Source: Bacillota bacterium (GTDB taxonomy: Bacteria; Bacillota; Clostridia; Christensenellales; CAG-138). Taken from it: a stretch of DNA of 64,000 nt. The stretch covers positions 106,704 to 170,703 of the forward strand of contig JAEWYO010000060.1 in assembly GCA_023395595.1 (NCBI GenBank). Reading direction: 5' to 3'. Position 1 is the stretch's first letter; each line of letters begins with the position of its first letter. The translations under genes and the position numbers were made by a program. The notes below the pieces were generated by a model. That model did no database searches and was not told where the DNA came from. It worked only from the letters and a program-made list of their open reading frames with translations. This document shows, one piece after another, positions 1 through 64,000 of this stretch.

Positions 1-665
1 TTCGGCATTTGCAGTTGCAGGTGGAACAGCTTCTCGTAGTCGGCAACCTCGTTTGGTTTTTCCGGCTTTTGTCCGTTGTCCACCTCGTTTTTCACATAGA
101 ATGTCATGCGGTTGTCGTTCCATTTCACAACAGGCCCGTTGACCAGCGTCTTTCCGCCCCTGCCGATGGTGGTTTTGTGCACAAACGGTAGATGCACAAC
201 ATCCAGCTGATTTTCAATCGCCCGTGTGTAATGCACGTTCCAGTTTTCGGAAAATTCGCCATATGAAAACCCTTTCGTGAGCTCCTCGAAGAATGGAATC
301 TCCGGCAAATTCTCACGTTCTTCGCCGAACCAAACCCAGATGAACCCGTGGGCATCCCGCGCGGGGTAAGCGTTTACACGATAGTTGTCCGCAACTTTCG
401 CATTTTTTCCGTTGGCGGGAATGCGCGTCACCTTCCCGCTGCCGTCATACAGAAACCCGTGGAACGGACACTCGACATGGGTTTCCACGAGTTTGCCCGT
501 GCAGAGTGATGCGCCTCTATGGCAGCATTTGTCATAGATGCAAAACACGTCGCCTGCCTCGTCACGCCAGAAAACCAGCTTCTCCGACAGACGGGTTACA
601 CCGATGAGCCTGTTCTTCTTTACCTGTCTGGAATCGAGTACAGCATACCATTGGTTTTGAATCAT
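1..665 (-). CDS. Rieske [2Fe-2S] non-heme-iron oxygenase alpha-subunit-like protein (N-terminal ~221 aa; C-terminus lies beyond the window edge)
   Basis: Absent from the ORF track because it runs off the edge. Hand translation from ATG (complement of 663-665) gives MIQNQWYAVLDSRQVKKNRLIGV... It has the Rieske motif CCHRGASLCTGKLVETHVECPFHGF (CxH-x16-CxxH) and the mononuclear-iron motif ENQLDVVHLPFVH (E-x3-D-x2-H-x4-H). SD AGGAGAA lies at complement 669-675. Confidence 0.8.
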   Translation of the reverse strand, partial: MIQNQWYAVLDSRQVKKNRLIGVTRLSEKLVFWRDEAGDVFCIYDKCCHRGASLCTGKLVETHVECPFHGFLYDGSGKVTRIPANGKNAKVADNYRVNAYPARDAHGFIWVWFGEERENLPEIPFFEELTKGFSYGEFSENWNVHYTRAIENQLDVVHLPFVHKTTIGRGGKTLVNGPVVKWNDNRMTFYVKNEVDNGQKPEKPNEVADYEKLFHLQLQMP

Positions 666-731
666 ACGGGTTCTCCTTTATGATCAATTTGTGTTGAACC
701 ATCGGCAAAGAGCGATGGCTGCGGATCAAAC

Positions 732-2270
732 TCAATCTGCATAACGCTTTTCGGGATTTGCTTTTGCGACATACATTGCTTTATCCGCGTGCTTGAGCAT
801 TTCGTCCGCCGTCATCGCCGTTGCGTTGTCGCAAATGCCGATGCTCAACTTCAGCGGGATGCTGTGCTGCGTATCGACTGCAATCCTGCGCTCGGAGGCT
901 AGCTGAATGATGCGATCGGCGATCAACGCCGCTTCTATTTTGTCCACATTTGGCAGCACAGCCGCGAATTCGTCTCCGCCGATGCGCGCAATCGCGTCGC
1001 CTTGCCGCAGGGCAGAACGGAGCACCTCGGCGATTGAGACGAGGACGCGATCTCCGACGTCATGCCCGTAGGTGTCGTTGATAATTTTGAACTTGTCGAG
1101 GTCCATCATGAGCACACTGATGGTCGTTCCGCCCGCATAGGCATCTCGCAGCATGCCATCAAACTCCTTAAGGAAGCTATCGCGGTTCAAGAGTGCGGTC
1201 AAAAAATCGGTCTCCGCGCGCGCTCGCAAAGCAAACTCCTGCTTGCGAAGCTGCGTGACATCGCGCAAAAGTGAAACCGCGCCAATCGGGCGTCCGCCGC
1301 TGGATTGCAGCGGATAAACGCGGATCTCAACAAAGCAGCCATCTTTGCTTTGCGTTGCAATCTCCAGTGTGCCGGATGCATGCTGCTCCAGGAGCGCAAT
1401 CCATCCGGGATATGCTTGAAAAATTGTGCGGATATCCATGCCGGGCAACGGTGTATGCACGCTTAAGCAAGATTGCATAATCTCGTTTGCGCAAGGGTTC
1501 ACATCGGCGACGATACCGTTGCTCTGCGTGACGATAATGCCGATTTCGATGACATCAAACACCTTTTCCCGCGCAACGGGCGAGAGCCGGAAAAACTTGT
1601 TGCGGTATAGATTGTAGAACAGAATCAACCCGCCCGGCAGATAAATTGTGACAATCGGCAGATTGACGGCGGTACCTTCGAAAAATGCGGTTTTGATGAA
1701 CGCGAGAATAAACACAAGCGCGGTAGCAAACAATACCAGAAGGACCTGACCGCGCTGACTTTTTGAGACCTTTCGCGAGAAAACCCACAAAACAATCAGG
1801 GCAAGAAATACGAGCACATAGTTGTATGCAACAAGAAGAACTCCCAGCAATGTTTGCTTGATGGACAATGCGTTCCCAAACAGCTCGCTGTGGCTGATGG
1901 AATAGCCCGATCGCATCCAGTGCGTATAAGAGTCTGTAAAAATCAGCAGGATTGCGACCACCGGAATGATAGAGAGCAACGGGATATATTTCTTGAAACG
2001 ATCATATCCCGCATAATCAATCGCAAAATAGACGCAGGCGACGGGGATGAGGAAGACGCCGATTTGCTCAAAGTTGCGCCAGAAGAGCATCGCCTGTTCG
2101 GTTTTTGAGAGCATCTCAAACAGTGATCCGATGGACCAGATGGAGACACATACAATCTGAAGCACATATGCTTTCGATCCCGGAATCTCGCGGTTGCGCA
2201 ACGCGTAGAACATCACTGTAATCAAAAGCGCCAGCGAACCACTGACGATGAACGTGTAAAGTAGTGACAT
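732..2270 (-). CDS. Diguanylate cyclase: N-terminal polytopic (about 7 TM) sensor, PAS-like segment, GGDEF domain
   Basis: 512-aa ORF. The first ~220 aa are hydrophobic helices. The C-terminus carries RIGGDEFAAVLP (GGDEF) with an RxxD I-site (RQGD) 5 residues upstream. SD AAGGAGG lies upstream of the ATG at 2270. Confidence 0.9.
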   Translation of the reverse strand: MSLLYTFIVSGSLALLITVMFYALRNREIPGSKAYVLQIVCVSIWSIGSLFEMLSKTEQAMLFWRNFEQIGVFLIPVACVYFAIDYAGYDRFKKYIPLLSIIPVVAILLIFTDSYTHWMRSGYSISHSELFGNALSIKQTLLGVLLVAYNYVLVFLALIVLWVFSRKVSKSQRGQVLLVLFATALVFILAFIKTAFFEGTAVNLPIVTIYLPGGLILFYNLYRNKFFRLSPVAREKVFDVIEIGIIVTQSNGIVADVNPCANEIMQSCLSVHTPLPGMDIRTIFQAYPGWIALLEQHASGTLEIATQSKDGCFVEIRVYPLQSSGGRPIGAVSLLRDVTQLRKQEFALRARAETDFLTALLNRDSFLKEFDGMLRDAYAGGTTISVLMMDLDKFKIINDTYGHDVGDRVLVSIAEVLRSALRQGDAIARIGGDEFAAVLPNVDKIEAALIADRIIQLASERRIAVDTQHSIPLKLSIGICDNATAMTADEMLKHADKAMYVAKANPEKRYAD

Positions 2271-2329
2271 CTTTCTGATGCATCCTCCTTACTGAATCGT
2301 GATTTCGGTTCAAACACAAAGGGAGAAGG

Positions 2330-2815
2330 TTAACCGTCCTGACGCGAATCGTCCTTTTTCCGGAAGATCAAGCAGAGCGTGTGCGCTTGCATGTTTTCTG
2401 CTTCAGATCTCAATTGCTCGGCATAGCCCGCAGGATAGTATTCCAAGTCAAACGACTGGTCAATCTGAATGTTGCACTGCGCCATATACGCATAGCACGT
2501 CTGAAACCACTGCGGATTGAGATCTTTTGGATCGACCTCAAAGCAGTAGTAGTAACCCGCCTGCCGCGTAAAACGGGTGTAGTTCTCGCCTTCAAAGGTA
2601 GTGACCGGCAGCAGCGGGGTATAGGAAAAGCCATCCGCCTGAAAGTCGGAGTCCAGCGCGAGAAAACGCTCTTGGGCATCGACATTGGCAATTGCGGACT
2701 GTAAAACATCAAGCTGTAACTTCAGAAAGTTGATCGCATCATGCTCCTGAAACAGAATCCTCGTCGTGATGCCCATGTACTTTTGTTCTTTCAGATAGAT
2801 CAATGTGCAGTTCAT
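2330..2815 (-). CDS. GyrI-like / AraC-effector-binding-like small-molecule-binding domain protein (function tentative)
   Basis: The ORF is trimmed to the internal ATG (complement 2813-2815), which is preceded by SD AGGAGAC. MNCTLIYLKEQKYMGITTRILF... ...FDLEYYPAGY resembles stand-alone GyrI-like domains. The family call is by eye only. Confidence 0.55.
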   Translation of the reverse strand: MNCTLIYLKEQKYMGITTRILFQEHDAINFLKLQLDVLQSAIANVDAQERFLALDSDFQADGFSYTPLLPVTTFEGENYTRFTRQAGYYYCFEVDPKDLNPQWFQTCYAYMAQCNIQIDQSFDLEYYPAGYAEQLRSEAENMQAHTLCLIFRKKDDSRQDG

Positions 2816-2879
2816 CTGTTGTCTCCTAGTCGCCTTTCTTTTGCGTTTGCAAGAATACATGTGTAACGAAGATAACGCT

Positions 2880-3362
2880 TCACTCCCAAACCTGATCCAG
2901 GTTACTCGCATAGAGCTTGATCGCTTTGTGGTAGGCGATCACATCCGGGTCGGAGGATGTGTCCGCCAACAGGGTGAGCAAAATCTCCATGGCAGCCGCA
3001 TGTTCACCTAAATTGTGCAATGTCAGTGCATAGAACGTTTTGAGGGCATTATCGTGCGGGAACGTTTCAATCGCGTCACGGAAGACATCCTTCGATTTAG
3101 CATATGCACCGATCGCGCGATAGGTGCTCCCCAACCCCAGATATGCGCCCCTTAAGTCCTCGCCAGCCAGCCCAAGCGAGATTGCCCTCTCATAGTATGG
3201 GATTGCATCCTTTTCCTGACCCAGCACATCAAAACTCCATGCATATTGGTATTGGAGTGTTGGATCAGCCGGATTGCTGTCTGCCAGTTTTCTCAAGATA
3301 ATATTCGATTCTTCCAGACGTCCTTCGTCTCTCAAACGAATCGCGGTTTCGAGTTGATTCAT
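2880..3362 (-). CDS. Tetratricopeptide-repeat protein
   Basis: TPR-like A/G/Y periodicity (AIPYYERAISLGL..., GAYLGLGSTYRAIGAYAKSKDVFRDAIE). The maximal ORF reaches 3437, but a promoter-like TTGACC-17-CATAAT lies inside that extension, so the ATG at 3362 (MNQLETAIRLRDEG...) or at 3404 is more likely. Confidence 0.7.
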   Translation of the reverse strand: MNQLETAIRLRDEGRLEESNIILRKLADSNPADPTLQYQYAWSFDVLGQEKDAIPYYERAISLGLAGEDLRGAYLGLGSTYRAIGAYAKSKDVFRDAIETFPHDNALKTFYALTLHNLGEHAAAMEILLTLLADTSSDPDVIAYHKAIKLYASNLDQVWE

Positions 3363-3423
3363 ATCGGTGTTCACCAGATCATTCTGTTTTTGGATAACGT
3401 GCATCTTAAAACATTCTATCGCT

Positions 3424-3452
3424 ATTATGATCGACATCTATACAAGGGTCAA
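3424..3452 (-). promoter_or_regulatory. Candidate sigma-A promoter of the TPR gene (TTGACC-17 nt-CATAAT on minus strand)
   Basis: Reverse complement reads TTGACC cttgtatagatgtcgat CATAAT. Confidence 0.45.
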
Positions 3453-3520
3453 CAGAGAAATAAACTGTAGCAGATTTTTATGCGGGCATGATCGAAAGCG
3501 TGAAAATCCTTGGGATATGA

Positions 3521-3565
3521 CAAAAAACAAAAGGCACTTTGCGCAATAACTGCGCAAAGTGCCTT
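3521..3565 (-). terminator. Intrinsic terminator downstream of oleate hydratase
   Basis: On the minus strand a perfect 15-bp stem, AAGGCACTTTGCGCA-gttat-TGCGCAAAGTGCCTT, is followed by TTGTTTTTTG. Confidence 0.85.
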
Positions 3566-3627
3566 GCATTGACGGCTTGACGAGATGAAAGCGTTTGCAG
3601 CGCGGTGCATTAACGCTGCTTGATCCG

Positions 3628-5412
3628 TCAATTGGATTCGATTAAGCCGTGGTCCTTCAACAGTTTTTCGATATCCGTACCTTCCACCTTTTTCAGGACT
3701 TGCTTGAGCGCGATTTTTTCTACCATGCTTAGCTGCATGTCGGTGATGGGTTTCCCGTCCCGAATCTGCACAGTCGAGTTCAGCAGGTCGCGGATGTCAT
3801 AGGTACTACCCCAGACTTCCGGCACGCCGCGATCGATATTCAGCAGGGTATAGACCGCTTCCATACCGGTGCGAACGGAGTACTCCGTTGTGAAGATTGT
3901 GTCGCGCGCGGTTTCAGCAAACTGACCAAGGAACGCGAAGTTGACGGCACCCTCCGGAACCACCAGCGGGCGGTCTCCCTTTGCACGCGGCATGAAGAAG
4001 GCGGTGATATACGGCATCATGCAGGGGATGGTGTTAGCGCTCTTTTCGGCGAGTTCCGGGATTTCAACTTCCGGCACGCCCATGTGATAGAGCCACTCCA
4101 TGCAGATTTCCTTACCGGTGCATTCACGCATCGTCTTTTTCACGTAGTTGCCGGGCTTATCTGTGAACAGGCCGTAGATCCAACCAACCAGCTGACCTTT
4201 CGGTTGCGAGCGGAACTGCGGCTGGCGGTTGAACGTCCAGCTCAAGAGCCAGTTCGAGTCCTTTGCTGTCACGATACCGCCGGTGACCACCTTGCCTGCA
4301 AACGGGTCTCGCTGGCAGATCTTCTGGATGTAAGGTGGGATTTTATCATCCAGCGTTGTGACGGTAGCACTCATCCAGTTGGTTTGTTCCGGATCAGAAC
4401 AGAACTTGTCCGGATGACCGAACGAGGCGTCCTGTGCGGCAATCTTGCGCCACATATCCCAGCCGCCGCCTTCCTTGATTTCGGCGCGGAACGGCGCAGG
4501 TTCGTTCTGGCTGCCAAGGGTGGAGTTTTCCACGCAGCCGCCGTTGGTGATAAAGACCAGATCATTCTCGGTGAGATCGATCACGTCCTGTTCGCCATTG
4601 CGCAGGATTTCCAACCGCTTTGCGAGTTTCTTGTCCTTGCAGATGTCGAATTCCACGTTCACAACCTTGGTGTTATAGTGGAACTGTACACCATAGCTTT
4701 CCAGATACTGAATCATCGGCAGAATCATCGACTCATATTGGTTATACTTCGTGAAGCGCAGCGCCTTGAAATCAGGCAGGCCGCCGACATGGTGAATGAA
4801 GCGCTTGATATACAGCTTCATCTCCAGCGCGGAATGCCAGTTTTCAAACGCGAACATCGTGCGCCAATAAAGCCAGAAATTCGAGTTCAGTACTTCATCG
4901 CTGAAAAAATCGGTGATCCGTTTGTCAAACAATTCCTCGTCCGGCGTGAAGAACAGATGCATGATCTCCATCGCGCCCTTGTCGGAGAGGTTGAATTTTT
5001 TGTCGGTGTGCGCATCTTTGCCACGGCTCACGGTTGCGCGCATCAAGGATGAGTTGGGGTCTTTCTTGTTGAGCCAATAGTACTCATCCAGAACGCTGAC
5101 GCCTTCCGTTTCGATGGATGGAATGGAGCGGAACAGGTCCCACATGCACTCGAAATGGTTGTCCATTTCACGACCGCCGCGCATCACATAACCGAGATTG
5201 TCATATTGAAAACCGTCGCACGCGCCGCCTGGAATCGGGTCTTTCTCAAGGATGTGGACGTTCTTTCCCTTCATTTGACCGTCGCGAACCAAGAAGCAAG
5301 CTGCTGCCAGTGCGCCTAGGCCGGAACCTACGATATAAGCAGATTTGCGATCAACACCCTCCGGCTTGACCGGATGTGCAAACGCTTCATAATTACCGCT
5401 GGAATAATACAT
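3628..5412 (-). CDS. ohyA: Oleate hydratase (MCRA family fatty-acid double-bond hydratase, FAD-dependent)
   Basis: MYYSSGNYEAFAHPVKPEGVDRKSAYIVGSGLGALAAACFLVRDG... is the typical MCRA N-terminus with a GxGxxA FAD fold. The 594-aa length fits the family. SD GGAGGAA precedes the ATG at 5412; the track start at 5463 is an extension. Confidence 0.92.
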   Translation of the reverse strand: MYYSSGNYEAFAHPVKPEGVDRKSAYIVGSGLGALAAACFLVRDGQMKGKNVHILEKDPIPGGACDGFQYDNLGYVMRGGREMDNHFECMWDLFRSIPSIETEGVSVLDEYYWLNKKDPNSSLMRATVSRGKDAHTDKKFNLSDKGAMEIMHLFFTPDEELFDKRITDFFSDEVLNSNFWLYWRTMFAFENWHSALEMKLYIKRFIHHVGGLPDFKALRFTKYNQYESMILPMIQYLESYGVQFHYNTKVVNVEFDICKDKKLAKRLEILRNGEQDVIDLTENDLVFITNGGCVENSTLGSQNEPAPFRAEIKEGGGWDMWRKIAAQDASFGHPDKFCSDPEQTNWMSATVTTLDDKIPPYIQKICQRDPFAGKVVTGGIVTAKDSNWLLSWTFNRQPQFRSQPKGQLVGWIYGLFTDKPGNYVKKTMRECTGKEICMEWLYHMGVPEVEIPELAEKSANTIPCMMPYITAFFMPRAKGDRPLVVPEGAVNFAFLGQFAETARDTIFTTEYSVRTGMEAVYTLLNIDRGVPEVWGSTYDIRDLLNSTVQIRDGKPITDMQLSMVEKIALKQVLKKVEGTDIEKLLKDHGLIESN

Positions 5413-5553
5413 GATGTAGTTCCTCCGTTTGTTGATTTCCCCTGCATTGTAATGCTGCCGCACAAACGGGACAATAAACAGAAAACGCGCCTTGATGAAA
5501 CTTTCATCAAGGCGTGAAATTTGTAAATAGTTTTATCATTCGGTTCGATTTGA

Positions 5554-6117
5554 TTAAATATTGTCCGTACGGTAGTGTTCCAGTGCAGAGGTGATGTTCC
5601 CGTGAACCAGCAGGGCAAGTCGGTCTATGATGAGATGCGGGTCATCCTTCATGCCATTGTTGATCCAATCCAGCATCAAACCGACAAAAGCGTATTTGTA
5701 GAAATTTGCGATGAACTGCTTGTCTTCATCGCGGATCGCCATGCCGACAGACTTTTCTTCCACGACGCCGATCACGAGTTGATAGGTCAACTTGTAAAGG
5801 TAGAGCTCCACCTGTTCGCGGCAGACGGAGTGGTACACATTCAGAATGAACGGTTTGTTGGCGATCACCGCTTCGAAGATGTTCAAAAATCCCTCTTGCC
5901 AAGTGTCGTAGGTCTTCTTGCCTTCCAGCGCGCGGGAGGCGTCCTCCACGCAAGACCATTCAACCAGATCGTAAATATCCTTGAAGTGGTAATAGAATGT
6001 CATGCGGTTGATACCGCAATCATCCGTAATGTCGTTGATTGTGATCTTGTCCAGCGACTTTTGTAACAATAGATGTTTGAGCGAAGCTTCCAAAGCCCGC
6101 TTTGTTGTCTGGGACAC
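5554..6117 (-). CDS. TetR/AcrR-family transcriptional regulator (DhaS-like C-terminal domain)
   Basis: HTH segment ITINDITDDCGINRMTFYYHFKDIYDLVEW. The likely start is GTG (complement 6115-6117), preceded by AAGGAGG at 7 nt. The track ATG at 6159 has no SD. Confidence 0.85.
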   Translation of the reverse strand: MSQTTKRALEASLKHLLLQKSLDKITINDITDDCGINRMTFYYHFKDIYDLVEWSCVEDASRALEGKKTYDTWQEGFLNIFEAVIANKPFILNVYHSVCREQVELYLYKLTYQLVIGVVEEKSVGMAIRDEDKQFIANFYKYAFVGLMLDWINNGMKDDPHLIIDRLALLVHGNITSALEHYRTDNI

Positions 6118-6162
6118 GCACAGACCTCCTTGTTCATGAAATAAAAGCAATTGCGCCATCGC

Positions 6163-6552
6163 TTATTTCAGTCGGATGAGCTCGCCGTTTCGCTTCACGA
6201 TGTTTTTGTAATCCCACTGAATTTGCTCCGCTTTGTCGAGCCAAACAGCCAATATCGGCAGATCAATCTCGGTGACGCTGGCGAATCGTACTTCCGCAGC
6301 TTTGTGTTTGCCAATGGGGGATAACCCCGCTTCGTCAAACGATTGCCCGCTCCAGAAGAGCAGCTGAACACAGCTCTTGAGCTTGCTGTAGCCGACGATC
6401 GGGTTCTCATCGATGAACCAAACGGGGTTCCCGTGCCAGATTTTGCCGCAGGCCTGCGGCAGGTGCTGCTCGATCGCGTCCGCCAACAGTTGGCAGATTT
6501 GCCGGTCGGGCTCAGCAAGCGCTGCATGATAGTCGGGAATTTCTGGATTCAT
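6163..6552 (-). CDS. DUF1801 (YdhG-like) domain protein
   Basis: MNPEIPDYHAALAEPDRQICQLLADAIEQHLP...IWHGNPVWF resembles DUF1801 proteins. AGGAGG lies 6 nt before the ATG at 6552. Confidence 0.6.
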   Translation of the reverse strand: MNPEIPDYHAALAEPDRQICQLLADAIEQHLPQACGKIWHGNPVWFIDENPIVGYSKLKSCVQLLFWSGQSFDEAGLSPIGKHKAAEVRFASVTEIDLPILAVWLDKAEQIQWDYKNIVKRNGELIRLK

Positions 6553-6773
6553 GAGGAACCTCCTGCTCAACAGATATTACCAACAAACATATGCGTGACT
6601 TAAAACAAACTGCATTAGAGGTTGATATCAAGTTTGAAAAAGCAGAGAGCGTGTTACCGCGATTCTCTCGCCCTCGCCACCATCGTCTCAGTGTGACCTG
6701 AGCTGACAAAAAAGATACTGTGAGGATCGACTTGTACCTGCTGCAAGATGGACTTCATCATCGAAACTCTTTT

Positions 6774-7388
6774 TTACCAGTTATCAAAATGCAGCCTCTC
6801 TGCCAACTTAACTTCCTTCTGAGGATAGATTTTGGCATCGGCTGCCATATGTCCAAATGGAATGATGGCTGCGACCTCTAGTTCCTCCGGAATGTTTATA
6901 ACCTTCTTAATTGCACAAGTATTCTGAGGAATGAATGTAACTCCGTATACCTCGCTATCAGCTAAGCTCAGTAGAATATTCTCAATATAGCACCATACAG
7001 AAGCCAGACAATTCAGATCATACACCTTTTTGCTGACACTAATCTGTGTTTTAGGTTTGTATACCACGACCAGCAACTCAGGTGCACTTATCATCATCTT
7101 TTTCTGCTTTGGCACTGCATCCAAATACATGTTCTTTACAAGGGGTTCATAACACTCAAGACTTTGTATTAGCGCATCAGTAGCTTGCTCAATCATGTTC
7201 TCTGTTTGAGTTAATGCAACACGAGTTTTGGGGTCTTTTACTAGAATAAAATTCCATTCCTTAAGATGATTATAGCTTGGTGCTCTGAGCCCTGCCTCCA
7301 AAGCTTTCTCGATAATTTCAGGAGCTACTCTCTCCGGCGAAAAGTCCCTAACGGTTCTTCTCTTGCGAATTACCTCTATTAATTCCAT
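6774..7388 (-). CDS. Nitroreductase-family (FMN) protein
   Basis: MELIEVIRKRRTVRDFSPERVAPEIIEKALEAGLRAPSYNHLKEW is the classic nitroreductase N-terminus. The gene is conspicuously AT-rich relative to its neighbours. Confidence 0.85.
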   Translation of the reverse strand: MELIEVIRKRRTVRDFSPERVAPEIIEKALEAGLRAPSYNHLKEWNFILVKDPKTRVALTQTENMIEQATDALIQSLECYEPLVKNMYLDAVPKQKKMMISAPELLVVVYKPKTQISVSKKVYDLNCLASVWCYIENILLSLADSEVYGVTFIPQNTCAIKKVINIPEELEVAAIIPFGHMAADAKIYPQKEVKLAERLHFDNW

Positions 7389-7488
7389 TCTATACCTGCC
7401 CTACATTCCCACTTGTATAGTTGTAATATTATTTCGAACCGCTGGATTGTAATTATTTACTTCTCGCCGTTAATACTTATTATGAACA

Positions 7489-8850
7489 TCATACCGTTTT
7501 CGACATCAACACGACGCTCTCCACATGGCACGTTTGCGGGAACATGTCCACGGGACGGACGGAGGAGAGGGTGAAGCCGTGTTGCGCCAGATACTTGCAG
7601 TCCCGCGCGAGGGTTGCCGGGTTGCAGGAAACATAGACCACGCGTTTGGCGCTGCTTTTTGCGATCGCTTCCAGCGCGGCTTCTTCGCAGCCTTTGCGCG
7701 GCGGATCGAGCACGATGGCATCCACGCCGCTCTCGCGCGAGAACAGGCGGGGCAGAACATCCTCCACATTTCCACAGATGAACTCCGCGTTTTTCACGCC
7801 GTTTGACTTGGCGTTTGCCTTCGCGTCTTCAATCGCGGGCGCAACCTGCTCGATGCCGACCACATGCGCACAATCTTCCGCAAGCAAGAGCGAGATCGTG
7901 CCCACGCCGCAATAGGCATCTACCACCGTCTCGGTGGGCTTTGCCGCGAGGAACTCCCGCGCGGTTTGATAAAGCACCTGCGTCTGCACACGGTTCACCT
8001 GCAAGAACGACTGCGGGCTGACGGAGAAGTGCTTTTCTCCGATGGTTTCGGTGAGCACGGATTTGCCGGCAAGCAGGGTGAATTTTTCGCCGAAAACGAC
8101 GTTGGTCTGCTTCGGGTTCTCGTTGTGCCAGACGCTGTCGCAATCTTCCATAAACGAGAGCAGGTCGTCTTTCTTCTTGAGCTGACCGCGGGTAACAACC
8201 GTCACCATCAGCTCGCCTTCCGCCGTCGTCCGCGCGACGACATGTCGAAGCTGCCCCTCACCCGTGGTTTCGTCATAGATGGGGACGCCACAGGCATTTG
8301 CCCACGCGGCGACCCGGCGGGCGGCATCGACAATCCGCTCATCCTGAATCGGACAATCGGAAAACGGCACCAGTCGGTGGCTGCGCTCGGCAAAAAAGCC
8401 GAACACGGCGGCATTACCGACTACACCGAAGGGAAAACTGCCCTTGTTGCGATAACGCGTCGGGTCTTCCATGCCGACGATGGGCTGCATGGGGACGGAC
8501 GCAAAACCGCCGAGGCGCGTGAGCGCATCCAGCACGAACTGCTGCTTCTGGCGAAGTTGCGCGGGATAGCTCAGGTGCCAGAGCGTGCAGCCGCCGCACT
8601 GCGAGAAGACGGGGCAGGCGGGGCGGACGCGATCGGGAGAGGGCTTGAGAATTTCGATCGTTTTTGCGATGGCGTAGGTTGGCTGCACTTTGATGACGTG
8701 CGCCTTGACCTCCTCGCCCGCGAGCGCGCCGACGACGAACACCGCAAAGCCTTCCACGCGGGCAACGCCCTGACCCTCGTTGGTCAGGGATTCGATGGTG
8801 ATGACGAGATCGTCGTTTTTCTCAACGGGAGGGCGGTTTTTTTGTGCCAT
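7489..8850 (-). CDS. rlmD: 23S rRNA (uracil-5-)-methyltransferase, RumA/RlmD family (TRAM + Fe-S + SAM MTase)
   Basis: TRAM-like N-terminus (ITIESLTNEGQGVARVEGFAVFV), Cys cluster CPVFSQCGGC, SAM motif VDAYCGVGT, catalytic YVSCNPATLARD. ATG at 8850; the track start at 8895 is a TTG extension. Confidence 0.85.
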   Translation of the reverse strand: MAQKNRPPVEKNDDLVITIESLTNEGQGVARVEGFAVFVVGALAGEEVKAHVIKVQPTYAIAKTIEILKPSPDRVRPACPVFSQCGGCTLWHLSYPAQLRQKQQFVLDALTRLGGFASVPMQPIVGMEDPTRYRNKGSFPFGVVGNAAVFGFFAERSHRLVPFSDCPIQDERIVDAARRVAAWANACGVPIYDETTGEGQLRHVVARTTAEGELMVTVVTRGQLKKKDDLLSFMEDCDSVWHNENPKQTNVVFGEKFTLLAGKSVLTETIGEKHFSVSPQSFLQVNRVQTQVLYQTAREFLAAKPTETVVDAYCGVGTISLLLAEDCAHVVGIEQVAPAIEDAKANAKSNGVKNAEFICGNVEDVLPRLFSRESGVDAIVLDPPRKGCEEAALEAIAKSSAKRVVYVSCNPATLARDCKYLAQHGFTLSSVRPVDMFPQTCHVESVVLMSKTV

Positions 8851-8888
8851 AGATTTGGTATCCTTTCGGCGCGGGTTTCGCGCGGGAA

Positions 8889-8917
8889 ATTTCAAATTGG
8901 GGAAGTTCTCATGTCAA
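8889..8917 (-). promoter_or_regulatory. Candidate promoter for rlmD (TTGACA-17-TGAAAT, minus strand)
   Basis: Reverse complement reads TTGACA tgagaacttccccaatt TGAAAT, directly downstream of the dnaE stop. Confidence 0.4.
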
Positions 8918-8921
8918 ACGA

Positions 8922-11900
8922 TTATTTTAGCTTTACGCTCTCTTTGCCGAAACGGTCTTCCGCCGCGGCAAGAAACGCATCCGTAACCGCAACATAATAC
9001 TCTTTTGGCACGCCTTTGCCAAGCTTTTTCGCCGCGTCGTAGAGCACGACCGGCGTTTCACCCGGATAGCGTTTGAGAAACGTGCATGCGCGCTGTGTCT
9101 CGCTCTCGGGCAAAGACTCAAATCGAATATAAACTGTTTTGTTCACATCGCCGAGCGGCTTGATTTCGTCGATGAGCAGAGAATTTGCGCGATCCTCGCG
9201 AATATTCAGCCGCCCGCGTGCAAGCACGGGCGCATCGTCCACAAACAGCGAACCCGCCTGCTGAAGCGTGCGCGGGAACAACACCGCCTCCACACTGCCC
9301 GTGATGCCTTCCAGCACCGCATAGCCCATCAGTCCGCTGCCGGATCGCGTCGGCTTTTGTTTGCACTGGGTGAGCAGACCACCGACGAGTACCTGCTCCT
9401 CGTCCTTGACTCTGCCGGTTCCGTCCGCCTCCGCCAGTTCGTCGATGGTATAGCGTAGGGCTTTGAGCTGATCTTGATAGTTATCCAGCGGGTGACCGGA
9501 AAGATAGAGCCCAGTGGATTCACGTTCCTTGACCAGCATGATCTGGTGCGAAAGCTCCGGCGCGTTCGGCAGCGGAATCTGCTCACTGGCGAGCGTGTCT
9601 CCACCGTCGAGATCAAAAAGGGACATCTGCCCGGCACCGCGCGCCTTCTTGACCGCAGCGGAGGCATCCAGCGCGCGCTCATAGACGGCAAAGTACTGCG
9701 CACGTTTACCGCCCATGCTGTCAAAGCAGCCCGCGCTGATGAGCGCTTCCAGCATGCGCTTGTTGAGCCCGTCCACGCGGTCGCAAAAATCGAAGAAGCT
9801 GGAGAACTTACCGTTTTGCGCGCGTTCCTGTACCATCGCTTCCATGACCGCACCGCCAACGTTCCGCACGGCAGCTAAGCCAAAGCGAATTGCGCCGCCT
9901 TCCGGCGCGAAGCGCGCGCGGGAATAGTTCACATCCGGCGGGAGCACCTTGATGCCGTGGTTACGCGCGCTGTATACATATCGCGCGACGGTATCCACGG
10001 AGCCTAAGAAGCTATTGATCAGCGCGGTCAAAAACTCCACGGGATAATAATATTTGAGGTATGCCGTTCGGTAGGCGAGCACGGCATACGCCGCCGCGTG
10101 AGATTTGTTGAACGCATAGGACGCGAAATCCATCATCTCGTCGAAGATGTGGTTTGCGACAGCTTCCGGCACACCGTTTGCCACAGCACCCACGACGCCA
10201 TCCGTACCGTGAACGAAATATTCGCGCTCCTTTGCCATCACTTCGTGCTTTTTCTTACTCATCGCGCGGCGCACAAGATCGCTTCGGCCATAGGAATATC
10301 CAGCCAGCGCACGGACGATCTCCATGACCTGCTCCTGATAGACCATGCAGCCATAGGTCGTGCAGAGGATCGGCTCCAAAAGCGGGTGGGAATAGACGAC
10401 GGTGTCAGGATTGTGCTTGCCCTTGACATAACGCGGAATCTGCTCCATCGGGCCCGGACGGTAGAGCGATATACCTGCGATGAGATCCTCAAAGCAGTCC
10501 GGCTTGAGCTGCTGTAGAAACTGCCGCATGCCGCCGGATTCCAACTGGAACACCCCGTCGGTGTCGCCCGCCGCGATCATTTGATACACCTTCGCGTCGG
10601 TAAACGGCACGCGGTCGAGATCCGGCACCGCTCGTCCGCTCTCCTCGATAAATCCGAGTGTGTCGCGAATCACCGTCAGGGTTCTGAGCCCCAGAAAGTC
10701 CATTTTCAACAGACCCAGCTCCTCAAGTGTGGTCATCGGGAACTGAGTGGTGATCACGGAATCGTTCACCTGAAGCGGCACGACATCGGTAATCGGTACG
10801 CTTGAGATCACAACGCCTGCGGCATGGGTGGAGCTGTGCCGCGGCAAACCTTCAAGACGAAGGGAGAGGTCGATGATCTTCTTCGTCGTTTCGTCACTTT
10901 GATACTGCGCTTTGAGATCGGGCGAGATTGCCAGCGCACGCTCCAACGTCATATTGAGCTCAAACGGCACCATCTTGCTGAGCTTATCCACGTCCGCATA
11001 CGGCACGCGCAGCACGCGGCCGACGTCGCGGATGACCGCGCGCGCCGCCATGGTGCCAAACGTGATGATCTGGCTGACATGACCTGCGCCGTATTTCGCG
11101 GCGACGTAGTCGATGACCTCCTGCCGGCGTTCATAGCAAAAGTCGATATCAAAGTCCGGCATGCTGATGCGCTCCGGGTTCAGGAAACGCTCAAACAGCA
11201 GATTATACTTCAGTGGGTCAACGTCCGTGATGTCGAGACAATAGGCCGCGAGGCTACCCGCGCCGCTGCCGCGTCCGGGACCGACCATGATGCCGTGCAT
11301 CTTTGCGTAGTGGATGAAATCCCAGACGATCAGGAAGTAGTCCACGAAGCCCATCTGTTCGATGATGCCGAGCTCGTATTCTAACCGCTCACGTGCCTCC
11401 GCGTCCGCATCCGGCAGTTTCTTGCACATGCCTGCGTCGCAAAGTGCGCGCAGATAGGAGACGTTGCCCTGCTCGTCTGGCGCGATGAATGCGGGCATGC
11501 GGCGGATGCCAAACTGGATTTCGAAGTTGCATTTGTCCACCACGTCTTGCGTATTTGTGATGGCTTCCGTGTCCTCCGGCAGAGCAAGACGCATCTCCGC
11601 CTCACTCTTGAGGTAAAACTGTTCGCCCTCCATGCGCATACGGTCGGGTTCGTCCACAAACCGCTGGGTTTGTATGCAGAGCAGCACATCCTGCGCCTCC
11701 GCATCGTCGGGGGAGACATAATGTACGTCGTTGGTTGCAACGGTTTTTGCGCCGATCTCGGCAGCGATCTTTCGCAACCCCGGCAACACCTGAATCTGTT
11801 CAGGGATGCCGTGGTTTTGCAGTTCAATGTAAAAATCCTCGCCAAACATGCCCTGCAAACGTCGGGCGTGCATCAGGGCAAGGTCGTAGTTATTGGTAAG

Positions 11901-12341
11901 CAGTGCCTGCGGAATGTCTCCCGCGAGGCACGCGGAGAGGCAGACAAGCCCTTCGCAGTGCTGTGAAAGCAGATCGTAGTCGATCCGGGGGCGGTAATAG
12001 AATCCGTGCAAAAACGCTTCACTGGAGAGGATCATCAGGTTTTTGTAGCCGGTTTCGTTTTTGCAAAGCAGGATGAGGTGCGCATATTCGCGATCCTGCG
12101 ATCCTTCACGATCACGCATGGAGCGCGGGGCAACATAGGTCTCCATGCCGATGACCGGCTTGATGCCCTCTTTTTTGCAGGCACGGTAAAAATCGACCAC
12201 ACCATACATCACGCCGTGATCGGTAATGGCAAGCGACGTCTGCCCCATCGATTTTGCGCGCGCGACCAGATCGGGGATGCGCGCCGCGCCATCGAGCAGG
12301 CTGTATTGCGTGTGAACGTGCAGATGGGTAAAACTACTCAT
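8922..12341 (-). CDS. dnaE: DNA polymerase III alpha subunit (DnaE-type, PHP domain N-terminus)
   Basis: 1139 aa. MSSFTHLHVHTQYSLLDGAARI (PHP domain), polymerase core, and a C-terminal OB-fold region. Confidence 0.95.
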   Translation of the reverse strand: MSSFTHLHVHTQYSLLDGAARIPDLVARAKSMGQTSLAITDHGVMYGVVDFYRACKKEGIKPVIGMETYVAPRSMRDREGSQDREYAHLILLCKNETGYKNLMILSSEAFLHGFYYRPRIDYDLLSQHCEGLVCLSACLAGDIPQALLTNNYDLALMHARRLQGMFGEDFYIELQNHGIPEQIQVLPGLRKIAAEIGAKTVATNDVHYVSPDDAEAQDVLLCIQTQRFVDEPDRMRMEGEQFYLKSEAEMRLALPEDTEAITNTQDVVDKCNFEIQFGIRRMPAFIAPDEQGNVSYLRALCDAGMCKKLPDADAEARERLEYELGIIEQMGFVDYFLIVWDFIHYAKMHGIMVGPGRGSGAGSLAAYCLDITDVDPLKYNLLFERFLNPERISMPDFDIDFCYERRQEVIDYVAAKYGAGHVSQIITFGTMAARAVIRDVGRVLRVPYADVDKLSKMVPFELNMTLERALAISPDLKAQYQSDETTKKIIDLSLRLEGLPRHSSTHAAGVVISSVPITDVVPLQVNDSVITTQFPMTTLEELGLLKMDFLGLRTLTVIRDTLGFIEESGRAVPDLDRVPFTDAKVYQMIAAGDTDGVFQLESGGMRQFLQQLKPDCFEDLIAGISLYRPGPMEQIPRYVKGKHNPDTVVYSHPLLEPILCTTYGCMVYQEQVMEIVRALAGYSYGRSDLVRRAMSKKKHEVMAKEREYFVHGTDGVVGAVANGVPEAVANHIFDEMMDFASYAFNKSHAAAYAVLAYRTAYLKYYYPVEFLTALINSFLGSVDTVARYVYSARNHGIKVLPPDVNYSRARFAPEGGAIRFGLAAVRNVGGAVMEAMVQERAQNGKFSSFFDFCDRVDGLNKRMLEALISAGCFDSMGGKRAQYFAVYERALDASAAVKKARGAGQMSLFDLDGGDTLASEQIPLPNAPELSHQIMLVKERESTGLYLSGHPLDNYQDQLKALRYTIDELAEADGTGRVKDEEQVLVGGLLTQCKQKPTRSGSGLMGYAVLEGITGSVEAVLFPRTLQQAGSLFVDDAPVLARGRLNIREDRANSLLIDEIKPLGDVNKTVYIRFESLPESETQRACTFLKRYPGETPVVLYDAAKKLGKGVPKEYYVAVTDAFLAAAEDRFGKESVKLK

Positions 12342-13257
12342 GACGGATCTCCTTTGCGATGCGAACCAGACGCGCGAGGCGGTGGTTCATGCCGCTTTTG
12401 CCGATTTCGGCGAGCTCGGCGAGCTCCAACAACGTTGCCTCCGGGTGGTTCAGTCGCAAGAGCGCCGCTTCATACAACGGCGCAGGAAGCTGATTGAGCC
12501 CCATGTGCTCCTCGATCACCTCGATGGCGTTGATCTGCTCGGTGGACGCAAACACGGTCTTTTCGATGTTTGCGGTCTCGCAGTTGGTGGTTCGGTTGAC
12601 GTAATTCCGAAAATCCCGCTCAGCACGCGCACTTTCAAACTTCAGCGCGGAGCCGTTCGCGCCGATAAGCGCGAGGAAGGCGGAAACATCGTCCCCTTTG
12701 AGATAGACGACGGGTTTCTCACGGCGGAGCATAGTCTTTGCTTCCGGTCCGAAGAGCGCGAGTACGGAGCGAAGCTGCTCTGCAAACGCATCTGAGCGCA
12801 CGACAATCTCCAGATGGTACCCGCGATACGGGTTTGTGCAGGAGCCGCTGCCAAGAAACGCGCCGCGCAGGAAGGCACGTCGGCATTCGTCGTCCTGCAG
12901 CAAATGCGCGGGAACAATCTCGCCGATGGAGAACTCTCCTGCTTCACTGACGAGCAAACCAGTGTCGAGCAGCAGCTGTTCCGCGTCGTCCCCAACCAGC
13001 GTGACCAGCGTCAGCGGGCGCCTGCGCTCCCGTTCGCTGAGTTCGATGGTTGGCTCTAGCGGATACAGCGCGGTGGCGAGGGAGACGATCAGTTTGCCGA
13101 CAGCGAGTGTTTCCGTGGTAAAGGAGGCGCCTCGTCCACGCCCGATGGTCAGCGCGCCGCAGGTATGGACAAGCCCGGATAATTCGGCCATGCGAACCAA
13201 ATCCGACTTTAGCCGGATTTTGACGAGGTCTTCTTTTGCGTTACTGGAAAATGACAT
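12334..13257 (-). CDS. whiA: DNA-binding sporulation/cell-division regulator WhiA
   Basis: MSFSSNAKEDLVKI... is the canonical WhiA start, with SD ACGGAG 6 nt upstream. C-terminal HTH GKSGMNHRLARLVRIAKE. The 107-aa upstream extension in the track is rejected. Overlaps the dnaE start by 8 nt. Confidence 0.9.
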   Translation of the reverse strand: MSFSSNAKEDLVKIRLKSDLVRMAELSGLVHTCGALTIGRGRGASFTTETLAVGKLIVSLATALYPLEPTIELSERERRRPLTLVTLVGDDAEQLLLDTGLLVSEAGEFSIGEIVPAHLLQDDECRRAFLRGAFLGSGSCTNPYRGYHLEIVVRSDAFAEQLRSVLALFGPEAKTMLRREKPVVYLKGDDVSAFLALIGANGSALKFESARAERDFRNYVNRTTNCETANIEKTVFASTEQINAIEVIEEHMGLNQLPAPLYEAALLRLNHPEATLLELAELAEIGKSGMNHRLARLVRIAKEIRHE

Positions 13258-13364
13258 GTGTGCTCCGTATCGTTGGTTGATCCGTCGAGTGGCGGTTCTG
13301 TTTCTTATTATAAACGATTTGTCCACGCGCGTCAGTAAAAAAACGGTATGGTCATACTTGCGCG

Positions 13365-13390
13365 AAAAACAAAAACGCCCTGCGGCGTTT
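13365..13390 (-). terminator. Intrinsic terminator after rapZ
   Basis: Minus strand: AAACGCC-gcag-GGCGTTT followed by TTGTTTTT. Confidence 0.7.
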
Positions 13391-13424
13391 TGGGTTGATG
13401 TGAGATAGGTGGGGGCTGGATGAA

Positions 13425-14312
13425 TCAGTCCCGCGCAAAACGCTCGTGAATATCGCTGGCTTCGGTCGTGAGATCGCGATGATAGATGCGTACGTTCATG
13501 CCGCTGTTTGCAAAGCGGCGCGCCATCTCCTCCGCCGCGGCAACCGAGCGGTGCCGCCCGCCGGTACAGCCGAAACAAATGCGAAGGATGTGCTTATCCT
13601 GCTCTTCGTAGAGCGGAATGAGCTTTTTGAGCATCTCCTCCACGCCGTCAAAAAAAGGCGCGACGGAAGGCTGTTCCAACACAAACTGCTGCACCTTGGC
13701 GTCAAGGCCGGAAAGTGGCCTGAGTTCCGGAATATAGAACGGGTTTGTCATAAACCGCATGTCGAGCACAAAATCCGCGTCCACGGGTACACCGCGCTTA
13801 TAGCCAAAGCTACAGAACAGCAGCGTCATGCACTTGCATTCGTATTCCGGCAGCACCTTGGCGATCAACCCGGGAAAGTCTTTGGGTTTGACATCGCTGG
13901 TATCGAGGATATAGTTTGCGCGATCCCGCAGCGGCTGCAAAAACACGCGCTCGCGCTTGACCCCTGTTGCGGCATCGCCCGCCTCTCCGAGCGGATGGCG
14001 GCGGCGCACCTCGTTGTAGCGCTTCATGAGCACATCGTCCCGCGTGTCTAAAAAGAGAATCTCATACGGCGCATCCAGCGCATCAAATGCCTCTGCGATG
14101 GTTGCAGAGGAACGCGAGAGCAGACTTTCGCGGCTGTCGATGGTCACGGCTGCTTTCTCGATTGCGGGGTTTGCGTTGTTGCAGAGCTGGATAAACTCCT
14201 TGAGCATGGAGCTTGGCAGATTATCGACACAAAAATAGCCCTGCTCCTCCAAACAACGGAGTGCAAGCGATTTTCCCGCGCCGGAGAGGCCGGTTACGAT
14301 TAATAAATACAT
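13425..14312 (-). CDS. rapZ: RNase adapter / nucleotide-binding protein RapZ (YvcJ)
   Basis: MYLLIVTGLSGAGKSLALRCLEEQGYFCVDNLP (Walker A). C-terminal CTGGRHRSV motif. Confidence 0.9.
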   Translation of the reverse strand: MYLLIVTGLSGAGKSLALRCLEEQGYFCVDNLPSSMLKEFIQLCNNANPAIEKAAVTIDSRESLLSRSSATIAEAFDALDAPYEILFLDTRDDVLMKRYNEVRRRHPLGEAGDAATGVKRERVFLQPLRDRANYILDTSDVKPKDFPGLIAKVLPEYECKCMTLLFCSFGYKRGVPVDADFVLDMRFMTNPFYIPELRPLSGLDAKVQQFVLEQPSVAPFFDGVEEMLKKLIPLYEEQDKHILRICFGCTGGRHRSVAAAEEMARRFANSGMNVRIYHRDLTTEASDIHERFARD

Positions 14313-14360
14313 CTTCTTTACCCTTTGGACAATGATCAAACGATACTATTTGGTGTTATG

Positions 14361-14525
14361 ACAGTTCGCTGAGCAGCTTGACTTCGCGCTCTAGCGGAAC
14401 GCCGGATTCTTCATACAATTCAGCATTTTCTTTGCTTCTGAAATACGATTGCGCCAAGAAGCGTTTTAAGATAGTTCGCTGAGCAGCTTGACTTCACGCT
14501 CTAGCTGAACGCCGGATTCTTCATA
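14361..14525 (-). repeat. Direct duplication of the murB 3' end (copies 14361-14415 and 14471-14525; 110-bp period; 52/55 identical)
   Basis: Both copies read, on the minus strand, YEESGV(P/Q)LEREVKLLSELS followed by a stop. Copy 14471-14525 is the real murB end. Copy 14361-14415 is an orphan in the murB-rapZ spacer. Confidence 0.9.
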
Positions 14526-15371
14526 GACACGCTGCTGGATGATCGCAATCAGCTCCAGTACATCCCGCTCGGTTGCGTTGCCGTTGTTGACGATGAAGCC
14601 CGCGTGCATGGGGCTGACCTGCGCGCCGCCAACGGAGAAACCCTTGAGCCCGGCGCCTTCAATCAGCGCACCGGCAAACCTGCCGTTTGGGCGTTTGAAG
14701 ACGCTGCCCGCACTTGGGAGAGTGAGCGGTTGCTTTTCCTTGCGCTGGCGCGTCGTTTCCATCATTCGTTCGCGCGCGCCGCCGTCGTCATGTTCCAACT
14801 GGAATGTGGCGGATAGCACCACGACCTCGGGCGCTGCATACTTGCTTGTGCGGTTGCCAAAGTCGGTTTTCTTTGTTTCAACATCCAGCACACGCCCGTT
14901 TTTGAGGATGCGCACGCTCTTGATGATATGCCGAATCTCCGCACCGTAAGCGCCCGCGTTCATTGCGACCGCGCCGCCGACCGTACCGGGAATACCACTA
15001 AGCGATTCTAGACCCATCAGGCGCATATTGACGCTTTCGCGCGCGAGCACGGAGAGCGCGGTGCCCGCGGGGCACGTCACGGTGGTGTCTACGAAAAGCG
15101 GTGTGGTGAGCGGGGTATCGATGCGGATGATTACGCCCGGATAGCCCGCATCGGGCGCCAGCACGTTTGTGCCGTTGCCGAGGATACAATAAGGGGTTAC
15201 GAACTGGCTGCACGCCTGGATCGTCTTTCGAATGTCCTCCGCGTTGCGCGGGCGCAACACCATCGCTGCCGGGCCGCCGATGCGGAAGCTCGTCAGAGTG
15301 GAGAGCGGTACATTGCATTTGACATCGAGTCCCTTGAGTGCAAGGAAGACGCGGTTGAGCGAATTTTCCAT
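14466..15371 (-). CDS. murB: UDP-N-acetylenolpyruvoylglucosamine reductase
   Basis: 301 aa. FRIGGPA FAD-binding signature, GNGTNVL, SAGSVFKRP. Confidence 0.93.
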   Translation of the reverse strand: MENSLNRVFLALKGLDVKCNVPLSTLTSFRIGGPAAMVLRPRNAEDIRKTIQACSQFVTPYCILGNGTNVLAPDAGYPGVIIRIDTPLTTPLFVDTTVTCPAGTALSVLARESVNMRLMGLESLSGIPGTVGGAVAMNAGAYGAEIRHIIKSVRILKNGRVLDVETKKTDFGNRTSKYAAPEVVVLSATFQLEHDDGGARERMMETTRQRKEKQPLTLPSAGSVFKRPNGRFAGALIEGAGLKGFSVGGAQVSPMHAGFIVNNGNATERDVLELIAIIQQRVYEESGVQLEREVKLLSELS

Positions 15372-15377
15372 GCTGCT

Positions 15378-15406
15378 ATCATAACAAACTGTTCACAATT
15401 AGACAA
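15378..15406 (-). promoter_or_regulatory. Candidate promoter placed to give a leaderless murB mRNA (TTGTCT-17-TATGAT-6 nt-ATG)
   Basis: Minus strand: TTGTCT aattgtgaacagtttgt TATGAT agcagc ATG. There is no SD before the ATG. Confidence 0.35.
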
Positions 15407-15480
15407 CCGGAAATCGAGCAAAACTTGCATAATTGAATTGATAGTTTGGAATAGTCGCCGTAATTTTGCGTGTTTTGCAG

Positions 15481-15505
15481 TTATTACAATAAAATATTGT
15501 AATAA
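15481..15505. repeat. Perfect 11-bp inverted repeat with 3-bp spacer (candidate operator)
   Basis: TTATTACAATA-aaa-TATTGTAATAA, located in the divergent murB / small-ORF promoter region, 3 bp upstream of a -35-like TTGTAT. Confidence 0.6.
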
Positions 15506-15508
15506 TGT

Positions 15509-15536
15509 TTGTATGAGAAGCGTTGGTTTGTATAAT
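15509..15536 (+). promoter_or_regulatory. Candidate promoter (TTGTAT-16-TATAAT)
   Basis: TTGTAT gagaagcgttggtttg TATAAT. It lies over the 5' end of the maximal 15523 ORF, implying a downstream start. Confidence 0.4.
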
Positions 15537-15891
15537 GGAAGCACGAAGCACTCCTATGAATCAGGCTCATATAGAACATGACTGGAGAACCGCTGTGCAT
15601 CGAGACAAACCAGCGAAGATCATTCTGCTGACAGTCCTGGTTGCATTCCTCATATATATTTTGGGTAGTTGCATCGTTGGGTATATTCCGCCAACGGAAT
15701 CCTACAAGAAAACGCCTAAGCAATTTGAAGAGTTGTTCAATGAGCAAATGGCACGATACGGTATGTCGATTGATATTGATTCGGTTGCGTTTATTGATGA
15801 TGAAGACGGTCTTCGCAAAGTTGTACCGATTGCCTATGAAGACGGGAGCAAGGTTTCTTTCACCTATTATCCAACCGGAAAAGTAATATAA
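15523..15891 (+). CDS. Hypothetical small single-pass membrane protein (orphan; start uncertain, possibly GTG 15595)
   Basis: One TM helix (IILLTVLVAFLIYILGSCIVGYI) followed by a ~70-aa soluble tail. Low-GC. GGAGA lies 6 nt before the GTG at 15595. No family recognised. Confidence 0.45.
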   Translation: MVCIMEARSTPMNQAHIEHDWRTAVHRDKPAKIILLTVLVAFLIYILGSCIVGYIPPTESYKKTPKQFEELFNEQMARYGMSIDIDSVAFIDDEDGLRKVVPIAYEDGSKVSFTYYPTGKVI

Positions 15892-16161
15892 TGGAGCGCT
15901 AATTGTTTGTTGAGAGTTTATAGAAGGTAAAGAGGCGAAAACAAGTATTTACATTTCGCCGGAAAACAATAAGGAATTTTCGGTGACTTTCAAAAGAAAA
16001 TTTGACGAAAAGGCAACGCTCTCCGTCCGGTTTCATTTGTGGAATCCGTATAGGAGTTGACTTCTGAAAGATAACGTTGAGTATTCTCCTTCGAATATAG
16101 ATTTGAATCATCGTATTCGATGGAGACATCAAAAGAATATTGGAATTTTGAGAAGAGCGTT

Positions 16162-16665
16162 TTATAAGAATGCAGAAGAGCGTTTTTGAATCACCCGCGC
16201 ATACTCCCTTGCCAAATCTTCCAACCGCATCCGCGCGTTTGCCGCGCTGGGCGAAGGCAGGATTTCGCAGGGGATTTTTGTTTGCGGAAAGACGAGGCGG
16301 GTATAGAGCCGCGCGGATGTGGCGCCCGTGCAGAGCACGCGGGTGATGGATGAGCGCGCAATCAGCGCGGGGAAGTCGTTTGCCACGGGGTTTTTGATGC
16401 TGGCGTCGCTGGCGCCCGTGATTTCACAGGAGGCGAGCACGTCCCAAAGCGCGAGTCGATGGCGCAGCAACAGCGCGGTTTTTTCCTCGATACTGGCCGG
16501 CTTTTCTTCGCCAAGCGCGAGGGCAAGCGCGGACCAGAAGCGGTTTTGCGGGTGCGCATAATAAAACGCCTGCTCACGCGATTTGGGCGAGGGCATCGTG
16601 CCGAGAATCAGGATTTCGCTCTCCGTGGAGACGATTGGCGGTATCGTATGAATTACATGCTCCAT
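16162..16665 (-). CDS. Uracil-DNA glycosylase superfamily protein (DNA-deoxyinosine/hypoxanthine glycosylase type)
   Basis: MEHVIHTIPPIVSTESEILILGTMPSPKSREQAFYYAHPQNRFW matches the GxMPS...YY.hp.NrFW signature of this UDG family. Confidence 0.8.
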   Translation of the reverse strand: MEHVIHTIPPIVSTESEILILGTMPSPKSREQAFYYAHPQNRFWSALALALGEEKPASIEEKTALLLRHRLALWDVLASCEITGASDASIKNPVANDFPALIARSSITRVLCTGATSARLYTRLVFPQTKIPCEILPSPSAANARMRLEDLAREYARVIQKRSSAFL

Positions 16666-16672
16666 ACTCGCT

Positions 16673-16701
16673 AGAGTAACGCATTTAACGCGCGCTGGCA
16701 A
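16673..16701 (-). promoter_or_regulatory. Candidate promoter giving a leaderless glycosylase mRNA (TTGCCA-17-TACTCT-7 nt-ATG)
   Basis: Minus strand: TTGCCA gcgcgcgttaaatgcgt TACTCT agcgagt ATG. No SD. Confidence 0.35.
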
Positions 16702-16741
16702 CGCCAAAAGCTGCTATTCTGGCCCGGGAACACAGCGGCGG

Positions 16742-16770
16742 TTGATATTACACCGTCATTCTGCTAAGAT
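16742..16770 (+). promoter_or_regulatory. Candidate promoter giving a leaderless ABC-exporter mRNA (TTGATA-17-TAAGAT-6 nt-ATG)
   Basis: TTGATA ttacaccgtcattctgc TAAGAT gtgtgc ATG(16777). No SD. Confidence 0.4.
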
Positions 16771-16776
16771 GTGTGC

Positions 16777-18513
16777 ATGAGTAAACTGAAACGATTTTTT
16801 GCCTATTATCGTCCCCACAAGGGGCTGTTGATTCTCGATTTATCCTGCGCGGTGCTGGTCTCTATGATCGACATCGCTTACCCGATGCTCACGCAGTATG
16901 TCCTACGGACGCTGCTGCCGCAGATGTCGGTGGATTCTGCTCTGGTGCGCGTGTTTGTGGGCCTTATCGCGGCGGCATTCGGCGCATTTGTGGTGCGATC
17001 CTTGTTACTGTATATCATCAATTACTGGGGACACGTTCTTGGTGTGCGGATGGAGGCGGATATCCGGCGGGATATCTTCTCGCATATTCAGGAGCTTTCC
17101 TTTAGTTTTTACGACAAAGTACGCACGGGAAAACTGATGTCCCGCGTGACGACGGATCTCTTTGACATCACGGAGCTCGCGCACCACGGCCCGGAGGATG
17201 TGCTGATCTCCGGTACGACGATGATCGGCGCATTCATCATCATGATGTTCGTCGATTGGCGGCTTTCGCTAGCGTTGCTTTGCATCGTGCCGGTCGCGAT
17301 TTTCTATATCGTACGGCTGAGAATCCAGATGCGTAACGCATCCCTCAAGGTGAAGGAACGTGTTGCGGAGATCAACGCGGATATCGAGTCCTCCATCTCT
17401 GGCGCACGCGTGGCAAAGGCGTTTACCAACGAGGGGTATGAACAGGAGAAGTTTGAACGCGGCAACAAGAAGTTTGTCCACGCGAAGGACGGATTCTACC
17501 ATTATATGGCGCTCTTTGGCAGCGGGATGGAATTCTTTATCGCGATGTTCAACCTCGTGGTGCTGGCGCTTGGCGGATACTTGATCTACAAGAGCAGCCT
17601 CGATCCGATCCTGCTGATCACGTTTTCGCTCTATATCGCGGCGTTCATTCAGCCGCTCAAGCGGCTTGCCGCATTTACGGAGGTCTATATTCTCGGCATG
17701 GCGGGATTCAGCCGCTTTTGCGAGATTATGGACATTGAGCCGGAGATCAAAGACCGTCCGAACGCAAAAACACTGCAAAACGTGCGCGGCGATATTTGCT
17801 TTGACGACGTAACGTTTGCGTATGAGAGCGGGAAGAGCGTCCTCTCCCATGTGAACCTCGACGTGCCCGCGGGAACCACCCTCGCGCTGGTTGGCCCGAG
17901 TGGTGGAGGAAAGACAACGCTGTGCCACCTGCTGCCGCGGTTTTATGAGCAGCGCAGCGGTACGATCACCATCGACGGCGTGGACACGCGGGATGTGACG
18001 ATGCGATCGCTGCGGCAAAACGTTGGCATTGTACAGCAGGACGTGTTCCTCTTTGCCAGCACTATTCTCGAGAATATCCGTTACGGACGAATCGATGCGA
18101 CCGACGAAGAGGTCATCGAAGCCGCTAAACGTGCGCATATTCACGACGAGATTTTGCAGTTTACCGATGGATATGAAACGCAGGTTGGCGAGCGGGGCAT
18201 TATGCTCTCCGGCGGACAAAAACAGCGTGTTTCGATTGCGCGGCTGTTCCTCAAGAACCCGCCTGTACTGATTCTTGACGAGGCGACCAGCGCGCTGGAC
18301 ACCGTCACCGAGCACGACATTCAGCATTCGTTTGAAGAGCTTTCACGCGGAAGAACGACGCTGGTGATTGCGCACCGGCTCTCCACGGTCAAGCATGCGG
18401 ACGAAATCGTCGTGCTTGACGAGCAGGGCATTCGCGAGCGGGGAACGCACGAGCAACTGCTGCAGGCAAACGGGCTCTATGCCCAGCTGTATCAGGTGTC
18501 GATGATTGATTAA
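16777..18513 (+). CDS. ABC transporter, fused permease/ATP-binding exporter (MsbA/multidrug type half-transporter)
   Basis: Six-TM N-terminal half. Walker A GPSGGGKTT, signature LSGGQKQRVSIAR, Walker B ILDEATSALD. Confidence 0.9.
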   Translation: MSKLKRFFAYYRPHKGLLILDLSCAVLVSMIDIAYPMLTQYVLRTLLPQMSVDSALVRVFVGLIAAAFGAFVVRSLLLYIINYWGHVLGVRMEADIRRDIFSHIQELSFSFYDKVRTGKLMSRVTTDLFDITELAHHGPEDVLISGTTMIGAFIIMMFVDWRLSLALLCIVPVAIFYIVRLRIQMRNASLKVKERVAEINADIESSISGARVAKAFTNEGYEQEKFERGNKKFVHAKDGFYHYMALFGSGMEFFIAMFNLVVLALGGYLIYKSSLDPILLITFSLYIAAFIQPLKRLAAFTEVYILGMAGFSRFCEIMDIEPEIKDRPNAKTLQNVRGDICFDDVTFAYESGKSVLSHVNLDVPAGTTLALVGPSGGGKTTLCHLLPRFYEQRSGTITIDGVDTRDVTMRSLRQNVGIVQQDVFLFASTILENIRYGRIDATDEEVIEAAKRAHIHDEILQFTDGYETQVGERGIMLSGGQKQRVSIARLFLKNPPVLILDEATSALDTVTEHDIQHSFEELSRGRTTLVIAHRLSTVKHADEIVVLDEQGIRERGTHEQLLQANGLYAQLYQVSMID

Positions 18514-18562
18514 CCCCGCCGGACGCATCAGATAACAAACCCAAACAGAAAGGGATGCGCGC

Positions 18563-19147
18563 GTGAAGAAACGCACTCTTACAATCCTGCTCACAATCCT
18601 GATCGTGCTTGCGGCGCTTTGGCTGGCAGGTACGCTCAGCCCACAGACGGACGGCACACCGGCGCAGAAACCAACAAGCGAGCTTGTCCTGATCGACGGC
18701 GAAGCCCTCACGCATGCGCCGGATCCGACCGCCGAAGCTACCGCGGGAGCACAGAACACAGCGGAGCCAACAACGGCGCCAACCCCGAATCAGGCAGTGC
18801 TCGACGAGGCGGGCACTTACACCAGCAAAGAGGATGTGAGCCTGTATCTTTTCACCTACGGGCATCTGCCGGAGAACTTCATCACCAAGAGCGCGGCGCG
18901 TTCCCTCGGCTGGAGCGGCGGCGGGCTGGATGATTATGACTACGGCAAGTGCATCGGCGGTGATCGCTTCGGCAATAATGAAGGTCTCCTGCCGGAGGCG
19001 CGTGGGCGGGATTATTATGAATGCGATATCGACACCTTGCACAAGGACAGCCGGGGAGCAAAGCGCATCGTTTTTTCCAGCGACGGGTTGATCTATTATA
19101 GCGGGGATCACTATGATTCATTCGAACTGCTCTACGGTGAACCGTGA
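18563..19147 (+). CDS. Secreted/anchored barnase-family ribonuclease (N1/T1/Sa superfamily)
   Basis: GTG start. N-terminal signal/anchor MKKRTLTILLTILIVLAALWLAG, then an Ala/Pro/Thr-rich (low-complexity) linker. The C-terminal RDYYECDIDT...RIVFSSDGLIYYSGDHYDSFELLY parallels the barnase ...READINY...RILYSSDWLIYKTTDHYQTFTKI. Confidence 0.85.
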   Translation: MKKRTLTILLTILIVLAALWLAGTLSPQTDGTPAQKPTSELVLIDGEALTHAPDPTAEATAGAQNTAEPTTAPTPNQAVLDEAGTYTSKEDVSLYLFTYGHLPENFITKSAARSLGWSGGGLDDYDYGKCIGGDRFGNNEGLLPEARGRDYYECDIDTLHKDSRGAKRIVFSSDGLIYYSGDHYDSFELLYGEP

Positions 19148-19165
19148 GCAAGGCGTGAGGTGAAC

Positions 19166-19453
19166 ATGAAACACGAGAAACGGCTGACCCTCAACGCGCG
19201 AAGGATGGACACAAGGGGACACGCGCATGCACACCTGAAACAGCGCCTCCATCTGCCGGAATGGTATGGCAGCAACCTTGACGCGCTGAACGACTGTCTC
19301 GGCGAAATTGGTGAACCAACGTGGATCATTCTGCGATTCGCCCCGAGGTTGACCCAATCATTGGGTGACTATGGCGCAAAACTGATTCAAGTGCTGGAGC
19401 AGGCTTCACAAGAGAATAATAACCTCCGCATATCTCTGAAAAACGGGTTTTAA
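19166..19453 (+). CDS. Barstar-family ribonuclease inhibitor
   Basis: LHLPEWYGSNLDALNDCLGEI matches the barstar LALPEYYGENLDALWDCL. Lies 19 nt after the RNase gene. SD GTGAGG. Confidence 0.85.
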   Translation: MKHEKRLTLNARRMDTRGHAHAHLKQRLHLPEWYGSNLDALNDCLGEIGEPTWIILRFAPRLTQSLGDYGAKLIQVLEQASQENNNLRISLKNGF

Positions 19454-19530
19454 AAGATCATTCTGGGAACGGTGCTCCTGCTCATCGTGCATTTGAAAAC
19501 GAATGTTGCGGCGGCAGACGAAGGGAGACG

Positions 19531-20649
19531 ATGCATTTGCATATGATTCAAACACTTCTCGGCGGGCTTGCCATCGCACTTGGCGCGCTGTTGGTCATCG
19601 GCCTGCTGCTTCTTTTACTGCTGCATGTAACGCGTGCGGTGGATAACCACCGCGTGCAAAAAATGCGGGAGCAGCTGCTTTGTCTGATCTCCGGCGCGGC
19701 GGAAGCAAAGCGGATGAAGAACCATATCTATGAGATGGTCAACCCCGGCGGCAAGCTGGATCAGCTTTGCGACATTCGTGGCATCCGCGCAACGCGCGGG
19801 TTGATCGTGATGGCTGAGACGGCAGGGGAACTCTCCGGCGCAGCATATGAAAAGCTGCAAAGGGAAGCAGGCGGAGAATGGTATGGCGAATACCTCAAGA
19901 AGCTGCTTGACGGTGTGGATGAAGAGGCGATTGCGTTGGTGGTCAAGCTCATCGGTGCACTGCAACTCAAGAACTACACGCCGGATGTGGTTACGCAGAT
20001 CTATTGCTGTCGGACAACCGCGCAGATGCAGCATGTCGGCATGCTTACGCTCTGCATGCTTGGAGCGGAGCGTGACATCGTTGCGCTGTGCCGCGATCAT
20101 ACGATTGCGTCGCTGCTCTCCTTCCGAACGCTGGAGGAGATTTTCTCCGTGTATCAGGGTGACCTCAAGCGCCTCTGCCGGAAGTTGATCACCTCAGCAT
20201 CCGATCCCTATATCCGCCGCACATGCATCAAAGCCATCGGCGAGCAGAAATTCGACGACCTGGGAGAGCTTGTGCTGCCGCACCTAATGCAAGGACACAT
20301 CAACACCCGCATTGACTCCGCGCGTGCACTAGGGCAGATTCATTATGAACCGGCCTATCCGCATCTTCTTGCGGGCGCAACGGACCCGCGCTGGGAGATG
20401 CGCGCCGTGGTTGCAACCGCACTTGGTGCGTTCGGCGCGGAGCAAAACGAGGAGATACTTGTCAAGCTCCTGTGTGATCGGGAATGGTGGGTGCGCTATC
20501 GCGCGGCGGAGTCACTCACGCAAGTTAACAACACAGAGGCGCTGATGCAGCGCATCGAAGCAACGGGGGATCGATTTGCAGCGGAAATGATGCGTTTTGC
20601 GCTTGACCGTGCGGTGTTTTTGAGAGGGGGTGCGTTGACATGCAACTAA
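19531..20649 (+). CDS. Membrane-anchored HEAT-repeat protein
   Basis: N-terminal TM (LLGGLAIALGALLVIGLLLLLLLHV). C-terminal HEAT/PBS-lyase-like repeats (DPYIRRTCIKAIGE, INTRIDSARALGQI, DPRWEMRAVVATALGAFG, REWWVRYRAAESLTQV). Confidence 0.75.
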   Translation: MHLHMIQTLLGGLAIALGALLVIGLLLLLLLHVTRAVDNHRVQKMREQLLCLISGAAEAKRMKNHIYEMVNPGGKLDQLCDIRGIRATRGLIVMAETAGELSGAAYEKLQREAGGEWYGEYLKKLLDGVDEEAIALVVKLIGALQLKNYTPDVVTQIYCCRTTAQMQHVGMLTLCMLGAERDIVALCRDHTIASLLSFRTLEEIFSVYQGDLKRLCRKLITSASDPYIRRTCIKAIGEQKFDDLGELVLPHLMQGHINTRIDSARALGQIHYEPAYPHLLAGATDPRWEMRAVVATALGAFGAEQNEEILVKLLCDREWWVRYRAAESLTQVNNTEALMQRIEATGDRFAAEMMRFALDRAVFLRGGALTCN

Positions 20650-21965
20650 TCGCAATGATTCTTCGCGCCTTACCGAATATGATCGCAATTCTACCAGACG
20701 TGTGCTACGGGTTCCTTGCGCTCGTGTTTCTTGCGGGAATCGTGCGGCTCGTGCTGCTTGCGCGCGCAACCGTTACGCTCCGAAAGCAAGTCCGCTCCTT
20801 GCGCTCGGTCGATTACCGCAGGTTTCAGGATTCCGAGCATGTGATGCCGGTTTCGCTGATTTTGCCGGCGATAGACGAGACGGGAAGCCTGACAGAACAA
20901 CTGGAGAATCTGCTCAGTCTTGAATTCAAACAGTATGAGCTGATTGTTGTCGCAAACAAAACGCATGAAGCAACGTGGGCAAGCCTTTGCCAGGGATATA
21001 GCCTGCTGCCGTTTCGCCAACCGTTTAAGCGGACGTTGAACGCTCCGCAGGTGGAGGGAGTTTACCGTTCCGCCAAAGACGTTCGCCTTGTCGTGCTGGA
21101 TGTTCGGAACGCAGATCGTGCGGGCGCGCTCAACGCAGGCGTGAATGTTTCGTCCTATCCGATCATTGCGCCGATCTATCCTGACCTGCGGCTGACAAAG
21201 GATGCGCTGCTCAAGACGGTCTATGCGTTTGTGAGCGATCCAGCCTGCGTGTTCATCGGCTCGGTTGCGCGCGTAGGCAGCGCGGCGGAGGCAGGCACCC
21301 GGATGCCGATGCTAGCGCAGCAGCAATATCTCGAGCGGATGCGCACGTTTTACACCAACCGCACGGGATATGCGTCCATCGGACTGTATCTTTCGCTGAG
21401 TAAAACATTTTGTGCCTTTCTCAAGAGCGCAGTGACGCTGGAAGGTGGTTTTTCCGGAGAGGCTAAGGCGGAGAGCGCCGATCTATTGCTTCGCATTCAC
21501 GCGCGGCTGAAGAAAGACAAGCGTTCCTATAGCGCGCGGTTGCTGCCGGACGCGGTGTGCTATCAACTGCCGCAGAAAAACATGCGCGGCGTCTGCGCGC
21601 AAATGCGAGCAGGTCAGCGCGAACTGCGAAACACCGTCCGCCGCAATCGCGTGATTGCGCGCACCTTGCACGGAGCCGGATACACGCGCTTTGCGGAGCG
21701 AATCTGGCCGCTGGTGGAATTCATCGGCGTGGTGGTTGTGCTGGCTTCTGCGGCACTCGGCGCGGTGCCGCTGCTCTTTGCGGGGCTTTATCTGCTGCTT
21801 GGCGTGCTGCTTGGCGCGATTCAGTCCGCGCTGAGCATGCTGCTGGAGGAATATGCATTCCAACGGCAGACAGACACGGGGCTACTACTTGGCCGCTATG
21901 TGCTAGCGATCTGTGACAACGTCTATTTCCGGCTACGCATGGCGCTTGCAAGAGCGTTTTCATAA
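20640..21965 (+). CDS. Family-2 glycosyltransferase-like polytopic membrane protein (PgaC/IcaA-like architecture; catalytic motifs appear degenerate)
   Basis: 441 aa. N-terminal TMs, GT-A-like core (VSLILPAIDE..., RAGALNAG), C-terminal TMs. The start overlaps the HEAT gene stop by 10 nt (ATGCAACTAA). Confidence 0.75.
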   Translation: MQLIAMILRALPNMIAILPDVCYGFLALVFLAGIVRLVLLARATVTLRKQVRSLRSVDYRRFQDSEHVMPVSLILPAIDETGSLTEQLENLLSLEFKQYELIVVANKTHEATWASLCQGYSLLPFRQPFKRTLNAPQVEGVYRSAKDVRLVVLDVRNADRAGALNAGVNVSSYPIIAPIYPDLRLTKDALLKTVYAFVSDPACVFIGSVARVGSAAEAGTRMPMLAQQQYLERMRTFYTNRTGYASIGLYLSLSKTFCAFLKSAVTLEGGFSGEAKAESADLLLRIHARLKKDKRSYSARLLPDAVCYQLPQKNMRGVCAQMRAGQRELRNTVRRNRVIARTLHGAGYTRFAERIWPLVEFIGVVVVLASAALGAVPLLFAGLYLLLGVLLGAIQSALSMLLEEYAFQRQTDTGLLLGRYVLAICDNVYFRLRMALARAFS

Positions 21966-21994
21966 ACCGCAGGAATGCGCAAGATGAGAAAAAG

Positions 21995-22020
21995 AAGCCG
22001 CCGGAACAAACGGCGGCTTT
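21995..22020 (+). terminator. Probable intrinsic terminator after the GT2-like gene
   Basis: AAGCCGCCG-gaacaaa-CGGCGGCTT followed by a short T tail (TTTGG). Confidence 0.55.
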
Positions 22021-22153
22021 GGCATGCCGTTACAACGAGACGGGAAAAGCAACTGTGAAAACAACAAGATCGCCCGATTGCGGGTTTGAATTGGCTTTTG
22101 AAGTATAAAACCGGCAGAAGTCAACGAATTGTGTCAAAATGTGAAAAAAATAG

Positions 22154-22183
22154 TTGAATGACGGTGGGTGATTCCGCTATACT
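22154..22183 (+). promoter_or_regulatory. Candidate promoter upstream of rluB (TTGAAT-18-TATACT)
   Basis: TTGAAT gacggtgggtgattccgc TATACT. Predicts a ~146-nt leader. Confidence 0.45.
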
Positions 22184-22335
22184 ATATTTGGTGGCATATG
22201 GCAATGTTCTATCTGCCAATGCAGCTTAAAAAACCCTTTCAAACGGCGTATCGCAATCGTTTCTGACCGGAACCATTCCGCTCTCGACATTTTTGCTAGA
22301 CACGAACGAACGAAAAAAAGATGAGGAACGCGAGA

Positions 22336-23058
22336 ATGATGTTGCGACTACAGAAGTATTTGGCGGAGGCTGGCATCGCTTCCCGCAGGGCAAGCGAAGA
22401 GCTGATTACCGCAGGGCGCGTCAGCGTCAACGGTGTTACGGCTACACTCGGCATGAGCATCGACCCCGAAACGGACACCGTCCTCTTTGACGGAAAACCG
22501 GTCAAGCAGGAAGAAGAGCTCATCACGATCATGCTTTACAAACCCAAAGGCGTTGTCAGCACCAGCGACGACCCGCAGGGGAGAACGACGGTTCAGGAAT
22601 ACGTCAAGGATATTCCCGCTCGCCTATATAATGTAGGCCGGCTGGACATCAACTCCGAAGGACTGCTACTCATGACCAACGACGGGGAACTGGCGCACCG
22701 TATGACGCACCCGAAGTTTTCTGTGGCGAAGACGTATTTTGCCATCTGTGATGGAAAACTACTGCCTTCCGAAATCGCCTCGCTTGTGAACGGCGTGACG
22801 CTGGACGACGGGATGACGGCTCCCGCGCGCGTGACGCGCGTACACCCGACAGCTTCGGGAGACACATCGTTTCTTATCACGATTCACGAGGGAAAGAATC
22901 GCCAGATCCGGCGTATGCTCGAAGCGGTCGGACACCGGACACTTCGCCTCAAACGTGAGAAATTTGGTCCGCTCTATCTTGGCGATCTCAAGCCGGGTGA
23001 AACAAGACGGCTCACACAGGACGAGATGCGTTCCCTGCGGCACGCGCTCGGACTCTAA
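22336..23058 (+). CDS. rluB: Pseudouridine synthase, RsuA/RluB family with S4 domain
   Basis: S4 domain LQKYLAEAGIASRRASEELITAGRVSVNG. Catalytic GRLDINSEGLLLMTNDG. SD GAGGA 8 nt before the ATG at 22336. Confidence 0.85.
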   Translation: MMLRLQKYLAEAGIASRRASEELITAGRVSVNGVTATLGMSIDPETDTVLFDGKPVKQEEELITIMLYKPKGVVSTSDDPQGRTTVQEYVKDIPARLYNVGRLDINSEGLLLMTNDGELAHRMTHPKFSVAKTYFAICDGKLLPSEIASLVNGVTLDDGMTAPARVTRVHPTASGDTSFLITIHEGKNRQIRRMLEAVGHRTLRLKREKFGPLYLGDLKPGETRRLTQDEMRSLRHALGL

Positions 23059-23189
23059 ACGAAAAAGCAAGGCTCAAATATATGAGAAACAGGCAAGTGC
23101 AGACAAAGCGCCTGCCGACCGATTTGGCAAGGAACAGGATGAGGCATTTGCCTTCCTTGATAAATGCAATTTAGCGGAGGTACTTCAAT

Positions 23190-23438
23190 ATGGACAAAAC
23201 GATTTGGATCGTCATCGGCGTGTTCGCGGGATTGATCGCACTCATTGTGATTCTCAAAGCGGTACGCGCACGTCAGGATCGCCTTTATGGCGAAGAAGAA
23301 GCCATCGCGGAAACCAGTGCACCCGCCGCGATCACAAACCGCGCGGAGCTCGCCGCGGTCGTTGCCAGCTGCGTGGCTGAGGTGATGGGTAAGGACGTTT
23401 CCGGCCTTCGCATCGTCTCCATCAAGCAGGTTGGCTAA
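23190..23438 (+). CDS. OadG-family small membrane protein (Na+-decarboxylase gamma-subunit-like)
   Basis: 82 aa. A single N-terminal TM (IWIVIGVFAGLIALIVIL), then a ...ELAAVVASCVAEVMG... tail typical of OadG. Confidence 0.75.
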   Translation: MDKTIWIVIGVFAGLIALIVILKAVRARQDRLYGEEEAIAETSAPAAITNRAELAAVVASCVAEVMGKDVSGLRIVSIKQVG

Positions 23439-23497
23439 GCCCAATTCAATTCGTCGGAACATCAAATTTCACATATAGTAAATAATCGGAGGTTATT

Positions 23498-23854
23498 ATG
23501 CGCAATTTTCTTGTGAACGTCAATGGAACACAGTATGAAGTAGCCGTGGAAGAAATCGACGGCAAAGCAGCCCCCGCAGCAAAGCCCGCTCCCGCAGCGG
23601 CAGCACCTGTTGCAGCACCCGTGGCAGCACCCGTTGCCGGCGGTACCACAGTGACCGCGCCGATGCCCGGCACCATCCTTGGCATCAACGTCAAAGAAGG
23701 CGAAGCCGTCAAGGCAGGCGATGCGATCTTCGTGCTGGAAGCCATGAAGATGCAGAGCGATATCGTTGCCCCGGTCGGCGGCACCGTTCGCGGCATTGCA
23801 ATCTCCAAGGGCGCATCTGTCTCCGCAGGCGACCTGCTCTGCTCCATCCAATAA
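23498..23854 (+). CDS. Biotin carboxyl-carrier (biotinyl/lipoyl) protein
   Basis: Ala/Pro linker, then a biotinyl domain with VLEAMKMQSDI (the AMKM biotinylation motif). Confidence 0.85.
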   Translation: MRNFLVNVNGTQYEVAVEEIDGKAAPAAKPAPAAAAPVAAPVAAPVAGGTTVTAPMPGTILGINVKEGEAVKAGDAIFVLEAMKMQSDIVAPVGGTVRGIAISKGASVSAGDLLCSIQ

Positions 23855-23982
23855 TCATTGGATTCTCCCGCGTGAAACCGCCGTACCCATCCGGCCTTTC
23901 GTGCGTCCCTTACTCATGACACCGTGGCGGCGCGCGCAGGGGAAGAAACCCTGCCCGGCATCGCACAAAGGAGAAACGACAG

Positions 23983-25395
23983 ATGAGCAAATTATTCATT
24001 ACCGATACAATCCTCCGCGACGCGCACCAGTCCCAGGCTGCCACGCGCATGCGCATCGAGGATATGCTTCCGGCCTGCGAAGTGCTCGATTCCATCGGCT
24101 ACTGGTCGCTGGAAGTTTGGGGAGGAGCCACGTTTGATGCGTGCCTCCGTTTCCTGAACGAAGATCCGTGGGATCGTCTGAGAAAGCTGCGCAAAGCCTT
24201 GCCGAACACCAAACTGCAAATGCTGTTCCGCGGACAGAACATCCTCGGTTACAAGCACTATGCGGACGACGTGGTCGAGCAGTTCTGCAAAAAAGCCATC
24301 GAAAACGGCATCGACGTTATCCGCATCTTCGACGCGGTCAACGACATGCGTAACCTTGAGAGCGCGATTCGCTTCACCAAGAAGTATGGCGGTATCTGCG
24401 AACCCGCCATCAGCTATACGGTTTCGCCGGTGCACAATCACGATTACTTCATTCAAATGGCAAAAGAGCTCGAACAGATGGGTGCGGACACGATCTGCAT
24501 CAAGGATATGGCAAACCTGCTTCTGCCGTATGACGCATATTCGCTCATTTCGCGCCTGAAGAAGGAAGTCAGCGTTCCGATCCACCTGCACACCCACAAC
24601 ACGACCGGCACCGGCGACATGGTTTACCTCATGGCTGCGCAGGCTGGTGTGGACATCGTGGACACCGCGCTGTCTCCCTTCGGTAACGGCACGGCACAGC
24701 CCGCCACCGAGCCGCTGGTTGCAACCCTCAAAGGAACCGACCGTGACACGGGTCTCGACCTTGTCAAACTTTCCGAGGCTGCAAAGATCATGCGCCCCGT
24801 CGCGGATCGCATGCTTGCTGACGGTACGATTTCCGTCAAATCCCTCGGCGTGGATACCAACACGCTGCTGTATCAGGTGCCGGGCGGCATGCTCAGCAAC
24901 CTGATCTCCCAGCTCAAGGAAGCCGGCAAGTCCGACAAGTATTACGAGGTTCTCGAAGAGGTGCCGCGTGTACGCAAAGACTTCGGCTATCCGCCGCTTG
25001 TCACGCCCACAAGCCAGATCGTCGGCACGCAGGCCGTGCTCAACGTCATCAGCGGTGAGCGCTATAAGGTTTTCACCAAGGAATCCAAAGCGCTGCTGCA
25101 TGGCGAATACGGCAATCTGCCCGCGCCGGTGAATGAAGAAGTCCGCCGCAAGGCGATTGGCGATGCGGAAGTGATCACCTGCCGTCCGGCAGACCTGCTC
25201 AAGCCGGAGCTCGAGAGCTACCGCGAAGAGATCAAGGATCACATCCGTCAGGAAGAAGACGTACTCAGCTATGCGCTCTTCCCGCAGGTTGCGCTCAAGT
25301 TCTTTGAAGCGCGCGAAGCCGCGGAGCGCAAAGCGCAGGAACCGCAGCAGGACGATAGCGTCCGTACGCTGTATGTGGAGGACATTGGCGCATAA
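23983..25395 (+). CDS. oadA: Oxaloacetate decarboxylase alpha / 5S carboxyltransferase subunit (no fused biotinyl domain)
   Basis: ITDTILRDAHQSQAATRM (HMGL-like TIM barrel), HLHTHNTTGTG metal site. At 470 aa it ends without an AMKM domain. Confidence 0.85.
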   Translation: MSKLFITDTILRDAHQSQAATRMRIEDMLPACEVLDSIGYWSLEVWGGATFDACLRFLNEDPWDRLRKLRKALPNTKLQMLFRGQNILGYKHYADDVVEQFCKKAIENGIDVIRIFDAVNDMRNLESAIRFTKKYGGICEPAISYTVSPVHNHDYFIQMAKELEQMGADTICIKDMANLLLPYDAYSLISRLKKEVSVPIHLHTHNTTGTGDMVYLMAAQAGVDIVDTALSPFGNGTAQPATEPLVATLKGTDRDTGLDLVKLSEAAKIMRPVADRMLADGTISVKSLGVDTNTLLYQVPGGMLSNLISQLKEAGKSDKYYEVLEEVPRVRKDFGYPPLVTPTSQIVGTQAVLNVISGERYKVFTKESKALLHGEYGNLPAPVNEEVRRKAIGDAEVITCRPADLLKPELESYREEIKDHIRQEEDVLSYALFPQVALKFFEAREAAERKAQEPQQDDSVRTLYVEDIGA

Positions 25396-25398
25396 CAT

Positions 25399-25974
25399 AT
25401 GAGACATTTGCCGAACATTCTATCAGGAATACGGCTCGCTCTCGTTGGTGTGTTTGTGATGCTTTTCAGGGCAGGCAGGTATTTGCCTGCCCTCTGCGTA
25501 TTCGTGTTTGCTTTTTTTACCGACTTACTGGACGGCTACCTCGCCCGCTCGAACGGCTGGGTGACCGATGTCGGAAAACTGTTGGACCCGCTCGCGGATA
25601 AGTTCATGACGCTGGCGGCGCTGGTCTGTATCTATCTGGGTAAAAACAAGCCGATCTACCTCGTGCTGTTCCTGCTGATGGCGATCAAGGAGCTGCTGAT
25701 GGTCATCGGCGGTGTGTTCCTTGCCAAGCGCAAGGTGGTTGTGATGGCGGCTTGGCCGGGGAAGATTGCAACCGGGCTGTTTGCGCTCGGAGTTATGCTC
25801 TCGCTGCTGTCGTTTCTTTCGGTGCATGTGGAGCCCCTCAACCTTGTCGTACTCGGGCTTGCAACACTGATGTCCTATTTCGCGCTGGTCTATTATGCGG
25901 CAACGCAATTGCCGCACGCCTTCCCTAAAAAGGCGAAAGACGGGAACGGCACGGACAAAAACGCGCAAGCATGA
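25399..25974 (+). CDS. pgsA: CDP-diacylglycerol--glycerol-3-phosphate 3-phosphatidyltransferase (CDP-alcohol phosphatidyltransferase family)
   Basis: DLLDGYLARSNGWVTDVGKLLDPLADK equals the D-x2-DG-x2-AR...G-x3-D-x3-D motif. Confidence 0.85.
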   Translation: MRHLPNILSGIRLALVGVFVMLFRAGRYLPALCVFVFAFFTDLLDGYLARSNGWVTDVGKLLDPLADKFMTLAALVCIYLGKNKPIYLVLFLLMAIKELLMVIGGVFLAKRKVVVMAAWPGKIATGLFALGVMLSLLSFLSVHVEPLNLVVLGLATLMSYFALVYYAATQLPHAFPKKAKDGNGTDKNAQA

Positions 25975-26006
25975 GCCGTGAATGCGGCGTAAATTGCTGA
26001 AAAAGC

Positions 26007-26035
26007 TTGCAAAAGCGGAGAAAGACTGTTATACT
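26007..26035 (+). promoter_or_regulatory. Candidate promoter of the rimP-nusA-infB operon (TTGCAA-17-TATACT)
   Basis: TTGCAA aagcggagaaagactgt TATACT. Confidence 0.5.
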
Positions 26036-26066
26036 TTCATCTGTTGGATGATTGAACTTTTAGCGG

Positions 26067-26095
26067 AGAGTGGGCAAAACCCACTCTTTCGTTTT
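26067..26095 (+). terminator. Leader-region intrinsic terminator/attenuator upstream of rimP
   Basis: AGAGTGGG-caaaa-CCCACTCT followed by TTCGTTTT, ~30 nt downstream of the promoter and 110 nt before the rimP start. Confidence 0.55.
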
Positions 26096-26205
26096 GAAGG
26101 GTGCTTTTTTTCGCACCTGTTGACGGAACCCATCGATTGATTTTGCGGATATCAACACATTGCGTGAAGACAAATCGACTCGGCTGCCAATTTGGAGGAA
26201 GATAC

Positions 26206-26658
26206 TTGAACACAGCACAAAAGGTGGAACAACTGCTCAAGCAGCCCGTCGCGGAGCTTGGCTATGAGCTATGCGATGTAGAATTTATCAAAGAATACGG
26301 AGACTGGGTGCTCACGCTGTATATCGACAAAGAAGGCGGCGTGAACATTGACGACTGTGAGCGCGTGAGCCGCGCGGTCGATCCCTTACTGGACGAAGCT
26401 GACCCCATCGAGCAGGCTTATATGCTCTCCGTCTCGTCTCTTGGTCTGGATCGCCCGCTCAAAAAAGACGCAGACTTTGCGCGCAACATCGGCAAGCGCA
26501 TCGAGATCAAGCTATTTGCGCCAAAGAACGGCAAAAAAGAGTTCACGGGTGAACTGATCAGCTTTGACGAGAACAATATCGTCGTGAAGCTTGAATCCGG
26601 CGAACTCGCGCTGGAGCGAAAAGCGCTTGCGTTGGCGCGGCCTGAATTGGTTTTCTAA
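26206..26658 (+). CDS. rimP: Ribosome maturation factor RimP
   Basis: TTG start with GGAGGA 6 nt upstream. VEQLLKQPVAELGYELCDVEFIKEYGDWVLTLYID is typical RimP. The track start at 26101 is an extension. Confidence 0.85.
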   Translation: MNTAQKVEQLLKQPVAELGYELCDVEFIKEYGDWVLTLYIDKEGGVNIDDCERVSRAVDPLLDEADPIEQAYMLSVSSLGLDRPLKKDADFARNIGKRIEIKLFAPKNGKKEFTGELISFDENNIVVKLESGELALERKALALARPELVF

Positions 26659-26777
26659 GTCAATTTGCGGGAGGATTCCCGCCGGAAACATAGATTCACC
26701 AGTGACAAACGTTTTTTTAATGAAGTTTTTTTGAAGGATTTTGAAAACACGGGATTATTTGTAAGGAGTACGATAGG

Positions 26778-27863
26778 ATGAACACAGAGTTTGTCGAAGC
26801 ATTGAGCGCGCTGGAGAAAGAACGCGGCATCAGCAAGGATGTCCTGATTCTCGCCATCGAAGCGGCGCTTACCTCGGCCTATAAGCGCAACTACGGCGCA
26901 AACGCGAACGTCCGCGCGCAGATTGACCCGCGCAACGGTGATTTTCGCATCTATGCCTCCAAGACGGTCGTCGAGGAGGTTGAAAACCCCATCAACGAGA
27001 TTTCGCTTGCGGATGCAAAGCACGTCAACGTGCTTTACGAAGTGGGTGATGTGCTCGAAGAAGAGGTCAAGGCGAAGGAGTTTTCGCGTATTGCGGCGCA
27101 GACCGCCAAGCAGGTCGTCGTGCAGCGCATCCGTGAAGCGGAGCGCGGCGTGATCTACGAGGAGTATGTGGAAAAAGAGAACGAAGTGCTCACCGCAATC
27201 GTGCAGCGTGTGGAAAAGGGCAACGTCTATGTCGAGCTCGGCAAGACGGACGGCATCCTGACCCCGAACGAGATGATTCCCGGCGAGACCTATGAGAACA
27301 ACGATCGCATCAAGGTCTATGTGCTAGAAGTACGCAAGGACAGCAAAGGCCCACAGGTTCTCGTCAGCCGTACGCATCCGGGGCTCGTCAAGCGGCTCTT
27401 TGAACTGGAAGTGCCGGAGATTCAGACCGGTGTGGTGCAGATCAAGTCCATCGCACGCGAGGCGGGCTTCCGCACCAAGGTCGCTGTGCACTCCACGGAT
27501 ATGCAGGTGGATGCGGTTGGCGCATGCGTCGGCCAGCGCGGGGCACGTGTGGAGCGCATCGTGGGCGAACTGCACAATGAAAAGATCGACATCATCGAGT
27601 GGGATTCCGACTCGGCTGTTTATATCGCCAAGGCACTCAGCCCCGCAAAGGTGCTGATGGTCTACATCAACGAAGAAGAGAAAGCGGCAAAGGTCATCGT
27701 GCCGGACACCCAGCTTTCGCTTGCTATCGGCAAAGAAGGGCAGAACGCCCGCCTTGCCGCGAAGCTGACCGGCTGGAAGATCGACATCAAGAGCCAGTCT
27801 CAGGCGGAGGAGGCCATGGACGCCTTCTATCGCGAAGACGAAGAGAGCGAAAGCGAGGCGTAA
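26778..27863 (+). CDS. nusA: Transcription termination/antitermination factor NusA
   Basis: [31 protein letters not shown]..., with S1 and two KH domains. Confidence 0.95.
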
Positions 27864-27866
27864 CGC

Positions 27867-28148
27867 TTGGCGAAGAAAATTCCGATGCGGATGTGCGTCT
27901 CCTGCCGGGAGATGCTGCCCAAGAAGGAGCTCGTGCGCATCGTGCGCACACCGGAGGGCGCAGTCGTGCTGGACACGACGGGACGCGCCAACGGCAGAGG
28001 GGCTTATCTTTGCAAGAAGAGTGCCTGTCTGGAAAAGGCGATCAAGTCCCATGCGCTGGAACGCGCACTGGAGGCCAAGATCGACAACGAAACCTACGAC
28101 ACACTGCGCGCGCAGTTTGCAAACTACAATGAACAGCAAGCTCAATAG
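27867..28148 (+). CDS. ylxR: YlxR/RnpM (DUF448) RNA-binding protein
   Basis: KIPMRMCVSCREMLPKKELVRIV...GRGAYLC signature. Conserved position after nusA. Confidence 0.85.
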   Translation: MAKKIPMRMCVSCREMLPKKELVRIVRTPEGAVVLDTTGRANGRGAYLCKKSACLEKAIKSHALERALEAKIDNETYDTLRAQFANYNEQQAQ

Positions 28149-28437
28149 CGCAATCGGGTTCGCGATGAAGGCAGGGCGGCTCAAGTCTGGTGATTATGTC
28201 ACCGAAAAGCTGATTCGTGCAAAGGGAGCAAAGATCGCGCTCATCGACACGACCGCTTCCGACAACACCAAGGACAAATACCGCGACATGTGCACGTACA
28301 ACAGCACCGAGCTGGTCGAAGTAGAAGCGCTTGGCCGCTGGATCGGAAAACCCGGCCGCATGGTCGCCGCCGTCACGGACGAGGCGTTTGCGCAGATGAT
28401 CCGGCGTGCGCTCACACAGGAAACGACGCAACCATAA
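28129..28437 (+). CDS. ylxQ: L7Ae-family ribosome-associated protein YlxQ
   Basis: MNSKLNSAIGFAMKAGRLKSGDYVTEKLIRAKGAKIALI. Conserved position before infB. Overlaps ylxR by 20 nt. Confidence 0.8.
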   Translation: MNSKLNSAIGFAMKAGRLKSGDYVTEKLIRAKGAKIALIDTTASDNTKDKYRDMCTYNSTELVEVEALGRWIGKPGRMVAAVTDEAFAQMIRRALTQETTQP

Positions 28438-28540
28438 CGCAGGCGAGCCAATCGCTATGCATCAAACATCCAAATAAGACAATCGCGCATCCGTAAATTT
28501 TACAGTGCGGACTGCGAAAAACGCGGGGGTAACGACGTAA

Positions 28541-31510
28541 ATGGCAAAAAACAATTTTCTCGAATCGGCAAACGGAATTCAGAAGACGACAAAAGACCTT
28601 CTGGAGAGGCTGTCGCTGACGCAGAGCTCCGTTGGAGAGCTGCTTGTTTCAGTGCGCCATTCCGAGAGCGAGCTACTTGACAAGGAGGAGCAGAAGCGCA
28701 AAGCGCGCGAAGAGCGCGAGCGCATGGAGCGCCTGCGCGATTTGCTCGATTCCGATCAGGATCACGCCGCACATGCCGGAGGACGAGACGACGACGAGCT
28801 GCCGCAGCCGAAGCCTGCCGCAAAAGCGGAAGCACCCGCCAAGCAGGAGACTGCCGCGGAGGCACCCGTTGCCGAAACGCCCGCGGAGAAGCCGGCGGCG
28901 AAACCCGCGCAGGAAAAACCCGCTGCGGAAGCAGCTGCGGAGCAACCCGCAAGAGAAGCCACGCCCGCAGCCGAGCAGCCAAAGCCCGCACAGCCGGAGA
29001 CAGCCGCCCAGCCCGCGCCAGAAGCGCCGAAAAAGCCCGCAAACAGCGGGTATGAAGCGCATGCCATCGTGCAGGACGACCGCCGTCGCCCGCAACAGGG
29101 TAACGGGTATCAACCCCAGCAGGGTAACGGCTATCAGCCGCGTCCGCAGCAAGGCAACGGTTATCAGCCCCAGCAGGGTAACGGTTATCAGCCGCGTCCG
29201 CAGCAAGGCAATGGCTATCAACCCCAGCAGGGTAACGGTTATCAGCCCCGTCCGCAGCAGGGCAATGGTTATCAGCCGCGCCCGCAAACGGGCAACGGTT
29301 ATCAGCCGCAGCAGGGCAACGGCTATACGCCGCGTCCGCAGGGAGGCAACTACCCGCCGCGTCAGGACGGCTACCAACCGCGCCCGCAGCAAGGCGGCGG
29401 TTACCAGCAGCGTCCGCAGGGCGGCTACCCGCCGCGCCCGCAGCAGGGCGGAACAGGCCCGCGTCCGGGCGGACAACCCGGCGGTTTTGCGCCGCGCGGA
29501 CCGCGTCCGGCAGGAGCAGGCGCAGCGCCCGCACCTGCAGCAGGCGGCAAAGAGCGCGTAAGCAACTATGATCCGAACAAGAGCGCCTATGCCCGCTCCA
29601 AAGAGGCGGACAAAAAGGCGAAAAATAAGAAGGCAATGTCCCGCGAGGCAGCGCCGAGCGCGGCCAACTGGGACGATGACTCCACGGGCAACCGCAAGCT
29701 CAGACGCGGGCAAAAGCAACCCATGCGGCGGCCCGAACCCGTCGTGATTGAAAAGGCGGTGATCACCACGGAGACCATAACAGTTAAAGATCTTTCCGAA
29801 AAAATCGGCAAACCCGCATCGGAAATCATCAAAAAGCTCTTCCTGCTCGGTATGCCGACGACGATCAATCAGGAGATCGATTTTGACACCTGTGAACTCG
29901 TTGCATCCGATTTTGGGATCGAACTGGAACTGAAAGTCGCAAAGACGTTTGAAGAAGTGCTGACCGATAGCGCTTCCGCCGATACGGATGCGGAAGACCA
30001 GCTCGTGACGCGTCCGCCGGTCGTGACCATCATGGGCCACGTTGACCACGGCAAGACTTCACTGCTGGACGCGATTCGCAACAGCTCGGTTACAGAAGGC
30101 GAAGCGGGCGGCATCACGCAGCACATCGGCGCATATACCGTCTGCTGCAACAGCAAGCAGATTACGTTCATCGATACACCGGGCCACGAGGCATTTACCT
30201 CCATGCGTGCCCGCGGCGCGCAGGTGACGGATATCGTCATCCTCGTCGTTGCAGCAGACGACGGCATCATGCCGCAGACCATTGAGGCGATCAACCACGC
30301 CAAAGCTGCGGGTGTTCCGATCATCGTTGCCGTCAACAAGATGGACAAGCCCGACGCAAACCCCGACCGCGTGAAGCAACAGCTCACCGAATACGAGCTC
30401 GTTTCCGAGGAGTGGGGCGGACAGACGATCATCGTTCCCGTCTCCGCCAAGAAGCAGACTGGTCTGGATACCCTTCTGGAGATGGTTCTCCTGCAGGCGG
30501 ACGTTCTGGAGCTCAAAGCAAACCCGAACCGTCTTGCCAAGGGTACGATCATCGAAGCAAAGCTCGACAAAGGCCGCGGTCCGCTGGCAACCGTGCTCGT
30601 GCAAAACGGTACGCTGCGCAGAGGCGACACGATCGTTGCGGGTACCGCATACGGCAAAGTACGCGCAATGACGGACGACAAGGGCAACAATGTCAACGAA
30701 GCAGGCCCGTCCACGCCGGTCGAGGTGCTTGGCTTTAGCGAAGTGCCGGATGCGGGCGACATCCTGAACGTTGCGGAAGTGGATAAGCTTTCGCGCCAGG
30801 TTGTTGAAGAGCGCCGCGACAAGATCAAAGCCGCGCAGCTCAAGAGCAAGAGCAAGGTGTCTTTGGACGATCTGTTCACCCAGATGGCGGCAGACGAGCT
30901 CAAAGACCTCAACATCATCGTCAAAGCGGACGTGCAGGGTTCGGTCGAGGCCGTTAAGCAGGCGCTCGAAAAACTCAGCAATGAAGAAGTCCGCGTGCGT
31001 TGCATCCATGGCGGCGTCGGCGCGATCACGGGCACGGATATCATGTTCGCTTCCGCTTCCAACGCCATCGTCATCGGCTTCAACGTGCGTCCGGATACGA
31101 GCGCGCGCGCCATGGCGGAGAAAGAGAACGTGGATGTACGCCTCTATCGCGTCATCTACAACGCGATTGACGACGTGAAAGCCGCCATGCGCGGCATGTT
31201 CAAGCCGGTCTTCAAAGAAGTCGAGCTTGGACGCGCAACTGTCCGCGAAACCTTCAAGGTCACGGGCGTTGGCACCATCGCAGGTGCATATGTCAACGAT
31301 GGAAAGATCACCAGAAGCGCGCAGGTACGCGTAGTTCGCGACAGCGTTGTGATTCATGAAGGCAAGATCAGCTCACTCAAGCGCTTCAAGGACGACGCAA
31401 AGGAAGTTCTCACGAGCTTCGAATGCGGCATCGGCATCGACGGCTTCAACGATCTGCAGGAAGGCGACGTCATCGAAGCCTTCGTGATGGAAGAAGTCAA
31501 GCGTACCTAA
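28541..31510 (+). CDS. infB: Translation initiation factor IF-2 with long low-complexity N-terminal region
   Basis: G domain [12 protein letters not shown] / DTPGHEAF / NKMDK. 989 aa. Confidence 0.95.
29093..29340 (+). repeat. In-frame tandem repeat array inside infB (24/30-nt units, 54-nt super-unit) encoding 9 x (QQGNGYQP / [10 protein letters not shown])
   Basis: Units such as cagcagggtaacggttatcagcc(ccag|gcgtccg) recur with near-identical nucleotides. Degenerate copies continue to ~29455. Confidence 0.9.
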
Positions 31511-31567
31511 TGTAATCGACAACGCCGATTTCGGCCGCCAGGCGCGGGCCGGGCGGAGGAGGGCAAT

Positions 31568-31975
31568 ATGGCAACGTTTCGCGCAGACCGCAGGAACGAA
31601 GAAGTTAAAAAGACGATCAGCGAAGTTATCCGCGAGATGAAAGACCCCAGAATCTCGCCGATGACCGCGCTGACCGAGGTTGAGGTCACCAAGGACCTCA
31701 AGTTTGCAAAGGTGAAGGTCTCCGTCTACGACGACGATGAGAAGAAGCGGATTTCGAGTGTGGAAGCGCTCAACCACGCCGCAGGCTTCATCTCGCACGA
31801 GCTTGGTATGCGTATGCGCATCCGCGCCGTGCCGAGCATCAAGTTTACGCTCGACAACACAATCGCTTACAGCGTCCGGATTTCGGAGATTCTCAACGAG
31901 TTGCACAAAACCGACGCAAACGCGCAAAATAGCGCGGATGAAACCGAACAGAAACAGGAAAACGGAGAGGAGTAA
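31568..31975 (+). CDS. rbfA: Ribosome-binding factor A
   Basis: RADRRNEEVKKTISEVIREMKDPRI... Conserved position after infB. Confidence 0.9.
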   Translation: MATFRADRRNEEVKKTISEVIREMKDPRISPMTALTEVEVTKDLKFAKVKVSVYDDDEKKRISSVEALNHAAGFISHELGMRMRIRAVPSIKFTLDNTIAYSVRISEILNELHKTDANAQNSADETEQKQENGEE

Positions 31976-31980
31976 CCGGC

Positions 31981-32943
31981 ATGTTGCAGGACGCCGTCCG
32001 CTTTCTACGGACGCATGATGATATTCTGCTGATTGCGCATGTCTCTCCGGATGGCGACACGCTTGGCAGTAGCTTTGCGCTCTACGGGGCGCTGCTGGAG
32101 CTGGGCAAACACGCGCAGGTGGTCTGTGAAGACCCCGTCCCGGCGATTTACCGCTTTCTTCCGTTTTCGGATCAGCTAATACCGCCCGAGCAGGCACGCC
32201 CTGCCGAGGCGGTTGTTTGTGTGGATTGCGCCGATCTAGGGCGCACCGGGCGCTGCGCCCCGCTCTTTCAAGCCGCAAGCGCGACGCTGAACATCGACCA
32301 CCACGGCACCAACGACCGCTACGCCACCACAAACTATGTGCAAAAAGCGGGCGCAACGGGCGAATTGATCTTCAATGTGATCGCTTGCCTGAAGGTGACG
32401 CTCAACAAAAATATCGCGAGTTGCCTGTATGCTGCGATTACAACCGACACGGGCAACTTCTCCTACAGCAATACCACGCCGGAGACCATGCGCATTGCAG
32501 CGGATATCTTGGACACGGGGATCGACCTGCCGTTTCTCAATCGGCTGCTCTTTCGCACCGTGCCATATCATAAGCTCAAGCTCCACGCGCTTGGCGTAAA
32601 CAAAGCCAAGCTCTATGAGTTCGGCAGAATTGGGATTTCCTATATCACGCTGGAGGACATCGTCTCCTGCGGCGCGACCACCGAGGACACGGAGGGCATC
32701 ATCGACTCCATCCGAGACATCGATACGGTTGAGGTCGCGGCACTCCTGCGCGAAAGCGAGGACGGGCTGGTGCGCGTGAGCCTGCGCGGAAAGACCTGTG
32801 CAGATGTCAGCCAGATTGCAACCAAGCTCGGCGGAGGCGGACACCGCCTCGCCGCGGGATGCACGATGAAACCGCCCATCGAAGAGGCGGCGGAGCAGAT
32901 TTTGACGCTGGCAAAAGAACTCCTTCACGGGATTTGCGAGTGA
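31981..32943 (+). CDS. nrnA: DHH-family phosphoesterase (NrnA-type oligoribonuclease/pAp phosphatase)
   Basis: HVSPDGDTLGS, CVDCAD, NIDHHGTN (DHH motifs), C-terminal GGGH (DHHA1). Confidence 0.85.
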   Translation: MLQDAVRFLRTHDDILLIAHVSPDGDTLGSSFALYGALLELGKHAQVVCEDPVPAIYRFLPFSDQLIPPEQARPAEAVVCVDCADLGRTGRCAPLFQAASATLNIDHHGTNDRYATTNYVQKAGATGELIFNVIACLKVTLNKNIASCLYAAITTDTGNFSYSNTTPETMRIAADILDTGIDLPFLNRLLFRTVPYHKLKLHALGVNKAKLYEFGRIGISYITLEDIVSCGATTEDTEGIIDSIRDIDTVEVAALLRESEDGLVRVSLRGKTCADVSQIATKLGGGGHRLAAGCTMKPPIEEAAEQILTLAKELLHGICE

Positions 32944-32953
32944 TGGCTTGAGT

Positions 32954-33820
32954 ATGGATGGCATCGTTACCGTTCTCAAATCACCCGGCATGACTTCAAG
33001 CAATGTCGTGTTCGATGTTCGAAAGATCTACGGCGAAAAGCACGCGGGGCATCTGGGTACGCTCGATCCCGCCGCTGCAGGCGTATTGCCTGTTTGCCTC
33101 GGAAGAGCGACAAAACTTTTTGACATCCTCGTCGATAAGGACAAGGAGTATGTATTCGAGTGTGCGTTTGGTACGCAGACGGATACACAGGATGCTTACG
33201 GCGCGGTGACCGCGCGGGACGGCAAACGCATCGACAAACGCGAACTGCAAGAGATTCTGCCGGAGTTCGTCGGCGGACAACTGCAGACGGCTTCGATCTA
33301 TTCCGCACTGAAAGTGGACGGCAAGAAGATGTACGATCTTGCCCGCGCGGGAGAGACAGTTGAGCCGAGGGTGCGTGAAATCTGTGTGCACGAGCTGGAA
33401 CTTGTCGAACAGACCGGCGACAACCGGTTTGTGCTGCGCGCGATGTGTTCGCGCGGAACCTATGTGCGCTCGCTCTGCGAAAGCCTTGCCGAGCGGCTGG
33501 GTACGGTTGGATATGTTTCTGTGTTGCTGCGTACCCGTAGCGGACCGTTTACCAGCGAACGTGCGCTGACCATTGCGGAGCTGGACGCGGCAAAGGCGGC
33601 GGGAACGCTCGCAGGCACACTGATCTCCTGTGAGGAAGCGATGGCGTTTTTGCCGGAATTGCGTCTGCCGGCTGACCGTACAGTGCCGACAAAGAACGGG
33701 CTGGAGACGCATTTGCGCGGACACGCGGACGGACTGGTACGCGCATATGGCGCGGACGAATTTCTGGGCATCGGCGAAATTCAGCATGGGCGGTTTCGCC
33801 TGAACATTCATCTCTATTGA
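32954..33820 (+). CDS. truB: tRNA pseudouridine(55) synthase
   Basis: KSPGMTSSNVV...GHLGTLDPAAAGVLPVCLG catalytic motif. An alternative TTG start lies at 32948. Confidence 0.9.
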   Translation: MDGIVTVLKSPGMTSSNVVFDVRKIYGEKHAGHLGTLDPAAAGVLPVCLGRATKLFDILVDKDKEYVFECAFGTQTDTQDAYGAVTARDGKRIDKRELQEILPEFVGGQLQTASIYSALKVDGKKMYDLARAGETVEPRVREICVHELELVEQTGDNRFVLRAMCSRGTYVRSLCESLAERLGTVGYVSVLLRTRSGPFTSERALTIAELDAAKAAGTLAGTLISCEEAMAFLPELRLPADRTVPTKNGLETHLRGHADGLVRAYGADEFLGIGEIQHGRFRLNIHLY

Positions 33821-33879
33821 CAAACTTCGGCATCCGCGCAGGGGATAGCCCCGCGTTGAGCCGTTTTTTTGAGGAAATT

Positions 33880-34767
33880 ATGGCAGTATTAGAACCCGCC
33901 GTCGTCGCGCTTGGCATGTTCGATGGTGTACATCTCGGTCACAGGGCGCTGATTGCCCGCTCGCAGGAAGAAGCGAAGCGGCTGCATGCAATGCCCGTGG
34001 TTTATACATTTTCCAATCATCCGCTGGAGGTGCTCGGTGGCAGCGTAAGGCTGCTCTCCGGCATTCGGGAGCGGAACATGCTGCTGCGTTCGCTCGGCGC
34101 GCAAGAGGTAGAGAGCGTGCCCTTTACACGCGAAATGGCGCATCTGAGTACGGAAGCCTTCATCGACCTGCTTGCGGAGAAATGGGATGTCCGCGGACTT
34201 GTGGTCGGCTACAACTACACCTGTGGGGAGCGCGGAACAGGAACACCGGAAACGCTGCGCGAAATCGGAAAAACGCGTGGGTTTTCCGTCTCGGTGGTCG
34301 AACCTGTTCTGCTGGAAGGGGAACCTGTCTCCAGCACGCGCATCCGCGAGGCGGTGGAACGGGGCGATGTCTCTCTGGCAGAACGGCTGCTCAAACGCCA
34401 CTATACGCTCTCCGGCACGATTGTGCAAAACAAGCGCATTGGCAGGCGTATCGGCTTCCCGACCGCGAATATCGAGGCGGACAGCAAGCGCGCGATTCCG
34501 GCGGATGGCGTGTATGCAACCTATGCTTTCGTCGGCGGTGCAGCGTATCGCGCGGTGACAAACATCGGAACAAATCCAAGCGTGCAGGGCGAAAAGCTCA
34601 CGATTGAAACACATCTGATCGATTTTAACGCGGATATCTACGGCCAGCAGCTAACCATCGCGTTTCGCAAGCGCCTGCGCGGGGAAGCGATGTTTGATTC
34701 GCTGGATGCGCTGAAGGAGCAGATTCGGCAGGATGTGGAGGCGGCATCCGCGCTCAAAGACGCGTAA
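33880..34767 (+). CDS. ribF: Bifunctional riboflavin kinase / FMN adenylyltransferase
   Basis: ALGMFDGVHLGHRALI, GFPTANI. SD GAGGA before the ATG at 33880. Confidence 0.9.
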   Translation: MAVLEPAVVALGMFDGVHLGHRALIARSQEEAKRLHAMPVVYTFSNHPLEVLGGSVRLLSGIRERNMLLRSLGAQEVESVPFTREMAHLSTEAFIDLLAEKWDVRGLVVGYNYTCGERGTGTPETLREIGKTRGFSVSVVEPVLLEGEPVSSTRIREAVERGDVSLAERLLKRHYTLSGTIVQNKRIGRRIGFPTANIEADSKRAIPADGVYATYAFVGGAAYRAVTNIGTNPSVQGEKLTIETHLIDFNADIYGQQLTIAFRKRLRGEAMFDSLDALKEQIRQDVEAASALKDA

Positions 34768-34932
34768 AGTATAGGCGCGGCAAGCGTGACGAGAAAAATA
34801 AAAGCGCGGTTGTTTACAATTTTTAGCGAATATGCTATCCTATAAAAGCATTCAAATGCCGTTTACCGGGATATGCGACACTCCGACGCATTTCTCAGTT
34901 CACGGGAAAGAGAAAAAAGGAGAAAGAAAACC

Positions 34933-35190
34933 ATGACCAAGACAGAAACCATTGAAAAATTCGCACTTCACGAAGGCGACACCGGTTCCCCGGAAGTGCA
35001 GATCGCGCTGCTTACCGAGCGCATCAACCACCTCAACGAGCACCTGAAGCTGCACATGAAGGATCACCACTCGCGCCGCGGTCTGCTCAAAATGGTCGGT
35101 CAGCGTAGAGGCCTTCTGAACTACCTCAAGGAGAAGGACATCGAGCGCTATAGAGCGATCGCTGCAAGCCTGAACATCCGTATCAAGTAA
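34933..35190 (+). CDS. rpsO: 30S ribosomal protein S15
   Basis: [63 protein letters not shown]. Confidence 0.95.
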
Positions 35191-35196
35191 AAAGAA

Positions 35197-35226
35197 AAAG
35201 GCGGGGTTGTTCCCGCCTTTCTTTCT
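35197..35226 (+). terminator. Intrinsic terminator after rpsO
   Basis: AAAGGCGGG-gttgtt-CCCGCCTTT followed by CTTTCT. Confidence 0.8.
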
Positions 35227-35411
35227 ATTCTCTTTGACCGAGAATTGTGTATACAGATTTTACCTGCGCGAATAAAAAACCGCACGATAAACGCAAATAA
35301 ATCCGCATTTGTCTGATTTCCATGTATTTTTTGCTCAACAGCGGATTGATTTGCCCCGAAATTGGTTATAATAAAAAGAAGATAAAGAAGAAGAAGGAGC
35401 AAACAAATACT

Positions 35412-37508
35412 ATGGAAAGAAACTTCCAAATGCAGCTTGGCGGCAAGACGCTCATCGTCGAAACCGGCAAGTACGCCGAACAGGCGGGCGGAAGCGTACT
35501 CGTCCGCATGGGCGACACGGCGGTGCTGGTCTGCGCGACCATTGCAAAGACCGCGCGTGACGGCGTGGATTTTCTGCCGCTTTCGGTGGAATATCAAGAA
35601 AAACTCTACTCAGTGGGCAAGATTCCCGGCGGATTCATCAAGCGTGAAGGTCGTCCAACCGATCGTGCGATCCTCAGCTCGCGCCTTATCGACCGCCCGC
35701 TGCGTCCGCTGTTCCCGAAAGGGTTCTATAACGACGTGCAGGTGGTTGCCACCGTCCTCTCTGTGGAGCAGGACGTGCAGCCGGACATCCTCGCGATGAT
35801 CGGTTCCTCTGCAGCGCTCGCCATCAGCGAAGCGCCGTTCTCGGGACCCACGGGTTCTGTTGCGGTTGGCATGGTGGATGGAGAGTTCATCATCAATCCC
35901 GATGTTGCCCAGCGCGACAAGAGCCGCCTGAGCCTCGTGGTTGCGGGCACCAAAGACGCGGTCATGATGGTTGAAGCCGGCGCAAACGAGGTCTCGGAAG
36001 ACGAGATGCTCAATGCAATCCTCTTTGCGCATGAAGAGATCAAAAAGATCGTCAGCTTCCTTGCCGACATTGAAGCCCAGATCGGCAAAGAAAAGCTGGA
36101 ACCGGTGATCTATCATCCCAACGAAGAACTGGAAGCGAAGATTCGCGCCTATGCGTTCGACAAGGTCGTCTGGTCGCTGGATACATTTGATCGCCATGAG
36201 CGCGAGGTGCGCAGCGAACAGGTGAAGGCAGAAACGGTTGAAGCGTTCAAAGAAGAATACCCCGAGTCCGCGAAGGATGTCGGTGCGGTGCTCTACACGC
36301 TCACCAAAGAAGTCGTTCGCGACAAGATCATCAACAAAAAAATCCGTCCCGACGGACGCGCACAGGATGAGATTCGCCCGATTTGGAGCGAGGTTGGCAT
36401 CCTGAACCGCACGCACGGCAGCGCGGTCTTCACCCGCGGACAGACGCAGGTCATGACCATTGCCACGCTCGGTACGATTTCTGAAGCGCAGTCGCTCGAC
36501 GGGCTCTCGCTCGAAGAGAGCAAGCGCTATATGCACCAGTACAATATGCCGCCGTACAGCGTTGGCGAAGCCAAGCCCATGCGTGGCGTTGGCCGCCGCG
36601 AAATCGGCCACGGCGCTCTTGCAGAGCGCGCGCTGGAGCCGGTGTTGCCGAGCGAAGCGGAGTTTCCGTACTGCATGCGCCTCGTGAGCGAGGTCATCAG
36701 CTCCAACGGTTCCACCTCGCAGGCTTCCATTTGCGCAAGCACACTGGCGCTTCTGGATGCGGGCGTACCGATCAAGAAATCCGTTGCCGGCGTTGCGATG
36801 GGCCTCATCAAGGATGACTCTACCGGCAATATCGCGATTCTGACGGACATCCAGGGCCTTGAAGACTTCCTTGGCGACATGGACTTCAAGGTTGCCGGTA
36901 CGCGCGATGGCATCACCGCCATCCAGATGGACATCAAGATCAAGGGCATCAACCGCGAAATCCTCACCCGTGCGCTGGAACAGGCGCGCAAAGGGCGTAT
37001 GTTCATCCTTGACAAGATGGACGAAACTCTCCGTGAGCCGCGTGCGGAACTCTCACCCTATGCGCCGCGCATCATCACGTTTACGATCAACCCGGACAAG
37101 ATTCGCGAAGTCATCGGCAGCGGCGGCAAGGTCATCAACAAGATCATTGCCGATACCGGCGTGAAGATCGACATCGAGGACAACGGCACAGTCTACATTG
37201 CCTCGCCCGACTCTGCTGCCGCGGCGGAAGCCAAGCGCATCATCGACGGCATCGTCAAAGAGATCGAAGTGGGCGATGTCTACCTCGGCACCGTGGTTGG
37301 CATCAAGGATTTCGGCGCGTTCATCAACCTCAAACCCGGCACGGATGGACTGCTGCACATCTCCCGCATCGCCAACAAGCGCGTGGAGAAGGTGGAAGAC
37401 GTTCTCTCCATGGGTGAGCAGGTGCTGGTCCGCGTCATTGAGATCGACGCCAAAACCGGCAAAATCAGCCTGACCCGCAAGGACATGCTCCCGCCGGAAA
37501 AGGAGTAA
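35412..37508 (+). CDS. pnp: Polyribonucleotide nucleotidyltransferase (PNPase)
   Basis: Two RNase PH domains plus KH plus S1 ([21 protein letters not shown]). SD GAAGGAG before the ATG at 35412. Confidence 0.95.
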
Positions 37509-37532
37509 GTTCCGAAGCGAAACACACCAATC

Positions 37533-37558
37533 AGGGCGCGGCGGCAACGCCGCGCCCT
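37533..37558 (+). terminator. GC-rich hairpin after pnp (probable terminator; weak U-tail)
   Basis: AGGGCGCGGCG-gcaa-CGCCGCGCCCT, then TCGTATCT. Confidence 0.55.
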
Positions 37559-37711
37559 TCGTATCTGCAAGAGGGCATACCGCATAGATGAAGCCGCGGC
37601 TTTCGTCTGGAATGCATTTGTGGTAGAATACAAAATTGCAAGCCGTGATCCGCGCAAGAGAAGGTGCTGGCATCCGAAAGGAGAGCACACCTTCGGAAGG
37701 AATGAAAACGC

Positions 37712-38971
37712 ATGATACACCAAAAGACGCTGCCAAACGGCATTCGCCTGATTTATGAAAAAATGGAACACGTCCGCTCTGTGAGCATGGGTGTATGGGT
37801 AGACACCGGCTCTGTACGCGAAACGCAGGAGACGGCGGGTGCTTCACACCTGATTGAGCACATGGTGTTCAAAGGCACTCAGCGCAGAAACGCGGAACAG
37901 ATTGCAATCGAAATGGACGCGATCGGCGGCAACATCAATGCCTTTACGAGCAAGGAAAACACTTGCTTCTACGCAAAGGTACTGGATGAACACCTCGATC
38001 TTGTCTCCGACGTGCTCTCGGACATCACGTTTCATAGCGTATTTGACCCCGAGGAGCTGAAAAAAGAGCAGGGCGTCGTACTTGAAGAAATCCTGATGAA
38101 CGAGGACAGCCCGGAAGACCTCTCTGGCGAAGAGAGCAACATGCTCTTCTTTGGTGACGAGGCGCTGGCAAGCCCGATTCTCGGCAGTAAGGAGAGTGTG
38201 CGTGCGTTCACCCGTGAATCGCTGCTTGCCTACAAAAACGAATTTTACGTGCCAAACAACATCGTCGTTTCCTGCGCGGGAAACTTCGAGGAGCAGGCAT
38301 TGATCGATTCTGTCACGCGCTGGTTCGACGCGCCCGCTTCCGCACGCGCGACCACGCCGATGATGCAACGCTATCCCGGCGGAAAGCGCGAGAAATTTGT
38401 CGAAAAAGATGTTGAACAGGTGCATATCTGCCTGACGCTGCCCGGCTTTGCCAGAGACAGTGAAGGGCAATATCCGCTTGCGGTGCTATCCAACATCCTC
38501 GGCGGGAGCATGAGTTCACGCTTGTTTCAGTCCATTCGTGAGAAGCTTGGTCTTGCGTACTCCGTCTATTCCTACCCGACGAGTTACACAGGCACGGGCA
38601 CGCTAACACTGTATGCCGGAACCGGTGAAAAGCAGGCGAAAGAAGTCCTCAGCCGCATGGTGGAGGAGATGGAGCGCGTGCGCAAAGAAGGCGTGACCAA
38701 AGAAGAACTCCTGCGCTGCCGTGACCAGCTCAAGGGCAGCTACCTTCTGGGCATGGAGTCCTCCGGTGCGCGTATGAACGCGTTGGGTAAGACCCTGCTG
38801 TTACAAAAACGTGAATATAGCGAACAGGAGACGCTCCGCAGAATTGAATGTGTTACAATGGAAGATATTGAACGCATTCTGCCTGTCTGCCTTGAGCTGA
38901 GCCAAGCCAGCACCGCACTGGTCGGCAGAGTCAAGAAACAGAAGAGCGCGTTGCTGGACGTGCTTCGCTGA
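37712..38971 (+). CDS. M16-family zinc peptidase (pitrilysin/insulinase-like)
   Basis: The HxxEH zinc motif sits in GASHLIEHMVFKGT. Position after pnp is the same as mlpA/ymxG in Bacillus. Confidence 0.85.
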   Translation: MIHQKTLPNGIRLIYEKMEHVRSVSMGVWVDTGSVRETQETAGASHLIEHMVFKGTQRRNAEQIAIEMDAIGGNINAFTSKENTCFYAKVLDEHLDLVSDVLSDITFHSVFDPEELKKEQGVVLEEILMNEDSPEDLSGEESNMLFFGDEALASPILGSKESVRAFTRESLLAYKNEFYVPNNIVVSCAGNFEEQALIDSVTRWFDAPASARATTPMMQRYPGGKREKFVEKDVEQVHICLTLPGFARDSEGQYPLAVLSNILGGSMSSRLFQSIREKLGLAYSVYSYPTSYTGTGTLTLYAGTGEKQAKEVLSRMVEEMERVRKEGVTKEELLRCRDQLKGSYLLGMESSGARMNALGKTLLLQKREYSEQETLRRIECVTMEDIERILPVCLELSQASTALVGRVKKQKSALLDVLR

Positions 38972-39022
38972 CGAACAAGACGATCACCAACCCCCTTTTC
39001 AAACCGGACGGAGGAAACCAAC

Positions 39023-39394
39023 TTGGATAAGCTGGATGTGATTTTTCAACTGCAAGAGTCGCTGGATAGTGACATCGCTTCTCGCAGAAACCTCTCTTTT
39101 TCGCGCGAGGAATGGATGCAAAAAGAAGTACTCGCCATGATCTCGGAGCTTTCCGAGGTGCTTGACGAGGTGAATTTTAAGTGGTGGAAAAACCCGAAGC
39201 CGGTTGACGATGCCGCCCTGAAGGGGGAACTGGTCGATGTGTTGCACTTTTTCGTAAGTATGTGCCTCAAAAGTGGCATGACGGCGGAAGAGTTGTTCTC
39301 ACTCTACAAAGCGAAGAATCAGGAGAACTTTGATCGCCAGTACGGCAGGTCTGAAAAGCAGGGTTACGAAATTGGCGGTGAAACGAATGGCTAA
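39023..39394 (+). CDS. All-alpha NTP pyrophosphohydrolase, dimeric dUTPase-like
   Basis: TTG start. ...EVLDEVNFKWWKNPKPVD...ELVDVLHFFVSMCL resembles the dimeric dUTPase/MazG-like family. By-eye call. Confidence 0.6.
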   Translation: MDKLDVIFQLQESLDSDIASRRNLSFSREEWMQKEVLAMISELSEVLDEVNFKWWKNPKPVDDAALKGELVDVLHFFVSMCLKSGMTAEELFSLYKAKNQENFDRQYGRSEKQGYEIGGETNG

Positions 39395-40580
39395 ATCGAA
39401 AGTACGCATCAAAGGCCGCTTCTTCATGATGATTCTGATCCTCGTGGGGTTCATCGCGCTGGTGGTCATCGTCGCAAATGCGCTGAAAAAGACCGGCGAA
39501 ATCGAGTTTGGTTCTCTTGGCGCAGACATGGAGGTCAACGCTGCGATCATCCGCGACGAGAAGGTTATCATGTCTGAACCATACGAAAAAATCACGTTTG
39601 ACGTGGTGGAAGGCGAAACGGTCAACAATGATCAGGTTATCGCCCAGCTCTACAAGCGCGGTTATCAAGACGAGACGATGGTCACGCTGCTCAACCTGCA
39701 AAAGCAGATTTACGATTATCAGATACAGTTGCTCGGCGGGCAAGTGCCGCAGGAGTTGCTCGATCTCAACAACAGTATCGACGAAGTGGAAAAGCAGATT
39801 CGCGCCGTCTCCCGCGGGCAGAGCAAGTTGGATATGCTGGATCTGGAGCAGACGCTCAAAGATCTTGAAACCCAGCGCACGGCGCTGATGCTGACCATCG
39901 TGACGCCGGACGCAACGCTCACGCAGCTCTACAGCGACCTCAAGAGCCAGCAGAACGTGATGAGCGGCTGGAAGCGGGACATCAAAAACACCTCCGGCAC
40001 GGGTATCGTGAGCTTTTATTTTGACGGTTATGAGCAGGTGCTCAGCGTCAACAAACTCTCGACAATCAACTCTGCGCTGGTCAAAAATGTGGTCAACGGT
40101 GGCAACACCGCCAAGAATGCGGATTCCACCAGTGAGGTGCCGCTCTATCGCATCATCAACAACACACATTGGTATATCGCGTTTGTGACGAACTCCAGCG
40201 ATCCCATGCGCCTCGCCGAAGGGGAACAATACAGCGTACTTTTCCAGAATTATTCCGACCAGCAGTTTACGGCGACTGCGCGCGCAAGCCAGGTCTCTGA
40301 AAAATCGGTTGTCAACGTTCTGGAGTTCAACACCGATATCGGCAAACTCATCGGAACCCGAACGGTTGCTGCGACCATCAGTAAGTCTGCGCAGGGCTTG
40401 GTTGTGCCGCTGAGTGCCATCGAGATCGTTGCCGGTGTGCCGGGGCTTAACATTTCCTATGGTGATTCAGTGCTGCGGGTTGAGGTGGATATTCTCGCGC
40501 AGAGCGAGAATAAGGCGGTCATCCGGGCGAAGAATGCGTCGGATAATCTCACCGCCGGAATGAAGTATCTCAAGCCATGA
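39387..40580 (+). CDS. HlyD/membrane-fusion-like protein (N-terminal TM, coiled coil, beta-barrel)
   Basis: TM FFMMILILVGFIALVVIV. Lipoyl-like hairpin (VVEGETVNNDQVIAQL), long coiled coil, C-terminal beta-rich region. The family call is tentative. Confidence 0.55.
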   Translation: MAKSKVRIKGRFFMMILILVGFIALVVIVANALKKTGEIEFGSLGADMEVNAAIIRDEKVIMSEPYEKITFDVVEGETVNNDQVIAQLYKRGYQDETMVTLLNLQKQIYDYQIQLLGGQVPQELLDLNNSIDEVEKQIRAVSRGQSKLDMLDLEQTLKDLETQRTALMLTIVTPDATLTQLYSDLKSQQNVMSGWKRDIKNTSGTGIVSFYFDGYEQVLSVNKLSTINSALVKNVVNGGNTAKNADSTSEVPLYRIINNTHWYIAFVTNSSDPMRLAEGEQYSVLFQNYSDQQFTATARASQVSEKSVVNVLEFNTDIGKLIGTRTVAATISKSAQGLVVPLSAIEIVAGVPGLNISYGDSVLRVEVDILAQSENKAVIRAKNASDNLTAGMKYLKP

Positions 40581-41269
40581 CGCAGATCGCACAAAACATT
40601 ACCGAGGTTCGCGAAGAGATCGCAAGCGCGTGCCTGCGCTCCGGGCGAACACCGCAGAGCGTACAGCTCATCGCCGTTTCCAAGTACCAAAGCCTGGAGA
40701 ATATGGCAGAGGCGGTTGCGGCGGGGATTCTCACGTTTGGGGAGAATCACGCCCAAGAATTGACTGAAAAGAAAACTTTTTTTGAACAGCAAGGTTGCAG
40801 AGTGCATTTTATTGGACAACTGCAAACGAATAAGATAAAATATGTCTGCGGTTTTGCCGACCTTGTTGAGTCGGTTGACCGGCAAAATCTCGCGCAGCAG
40901 TTGCAGCAAAAAGCGCAGCTGCGCGGCATTGTGCAGGATATTTTGATCCAGGTCAACATCGGTGCGGAGGACCAAAAAGGTGGCGTGCGCGATGAGGACT
41001 TGGATTCTTTCGCGGAATCTTTGGCGCAGTATACCAATCTACGCCTGCGCGGGCTGATGTGCGTTCCGCCGGCGGTAGAGCCGGAGGAAGCGCGGACATA
41101 TTTTCGCAAGATGCGCCTGCATTTTGAGCAGCTACAGGCACGAATGGACTGCGCAGTATTCGACACGCTTTCGATGGGTATGAGCCACGATTTTACCGTT
41201 GCCATCGAAGAGGGAGCAACGCAGGTGCGCGTCGGTTCCCGCATCTTTGGCGCGAGAGACAGAAAATGA
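40577..41269 (+). CDS. yggS: YggS/YlmE-family pyridoxal-phosphate homeostasis protein
   Basis: LIAVSKYQS (PLP lysine), HFIGQLQTNKIKY, LSMGMSHDF. Confidence 0.9.
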   Translation: MTQIAQNITEVREEIASACLRSGRTPQSVQLIAVSKYQSLENMAEAVAAGILTFGENHAQELTEKKTFFEQQGCRVHFIGQLQTNKIKYVCGFADLVESVDRQNLAQQLQQKAQLRGIVQDILIQVNIGAEDQKGGVRDEDLDSFAESLAQYTNLRLRGLMCVPPAVEPEEARTYFRKMRLHFEQLQARMDCAVFDTLSMGMSHDFTVAIEEGATQVRVGSRIFGARDRK

Positions 41270-41379
41270 ACAACATCCTCGCGTGCAGGTTCCCAGATAA
41301 ATTGGCACGCAAAACAGAAAAATTTTGAGAGAATGCCCCGGGGGAATGCCTTGGGCTGACGGTTTTCGGAGGAAGACGG

Positions 41380-41859
41380 ATGGCAAGCCTTTATACAAAA
41401 TTCCTGGATTTTATCGGAATTGAGGAGAGCGAAGAGCAGGACGACGAGCGCAGAGACGATGGATATTACCGCGATGACGCACCTGAGCGTGCGGTCGGCG
41501 GTGCATTCAGCAACAGCCGTCCCGCCGCCGCGGCACCGAACCGCAGAAGCGAGCGCGGGCAGAGCACGTCCGGCGCAAATCTCCCTATCTCCGGCGGAAT
41601 GAAGATGATCGTGTATCACCCCGTGAGCTACGAGGATACGCAGAGCATCATCGACAATCTAAAAAACAGGAAGCCGGTCATCGTCAACATGGAAGAGCTG
41701 GAGCTGGACACAGCGCAGCGCATTCTGGACTTTCTCTCCGGCGCTGTCTACGCGCTCAACGGCACTATGTGCAAGATTTCGCGCGGGATTTTCGTCGTTG
41801 CGCCGAACAACTATGACGTTGTCGGCAACGGCGAGGATGACTACGGCGATCTGGTTTGA
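41380..41859 (+). CDS. sepF: Cell division protein SepF
   Basis: The C-terminal domain YEDTQSIIDNLKNRKPVIVNMEELELDTAQRILDFLSGAVYALNG is canonical SepF. Confidence 0.9.
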   Translation: MASLYTKFLDFIGIEESEEQDDERRDDGYYRDDAPERAVGGAFSNSRPAAAAPNRRSERGQSTSGANLPISGGMKMIVYHPVSYEDTQSIIDNLKNRKPVIVNMEELELDTAQRILDFLSGAVYALNGTMCKISRGIFVVAPNNYDVVGNGEDDYGDLV

Positions 41860-41889
41860 GCAACAGCCGCATAACGAAACAGAATTCAC

Positions 41890-41922
41890 TGGCACATCAG
41901 AGCGTTGGTGTGCCATTTTTTT
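41890..41922 (+). terminator. Intrinsic terminator after sepF
   Basis: TGGCACA-tcagagcgttgg-TGTGCCA followed by TTTTTTT. It lies inside the 41905 ORF extension, which supports the 41980 start for divIVA. Confidence 0.8.
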
Positions 41923-41979
41923 CCAGAGACGCTATGCAAACATTCGCAGCCAAAGTCTTTCGGCAGGAGGGCAAGAACG

Positions 41980-42831
41980 ATGCGCATTGATGAAATCGTG
42001 AACCACGTCTTCACACGCGCCTTTATGGGATATGACATCGAGCAGGTCGATGTGTTTCTGGACGAAATCATCGAAACCCTGGAGAGATATGAGGCGGAAA
42101 AGCGCGAAATGCTCGCCGCGATGGAATACCTGATGCGTAAGTTGGAGCACGGACAAAAGGTGCCGTTTGCGGACATGAAGAAGGAGATCGACTCCGGCAG
42201 ACGGCAAGGGAACGCAGCCTTGCCCGGTGGCGAACTGGCTCAGGACGAACAGAAGCCCGCCGCGCGCTCGATTAGCCGCGGAAACGGCGCGAACAAACCC
42301 ATTCGCGCGCCAAAGGTCAACCGCGTCAAGCGGGAGGAAGAGGCAAAGGCGCAGATCATCGAAGAAGCGAAAGCCGCCATCCCGCAGGAGGAGTTGACGC
42401 AGGATGAGGCAGATCGCCGCGCAAAGCGGATGTCCGCCGCCGCTGTCAACTGGCTTGACGAGTTGCTGATCAACATCGCAGAGCACGAGACGCGGGAGCG
42501 AGAAACACCCGATTCTGCGCAGCAGGCAACCCAACCCGCGGAAGAACCGAAGGTGGAGTCCGATGCCAATCCGCAGTCCACGTCGCAGCCTACGCCGCAA
42601 CCTGCGCCAAAGGCGACGTACTCGCCAAAGCCTGCGCCGAAGGCGACGTATACACCAAAGCCTGCGTCGCAGCCGACCGGGCAAGCAACGCCCGTGCCAA
42701 AACCGCAAGAGCCGTTGAATCCCAAACTGAATGAATCCGCCGCGCAACAGCCGGCAACGCAGACGCAGGAGAATGACGCGGCATCCATGCTCCAGAAGAT
42801 CTTTCAGCAGGCAGACCATGATGATGAGTAA
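41980..42831 (+). CDS. divIVA: DivIVA-domain protein with long disordered C-terminal tail
   Basis: MRIDEIVNHVFTRAFMGYDIEQVDVFLDEIIETLE (DivIVA N-terminal domain). SD AGGAGGG. Confidence 0.85.
   Translation: MRIDEIVNHVFTRAFMGYDIEQVDVFLDEIIETLERYEAEKREMLAAMEYLMRKLEHGQKVPFADMKKEIDSGRRQGNAALPGGELAQDEQKPAARSISRGNGANKPIRAPKVNRVKREEEAKAQIIEEAKAAIPQEELTQDEADRRAKRMSAAAVNWLDELLINIAEHETRERETPDSAQQATQPAEEPKVESDANPQSTSQPTPQPAPKATYSPKPAPKATYTPKPASQPTGQATPVPKPQEPLNPKLNESAAQQPATQTQENDAASMLQKIFQQADHDDE
42601..42667 (+). repeat. 30-nt in-frame tandem repeat (2.2 copies) in the DivIVA tail: PAPKATY(S/T)PK
   Basis: cctgcgccaaaggcgacgtactcgccaaag / cctgcgccgaaggcgacgtatacaccaaag / cctgcgt... Confidence 0.8.
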
Positions 42832-42932
42832 ACGCGTTTCCTGACGCATGGTCAAGATTTGCGGGTTATTTGGATAGAAGCACACGAGCAAACGGTTTGA
42901 TCGACAGGATCAGATAGAAAGAAACAGGTAGT

Positions 42933-44858
42933 ATGGCCAAACAAAAGAATGCCTTTCCGCCCGTCAGCCGCGAGGAGATGCGCGCACGAGGCATCGATCA
43001 ACTCGATTTTGTCTTCATCAGCGGGGATGCGTATATCGACCATCCCAGCTTCGGCGCGGCAATTATCACCCGTGTGCTCGAAAGCAGGGGTTACAGCGTC
43101 GGCATCATCGCGCAGCCGGACTGGCACAGTGTGGAGCCGTTTCGCGTACTCGGCAAGCCTAAGCTTGCGTTTCTGATCTCCTCCGGCAACATCGACAGCA
43201 TGGTCAATCATTATTCCGTCTCTGGATCGCGGAGAACGACAGACGTATACACCGAAGAAGGCGTAGCCGGAAAGCGACCGGATCGCGCGACCATCGTCTA
43301 CGCCAACCGTTGTAAGCAGGCGTATTCAGGTGTTCCACTGGTTATCGGCGGTATCGAGGCTAGCCTTCGCCGGTTTGCACACTATGACTATTGGGACGAT
43401 CGCGTTCGCCACAGCATCCTCTACGATGCGTGCGCGGACATCCTGATCTACGGCATGGGGGAGCGCACGATCGTGAAGGTTGCGGATGCGCTCAAGTCGG
43501 GCAAGCCGGTTGCGGAGATTACGGATATCCCAGGCACCTGCGTGCGCGTCAATACTGCCGACGGCAGGGAGGGCGCGGTCATGCTGCCCTCGTACAACGA
43601 GGTTGTCAAAGACAAGCGCAAATATGCCGAAGCATTTGCCGCGCAGACGCGGGAACAGGATGCCGTGCGCGGCAAACACCTGCTTCAGCCGCATGAAAAA
43701 GGGCTTGTGCTCTGTAATCCACCCGCAATGCCGCTCTCAACCAAGGAGCTGGATGAGGTATACGCCCTGCCATATACGCGAAAACCGCATCCCATGTATC
43801 GCGGGCACATCCCCGCGATCGACGAGGTTTCGTTCTCTGTGACGTCCGCGCGCGGGTGCTTTGGTAACTGCAACTTTTGCGCACTGACATTTCACCAGGG
43901 TCGCGTTGTTACGGGGAGAAGCCACGCATCGATCCTAGTCGAGGCGGAAAAGATGACCTGGGACCCGGACTTCAAGGGATATATCCACGACGTCGGTGGG
44001 CCAACGGCAAACTTCCGCCATCCGGCCTGCGCAAAGCAGCTCAAGAGTGGCGTGTGTGCGGATCGGCAATGCATCGGTTTTACCGCCTGCAAACAACTCG
44101 ACACATCCGAAGACGACTATGTCGCGCTGCTGCGAAAGATGCGCGAACTGCCGCGCGTAAAAAAAGTGTTTGTGCGCAGCGGGGTGCGGTATGATTACGC
44201 AATGCTGGATCGCGACGATACTTTCCTGCACGAACTGATTGAGCACCACGTCAGCGGACAGCTCAAGGTCGCGCCGGAGCATGTTTCCGACCGGGTACTG
44301 AAGTATATGAACAAGCCTCCGCACGCGGTCTATGAGCGCTTTGTGCAAAAATATGAGGCGATCAACAAGAGCCTCGGCATGCGGCAATTTCTTGTGCCGT
44401 ATTTGATCAGCTCGCACCCGGGCAGCAATATTCAAGACGCGATTGAACTCGCGCTCTATCTCAAGGAGAAAAATTACCGGCCGGAGCAGGTGCAGGATTT
44501 TTATCCCACGCCGGGCACCGCCTCCACGTGCATGTACCATACGGGGCTTGATCCCGTGACCATGCAGCCGGTCTATGTGGCCAAATCGCGCGAAGAGAAG
44601 GCGATGCAGCGCGTGCTGATGCAGTGCCACATCCGCAGAAACTGGCCGCTTGTTCGCAAAGCGCTGCGCTCGGCCGACCGCGAAGACCTCATCGGCAGCG
44701 GACGAAACTGTCTTGTTCCGCCGGATTATCTCTCACCGGACGAACAGCGCGCAAACCCGGCAAGGCGCTCACAGCAGCATGGCGGAAACGCTCCGCGCGG
44801 CGGCGGAAAGAAAAAAGCGGGCAAGGGTGGCTATCCGCCACGGCGCGGCAGAGGCTGA
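42933..44858 (+). CDS. ygiQ: YgiQ-family radical SAM protein (UPF0313)
   Basis: N-terminal FVFISGDAYIDHPSFG. Radical-SAM cluster ARGCFGNCNFC. Basic C-terminal tail. Confidence 0.85.
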   Translation: MAKQKNAFPPVSREEMRARGIDQLDFVFISGDAYIDHPSFGAAIITRVLESRGYSVGIIAQPDWHSVEPFRVLGKPKLAFLISSGNIDSMVNHYSVSGSRRTTDVYTEEGVAGKRPDRATIVYANRCKQAYSGVPLVIGGIEASLRRFAHYDYWDDRVRHSILYDACADILIYGMGERTIVKVADALKSGKPVAEITDIPGTCVRVNTADGREGAVMLPSYNEVVKDKRKYAEAFAAQTREQDAVRGKHLLQPHEKGLVLCNPPAMPLSTKELDEVYALPYTRKPHPMYRGHIPAIDEVSFSVTSARGCFGNCNFCALTFHQGRVVTGRSHASILVEAEKMTWDPDFKGYIHDVGGPTANFRHPACAKQLKSGVCADRQCIGFTACKQLDTSEDDYVALLRKMRELPRVKKVFVRSGVRYDYAMLDRDDTFLHELIEHHVSGQLKVAPEHVSDRVLKYMNKPPHAVYERFVQKYEAINKSLGMRQFLVPYLISSHPGSNIQDAIELALYLKEKNYRPEQVQDFYPTPGTASTCMYHTGLDPVTMQPVYVAKSREEKAMQRVLMQCHIRRNWPLVRKALRSADREDLIGSGRNCLVPPDYLSPDEQRANPARRSQQHGGNAPRGGGKKKAGKGGYPPRRGRG

Positions 44859-44915
44859 GACAAAAAAACACGCCCAAACACGCGCGAAAATCGCAGAAGC
44901 GGGCGTGTGAATCCC

Positions 44916-44944
44916 TTGACAAAACACGGATGAACCGATACAAT
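44916..44944 (+). promoter_or_regulatory. Near-consensus promoter of yceD-rpmF (TTGACA-17-TACAAT)
   Basis: TTGACA aaacacggatgaaccga TACAAT. Confidence 0.6.
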
Positions 44945-45035
44945 ACTTAAGGTTGCGTGGAAGCGCGCGGTAGTTTTGTGCGCGCTGGCAGGTAGGAGCG
45001 CGCCGATTTCCTCGGCGGTAAAGGCGGTGGAGATC

Positions 45036-45503
45036 ATGCGAATTCGAGTTGCAAACGCCATTCGGCAAACAGGGGAGCTGTTTTCCTTTGAAGCGGCAGA
45101 GTTGTTTTCCGAGCAGGTGTATGGCGAACGAACCATTTCCTTCGCACAACCGGTTACGGTCAGCGGAACGTATGTCTACGACGGCAAGGCGTTTACGGTG
45201 AGCGGCAAGGCACAAGCCTCCATTCACACCGAGTGCGCCAGATGCACAAAGCTCTTTGCCGAGCGCATCGCGTTTTCCTTTTCGGAGCGATTTGTAAAAG
45301 GAGAAGACGACGCGTCCGACGACGAGACCTATCCATATTCGGGAGACGAGCTTTTGCTCGACAAAGCCGTGTTGGACAATCTTTTTTTAGAGATTCCCAT
45401 CGCGAGCATCTGCCGGGAGGATTGCAAGGGCTTATGCCCCGTCTGCGGCGTGGATCGTAACACAACCACTTGCGATTGCACCATAGAGGAAGCCGAAGTC
45501 TAA
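45036..45503 (+). CDS. yceD: YceD/DUF177 family protein (ribosome-assembly associated)
   Basis: C-terminal CREDCKGLCPVCGVDRNTTTCDC. Conserved pairing with rpmF. Confidence 0.85.
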   Translation: MRIRVANAIRQTGELFSFEAAELFSEQVYGERTISFAQPVTVSGTYVYDGKAFTVSGKAQASIHTECARCTKLFAERIAFSFSERFVKGEDDASDDETYPYSGDELLLDKAVLDNLFLEIPIASICREDCKGLCPVCGVDRNTTTCDCTIEEAEV

Positions 45504-45544
45504 CCAGACCAACGGCTATCAGATGAAGAATAGGAGGGATTATC

Positions 45545-45745
45545 ATGGCAGTACCCAAGAGAAAAACGTCCAAGGCAAGGCGTGATTCGCGCAGAGCGTC
45601 CAACTTCAAAGTTGCGGAAGTGCAGCTCGGTGAGTGCCCGCAGTGCCACTCGCTTGTACCGTCCCACACGGTATGCAAGACGTGCGGGTATTACGGCGGC
45701 AAGCTGGTCGTCGACATGGAACAGAAGGAAAAGAAGAACGCCTGA
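45545..45745 (+). CDS. rpmF: 50S ribosomal protein L32
   Basis: MAVPKRKTSKARRDSRRA... with a CPQC...CKTCG zinc ribbon. Confidence 0.95.
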   Translation: MAVPKRKTSKARRDSRRASNFKVAEVQLGECPQCHSLVPSHTVCKTCGYYGGKLVVDMEQKEKKNA

Positions 45746-45799
45746 TCATCCATCCTTCGAAATATGTCGAACCCTTCGACAGCAAGTTTTGCAAAAGCA

Positions 45800-45838
45800 A
45801 AGAGACTTCTCGTGCCTTCTGACACGGGAAGTCTTTTT
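45800..45838 (+). terminator. Intrinsic terminator after rpmF
   Basis: 15-bp stem AAGAGACTTCTCGTG-ccttctga-CACGGGAAGTCTTTT (two G-U pairs), then T. Confidence 0.8.
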
Positions 45839-45889
45839 GCTTGGCTTTTGCGCGCTTGAACGAGAATGATCCCAAAACGCCGCAATGCG

Positions 45890-45918
45890 TTGCGAAAACG
45901 CCGGATTTTTCGTATAAT
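45890..45918 (+). promoter_or_regulatory. Candidate plsX promoter (TTGCGA-17-TATAAT)
   Basis: TTGCGA aaacgccggatttttcg TATAAT. Predicts a ~125-nt leader. Confidence 0.5.
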
Positions 45919-46050
45919 ATGGCAATCACGCAACGCAAACGGAAAAGGGAATATATTCAATCATTCGGACTCATCCCCTCTTTTTCGCAAAAACGCGTGG
46001 CGCAATTGGGATTGCGGCTGATGGTTTGCCGCAGAATTGGGAGAAGAAAC

Positions 46051-47070
46051 ATGAAAATTGCAATTGATGCAATGGGCGGAGACCACGCACCGCAGGCAGT
46101 GTTCGAAGGGGTCAAGCTTGTGCTGCCGGAGCTGAACAAGGATGTGGAGCTGGTGCTCTACGGCGACGAGACGACCATCAAAGACGGGCTTTCCGCGCTG
46201 GGTGTAACCGACAAGCGAGTTTCGATTGTTGCCACAACGGAAGTGGTTGGGTGCGATGAGCAGCCGACGCTTGCGATCCGTAAGAAGAAGGACTCCTCCA
46301 TGGTGCGTGCGGTGGAAGCCGTTGCATCCGGCGAGGCGGACTGTGTGCTTTCTGCGGGAAGCACCGGCGCGCTGCTCACGGGTGCGACGCTGATCATCAA
46401 GCGACTCAAGGGTGTGAAGCGACCCGCGCTGGCAACGGTGATGCCAACCGTAGATTCCTGCGTGCTGCTGCTCGATTGCGGCGCAAACACCGATTGCAAG
46501 AGCGACTATCTTGTGCAGTTTGCGCTGATGGGATCGGCCTATATGCAGCGCGTGATCGGCGTGAATAAACCGCGCGTGGGTCTGCTGAACAACGGCGCGG
46601 AGGAAGAAAAAGGCAATGAGCTCACGAAAGAGACACATCAGTTGCTCAAGACGGCACCGGTCAACTTCACCGGAAACTGCGAAGGGCGCGATGTGCTCGG
46701 CGGAGAGTTTGATGTAGTCGTTTGTGACGGATTCGACGGGAACATCGTGCTCAAGGGCACGGAAGGTGCGGCGGGGCTGATCATGGACCTGCTCAAACAA
46801 GGATTGATGTCGAGCGTTCGCACCAAGATCGGCGCATTGATCTGCAAACCCGCGTTCAAACAGCTCAAGAAAAAGCTCGACTACACCGAATACGGCGGTG
46901 CGCCACTGCTCGGTGTCAACGGCGGCGTGATCAAGGCGCATGGCAGCTCCAACGGAAAATCATTCCGCTCGGCAATCCTTCAGGCGCAAAAGCTTGTCGC
47001 TTCGGATGTGACGCGCCTGCTTGGCGAAGAGATTGCGAAGTTTGACTTGGAAGGCAAAGCCGCGGAATAA
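46051..47070 (+). CDS. plsX: Phosphate acyltransferase PlsX
   Basis: MKIAIDAMGGDHAPQAVFEG is the canonical start. The track start at 45841 is an extension across the promoter. Confidence 0.93.
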   Translation: MKIAIDAMGGDHAPQAVFEGVKLVLPELNKDVELVLYGDETTIKDGLSALGVTDKRVSIVATTEVVGCDEQPTLAIRKKKDSSMVRAVEAVASGEADCVLSAGSTGALLTGATLIIKRLKGVKRPALATVMPTVDSCVLLLDCGANTDCKSDYLVQFALMGSAYMQRVIGVNKPRVGLLNNGAEEEKGNELTKETHQLLKTAPVNFTGNCEGRDVLGGEFDVVVCDGFDGNIVLKGTEGAAGLIMDLLKQGLMSSVRTKIGALICKPAFKQLKKKLDYTEYGGAPLLGVNGGVIKAHGSSNGKSFRSAILQAQKLVASDVTRLLGEEIAKFDLEGKAAE

Positions 47071-47091
47071 CCCGCCGAAATGCAGCAAGCA

Positions 47092-47120
47092 TTGACAGAA
47101 TCCACCGTTTCCGATAGAAT
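47092..47120 (+). promoter_or_regulatory. Candidate acpP promoter (TTGACA-17-TAGAAT)
   Basis: TTGACA gaatccaccgtttccga TAGAAT. Confidence 0.6.
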
Positions 47121-47170
47121 ACTACGCGAATGAGATGCGTGAAAAAACGCGTCGAAAAGGAGTTTTGAAC

Positions 47171-47395
47171 ATGTTTTTTGAAAAAGTTAGAGATATTATC
47201 GCAAAGCAACTGGACATCGACGCGGGCACCATCACCATGAACAGCCGCCTGATCGACGACCTCAAGGCCGACTCTCTGGACATCGTGGAACTCATCATGG
47301 ATCTGGAACAGGAGTTCAACATTGAAATCCCGGACGAAGAGCTCCCCAAGGTTCAGACCGTTTCGGACATCGTCGGCTATCTCGAGAAGAAATAA
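47171..47395 (+). CDS. acpP: Acyl carrier protein
   Basis: [31 protein letters not shown] (DSL phosphopantetheine site). SD AAAGGAG. Confidence 0.95.
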
Positions 47396-47416
47396 GACAC
47401 AAACGGTAAGAAATTT

Positions 47417-47455
47417 GCCCGCATCCGAAGACTGCGAGAGGGTGCGGGCTTTTTT
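47417..47455 (+). terminator. Intrinsic terminator 1 after acpP
   Basis: GCCCGCA...(19-nt loop)...TGCGGGC followed by TTTTTT. Confidence 0.65.
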
Positions 47456-47467
47456 GTAAAGCAAAGG

Positions 47468-47497
47468 GCAAGCGCTTATTTGCCGCGCTTGCTTTTT
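47468..47497 (+). terminator. Intrinsic terminator 2 after acpP (tandem)
   Basis: GCAAGCGC-ttatttgcc-GCGCTTGC followed by TTTTT. Confidence 0.7.
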
Positions 47498-47561
47498 CAC
47501 GAATTTTATCAATCATCGTTTTTATACAACACGAAAAATCCAATGACCAAAGGAAGACCGG

Positions 47562-48275
47562 ATGACGCAGCAACAAGACACGCTCTCCGCGCTGGAAGAA
47601 ACCCTTGCGTATACGTTTACAGACCGTTCCCTTCTGGAAACGGCGCTGACGCACACCTCGTTTGTCAAGGGGGACGGAAAGCGGCAAACGCACAACGAGC
47701 GCCTCGAATTCCTTGGCGACGCGGTGTTGGAGCTCTGCGTGAGCGAACATCTGTATTTGCAGCAGCCGCGATTGCAGGAGGGCGCGATGACACGCCACCG
47801 CGCGCGGCTTGTTTGTGAACGCGCGCTGTTCAGCGCGGCAAACGCCCTGCATATTCCCGCGCATCTACGCCTCGGCAACGGCGAAGAACTCACCGGCGGG
47901 CGCAACAAGCCCTCGATCGTCTCCGATGCGTTGGAGGCGGTCCTCGGTGCGATCTATCTCGACGGTGGGCTGGAGCATGCGCGGCGCGTGATTCTCGAAC
48001 ACGTGATTCGCCTGCTGGAAGAAGCGCGTGTGGACGAGACAGACAAGGATTACAAGACCCGCTTGCAGGAACATGTTCAAAAAGGGCATATCGGCAATCT
48101 GGAATATGAATGTATGGACGAGGCAGGCCCGGAGCACCAGAAACGCTTCACCATCTGCGTGCGCCTTTCCGGTGAAGCGATTGGAACCGGCACAGGACTA
48201 AATAAACAGAGTGCGGGACAGGAAGCGGCAAAGGCCGCCTTGATTCGCCTCGGCGTACTGGAGGAGGAAGCATGA
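47562..48275 (+). CDS. rnc: Ribonuclease III
   Basis: [14 protein letters not shown] catalytic signature. C-terminal dsRBD. Confidence 0.93.
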
Positions 48276-51200
48276 GACTAAGCAAGCTGGAGCTCAACGG
48301 TTTCAAATCCTTCGCACGCAAAACCGAAATCCGTTTTGGCACGGGTGTGACCGCGATCATCGGGCCGAATGGAAGCGGAAAGAGCAACATCTCCGATGCG
48401 GTGCGCTGGGTGCTCGGCGAACAGAGCGCTAAGGCCCTCCGTGGCGGCAAGATGGAGGATGTTATCTTCAACGGCACGCAGCTAAGAAAAGCGCTTGCCT
48501 ACAGCGAAGTAACGCTGACGTTTGACAACAGCGACGGCCTGCTGAAGGTGCCATTTTCAGAGGTTGCCATCACGCGGCGCGTCTACCGCTCCGGCGAAAG
48601 TGAATATTGCATCAATCGCAACAATTGCCGTCTGCGCGATATCTCCGATTTGTTTTGTGACACGGGTATCGGCAAGGACGGCTATTCCATCATCAGCCAA
48701 GGCAAGGTGGAGGAAATTCTCGCCAACAAGAGCGGAGACCGCAGAGCGGCCTTTGAAGAAGCTGCGGGTGTCATGCGTTACCGCGTGCGCAAAGAGGACG
48801 CGGAGCGCAAGCTCAACAACACGGAAAAAAACCTCGAACGCATCGAGGATATCTTAAAGGAACTCTCCGATCGCCTTGCTCCGCTGGAGCAGCAGAGTGC
48901 GTCTGCGCGGGCATATCTTCGCCTGCGGGACGAGCTCAAAGACTTGGAAGTCAATCTTTTTCTCTATCAATATGACCGCGCGCAGGAACGGTTGACCCAG
49001 ATTCAGGAGACCATGCGCCAGATGAGTGAGGAGAAAGAGCAAGCCGAGAGCGGAGAAGCTTCACTCCTTTCCGCCTGTGCCGCGCTGGAAGAACAGCTCA
49101 AGACGCTGGACACTGCGATGAACGCGCAGCAGAGCCGACTGATGGGGCTTGTTTCGGAGGCGGAGACGCGCGTTGGAAAGAGCCACGTGCTCGCCGAACG
49201 GCGCGAGAACGCGCTCTCAACCCAAAAGCGCATCGAACAGGAACGCGAGCAGAGCAAGGCGCGCATCGAAGAACTCGGCGCGGTGATTGCCGGGCTTCAG
49301 GCGGACGAATCCGGCCAGGCGGCGCTGAACCTGCTTGAAAAAGAGATGGAAGCCGCACAAACGCGGCTGAGCGCACTTGATGCGGATATCGCCGCACGGG
49401 AAGAAGCCCTCGACGAGATGAAAAACAGCATCATCGAGGCGATGAATCGTGCGTCGGACTTCAAGTCCAGTGCGGCACGGTTCGACACGATGAAAAGCTC
49501 CATCGGTGAACGGCTCGCCGCCATTGATGCCGAGGCACAGCGCCGCGCGGACGAGACCATACGCCTGCGTGCGGAACTCGACCTCGCAAAAGAGCAGCAT
49601 ATGGAGGAAGCGCAGCGACTGGAACAGGCTAAGCGCGACCTCGACAGCTCGGTTGAAAATCGCAGAAAGACGCTCGATGCGTTCACTTCGCTACGCGAGG
49701 AGATTTCGCAGGACGAACAGGGGATTTCCTCGATTCAATCCCGCCTGCGCGTGCTGGACGAAATGCAGCGCTCGCGCGAAGGATACTATGCAAGCGTCAA
49801 GAACATACTCAAAGACGCACCGAACGACGCAAAGCTTGGCCGTGCAATCGTCGGTGTGGTGGCGGAGTTGCTTCGTGTGCCGAAGGAGTATGAGGTCGCG
49901 GTGACCATGGCGCTTGGCGGTACACTGCAAAACATCGTTACCCCGACCGCCGAGGACGCGAAATACGTCATCGAATACCTCCGCGCCAAGGATTATGGCA
50001 GAGCGACGCTGCTGCCGATGGCGCTACTCAACCCCACGCGCATCACGCGCGAAGAGCGGGCGCTACTCAACGTGCCCGGCTGCATCGGCGTTGCCAACGA
50101 GCTGGTTGATTGCGACGACAACGTGCGAAATGTCATGGACTATCTACTATGCCGCACGATCATCGTGAAGGATTTGGACGCGGGCATCGCGCTCAAGAAT
50201 CGTACGCGCGGCGCGTTCCACATCGCTACCCTGCAAGGCGACATTATCAGCACCGGCGGCTCAATGAGCGGCGGAAGCTTGCAAAAGCAGACATTTAACC
50301 TGCTCAGCCGCGAACGCGAGTTGCAGGAGCTCCGCGAAAAACTCAAAAAGGCTGATGCCGCGCTGGAGGAGAAGAAATCCGGCTTGCGCAAAGCGGAACA
50401 AGATGTGCTCCGCTGCGACATACAGGTGGATTCCTTTCGGGACGCGGTGCACGCCTGTGAAATTGCGGCAGCAAAACAGGCGGAGCAGCTGGATATCATC
50501 CGGCGCGACGTGGAGCACAGCGAACAAAGCGAGCAAGCCCTGGCAGACGAACGGCTACAACTCACGGACAACCTGGCAGAGGTGGAGCGCGAGCGCACCA
50601 GCGCGGACGAGCAGCAGACCGATATTGAACAAGGCAACGCCAGCACGCGCGAGGATGTTGCCCGCGCACAGGGTGAGCTCTATGAGCTGCGCAAACAGCG
50701 CGAAACCTTCACGGGAGAACTCACCGAGCAAAAGGTACGCCGCATGGCGCTCAGCAAGGAGCGCGACGCGGTCTATGCCGAGCAACGGCGGCTCGTATCT
50801 GAGCACCGCGATTTGACCCTACGTCTGACTGCGCTGGAACGGGAAACGCAGGAAACAGAAGGAAACATTGCCGCAATCGACGCGGAGCTTGCAGGCATGC
50901 AAGCACAGATTGAAAGCGACAGTGCCCTGACCGCAGCCGAGAAGGAAGCACAAAGGAAAATCGAAGAGGAACGGCAGACCGTTTCCGCCGCGCTTTACGA
51001 ACAGCGCGCGCGGCGTGAAGAATTGCTCTCCAGCACGCGCGATCTGGCCGAGCGCATCCACAAACAAGAACTCACCCAGAGTAAACTGGAGATGGAGCTT
51101 GGCTCCATGCAGGACCACATCTGGGAGGAATACGAGCTTACCTACGAAAACGCCGCGCAGCTCAAGCGCGAGATTGCCATCGGCGCGAGCAACACTCGCG

Positions 51201-51859
51201 TGAACGAGATCAAGCAGGAGATCAAAGGGCTTGGGGATATCAGCCTCGGCTCGATTGGCGAATACAAGAGTGTGTTTGAGCGGCACAGCGAACTCTTCAC
51301 ACAGTGCGAAGACCTCAACAACGCCAAACGGGACTTGGAAACGCTGATTGTCGAACTCACAGAGACGATGGAGAGCGTGTTCCTCAAGCAGTTCGAGGTG
51401 ATTCAGCAGAACTTTTCCTCGACCTTTGCCGAACTCTTCGGCGGCGGGCAGGCGGAACTGCGCCTCGCGGACAAGAACGACGTGCTGGGTTGCGACATCG
51501 ACATCATCGCCCAACCGCCGGGAAAGAAACTGCAACTGCTCTCGTTGCTCTCCGGTGGAGAGCGCACACTGACCGCTATTGCGTTGCTCTTTGCGATGCT
51601 CAAACTCAAGCCGCCCGCGTTTTGCATGCTCGACGAGATCGAGTCCGCACTGGATGAGGCGAACGTCTCCCGCTTTGCGGACTACGTCAAGCGCTACTCC
51701 GACGGGACGCAGTTTATCCTCATCACGCACCGCAAAGGGAGCATGGAGGTCTGCGACACGCTCTACGGCGTCTCGATGGAGGAAAAGGGTGTGAGCAAGG
51801 TGGTCTCCGCGCGCTTCGGCGAAAACGGTATCACGACGACTCCGGAACAAGCAAGCTGA
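48272..51859 (+). CDS. smc: Chromosome segregation protein SMC
   Basis: 1195 aa. Walker [14 protein letters not shown], long coiled coils, hinge, [16 protein letters not shown], Walker [16 protein letters not shown] overlap with rnc. Confidence 0.95.
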
Positions 51860-51877
51860 TCTTAACCAACGGATTGG

Positions 51878-52804
51878 ATGAATTTTATGGAAAAGAAACC
51901 ATTGTTTCAGAAATGGAAAACAGGACTCGGCAAGACCCGAACGGGTCTGCTGGCGCGTCTCTTTGCTTCAAAGGATGGCATCAACGAAGAGTTTTATGAA
52001 GAACTTGAAGAGGCGCTGATCCTCGCGGACGCGGGCGCCGCCGTCACCGAGCGGCTGCTCGACGAACTGCAGGCCACCATCAAGGCGCAGAAGATTTCCG
52101 ACCGCGCGGGCGCAAGAAAAGCGCTCACGGGATTGATTGCAAAAGCCGTCACCACGCAAAAGCCGTTTTCGGCGGACGCTGGCGCGGCGGTGGTGCTCAT
52201 CGTCGGCGTCAATGGCGTGGGCAAGACCACCAGCATCGGCAAACTCGCCAACAGCTATCGCGAGCAGGGCAGAAAGATCATGCTTGCGGCGGCGGACACC
52301 TTCCGTGCGGCGGCGGCGGAGCAGCTCGGCGAATGGGCCAAGCGTGCGGATGTCGCAATGGTGCGTCACAACGAGGGCGCAGACCCCGCGGCGGTGGTGT
52401 TTGACGCGATCGCCTCCTACAAGGCGAAGGGTTGCGACCTGCTGCTCTGCGACACGGCGGGACGGTTGCACAACAAAGCAAACCTGATGAACGAACTCGG
52501 CAAAATCCGCCGCGTGATCGCACGCGAACTGCCGGAGACACCTTGCGAAACTCTGCTGGTGCTGGACGCGGTCACGGGGCAAAACGCGGTGGCGCAGGCG
52601 CGCGCGTTTGCCGAGGTTTGCCAGCTCGATGGCGTGATCCTCACCAAGCTCGACGGCACGGCGAAAGGCGGCGTGGTGATCTCCATCTGCGAGACGCTGA
52701 AGGTTCCCGTGCGCTTTGTCGGCGTTGGCGAAGGGATTGACGACTTGCAAGCGTTCAACGCAGAGCTCTTTGCCGAGGCGCTGCTGGCCAACGACGCGGA
52801 TTGA
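51878..52804 (+). CDS. ftsY: Signal recognition particle receptor FtsY
   Basis: GVNGVGKTTSIGKLA, DTAGRLH, TKLDGTAKGG. An alternative ATG lies at 51887. Confidence 0.93.
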   Translation: MNFMEKKPLFQKWKTGLGKTRTGLLARLFASKDGINEEFYEELEEALILADAGAAVTERLLDELQATIKAQKISDRAGARKALTGLIAKAVTTQKPFSADAGAAVVLIVGVNGVGKTTSIGKLANSYREQGRKIMLAAADTFRAAAAEQLGEWAKRADVAMVRHNEGADPAAVVFDAIASYKAKGCDLLLCDTAGRLHNKANLMNELGKIRRVIARELPETPCETLLVLDAVTGQNAVAQARAFAEVCQLDGVILTKLDGTAKGGVVISICETLKVPVRFVGVGEGIDDLQAFNAELFAEALLANDAD

Positions 52805-52872
52805 TAAATCAGCGCACGCTGTAGCAAGTATTAAGAATTAAACGCACATTTCTCGCAAATCATCGGATTCAC

Positions 52873-52900
52873 TTGACAAAATCGCCAGACTCCGTATAAT
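52873..52900 (+). promoter_or_regulatory. Candidate promoter of ylxM-ffh operon (TTGACA-16-TATAAT)
   Basis: TTGACA aaatcgccagactccg TATAAT. Confidence 0.55.
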
Positions 52901-52939
52901 AGTTACGGTGTAAAGCTTTTCTGCTTTACAGGAGTACCG

Positions 52940-53275
52940 ATGAATCGTTTGGTCGAACTTGGACAACTCATGGACTGGTACGGTGCTTTTTTAACCGAGC
53001 GCCAGCGTTCGCTTGTGCGCCAATATGCCTATGAAGATTGCTCCCTCGGTGAAATTGCCGAGCGCGAGGGCATCTCACGGCAGGCGGTGCGAGACGCGAT
53101 TTTGACCGCGGAGAGCGAACTCAAGGACATGGAAGCCAAGCTGAATTTGATAGAGAACAACGAAAAATTGATCCGCCTGATCGATACCCTCGGCGGAACA
53201 ACACTCAACGAAGCACAAAAAGACCTGCTCCGGCAGATGCGGGAGCTGGTTTCGGAGGAAGAAGATGGCGTTTGA
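52940..53275 (+). CDS. ylxM: YlxM (UPF0122) putative DNA-binding protein
   Basis: YGAFLTERQRSLVRQYAYEDCSLGEIAEREGISRQAVRDAI (sigma-70 region-4-like HTH). Conserved position before ffh. Confidence 0.85.
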   Translation: MNRLVELGQLMDWYGAFLTERQRSLVRQYAYEDCSLGEIAEREGISRQAVRDAILTAESELKDMEAKLNLIENNEKLIRLIDTLGGTTLNEAQKDLLRQMRELVSEEEDGV

Positions 53276-54599
53276 AGGCGTCTCTGAAAAACTGCAAGCG
53301 GTTTTCAAACGGCTGAATTCGCGCGGGAAGCTCAACGAGAGCGACGTGAAGGAGGCCATGCGCGAGATCAAGCTCGCCTTGCTGGAAGCGGACGTGAACT
53401 TCATGGTCGTCAAGGAGTTCGTCAAAACCGTGACCGACCGTGCCGTCGGCAGCGAGGTGCTCGAAAGCCTCACCCCCGGACAGCAAGTCGTTAAGATTGT
53501 CAACGAAGAGCTTACGCGGCTCATGGGTGGCGAACACACCAAGCTTGAGTTTGGCAACCAGAAACCCGCCGTGATTCTGATGGCAGGCCTTCAGGGCGCG
53601 GGCAAGACGACCATGTGTGGCAAGCTCGGCTCCTATATTACGAAACACTACGGCAAGAGCGTGTTGCTCACCGCGTGTGATATCTATCGTCCTGCTGCGA
53701 TTCAGCAGTTGCAGATCGTCGGCGAGAAACTCGACATTCCCGTCTACGAACACGGCACGCAAAACCCCGTGCTCACCGCAAAGGAAGCGGTTGCCGAAGC
53801 CAAGCGGAAGTTCATTGACGTGGTCATCGTCGATACCGCAGGCCGCCTTCACATCGACGCAGATATGATGACCGAACTCAAACAGATTCGCGATGCGGTC
53901 AACCCCGCGGAGATACTGCTCGTCGTAGACGCGATGACGGGTCAAGATGCGGTCAACGTTGCCAAGAGTTTTCACGAGACCATCGCTCTCACGGGCGTGA
54001 TCCTCACCAAGCTTGATGGCGACACGCGCGGCGGCGCGGCGCTCTCCGTCCGCTCCGTAACAGGCAAGCCCATCAAGTTCTCCGGCATCGGCGAAAAACT
54101 CACCGATATCGAGCCGTTTCATCCTGACCGGATGGCGAGCCGTATCCTCGGCATGGGTGATGTGCTGACCCTCATTGAGAAAGCGCAAGGCGCATTTGAC
54201 GAGAAAAAAGCGCTTGAGATGGCCGAGAAGATGAAGAGCAATGCCTTCACCTTGGACGATTTTCTCGACCAGATGGAGCAGATGAAAAACCTCGGCTCCA
54301 TGGAAGATCTCGTAAAGATGATCCCCGGCATGGATGCAAGTAAGCTTGGCGGCGCTCAAATTGACGAAAAGCAGATGGCGCGCACGAAGGCGATTATCCA
54401 GAGTATGACCAAGGCGGAGCGGCATGACCCCGAAATCCTCACGGCAAGCCGCAGAAAGCGCATTGCGCGCGGCAGCGGCACAAGCGTGCAGGAGGTCAAC
54501 CGCCTGATGAACCAGTTCAACTCGTCCAAACAGCTCATGAAGCAGATGTCCGGACGGATGAAAAAAGGAAAGCGCGGCGGCTTCCCGTTCGGGTTCTAA
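53265..54599 (+). CDS. ffh: Signal recognition particle protein Ffh
   Basis: GLQGAGKTT, DTAGRLH, TKLDGDTRGG, and a Met-rich M domain. Confidence 0.95.
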   Translation: MAFEGVSEKLQAVFKRLNSRGKLNESDVKEAMREIKLALLEADVNFMVVKEFVKTVTDRAVGSEVLESLTPGQQVVKIVNEELTRLMGGEHTKLEFGNQKPAVILMAGLQGAGKTTMCGKLGSYITKHYGKSVLLTACDIYRPAAIQQLQIVGEKLDIPVYEHGTQNPVLTAKEAVAEAKRKFIDVVIVDTAGRLHIDADMMTELKQIRDAVNPAEILLVVDAMTGQDAVNVAKSFHETIALTGVILTKLDGDTRGGAALSVRSVTGKPIKFSGIGEKLTDIEPFHPDRMASRILGMGDVLTLIEKAQGAFDEKKALEMAEKMKSNAFTLDDFLDQMEQMKNLGSMEDLVKMIPGMDASKLGGAQIDEKQMARTKAIIQSMTKAERHDPEILTASRRKRIARGSGTSVQEVNRLMNQFNSSKQLMKQMSGRMKKGKRGGFPFGF

Positions 54600-54682
54600 C
54601 CCCTAAAACCACATTGGCGAATCACGTTTTGACGTATTCGATATAACAAACAACATCAAAAAATATTTGGAGGAAGCAGACA

Positions 54683-54925
54683 ATGCTCAAGATCAGACTG
54701 CGCCGCATGGGCGCCAAGAAAGCCCCGTTCTACCGTATCGTGGTTGCGGATTCCCGCGCACCGCGTGACGGCGCGTTTGTCGAAGAAATCGGCTACTACA
54801 ACCCCCTCTCGAACCCCGTTGAGCTGACCGTGAACAACGAGCACGCAGCCGAATGGATCAAGAAGGGCGCGCAGCCGACGGACACCGTTCGTGCGCTGCT
54901 GAAGAAGAGCGGCGCCATCGAGTGA
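54683..54925 (+). CDS. rpsP: 30S ribosomal protein S16
   Basis: [30 protein letters not shown]. Confidence 0.95.
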
Positions 54926-54932
54926 GGCAATC

Positions 54933-55169
54933 ATGATGGAGGAACTCGTAAGCTTCATCGCGAAAAACCTCGTCGATGAGCCGGACTCCGTCAAGGTCGA
55001 AACGCGGGAGGAAGGGGACACGGTTGTGATCTCTCTCTCCGTTGCGCCCGGCGATATGGGGAAGGTCATCGGCAGGCAGGGGCGCATCGCGAAGGCGATT
55101 CGCACAGTCGTCAAGGCCGCGAGCGTCCGCGAAGACAAAAAATACATGGTGGATATCGTCGAGCAGTAA
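54933..55169 (+). CDS. ylqC: KH-domain RNA-binding protein (YlqC family)
   Basis: ...DMGKVIGRQGRIAKAIRTVV (the GxxG KH motif). Conserved position between rpsP and rimM. Confidence 0.85.
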   Translation: MMEELVSFIAKNLVDEPDSVKVETREEGDTVVISLSVAPGDMGKVIGRQGRIAKAIRTVVKAASVREDKKYMVDIVEQ

Positions 55170-55217
55170 TTGCCCGCGAAATCCTCGTGTATGACTCAGC
55201 AAAGTTAGGATACTCAT

Positions 55218-55739
55218 TTGAGAAACGATTATTTGCGCGTCGGCCAGATCGTCCGCGCACACGGGGTACACGGAGACGTGAAGATTATCCCGCTGACGGA
55301 CGATCCGGCGCGGTTTCGCCAACTAAAAACGGCATATCTCGAAACTACGGCAGGCGCATATGCGCCTGTTGCGGTTACTAGCGTGCGTTTTCTGCCGGAG
55401 GCGGTGCTGCTGCATCTGGAAGGCTACGACACGGTGGAGCGTGCAGAGACGCTCAAGAACGTCTATCTCTGCGTGAATCGCGACAACGCGGTGAAACTTC
55501 GCAAAGACACCTATTTCGTCGTCGATCTCATCGGCTGCGACACGTTTGACACCAACGGCAAGGCATACGGCAAACTCACAGACGTTCTGGAGACGGGTGC
55601 GCACGATGTATACGAGATCGACGGCGGCAAGCTCCTCGTGCCCGCGCTGAAAAAACTTTTGCGCGAAGTTGACGTGGAGAACGGGCGCATCGTGTTTGAC
55701 GCGGATGTGCTGGAGGAGGTCGGCTGTTTTGCGGATTGA
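55218..55739 (+). CDS. rimM: 16S rRNA processing protein RimM
   Basis: TTG start. [28 protein letters not shown] plus a PRC barrel. Confidence 0.9.
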
Positions 55740-56448
55740 TATCCTCACGCTCTTTCCAGAGATGTTTGACTGCGTGCTCTCCGCCAGCATGCTTGGCCGT
55801 GCGCAGGCAAACGGGCTGATCGATATCCGCGTGCACAACATCCGCGACTACACGGACAACAAGCACCGCAAAGCGGACGACTATCCCTTCGGCGGCGGAG
55901 CGGGTCTGGTCATGATGGCGCAACCCATCTATGACTGCATGGACGCGGTGCTTGAAGGCAAAACGGCGCATCGTATCCTGATGACGCCGCGCGGGCGTAC
56001 GCTGAGCCAAAAGATCGCGAGGGAACTGTCCGAACAAGACCATCTTGTGCTGCTCTGCGGGCATTATGAGGGCGTGGACGAACGCGTGATGAATATCATC
56101 GACGACGAAATCTCCGTTGGGGACTACGTGCTCACGGGCGGGGAATTGCCTGCGATGGTGCTGGTTGATTGCGTGAGCCGGCTGATTCCCGGCGTGCTGG
56201 GCAGCGAGGAGAGCGCGGCAGACGAGTCGTTTTCGGAAGATTTGCTGGAATATCCGCAATACACGCGCCCTGCGAGCTTTCGCGGCATGGATGTGCCGGA
56301 GGTGCTGTTGAATGGACACCACGCGAAGATTCAAGCCTGGCGGCAGGAACAAGCGAGACTCAAGACCGCGCTGAACCGTCCCGACCTGCTGAACGAGACA
56401 AGCGAGAAGGGCGATACCATCGAAGCGCCGGACGACGCCTGGCTCTAA
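55729..56448 (+). CDS. trmD: tRNA (guanine37-N1)-methyltransferase
   Basis: TTG start 9 nt after GGAGGAGG gives (M)[42 protein letters not shown]. The track start at 55669 is an extension. Confidence 0.93.
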
Positions 56449-56544
56449 GCAGCAGCTGGAGAAAATAGAAATCATCGGCAGTCTTGCTGACGGATTGCCT
56501 TGCTTTTTGGAAGAAGGAGACCCGCTGTTTCGGCGGAAACCGAT

Positions 56545-57423
56545 ATGAAGGAAACCACAAAAGGCACAATCGCCATGATCGTAACCGCGCTGCTTTGGAG
56601 CATCGGCGGTATCTTCATCAAACTTGTTCCGTGGAACCCGCTTGCCATCGCCGGCCTTCGCGGGGTCATCGGCGGGCTTGTGATGTATGTCTATCTGCGC
56701 ATCCGCGGCATCAAACCCGTGTTCAACAAGGATACGGTGAAGATCGCAATCGCGCTTGCGGGGGTTTGCACCACGTTTGTTGCGGCAAACAAGCTCACGA
56801 CCGCCGCCAACGCCATCGTGATCCAATATTGTGCGCCGGTCTATGTGCTGCTCTACATCGCGTTTGTGCAGAAGAAAAAGCTGCGTCCGCTCGACATCGC
56901 CGTGGTGCCGATTACGATTCTCGGCGTATCGCTCTGCTTCATCGGCCAGATGGGCAAAGGGCATCTGCTCGGGGATAGTATCGCGGTGGTGTCCGGTTGG
57001 TTCTTTGCGGCGATGTTCATCTTCAGCGAAGGCGTGTCCGACCAGACACGCGCAAGCGGCATTATGCAGGGACAGTTCCTCACCGCGATCATCGGCCTGC
57101 CGGTACTTTTTGCCACACGCCCTGCATTTACACCGCAGGCAATCGGCGGCATACTCGTACTCGGCGTCTTCCAAATCGGCATTGCGTATGTGCTCTATAG
57201 CATCGCAATCAAGCGCGCGCCGCTCTTGACGTGCTCTCTGCTTGCGGTGTTGGAGCCGCTGCTCAACCCCGTTTGGGTGTTTCTCTTTGCGGGAGAGAAC
57301 CCCGGCAAATGGTCGCTTATCGGCGGAGTAATCGTCGTGTTCATCATCACGCTGTGGTATGTGTACGATGCGCGGCATCCGCAGACGGAGGAAATGGCGC
57401 AAACGGGCACGGAACCCGCATAA
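56545..57423 (+). CDS. DMT-superfamily (EamA) transporter
   Basis: About ten hydrophobic helices in two EamA-like halves (GTIAMIVTALLWSIGGIFIK...). Confidence 0.8.
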   Translation: MKETTKGTIAMIVTALLWSIGGIFIKLVPWNPLAIAGLRGVIGGLVMYVYLRIRGIKPVFNKDTVKIAIALAGVCTTFVAANKLTTAANAIVIQYCAPVYVLLYIAFVQKKKLRPLDIAVVPITILGVSLCFIGQMGKGHLLGDSIAVVSGWFFAAMFIFSEGVSDQTRASGIMQGQFLTAIIGLPVLFATRPAFTPQAIGGILVLGVFQIGIAYVLYSIAIKRAPLLTCSLLAVLEPLLNPVWVFLFAGENPGKWSLIGGVIVVFIITLWYVYDARHPQTEEMAQTGTEPA

Positions 57424-57438
57424 AATCAGCAAAACGGC

Positions 57439-57468
57439 TTGCAATAGAGCGCGAGTCTATGCTATAAT
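57439..57468 (+). promoter_or_regulatory. Candidate rplS promoter (TTGCAA-18-TATAAT)
   Basis: TTGCAA tagagcgcgagtctatgc TATAAT. Predicts a ~75-nt leader before rplS. Confidence 0.6.
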
Positions 57469-57547
57469 CGCGTTTGTGACATCGGGCGGTCCTCTGTTCT
57501 GCTTTGAAGTATGAACGCCTGGCAAAATGAAAGGAGAATATTTCAAA

Positions 57548-57910
57548 ATGTCGAACATCATTTCCGAACTGGAAAAAGAGCAACTCCGTACAGACCTGCC
57601 CGAGATTGAGGTTGGCGACACCGTCCGCGTCTTCGTGAAGGTTATCGAAGGCAATCGCGAACGTCTCCAGAACTTTGAGGGCATCATCATCAAGATTCAG
57701 GGTGGCGGTGTGCGCAAGAGCTTTACCGTCCGCCGCATCTCTTACGGCGTTGGCGTGGAAAGAACCTTCCCGTTCAACAGCCCGCGCATCGGCCGCATCG
57801 AGATCGTTCGTCACGGTGTTGTGCGCCGCGCCAAGCTCTTCTATCTGCGTGAGCGTTCCGGCAAATCGGCAAAGATTCGCGAACGCATCGAAGACAAGAA
57901 GAACGACTAA
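57548..57910 (+). CDS. rplS: 50S ribosomal protein L19
   Basis: [44 protein letters not shown]. Confidence 0.95.
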
Positions 57911-57928
57911 GCAAATTAAAACGGGATC

Positions 57929-57962
57929 AAACCCCTCTGCCGAAATCGGCACCGGGGTTTTT
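57929..57962 (+). terminator. Intrinsic terminator after rplS
   Basis: AAACCCC...(inner GCCG/CGGC)...GGGGTTT followed by TT. Confidence 0.75.
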
Positions 57963-57983
57963 CCATATTTGGAGGAAACAATC

Positions 57984-58838
57984 ATGCCTGCTATCAACTG
58001 GTACCCGGGGCATATGACGAAAACCCGCCGCATGCTGCAGGAAAACTTAAAGATGATCGACGTGGTGGTCGAGATTCTGGATGCGCGCGCTCCGCTTGCT
58101 TCGCGCAATCCGGACTTTGACGACCTCTTTGCGGGGAAATCGCGCGTGGTGCTGCTCAACAAGAGCGACCTTGCGGATTCCAACGCCACCAAGCGCTGGA
58201 TTTCGTACTATAACCGCAAAGGGATTGAGGCCGCGGGCATCTCTGCTACCGGCGGATCGGCAAAGAAGATCGCCGTTGCGCTCATTGAGAAAGCGGCAAA
58301 ACCCCGTGTAGATGCGATGAAGCTCAAGGGCGTGAACAAGGTTGTGCGTTGTATGATCGTCGGCATCCCGAACGTTGGCAAAAGCACCCTGATCAACCGT
58401 ATTGCCGGGCAAAACCGCGCGGAGGTTGGGGATCGTCCCGGCGTGACGCGCGGCAAACAATGGGTGAAGATTACACCGTATCTGGAGCTGATGGATACGC
58501 CGGGCATGCTCTGGCCGAAGCTGGAGGATCAGGAACTCGCCAAGCATCTGGCATTTCTTGGATCTATTAAGGATGAGGTCATGGACAGCGAAGAGCTCGC
58601 GCTCGACCTCCTGGCGCAGCTGCAGGCGATGTCCCCCGCACAGGTCGCGGAGCGCTATAGCAAGCTCACCGCAGAAACGCTGAAGGAAGACCTGCTCAAA
58701 GCGGTCTGCTTGAGCCGCGGATTCCTGCTCCGCGGAGGCGAACTCGACACCGAGCGCGCGGCGCATGTGACGCTCGACGAATTCCGCGCGGGCAAGGTTG
58801 CGCGGGTCACGCTCGAGCAGCCGGAGGCGGTAGGGTGA
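57984..58838 (+). CDS. rbgA: Ribosome biogenesis GTPase A (YlqF/RbgA, circularly permuted GTPase)
   Basis: MPAINWYPGHMTKTRRMLQENLKMIDVVVEILDARAP, NKSDL, GIPNVGKSTLINR. SD GGAGGAA. Confidence 0.9.
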   Translation: MPAINWYPGHMTKTRRMLQENLKMIDVVVEILDARAPLASRNPDFDDLFAGKSRVVLLNKSDLADSNATKRWISYYNRKGIEAAGISATGGSAKKIAVALIEKAAKPRVDAMKLKGVNKVVRCMIVGIPNVGKSTLINRIAGQNRAEVGDRPGVTRGKQWVKITPYLELMDTPGMLWPKLEDQELAKHLAFLGSIKDEVMDSEELALDLLAQLQAMSPAQVAERYSKLTAETLKEDLLKAVCLSRGFLLRGGELDTERAAHVTLDEFRAGKVARVTLEQPEAVG

Positions 58839-59461
58839 CACGCGTACCGGAGGCGGAACGGCTTGAGCAGTTGAGCTTGCTTGACCGCGCGTTCTGGGAG
58901 CGGGAGGGCATAGTCCTCGCGGGAATGGACGAAGTCGGCAGAGGCCCGCTGGCAGGGCCTGTCGTTGTTTGCTGCGCTGCGATGCCGCCGGAGCCGCTGA
59001 TTTCGTATGTGAACGATTCCAAAAAGGTCAGCGAAGCACGAAGAGAGAAGCTCTATCCGGTTCTGACGGGAACCGCGCTGGGCTATGCGACAGGCTGGGT
59101 GTTTCCCGATGTGATCGACGAAATCAATATATTGGAGGCGACCAAACGTGCCTTTGCGATGGCATATGAAGCCATGCCGGTCGCGGTGACGGATGTTTTA
59201 ATCGACGCGTTGACGGGACTCAACATCGCTGCGCGGCAGCACCCGATCATCCACGGCGATGCATTGAGCTACAGCATCGCTTGCGCTTCGATTATTGCAA
59301 AGGTAGAGCGGGATCGCTATATGCAAGAGCAGGACGCGCTCTATCCCGAATACGGCTTTGCCAAGAACAAAGGATACGGAACGGTGGAGCACATTGCCGC
59401 CATTCGTAAGCACGGGCTTTGCCCGATCCACCGCAGGAGCTTCCTGCGGAGTTATCTATGA
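58835..59461 (+). CDS. rnhB: Ribonuclease HII
   Basis: GMDEVGRGPLAGPVV catalytic motif. GTGA overlap with rbgA. Confidence 0.9.
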   Translation: MTRVPEAERLEQLSLLDRAFWEREGIVLAGMDEVGRGPLAGPVVVCCAAMPPEPLISYVNDSKKVSEARREKLYPVLTGTALGYATGWVFPDVIDEINILEATKRAFAMAYEAMPVAVTDVLIDALTGLNIAARQHPIIHGDALSYSIACASIIAKVERDRYMQEQDALYPEYGFAKNKGYGTVEHIAAIRKHGLCPIHRRSFLRSYL

Positions 59462-59817
59462 GCACGACCACCGTTGGCAGAGGCGGAGAAGCCCGCGCAC
59501 AGGCGTATTTAGAAGAGCGCGGATACAAGCTCCTGCGCAAAAATTATCGCGACGGGCCAAGAGAGATCGACCTCATCATGCAGACCGGCTGTACGGTTGT
59601 GTTTGTGGAGGTGAAATCCCGCTCAAAAACTGGCTACGGTACGCCGGCGGAATTTGTGACCCCCGCCAAACGTAAGCTGCTGATTCAAGCGGCGCAAGCA
59701 TACCTGCAAGAGATGGATTTACTGGATGCGCCTGCGCGGTTTGACGTGATTGAGGTCTACCTCGGCACGGATTTGATTCACCACATCGAAAACGCATTCG
59801 ACACCAGTGGCTGGTAA
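59458..59817 (+). CDS. yraN: YraN-family (UPF0102) endonuclease-like protein
   Basis: GRGGEARAQAYLEERGYKLLRKNYR...EIDLIM...VFVEVKSR. ATGA overlap with rnhB. Confidence 0.85.
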   Translation: MSTTTVGRGGEARAQAYLEERGYKLLRKNYRDGPREIDLIMQTGCTVVFVEVKSRSKTGYGTPAEFVTPAKRKLLIQAAQAYLQEMDLLDAPARFDVIEVYLGTDLIHHIENAFDTSGW

Positions 59818-59880
59818 CGAAGAATCGCATCAAAAGCAACCAATTGACCAGAAAAAAGAAAATTCCGACACAAAAATGAC

Positions 59881-59916
59881 AAGCTCAAGCCGCATCCACG
59901 CGGTTGAGCTTTTTTT
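59881..59916 (+). terminator. Intrinsic terminator after yraN
   Basis: AAGCTCAAGCCGC-atcca-CGCGGTTGAGCTT followed by TTTTTT. Confidence 0.85.
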
Positions 59917-59931
59917 GTATTGTGATATACT
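59904..59931 (+). promoter_or_regulatory. Candidate promoter of the GT-C fusion gene (TTGAGC-16-TGaTATACT, extended -10)
   Basis: TTGAGC tttttttgtattgtga TATACT. Overlaps the 3' arm of the preceding terminator. Confidence 0.45.
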
Positions 59932-59979
59932 GTTTGGGAATTCATCGACCCTTTTTTTGGATGTGGAAAGGATACGTTT

Positions 59980-62900
59980 GTGCGTAAACTGCTGACAATC
60001 CTGCTGTTACTGTGCCTTTTGAGTGTGCCCGCGCTGGCGCTTGCCGACAACGGGGATCAACTCGCAGGCGAGGAATTGCTGTATAATGGAGATTTTTCGA
60101 TTCATGTCGAGAGTGCGCCCCTGCCCGCGGGCTGGGATCTGCGCGCGTATCAAAACGATGCGGACAGCGTGAGCGCAACGGTTGCATCCGAGGATGGCAC
60201 CACACAGATCGTTTTGACCAACAAAGTGGCAAACGATGCGCGCGTGGCGCAGGATGTTACCGTTGAGCCGAATACTGTCTATCGCCTGAGCGCCGAGATT
60301 CGAACCAGCGATGTGGAATACGGCACGGGGGCCAACCTTTCGATCGACAATTATCCCATTGATGGCACATATTGCTATTCGGAAAACCTGTTTGGTTCGG
60401 ACTCCTGGCGCGAGGTGCTGCTCTATTTCCGCACGGCGGCGGAGCAGACCAAGGTCAGCGTTGCGCTCCGCCTCGGCGGCTATGGCACAACCGCGACCGG
60501 CACGGCGGAGTTTCGCAATGTTTCGCTCTACGAATGCACCACAACGGAGAACACAATCGTCAACCTCGCGACTGAAAACGGCGCAGTCTCCAACCATGGT
60601 GACGCCAGCCAAGCAAAGACGGACGCAATGACGGCAAACGATCCGCTGTATCTTGCGCTCGCGTTTACGCTGGTGCTCGGTTTTGCATTTCTTTGGTATT
60701 ATCGCAACGAGCTGCGCTATGCCTCCCGCTTGGAGGAGCCGGTTGTAAAACCGCAGCTTGCGTTGCTTGTCATACTCTTTGGTATGTTCATCGTCCGCGT
60801 CGTGCTCTCGCTGATCTTCCACGGGCACCCGACGGACATCGGCTGCTTTATGGCTTGGGGCAATATGGTGGTGGATCTCGGTCCGGCCAACTTCTACACC
60901 AGCGGAGCCTTTGCGGACTATCCGCCGGGATATATGTATATCTGCGGGGCGCTGGCGTGGATTTGCAAGCTGCTGGGCATTCCATATGACTCCAGTGCGA
61001 TGGCGCTGCTGTTCAAAATGCCCTCCACCTTTGCCGATATGGCGACGGTTTATCTGCTCTACCGGCTTGCAAAGAAAAACGGGCTCGCCGAGAAAGAATC
61101 GCTTCTGATCGCCGGAATCTTTGCATTCACGCCGACGTTGATGTTTGTCTCCGGCGCATGGGGGCAGATCGATTCCGTGCTGGCACTGCTCATCGTGATT
61201 ACGATTCTGCTGCTCCAAAGCGACAAGCGAATTCTCGCGGGCGCTGTCTTTGGTCTTGCGATTTTACTCAAGCCGCAGGCGCTGATGTTCGGACCGATCC
61301 TTGCCGTTGCCTTTGTACTGGATGTGATCGACCACCGTGAACAATGGGTCAAGAAGGCAATAGAGACGGTACTTGCCGTCGTTGCTGCCCTTGCGGTCAT
61401 CTTCGTTCTGGCGCTACCGTTCCAAGGTGATCAGAATGTGTTTTGGTTGCTGTCTAAATACAAGGACACGGCAACATCCTATCACTATGCATCGATCGAG
61501 GCATTTAACCTCGGGTCAATGCTTGGGTGGAACTGGAAGACGGCGGATACGCTGATTTTCGGAATGCCGTTTTATCAGTTTGGTATGGGGATGATCATCC
61601 TCTCCGTGCTGTTCTCCTCTGTGCTATACTTCTTCGGCAGAAAAAGAAACCGTGGCGCGCTGTTTCTCTCGGCTGGGCTTGGCGTGCTGCTGATCTTCAC
61701 CTTTGGGCACTACATGCACGAACGCTATATGATTCCCGCGCTGCTGCTGATACTGGTTGCTTATCTTTACTATGGCGACCGGCGGCTACTTGCGGCATTT
61801 GGCGGACTCTCCACAACGTCGCTGCTCAATGCGCTGTGCGCGTTCTATGTGGTCAACCATCCGGCATCGCGTGGGCAGGTTTATGATGTCATCACGTTCA
61901 TCGGCTCTCTTGCTACCGTTGCAATGGCGGTTTATCTGAGCGTAATCAGCGTGCAAATTCTCGCGCTGAATCGTATGCCGCAACCGCTGCAGACACAGGA
62001 GCAACCGAAAAAACGGATTTCCCACCGCGTTTCGATTTTACCTTCGCTCCCGACGGATAACAAGCTGCACTACACGAAGAAAGACATCTTTTTCATGCTG
62101 GCCATCACGTTGGTCTACGGCGTGGTCGCCCTGACCAATCTCGGCTCCACGACGGCGCCGCAAACCTACTGGTACAGCGATCAGGCAGGGGAATCTGTGA
62201 CCGTGCATTTCCCCAAGGTGGAGCGTGTGACGGCGTACAGCGTCTATGGCAACATCGACACGGACGGGACGATGCTGGTTTCCACACCGGATGGGCACGA
62301 GGAAATCTTCGACCAGTTCTATGATGATATGTTCCGCTGGAAGAAGACCACGACGGACTTCGTGAGCGATACGGTGACAATTTCGCTCTATTCCGGTACG
62401 CTCAAACTCAACGAGATTGCGTTTTTTGATGCAAACGGGGAGCAGATTCCCGTGACCGTTACCGGCGCACAAGGCACGCAGGGGAATCTCTTTGACGAGC
62501 AGGATGCTGTTGCAGCAGTGCCAAGCTATTTCAACGGCATGTATTTTGACGAGCTGTATCATGCCAGAACGGCTTACGAAAACCTCAACAATCTCACGCC
62601 CTATGAGAATTCCCACCCGCCGCTGGGCAAGCTGTTCATCATGCTGGGGGTTTGGGTGTTTGGAATGGTGCCGTTTGGTTGGCGTGTGGTTGGCGCGCTG
62701 TTCGGCATCGGCATGCTGCCGGTGCTCTATGCCTTTGGCAAACGGCTGTTCAAAAATTCTGACTATGCGATTGTACTTACTACGCTGTTTGCGTTTGACT
62801 TTATGCACTTTACGCAGACGCGCATTGCAACCATAGACGTGTATTCGGTCTTCTTCATTCTACTGATGTACTATTATATGTATCAGTACATCACGATGAA

Positions 62901-63810
62901 CTTCTATGTGGACGGGCTGAAAAAGACGCTCAAACCGCTTGCGCTCTCCGGCCTGTTCTTCGGAATCGGTGCTGCGTGCAAATGGACGAGTATCTATGCA
63001 GGCGCGGGGCTTGCCGTGCTGCTTGGGATCTCTCTGGTTTCGCGCTATCTCGACTATGCGCAGGTCAACGCGCGGGACAATGACGCGGACAAGGCGCGTG
63101 TGCGTGACTTCTGGCCGATGACGATTCGCACGCTGCTCTGGTGTGTGCTGTTCTTCATCGTGATTCCGTTTGCCATCTATTTTGCTTCGTACACACCGTA
63201 TTTCATCTATGAATCCGGCCAGGCGACGAGCTATGGCATCGGTGATATGTTCAAAACATTCGGGCATTATCAGCAGTTTATGTACAACTACCACTCGACG
63301 CTGAACGCCACACATCCCTATCAGTCGAGTTGGTATAGCTGGCCGTTTACGATCAAGCCGATGTGGTATTTCTTCAACAGCTACATCACACCAGGTCAGA
63401 TTTCCACGCTGAGTGCTTCCGGCAACCCCGCCGTCTGGTGGGTGTCCGCAATCGGTTCCGTCGCGCTGCTTTGGGCACGGCTGAGCAAACGGGTTGCGCC
63501 GGACAAGGCGATGCAGATCTTCTGTGTCGGCATTCTTGCAAATTTCCTGCCCTGGGTATTGGTGACACGCTGCACGTTTATCTACCACTTTTTTGCGACG
63601 GTGCCGTTTATCCTGATGGCGACGGTTTACGCGCTGCAAAAGCTGGAACAGCGCTATCCCGAAGCGCATTTCATCAAGTGGTTCTGGGTCGGGTTTGCGG
63701 TGCTGTTCTTTGTGCTGCTCTATCCAGGCATCTCCGGCCTTGCGGTTCCGGCAGACTGGGCGGCGTTTATCTCCAAACTACCCGGAGGAAAGCTGATGTA
63801 TGGCGCATAA
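59980..63810 (+). CDS. 1,276-aa fusion: signal peptide + CBM-like beta-sandwich + GT-C module 1 (Gpi18/DUF2029-like) + discoidin-like insert + GT-C module 2 (PMT/GT39-like polyprenyl-phosphate-sugar-dependent glycosyltransferase)
   Basis: GTG start 7 nt after GAAAGGA. Supporting segments: MRKLLTILLLLCLLSVPALALA; LLYNGDFS...; HPTDIGCFMAWG and DYPPGYMY; YFDELYHARTAYENL...HPPLGK (the PMT loop-1 DE motif); HPYQSSWYSWPF (the PMT C-terminal 4TM region). More than 20 predicted TM helices. Confidence 0.85.
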   Translation: MRKLLTILLLLCLLSVPALALADNGDQLAGEELLYNGDFSIHVESAPLPAGWDLRAYQNDADSVSATVASEDGTTQIVLTNKVANDARVAQDVTVEPNTVYRLSAEIRTSDVEYGTGANLSIDNYPIDGTYCYSENLFGSDSWREVLLYFRTAAEQTKVSVALRLGGYGTTATGTAEFRNVSLYECTTTENTIVNLATENGAVSNHGDASQAKTDAMTANDPLYLALAFTLVLGFAFLWYYRNELRYASRLEEPVVKPQLALLVILFGMFIVRVVLSLIFHGHPTDIGCFMAWGNMVVDLGPANFYTSGAFADYPPGYMYICGALAWICKLLGIPYDSSAMALLFKMPSTFADMATVYLLYRLAKKNGLAEKESLLIAGIFAFTPTLMFVSGAWGQIDSVLALLIVITILLLQSDKRILAGAVFGLAILLKPQALMFGPILAVAFVLDVIDHREQWVKKAIETVLAVVAALAVIFVLALPFQGDQNVFWLLSKYKDTATSYHYASIEAFNLGSMLGWNWKTADTLIFGMPFYQFGMGMIILSVLFSSVLYFFGRKRNRGALFLSAGLGVLLIFTFGHYMHERYMIPALLLILVAYLYYGDRRLLAAFGGLSTTSLLNALCAFYVVNHPASRGQVYDVITFIGSLATVAMAVYLSVISVQILALNRMPQPLQTQEQPKKRISHRVSILPSLPTDNKLHYTKKDIFFMLAITLVYGVVALTNLGSTTAPQTYWYSDQAGESVTVHFPKVERVTAYSVYGNIDTDGTMLVSTPDGHEEIFDQFYDDMFRWKKTTTDFVSDTVTISLYSGTLKLNEIAFFDANGEQIPVTVTGAQGTQGNLFDEQDAVAAVPSYFNGMYFDELYHARTAYENLNNLTPYENSHPPLGKLFIMLGVWVFGMVPFGWRVVGALFGIGMLPVLYAFGKRLFKNSDYAIVLTTLFAFDFMHFTQTRIATIDVYSVFFILLMYYYMYQYITMNFYVDGLKKTLKPLALSGLFFGIGAACKWTSIYAGAGLAVLLGISLVSRYLDYAQVNARDNDADKARVRDFWPMTIRTLLWCVLFFIVIPFAIYFASYTPYFIYESGQATSYGIGDMFKTFGHYQQFMYNYHSTLNATHPYQSSWYSWPFTIKPMWYFFNSYITPGQISTLSASGNPAVWWVSAIGSVALLWARLSKRVAPDKAMQIFCVGILANFLPWVLVTRCTFIYHFFATVPFILMATVYALQKLEQRYPEAHFIKWFWVGFAVLFFVLLYPGISGLAVPADWAAFISKLPGGKLMYGA

Positions 63811-64000
63811 CGAAGAAGCGAAAAAGACGTTCTGGCAGATGGTGAAGTTCGCCATCGTAGGCGTGCTCAATACCCTGGTGGATTTCGCGGTGTTTCAAAC
63901 GCTCAACCTCACGCTTGGCTGGGTCTATGCTGCGCAGGTGCTGGGCTATACCTTCGGCGTAATCAACAGCTATCTCTGGAACAGCAACTGGACATTTCGG
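63800..64000 (+). CDS. GtrA-family membrane protein (partial; continues past the window end)
   Basis: Not in the track because it runs off the edge. Hand translation: MAHNEEAKKTFWQMVKFAIVGVLNTLVDFAVFQTLNLTLGWVYAAQVLGYTFGVINSYLWNSNWTF, the typical GtrA N-terminus. Overlaps the upstream stop by 11 nt. Confidence 0.75.
   Translation, partial: MAHNEEAKKTFWQMVKFAIVGVLNTLVDFAVFQTLNLTLGWVYAAQVLGYTFGVINSYLWNSNWTFR

What the first reader, a model, noticed from the sequence alone, without database searches (positions are those of the whole stretch)
19531..21965. Translationally coupled membrane HEAT-repeat protein + PgaC-like GT2 whose catalytic motifs all look degenerate
Seen in sequence: a 372-aa protein with one N-terminal TM helix and four or more HEAT/PBS-lyase-like repeats is followed by a 441-aa polytopic GT2-like protein. 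The two genes overlap by 10 nt (ATGCAACTAA), and a terminator follows at 21995.

The GT2-like protein has the architecture of processive synthases such as PgaC, IcaA, BcsA and NodC. When I align it by eye to the canonical motifs of that family, every catalytic signature is altered:
- The DDGS/NDGS motif reads VVANKTHE.
- The DxD motif reads PIYPDLRL, with the first Asp replaced by Tyr.
- The (T/G)ED catalytic base reads AESADL, with Asp replaced by Ser.
- QxxRW reads QRELRN or QMRAG, with no Trp.

Inference: this is either a pseudo-glycosyltransferase with a scaffold, sensor or channel role, partnered with a HEAT adaptor, or a divergent synthase with unusual chemistry. I cannot place the pair in any described exopolysaccharide system. 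It sits directly downstream of a barnase-barstar pair on the same strand.
Basis: partly seen in the sequence, partly recalled or inferred. Interest (0 to 1): 0.6.

Follow-up and report, generated by a model that had tools for sequence, protein, structure and literature searches.

The report
Dead sugar-polymer synthase kept with partner
A Christensenellaceae bacterium keeps, under clear purifying selection, a membrane sugar-polymer synthase that has lost every catalytic motif, still paired with its HEAT-repeat partner, which suggests that this previously undescribed, widespread synthase-partner pair also does a job that needs no enzyme activity.

Summary
Two intact, translationally coupled genes sit at 19531-20649 and 20640-21965. 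The first encodes a membrane-anchored HEAT solenoid and the second a GT2 with the fold of processive synthases. NDGS, GGK, DxD, GED and QRxRW are all lost (ANKT, ADR, YPD, AES, QMRAG).

The pair comes from a widespread system I could not find described: a HEAT gene directly upstream of a PgaC-like GT2 in 73 of 80 loci across many phyla, often with a ~730-aa protein that has no Pfam or NCBIfam match. In two related Christensenellaceae genomes the same chromosomal slot (barnase-barstar to rluB) holds the canonical three-gene version. In the window's clade the large gene is absent and the motifs have decayed, and two less decayed forms survive in the same slot.

This is not a dying gene. dN/dS is 0.09-0.25, the clade holds about 85 full-length 90%-identity clusters, and the AlphaFold model has pLDDT 89. 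Constraint has flipped: the GT2 is now less conserved than HEAT in 28 of 28 pairs, against 0 of 36 canonical pairs.

Best reading: a pseudoenzyme retained as a non-catalytic membrane complex with HEAT. Its actual role is unknown.

The parts
19520..19527 (+). Ribosome-binding site GAAGGGAG ahead of the HEAT gene
   Evidence: Read from the sequence. A GAAGGGAG-like element is shared by most (4 of the 6) aligned orthologous loci.
19531..20649 (+). Gene for the membrane-anchored HEAT-repeat protein (372 aa). It has an N-terminal TM helix at about residues 8-31 with basic residues after it, so the solenoid should face the cytoplasm. A long stalk helix runs to residue 70, followed by an alpha-solenoid at 88-364.
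   Evidence: ORF. Pfam HEAT_2 1.2e-17. AF2 pLDDT 91.1. Foldseek hits are alphaRep/HEAT binders, the PP2A A subunit and CpcE/F. dN/dS 0.07-0.14. Hydrophobic segment at 3-39.
20624..20630 (+). Ribosome-binding site GAGGGGG for the GT2-like gene, lying inside the 3' end of the HEAT gene
   Evidence: Read from the sequence.
20640..20649 (+). 10-nt overlap ATGCAACTAA (GT2-like start codon and HEAT stop codon), giving translational coupling
   Evidence: Abutting or overlapping junctions recur in orthologous and canonical loci: L001 adjacent, L002 4 nt, L087 1 nt, L003 4 nt.
20640..21965 (+). Gene for the catalytically degenerate GT2-like membrane protein (441 aa)
   Evidence: ORF. PF00535 28.1 bits, TIGR03937 43 bits against a cut-off of 422. 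AF2 pLDDT 89.4 with a processive-synthase fold. dN/dS 0.09-0.25.
20688..20774 (+). N-terminal transmembrane helix of the GT2-like protein (about residues 17-45)
   Evidence: Hydrophobic segment 3-47. AF2 helix 2-55.
20796..20840 (+). Hyper-conserved juxtamembrane motif SLRSVDYRRFQDSEH (residues 53-67). Proposed, by inference only, as a contact with the HEAT partner.
   Evidence: Mean majority-residue frequency 0.94 for residues 53-70 within the degenerate clade. Shared with canonical Christensenellaceae paralogues as SLRYIDYKRFLDSEH.
20952..20963 (+). ANKT in place of the NDGS (DDGS-type) nucleotide-binding motif
   Evidence: Register confirmed against solved 5hea and 5ekp.
21111..21119 (+). 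ADR in place of GGK (conserved Lys lost)
   Evidence: The position is variable within the clade.
21177..21185 (+). YPD in place of the DAD (DxD) metal-binding motif
21468..21476 (+). AES in place of GED (the TED-type catalytic base)
   Evidence: The former Asp position has a majority frequency of only 0.26 in the clade.
21600..21614 (+). QMRAG in place of QRxRW
   Evidence: The R, R and W positions are variable in the clade.
21690..21848 (+). C-terminal pair of transmembrane helices (about residues 351-403), followed by the conserved LLEEYAFQRQTDTG segment
   Evidence: Hydrophobic segments. AF2 helices 344-372 and 378-407. Conservation.
21995..22019 (.). GC-rich hairpin 30 nt after the stop codon, probably the operon terminator
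   Evidence: 9-bp stem with 7 GC pairs. The T-run is clear only on the minus-strand side.
18563..19453 (+). Context only: a barnase-like RNase with an N-terminal hydrophobic segment, suggesting secretion (18563-19147), and barstar (19160-19453). Conserved upstream neighbours, not shown to belong to the system.
   Evidence: Pfam PF00545 4.8e-18 and PF01337 1.2e-17. Same neighbours in L001, L002, L006, L087 and L089.

Best explanation
The second gene encodes a pseudoenzyme. It is a membrane-embedded GT2 that keeps the fold and topology of a processive PgaC/HAS-type synthase but can no longer bind UDP-sugar or catalyse transfer. It evolved in place from an active HEAT-partnered synthase operon (a ~730-aa protein with no Pfam or NCBIfam match, plus HEAT, plus GT2). 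The large partner gene was lost and the catalytic motifs decayed stepwise.

What selection now maintains is the two-protein membrane complex itself. The HEAT solenoid and the dead GT-A domain both face the cytoplasm. They are made in coupled amounts and most likely stay bound to each other. The contact probably runs through the N-terminal TM and stalk helices and the hyper-conserved juxtamembrane motif.

The complex would then act as a non-catalytic scaffold or regulator at the membrane, with HEAT as the protein-binding surface and the dead synthase as its obligate partner.

Shown here: motif loss, fold retention, purifying selection, the reversal of constraint, the conserved pairing and the in-place origin. 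Inferred: physical binding, the interface, and the scaffold or regulatory role.
For: 1. Motif loss is objective and clade-wide. hmmalign shows NDGS / GGK / D[AGS]D / [GT]ED / QRxRW essentially invariant in the 74 canonical HEAT-partnered GT2s aligned. All five are lost in the window, L001, L002 and L007-L011. The register for the DGS and DxD motifs is confirmed against solved 5hea and 5ekp.
2. The former active-site positions vary within the clade (majority frequency 0.26-0.56). They are relaxed, not re-fixed.
3. The gene is not decaying. There are about 85 full-length 90%-identity clusters. dN/dS is 0.09-0.25 with dS near saturation. The AF2 model has pLDDT 89.4 and a processive-synthase fold.
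4. Constraint has reversed. In the degenerate clade the median identity is 0.56 for GT2 and 0.76 for HEAT, with GT2 below HEAT in 28 of 28 pairs. In the canonical Christensenellaceae it is 0.91 against 0.69, with GT2 above HEAT in 36 of 36 pairs.
5. The pairing is ancestral and general. A HEAT-family ORF lies directly upstream on the same strand in 73 of 80 loci across many phyla.
6. The origin is in place. The barnase-barstar to rluB slot holds the canonical triad in L006/L013 and L012. It holds partly decayed forms without the large gene in L021 and L087, and fully decayed forms in the window's clade. Rough NJ trees place L021 and P0088 as early branches, with long GT2 branches but not long HEAT branches.
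7. Four other motif-degenerate lineages that I checked (P0217, P0241, P0326, P0332) also keep an adjacent HEAT-family gene, and none has a homologue of the large protein nearby.
Against: - No experiment or complex model shows that the two proteins bind. The interface is inferred from conservation and gene coupling only.
- Loss of canonical motifs does not strictly prove inactivity. N106, D182 (68%), E278 (73%) and D281 (at least 95%) remain.
- The scaffold or regulator role is a default for pseudoenzymes, and nothing here points to a client or pathway.
- The other degenerate lineages are mostly singleton clusters on short contigs. They could be sequencing-level pseudogenes rather than parallel examples.
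- The NJ trees are crude and prone to long-branch attraction.
Confidence: 0.6

Rival explanations
1. Regulatory or decoy subunit of an active paralogue. The dead synthase-HEAT pair works only together with a canonical HEAT-GT2-large-protein synthase encoded elsewhere in the same genome. It might form mixed oligomers or titrate a shared activator, and so tune polysaccharide output.
For: One complete genome (OY776633.1) carries both the degenerate pair in the barnase slot (L002) and a canonical triad next to a GH16 gene (L004/L018). Redundancy after duplication is the classic route to a pseudoenzyme. By general knowledge, pseudoenzymes often regulate their active paralogues.
Against: Co-occurrence is shown for only one genome. 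For the contigs of 2.03 Mb and 3.67 Mb that carry the degenerate-type HEAT, no canonical-type HEAT from the same contig appears among the 120 listed hits (32 further hits were not listed, so this is weak evidence). The 64-kb window contains no canonical copy.
Confidence: 0.22
2. A divergent but still active glycosyltransferase or synthase that uses non-canonical residues or a different donor (unusual chemistry).
For: The GT-A fold and TM architecture are intact. Some clade-specific residues are fixed: A105, W113, R233, F271, A305 and D281. An acidic residue persists at D281, and D182 is kept in 68% of members.
Against: All five motifs that are essentially invariant across the 74 canonical relatives aligned are lost. 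The replacement residues at the former nucleotide, metal, base and acceptor positions differ from member to member, which is not expected for a working active site. The GT2 went from the more conserved to the less conserved partner. The large partner, which is present next to every canonical Christensenellaceae copy examined, is absent from all degenerate loci.
Confidence: 0.08
3. A retained channel or translocon. Catalysis is gone, but the TM helices together with the HEAT TM helix still form a conduit or receptor for a polymer or lipid-linked glycan made by other enzymes.
For: The C-terminal TM helices and the LLEEYAFQRQTDTG segment remain well conserved (mean 0.71 in the clade). The fold still superposes on channel-forming synthases.
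Against: Residues conserved in canonical relatives at and near the channel entrance are lost: W of QRxRW, W308 to Y, P305 to A, and Y28 and Y36 in TM1. No glycan-synthesis genes are conserved next to the pair. Only about three TM helices per protein are present.
Confidence: 0.07
4. A functionless relic: a slowly decaying pseudogene kept only through polar or coupling effects on expression of neighbouring genes.
For: All catalytic motifs are lost. The GT2 has accelerated branch lengths.
Against: dN/dS is 0.09-0.25 over dS of about 1 or more. ORFs of 436-444 aa are intact in about 85 clusters down to 50% identity. Several segments are hyper-conserved. The predicted fold is confident.
Confidence: 0.03

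Closest known systems
Canonical HEAT-partnered PgaC-like GT2 operon of Christensenellaceae (loci L006/L013, L012, L004/L018, L005/L020). I could not find it described.
   Same: It has the same gene order (HEAT then GT2, abutting or overlapping). In L006/L013 and L012 it sits in the same chromosomal slot between barnase-barstar and rluB. HEAT is 50-57% identical and GT2 35-37% identical. The N-terminal TM plus juxtamembrane motif, the LLPFxQPYKK insert and the LLEE(N/Y)xF segment are shared.
   Different: The canonical version keeps NDGS, GGK, DAD, GED and QRKRW. It has two short insertions (8 and 7 aa) and a basic C-terminal tail of roughly 25-30 aa, and it is preceded by a ~730-aa protein with no significant Pfam or NCBIfam match and no PDB sequence match. 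The window pair lacks all of these.
PgaC / IcaA poly-beta-1,6-GlcNAc synthases (TIGR03937)
   Same: This is the best NCBIfam match. It shares the GT2 GT-A domain flanked by TM helices, and the need for a small membrane partner (PgaD or IcaD, from general knowledge) parallels the HEAT partner.
   Different: The score is 43 bits against a cut-off of 422. The catalytic motifs are absent. The partner is a 372-aa HEAT solenoid rather than a small two-TM protein. No deacetylase or porin genes are present.
Chlorella virus hyaluronan synthase and BcsA (solved processive GT2 synthases)
   Same: These are among the closest solved folds: 7sp7/7sp6 at TM 0.67, with BcsA and chitin synthases also matching. 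The best hit by E-value was PcManGT (6yv7).
   Different: Sequence identity is 14-16%. There are fewer TM helices. The D, DxD, (T/G)ED and QxxRW signature that defines these enzymes is missing.
Degenerate-domain receptors and pseudoenzymes in bacterial exopolysaccharide systems (for example the degenerate GGDEF domain of PelD; from general knowledge)
   Same: An enzyme fold is retained without its catalytic residues and kept under selection inside a membrane complex.
   Different: Those examples bind c-di-GMP at a known site, and the inactive domain is not the synthase itself. Here the synthase subunit is the inactive part, and no ligand is known.

Membership tests
Processive membrane GT2 synthases (PgaC/IcaA, BcsA, HAS, NodC, chitin synthase type) | GT-A domain embedded between N- and C-terminal TM or interface helices | tested here: met
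   AF2 model with pLDDT 89.4. Foldseek hits include CvHAS at TM 0.67, BcsA and Chs1. Hydrophobic segments at 3-47 and 351-403.
Processive membrane GT2 synthases (PgaC/IcaA, BcsA, HAS, NodC, chitin synthase type) | Catalytic signature D (DDGS/NDGS), DxD, (T/G)ED and QxxRW | tested here: not met
   The window reads ANKT, YPD, AES and QMRAG at the homologous columns. The register of the DGS and DxD motifs was checked against solved 5hea and 5ekp.
Processive membrane GT2 synthases (PgaC/IcaA, BcsA, HAS, NodC, chitin synthase type) | Curated model score (TIGR03937 PgaC_IcaA cut-off 422.3; Pfam PF13641 and PF13632 gathering scores of 27) | tested here: not met
   TIGR03937 43.4 bits. PF13641 18.3 bits, below 27. 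PF13632 gave no hit. Only the generic PF00535 passes, at 28.1 against 23.3.
Processive membrane GT2 synthases (PgaC/IcaA, BcsA, HAS, NodC, chitin synthase type) | Makes and translocates a polysaccharide from a UDP-sugar | not testable with these tools
   This needs an activity assay.
HEAT-partnered PgaC-like GT2 system (delineated here from 80 loci) | HEAT-family gene directly upstream on the same strand, abutting or overlapping | tested here: met
   10-nt overlap in the window. The same arrangement is found in 73 of 80 loci.
HEAT-partnered PgaC-like GT2 system (delineated here from 80 loci) | Both proteins are homologous to the family | tested here: met
   GT2 scores 729 bits against a family HMM that was built from an alignment including the window, and it nests next to the canonical Christensenellaceae clade. 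HEAT scores 645 bits and is 50-57% identical to canonical partners.
HEAT-partnered PgaC-like GT2 system (delineated here from 80 loci) | Intact NDGS / GGK / DxD / GED / QRxRW (essentially invariant in the 74 canonical members aligned) | tested here: not met
HEAT-partnered PgaC-like GT2 system (delineated here from 80 loci) | Adjacent large (~730-1100 aa) partner protein, present in 31 of 80 loci and in every canonical Christensenellaceae locus | tested here: not met
   No hit to the profile of the large protein anywhere in the 64-kb window, nor in any degenerate locus.
HEAT / PBS-lyase repeat proteins (PF13646, PF02985, PF03130) | Pfam gathering scores and an alpha-solenoid of paired helices | tested here: met
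   64.4, 41.6 and 33 bits, all above their cut-offs. AF2 solenoid at 88-364. alphaRep and PP2A-A fold matches.
Phycobiliprotein lyases CpcE/F, CpeY and NblB | NCBIfam equivalog score | tested here: not met
   12.5-31.2 bits against cut-offs of 200-600. This is repeat similarity only.
Pseudoenzyme (operational definition) | Clear homologue of an enzyme family, catalytic residues absent, and the gene under purifying selection | tested here: met
Pseudoenzyme (operational definition) | Demonstrated lack of catalytic activity | not testable with these tools
   This needs biochemistry.

The most novel reading that the evidence does not exclude
The HEAT-GT2 membrane complex, present across many bacterial phyla and apparently undescribed, has a second function that does not depend on catalysis, for example signalling or organising an envelope process through the HEAT solenoid. 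That function alone is what selection keeps in the Christensenellaceae clade, and possibly in several other lineages where the synthase motifs decayed independently while the HEAT neighbour stayed.
Probability: 0.3. Interest if true: 0.75.

Novelty: new variant of a known kind. Interest (0 to 1): 0.58.

Why it matters
Synthase-dependent exopolysaccharide systems are usually defined by the GT2 synthase plus a small co-subunit. This work points to two things I could not find described.

1. A HEAT-repeat membrane protein is the near-universal upstream partner of a large PgaC-like GT2 family spread over many phyla, often with a further ~730-aa protein that matches no Pfam or NCBIfam family.
2. There is a natural loss-of-catalysis series at one chromosomal locus, running from intact through partly decayed to fully decayed forms. 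In it the synthase becomes the less constrained partner but is still kept.

That series is a ready-made experiment for asking what the HEAT-synthase complex does apart from polymerisation, and which surfaces of the synthase matter for partner binding. It also warns that automated labels such as 'cellulose synthase/PNAG synthase-like glycosyltransferase' for these Christensenellaceae genes are probably wrong about activity.

Tried and rejected
- **Literature.** Seven full-text searches found nothing on this pair or its canonical ancestor. They covered HEAT repeat with synthase-dependent EPS, GT2 operon, PgaC and glucan synthase; pseudo-glycosyltransferase; pseudoenzyme glycosyltransferase; and Christensenellaceae EPS. 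Only open-access text was searched, so absence is not proof.
- **Direct PDB sequence search.** The window protein gave only a chance hit. A profile was needed.
- **Identity of the ~730-aa partner.** There was no significant Pfam or NCBIfam hit and no PDB sequence hit. Only sub-threshold GH113 and GH5 hits appeared. The idea of a clan GH-A-like TIM barrel rests on my reading of the conserved 'NEE' and 'VAEFGIP' motifs and is unproven.
- **Profile search with a mix of degenerate representatives (A7).** The consensus rebuilt the canonical motifs, so the search returned canonical proteins only.
- **Metal site in HEAT.** The four invariant cysteines (C175, C187, C232, C315) are conserved only in the Christensenellaceae-type subfamily, not in the wider family. 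I dropped this as a general feature.
- **Defence-system reading** (because of the barnase-barstar neighbours). PADLOC gave only a generic HEAT-ARM repeat hit. Rejected.
- **RNA elements.** No Rfam match at 15000-26000.
- **Upstream regulatory motif.** Alignment of the barstar-HEAT spacers showed only the ribosome-binding site. No convincing sigma-70 promoter lies in the 77-nt spacer.
- **Apparent second copy in the 3.67-Mb contig (L089 against L001).** The whole housekeeping block is duplicated, with the two HEAT proteins 78% identical, and L001 sits at the end of a linear contig. This is most likely a chimeric assembly, not paralogy.
- **Horizontal transfer.** The GC content of the two genes (0.57) matches the window (0.55).


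Full report
**1. What is in the window**

Two ORFs lie on the plus strand at 19531..20649 (372 aa) and 20640..21965 (441 aa). They overlap by ATGCAACTAA. Each has a purine-rich ribosome-binding site. A GC-rich hairpin follows at 21995-22019; its T-run is convincing only on the minus-strand side.

Upstream on the same strand are an ABC exporter, a barnase-family RNase with an N-terminal hydrophobic segment (suggesting secretion), and barstar. Downstream are a pseudouridine synthase (RluB-like), a biotin carboxyl carrier and an oxaloacetate-decarboxylase alpha-type carboxylase. The GC content of the two genes (0.57) matches the window (0.55). No Rfam family matches the region.

**2. The HEAT protein**

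It matches Pfam HEAT_2 (1.2e-17), HEAT and HEAT_PBS. There is one hydrophobic segment at residues 3-39. Basic residues follow it, so by the positive-inside rule the rest of the protein should be cytoplasmic.

AlphaFold2 with a 26-sequence alignment gives pLDDT 91.1. The model has a long helix at 2-70 (TM plus stalk), then about 19 helices forming a solenoid to residue 364. Its nearest solved folds are designed alphaRep/HEAT binders, the PP2A A subunit and CpcE/F. This is a generic protein-binding scaffold. NCBIfam lyase models score far below their cut-offs.

**3. The GT2-like protein**

It barely passes PF00535 (28.1 bits against 23.3). It reaches 43 bits on TIGR03937 PgaC_IcaA, whose cut-off is 422. 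The AlphaFold2 model is nevertheless confident (pLDDT 89.4, pTM 0.86). It superposes on membrane-embedded processive GT2 synthases: Chlorella virus hyaluronan synthase at TM 0.67, BcsA and chitin synthases. The best hit by E-value was the mannosyltransferase PcManGT (6yv7).

**4. Objective motif test**

I collected close relatives and built a profile.
- The homology search found 89 clusters at 43-99% identity, named only as Clostridia, Clostridiales or Eubacteriales MAGs where a source gives a name. It then dropped to canonical GT2s at 30% identity or less.
- A scan of GTDB species genomes with two conserved peptides gave 80 loci.
- hmmalign of all of them shows NDGS / GGK / D[AGS]D / [GT]ED / QRxRW essentially invariant in the 74 canonical members aligned.
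- The window and seven orthologous loci (L001, L002, L007-L011) read ANKT-like / ADR-like / YPD-like / AES-like / QMRAG-like.

Independent alignments of the family profile to solved GT2 chains put 'VVA(N/D)S' on 'INDGS'/'VNDGS' and 'YPDL' on 'DSDD'/'DADL'. QMRAG, not QRELRN, is the QxxRW homologue.

About 50 columns that are at least 90% conserved in canonical members are not kept in the degenerate clade. Within that clade the former catalytic columns have majority-residue frequencies of only 0.26-0.56. The site is relaxed rather than rebuilt.

**5. It is not a pseudogene**

Nei-Gojobori dN/dS against orthologues is 0.09-0.25 for the GT2-like gene and 0.07-0.14 for HEAT. dS is about 0.8-1.8, so the true ratios may be lower if dS is underestimated near saturation. 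ORF length is stable (436-444 aa) across about 85 full-length clusters. Several segments are hyper-conserved, notably SLRSVDYRRFQDSEH just after TM1, where residues 53-70 average 0.94.

**6. Where it came from**

Context look-ups show the same synteny in orthologues: UDG / ABC / barnase / barstar / HEAT / degenerate GT2 / RluB / Oad genes / RimP-NusA-IF2.

- In two related Christensenellaceae genomes (L006/L013 and L012) the same slot holds a three-gene operon: a ~735-aa protein with no Pfam or NCBIfam match, HEAT, and a canonical 472-aa GT2.
- In other relatives a canonical triad sits elsewhere, next to a GH16 gene (L004/L018, L005/L020, L016, L017, L019).
- One complete genome has both the degenerate pair (L002) and a canonical triad (L004).
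- Two partly decayed forms sit in the barnase slot without the large gene. L021 reads NDGS, GGL, RAG, CED, QRKRL. P0088/L087 reads FYGE, GDR, DPN, GEE, ERKEW.

Rough NJ trees place these two forms as early branches of a monophyletic degenerate clade. That clade has long GT2 branches but ordinary HEAT branches.

Pairwise identities make the same point without a tree. In the degenerate clade the median is 0.56 for GT2 and 0.76 for HEAT, with GT2 below HEAT in 28 of 28 pairs. In the canonical Christensenellaceae it is 0.91 against 0.69, with GT2 above HEAT in 36 of 36 pairs.

Relative to its canonical paralogues the window protein also lacks two short insertions (8 and 7 aa) and a basic C-terminal tail of roughly 25-30 aa.

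**7. The ancestral system is widespread and, as far as I can tell, undescribed**

A HEAT-family ORF lies directly upstream on the same strand in 73 of 80 loci. Two of the remaining seven have no upstream sequence to test. The loci come from Bacillota (Paenibacillus, Geobacillus, Anoxybacillus, Clostridium, Desulfosporosinus), Bacteroidota/Balneolaceae, Actinomycetota (Gaiella), Nitrospinaceae, Pseudomonadota, Treponema, Acidobacteriota and others.

The large protein is adjacent in 31 of 80 loci. It has no significant Pfam, NCBIfam or PDB sequence match. Only sub-threshold GH113 and GH5 hits appear. Its conserved 'NEE' and 'VAEFGIP' motifs look like a clan GH-A TIM barrel to me; that is my reading and is untested.

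One distant canonical locus (L003) is flanked by an MshEN-T2SSE-REC protein, a receiver protein and a sulfatase-family protein. No NCBIfam equivalog covers the canonical GT2, and seven literature searches found nothing.

**8. Recurrence**

An exhaustive HMMER search of 1.84 billion representatives returned one representative for the whole window clade plus many relatives. Among the 150 best, roughly 30 lack three or more of the five motifs. In a rough NJ tree these fall in several separate groups.

I could fetch four of them (P0217, P0241, P0326, P0332). All four have an adjacent HEAT-family gene and no homologue of the large protein nearby. Most are singleton clusters on short contigs, so they are weaker evidence than the well-populated window clade.

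**9. Interpretation**

The most economical reading is a pseudoenzyme. The synthase subunit lost donor binding, metal binding, the catalytic base and the acceptor-binding motif after its large partner gene was lost. The protein and its HEAT partner are still made together and kept by selection.

Both soluble domains are predicted to be cytoplasmic, and both proteins have an N-terminal TM helix followed by a long helix. I infer, but have not shown, that they form a membrane heterocomplex whose HEAT solenoid is the working surface. Whether it acts alone or tunes an active paralogue is open.

An active enzyme with new chemistry is unlikely because the former active site is variable inside the clade. 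A functionless relic is excluded by the codon-level and conservation evidence.

**10. Limits**

- There is no complex model, no biochemistry and no expression data.
- The trees are NJ on BLOSUM distances.
- dS is near saturation.
- The literature search covers open-access text only.

Noticed in passing
Loci L007-L086 (for example L078 Geobacillus icigianus, L026 Paenibacillus ferrarius, L031 Clostridium folliculivorans, L038 Gaiella, L039 Nitrospinaceae, L042 Treponema): A HEAT-repeat gene lies directly upstream of a canonical PgaC-like GT2 in 73 of 80 loci from many phyla. A large (~730-1100 aa) protein with no significant Pfam, NCBIfam or PDB sequence match is adjacent in 31 of them. This looks like a widespread synthase system that I could not find described.
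   Followed up: partly
L004 4667-5614; L005 4585-5535; also L016, L017, L019: In five of the nine canonical Christensenellaceae loci, a GH16 gene with a Kre6/Skn1-like match sits just upstream of the large protein-HEAT-GT2 triad. This hints that the polymer is a beta-glucan.
   Followed up: no
L003 3786-12795: A distant canonical HEAT-GT2 pair is flanked by an MshEN-T2SSE-receiver protein (MshEN domains are known c-di-GMP binders), a second receiver protein, a 795-aa sulfatase-family protein and a 331-aa protein with no Pfam match. This suggests second-messenger control and polymer modification in some versions.
   Followed up: no
L021 5992-7380; L087 8001-9335: Two partly decayed GT2s sit in the same barnase-rluB slot without the large gene. 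L021 keeps NDGS and CED but has lost the Lys, the DxD and the Trp. L087 keeps only the Trp. They look like intermediate stages of the decay.
   Followed up: partly
L092, L093, L094, L095 (proteins P0241, P0326, P0217, P0332): Other motif-degenerate GT2s from apparently separate lineages still have an adjacent HEAT-family gene. Most are singleton clusters on short contigs, so their status as functional genes is uncertain.
   Followed up: partly
L001 and L089 (both on ENA contig ctg34060l, 3,673,039 bp): The whole housekeeping block (WhiA to NusA, including the HEAT and degenerate GT2 pair) occurs twice on one linear contig, with the two HEAT proteins 78% identical, and one copy is at the contig end. 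This is probably a chimeric metagenome assembly of two related strains.
   Followed up: partly
window 19531-20649 (HEAT residues C175, C187, C232, C315): Four cysteines are invariant across the Christensenellaceae-type HEAT partners, both degenerate-partnered and canonical-partnered. They are not conserved in the wider family. Whether they bind a metal or have a redox role is unknown.
   Followed up: partly
window 18563-19453: A barnase-family RNase with an N-terminal hydrophobic segment (suggesting secretion) and its barstar inhibitor are conserved immediately upstream of the HEAT-GT2 slot, after an ABC exporter, in all Christensenellaceae-type loci examined. This holds whether the slot is canonical or degenerate.
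   Followed up: partly
window 21995-22019: The hairpin after the GT2-like gene has an A-rich 5' flank, and its clear T-run is on the minus strand. It looks like a bidirectional terminator although no converging minus-strand gene follows.
   Followed up: no
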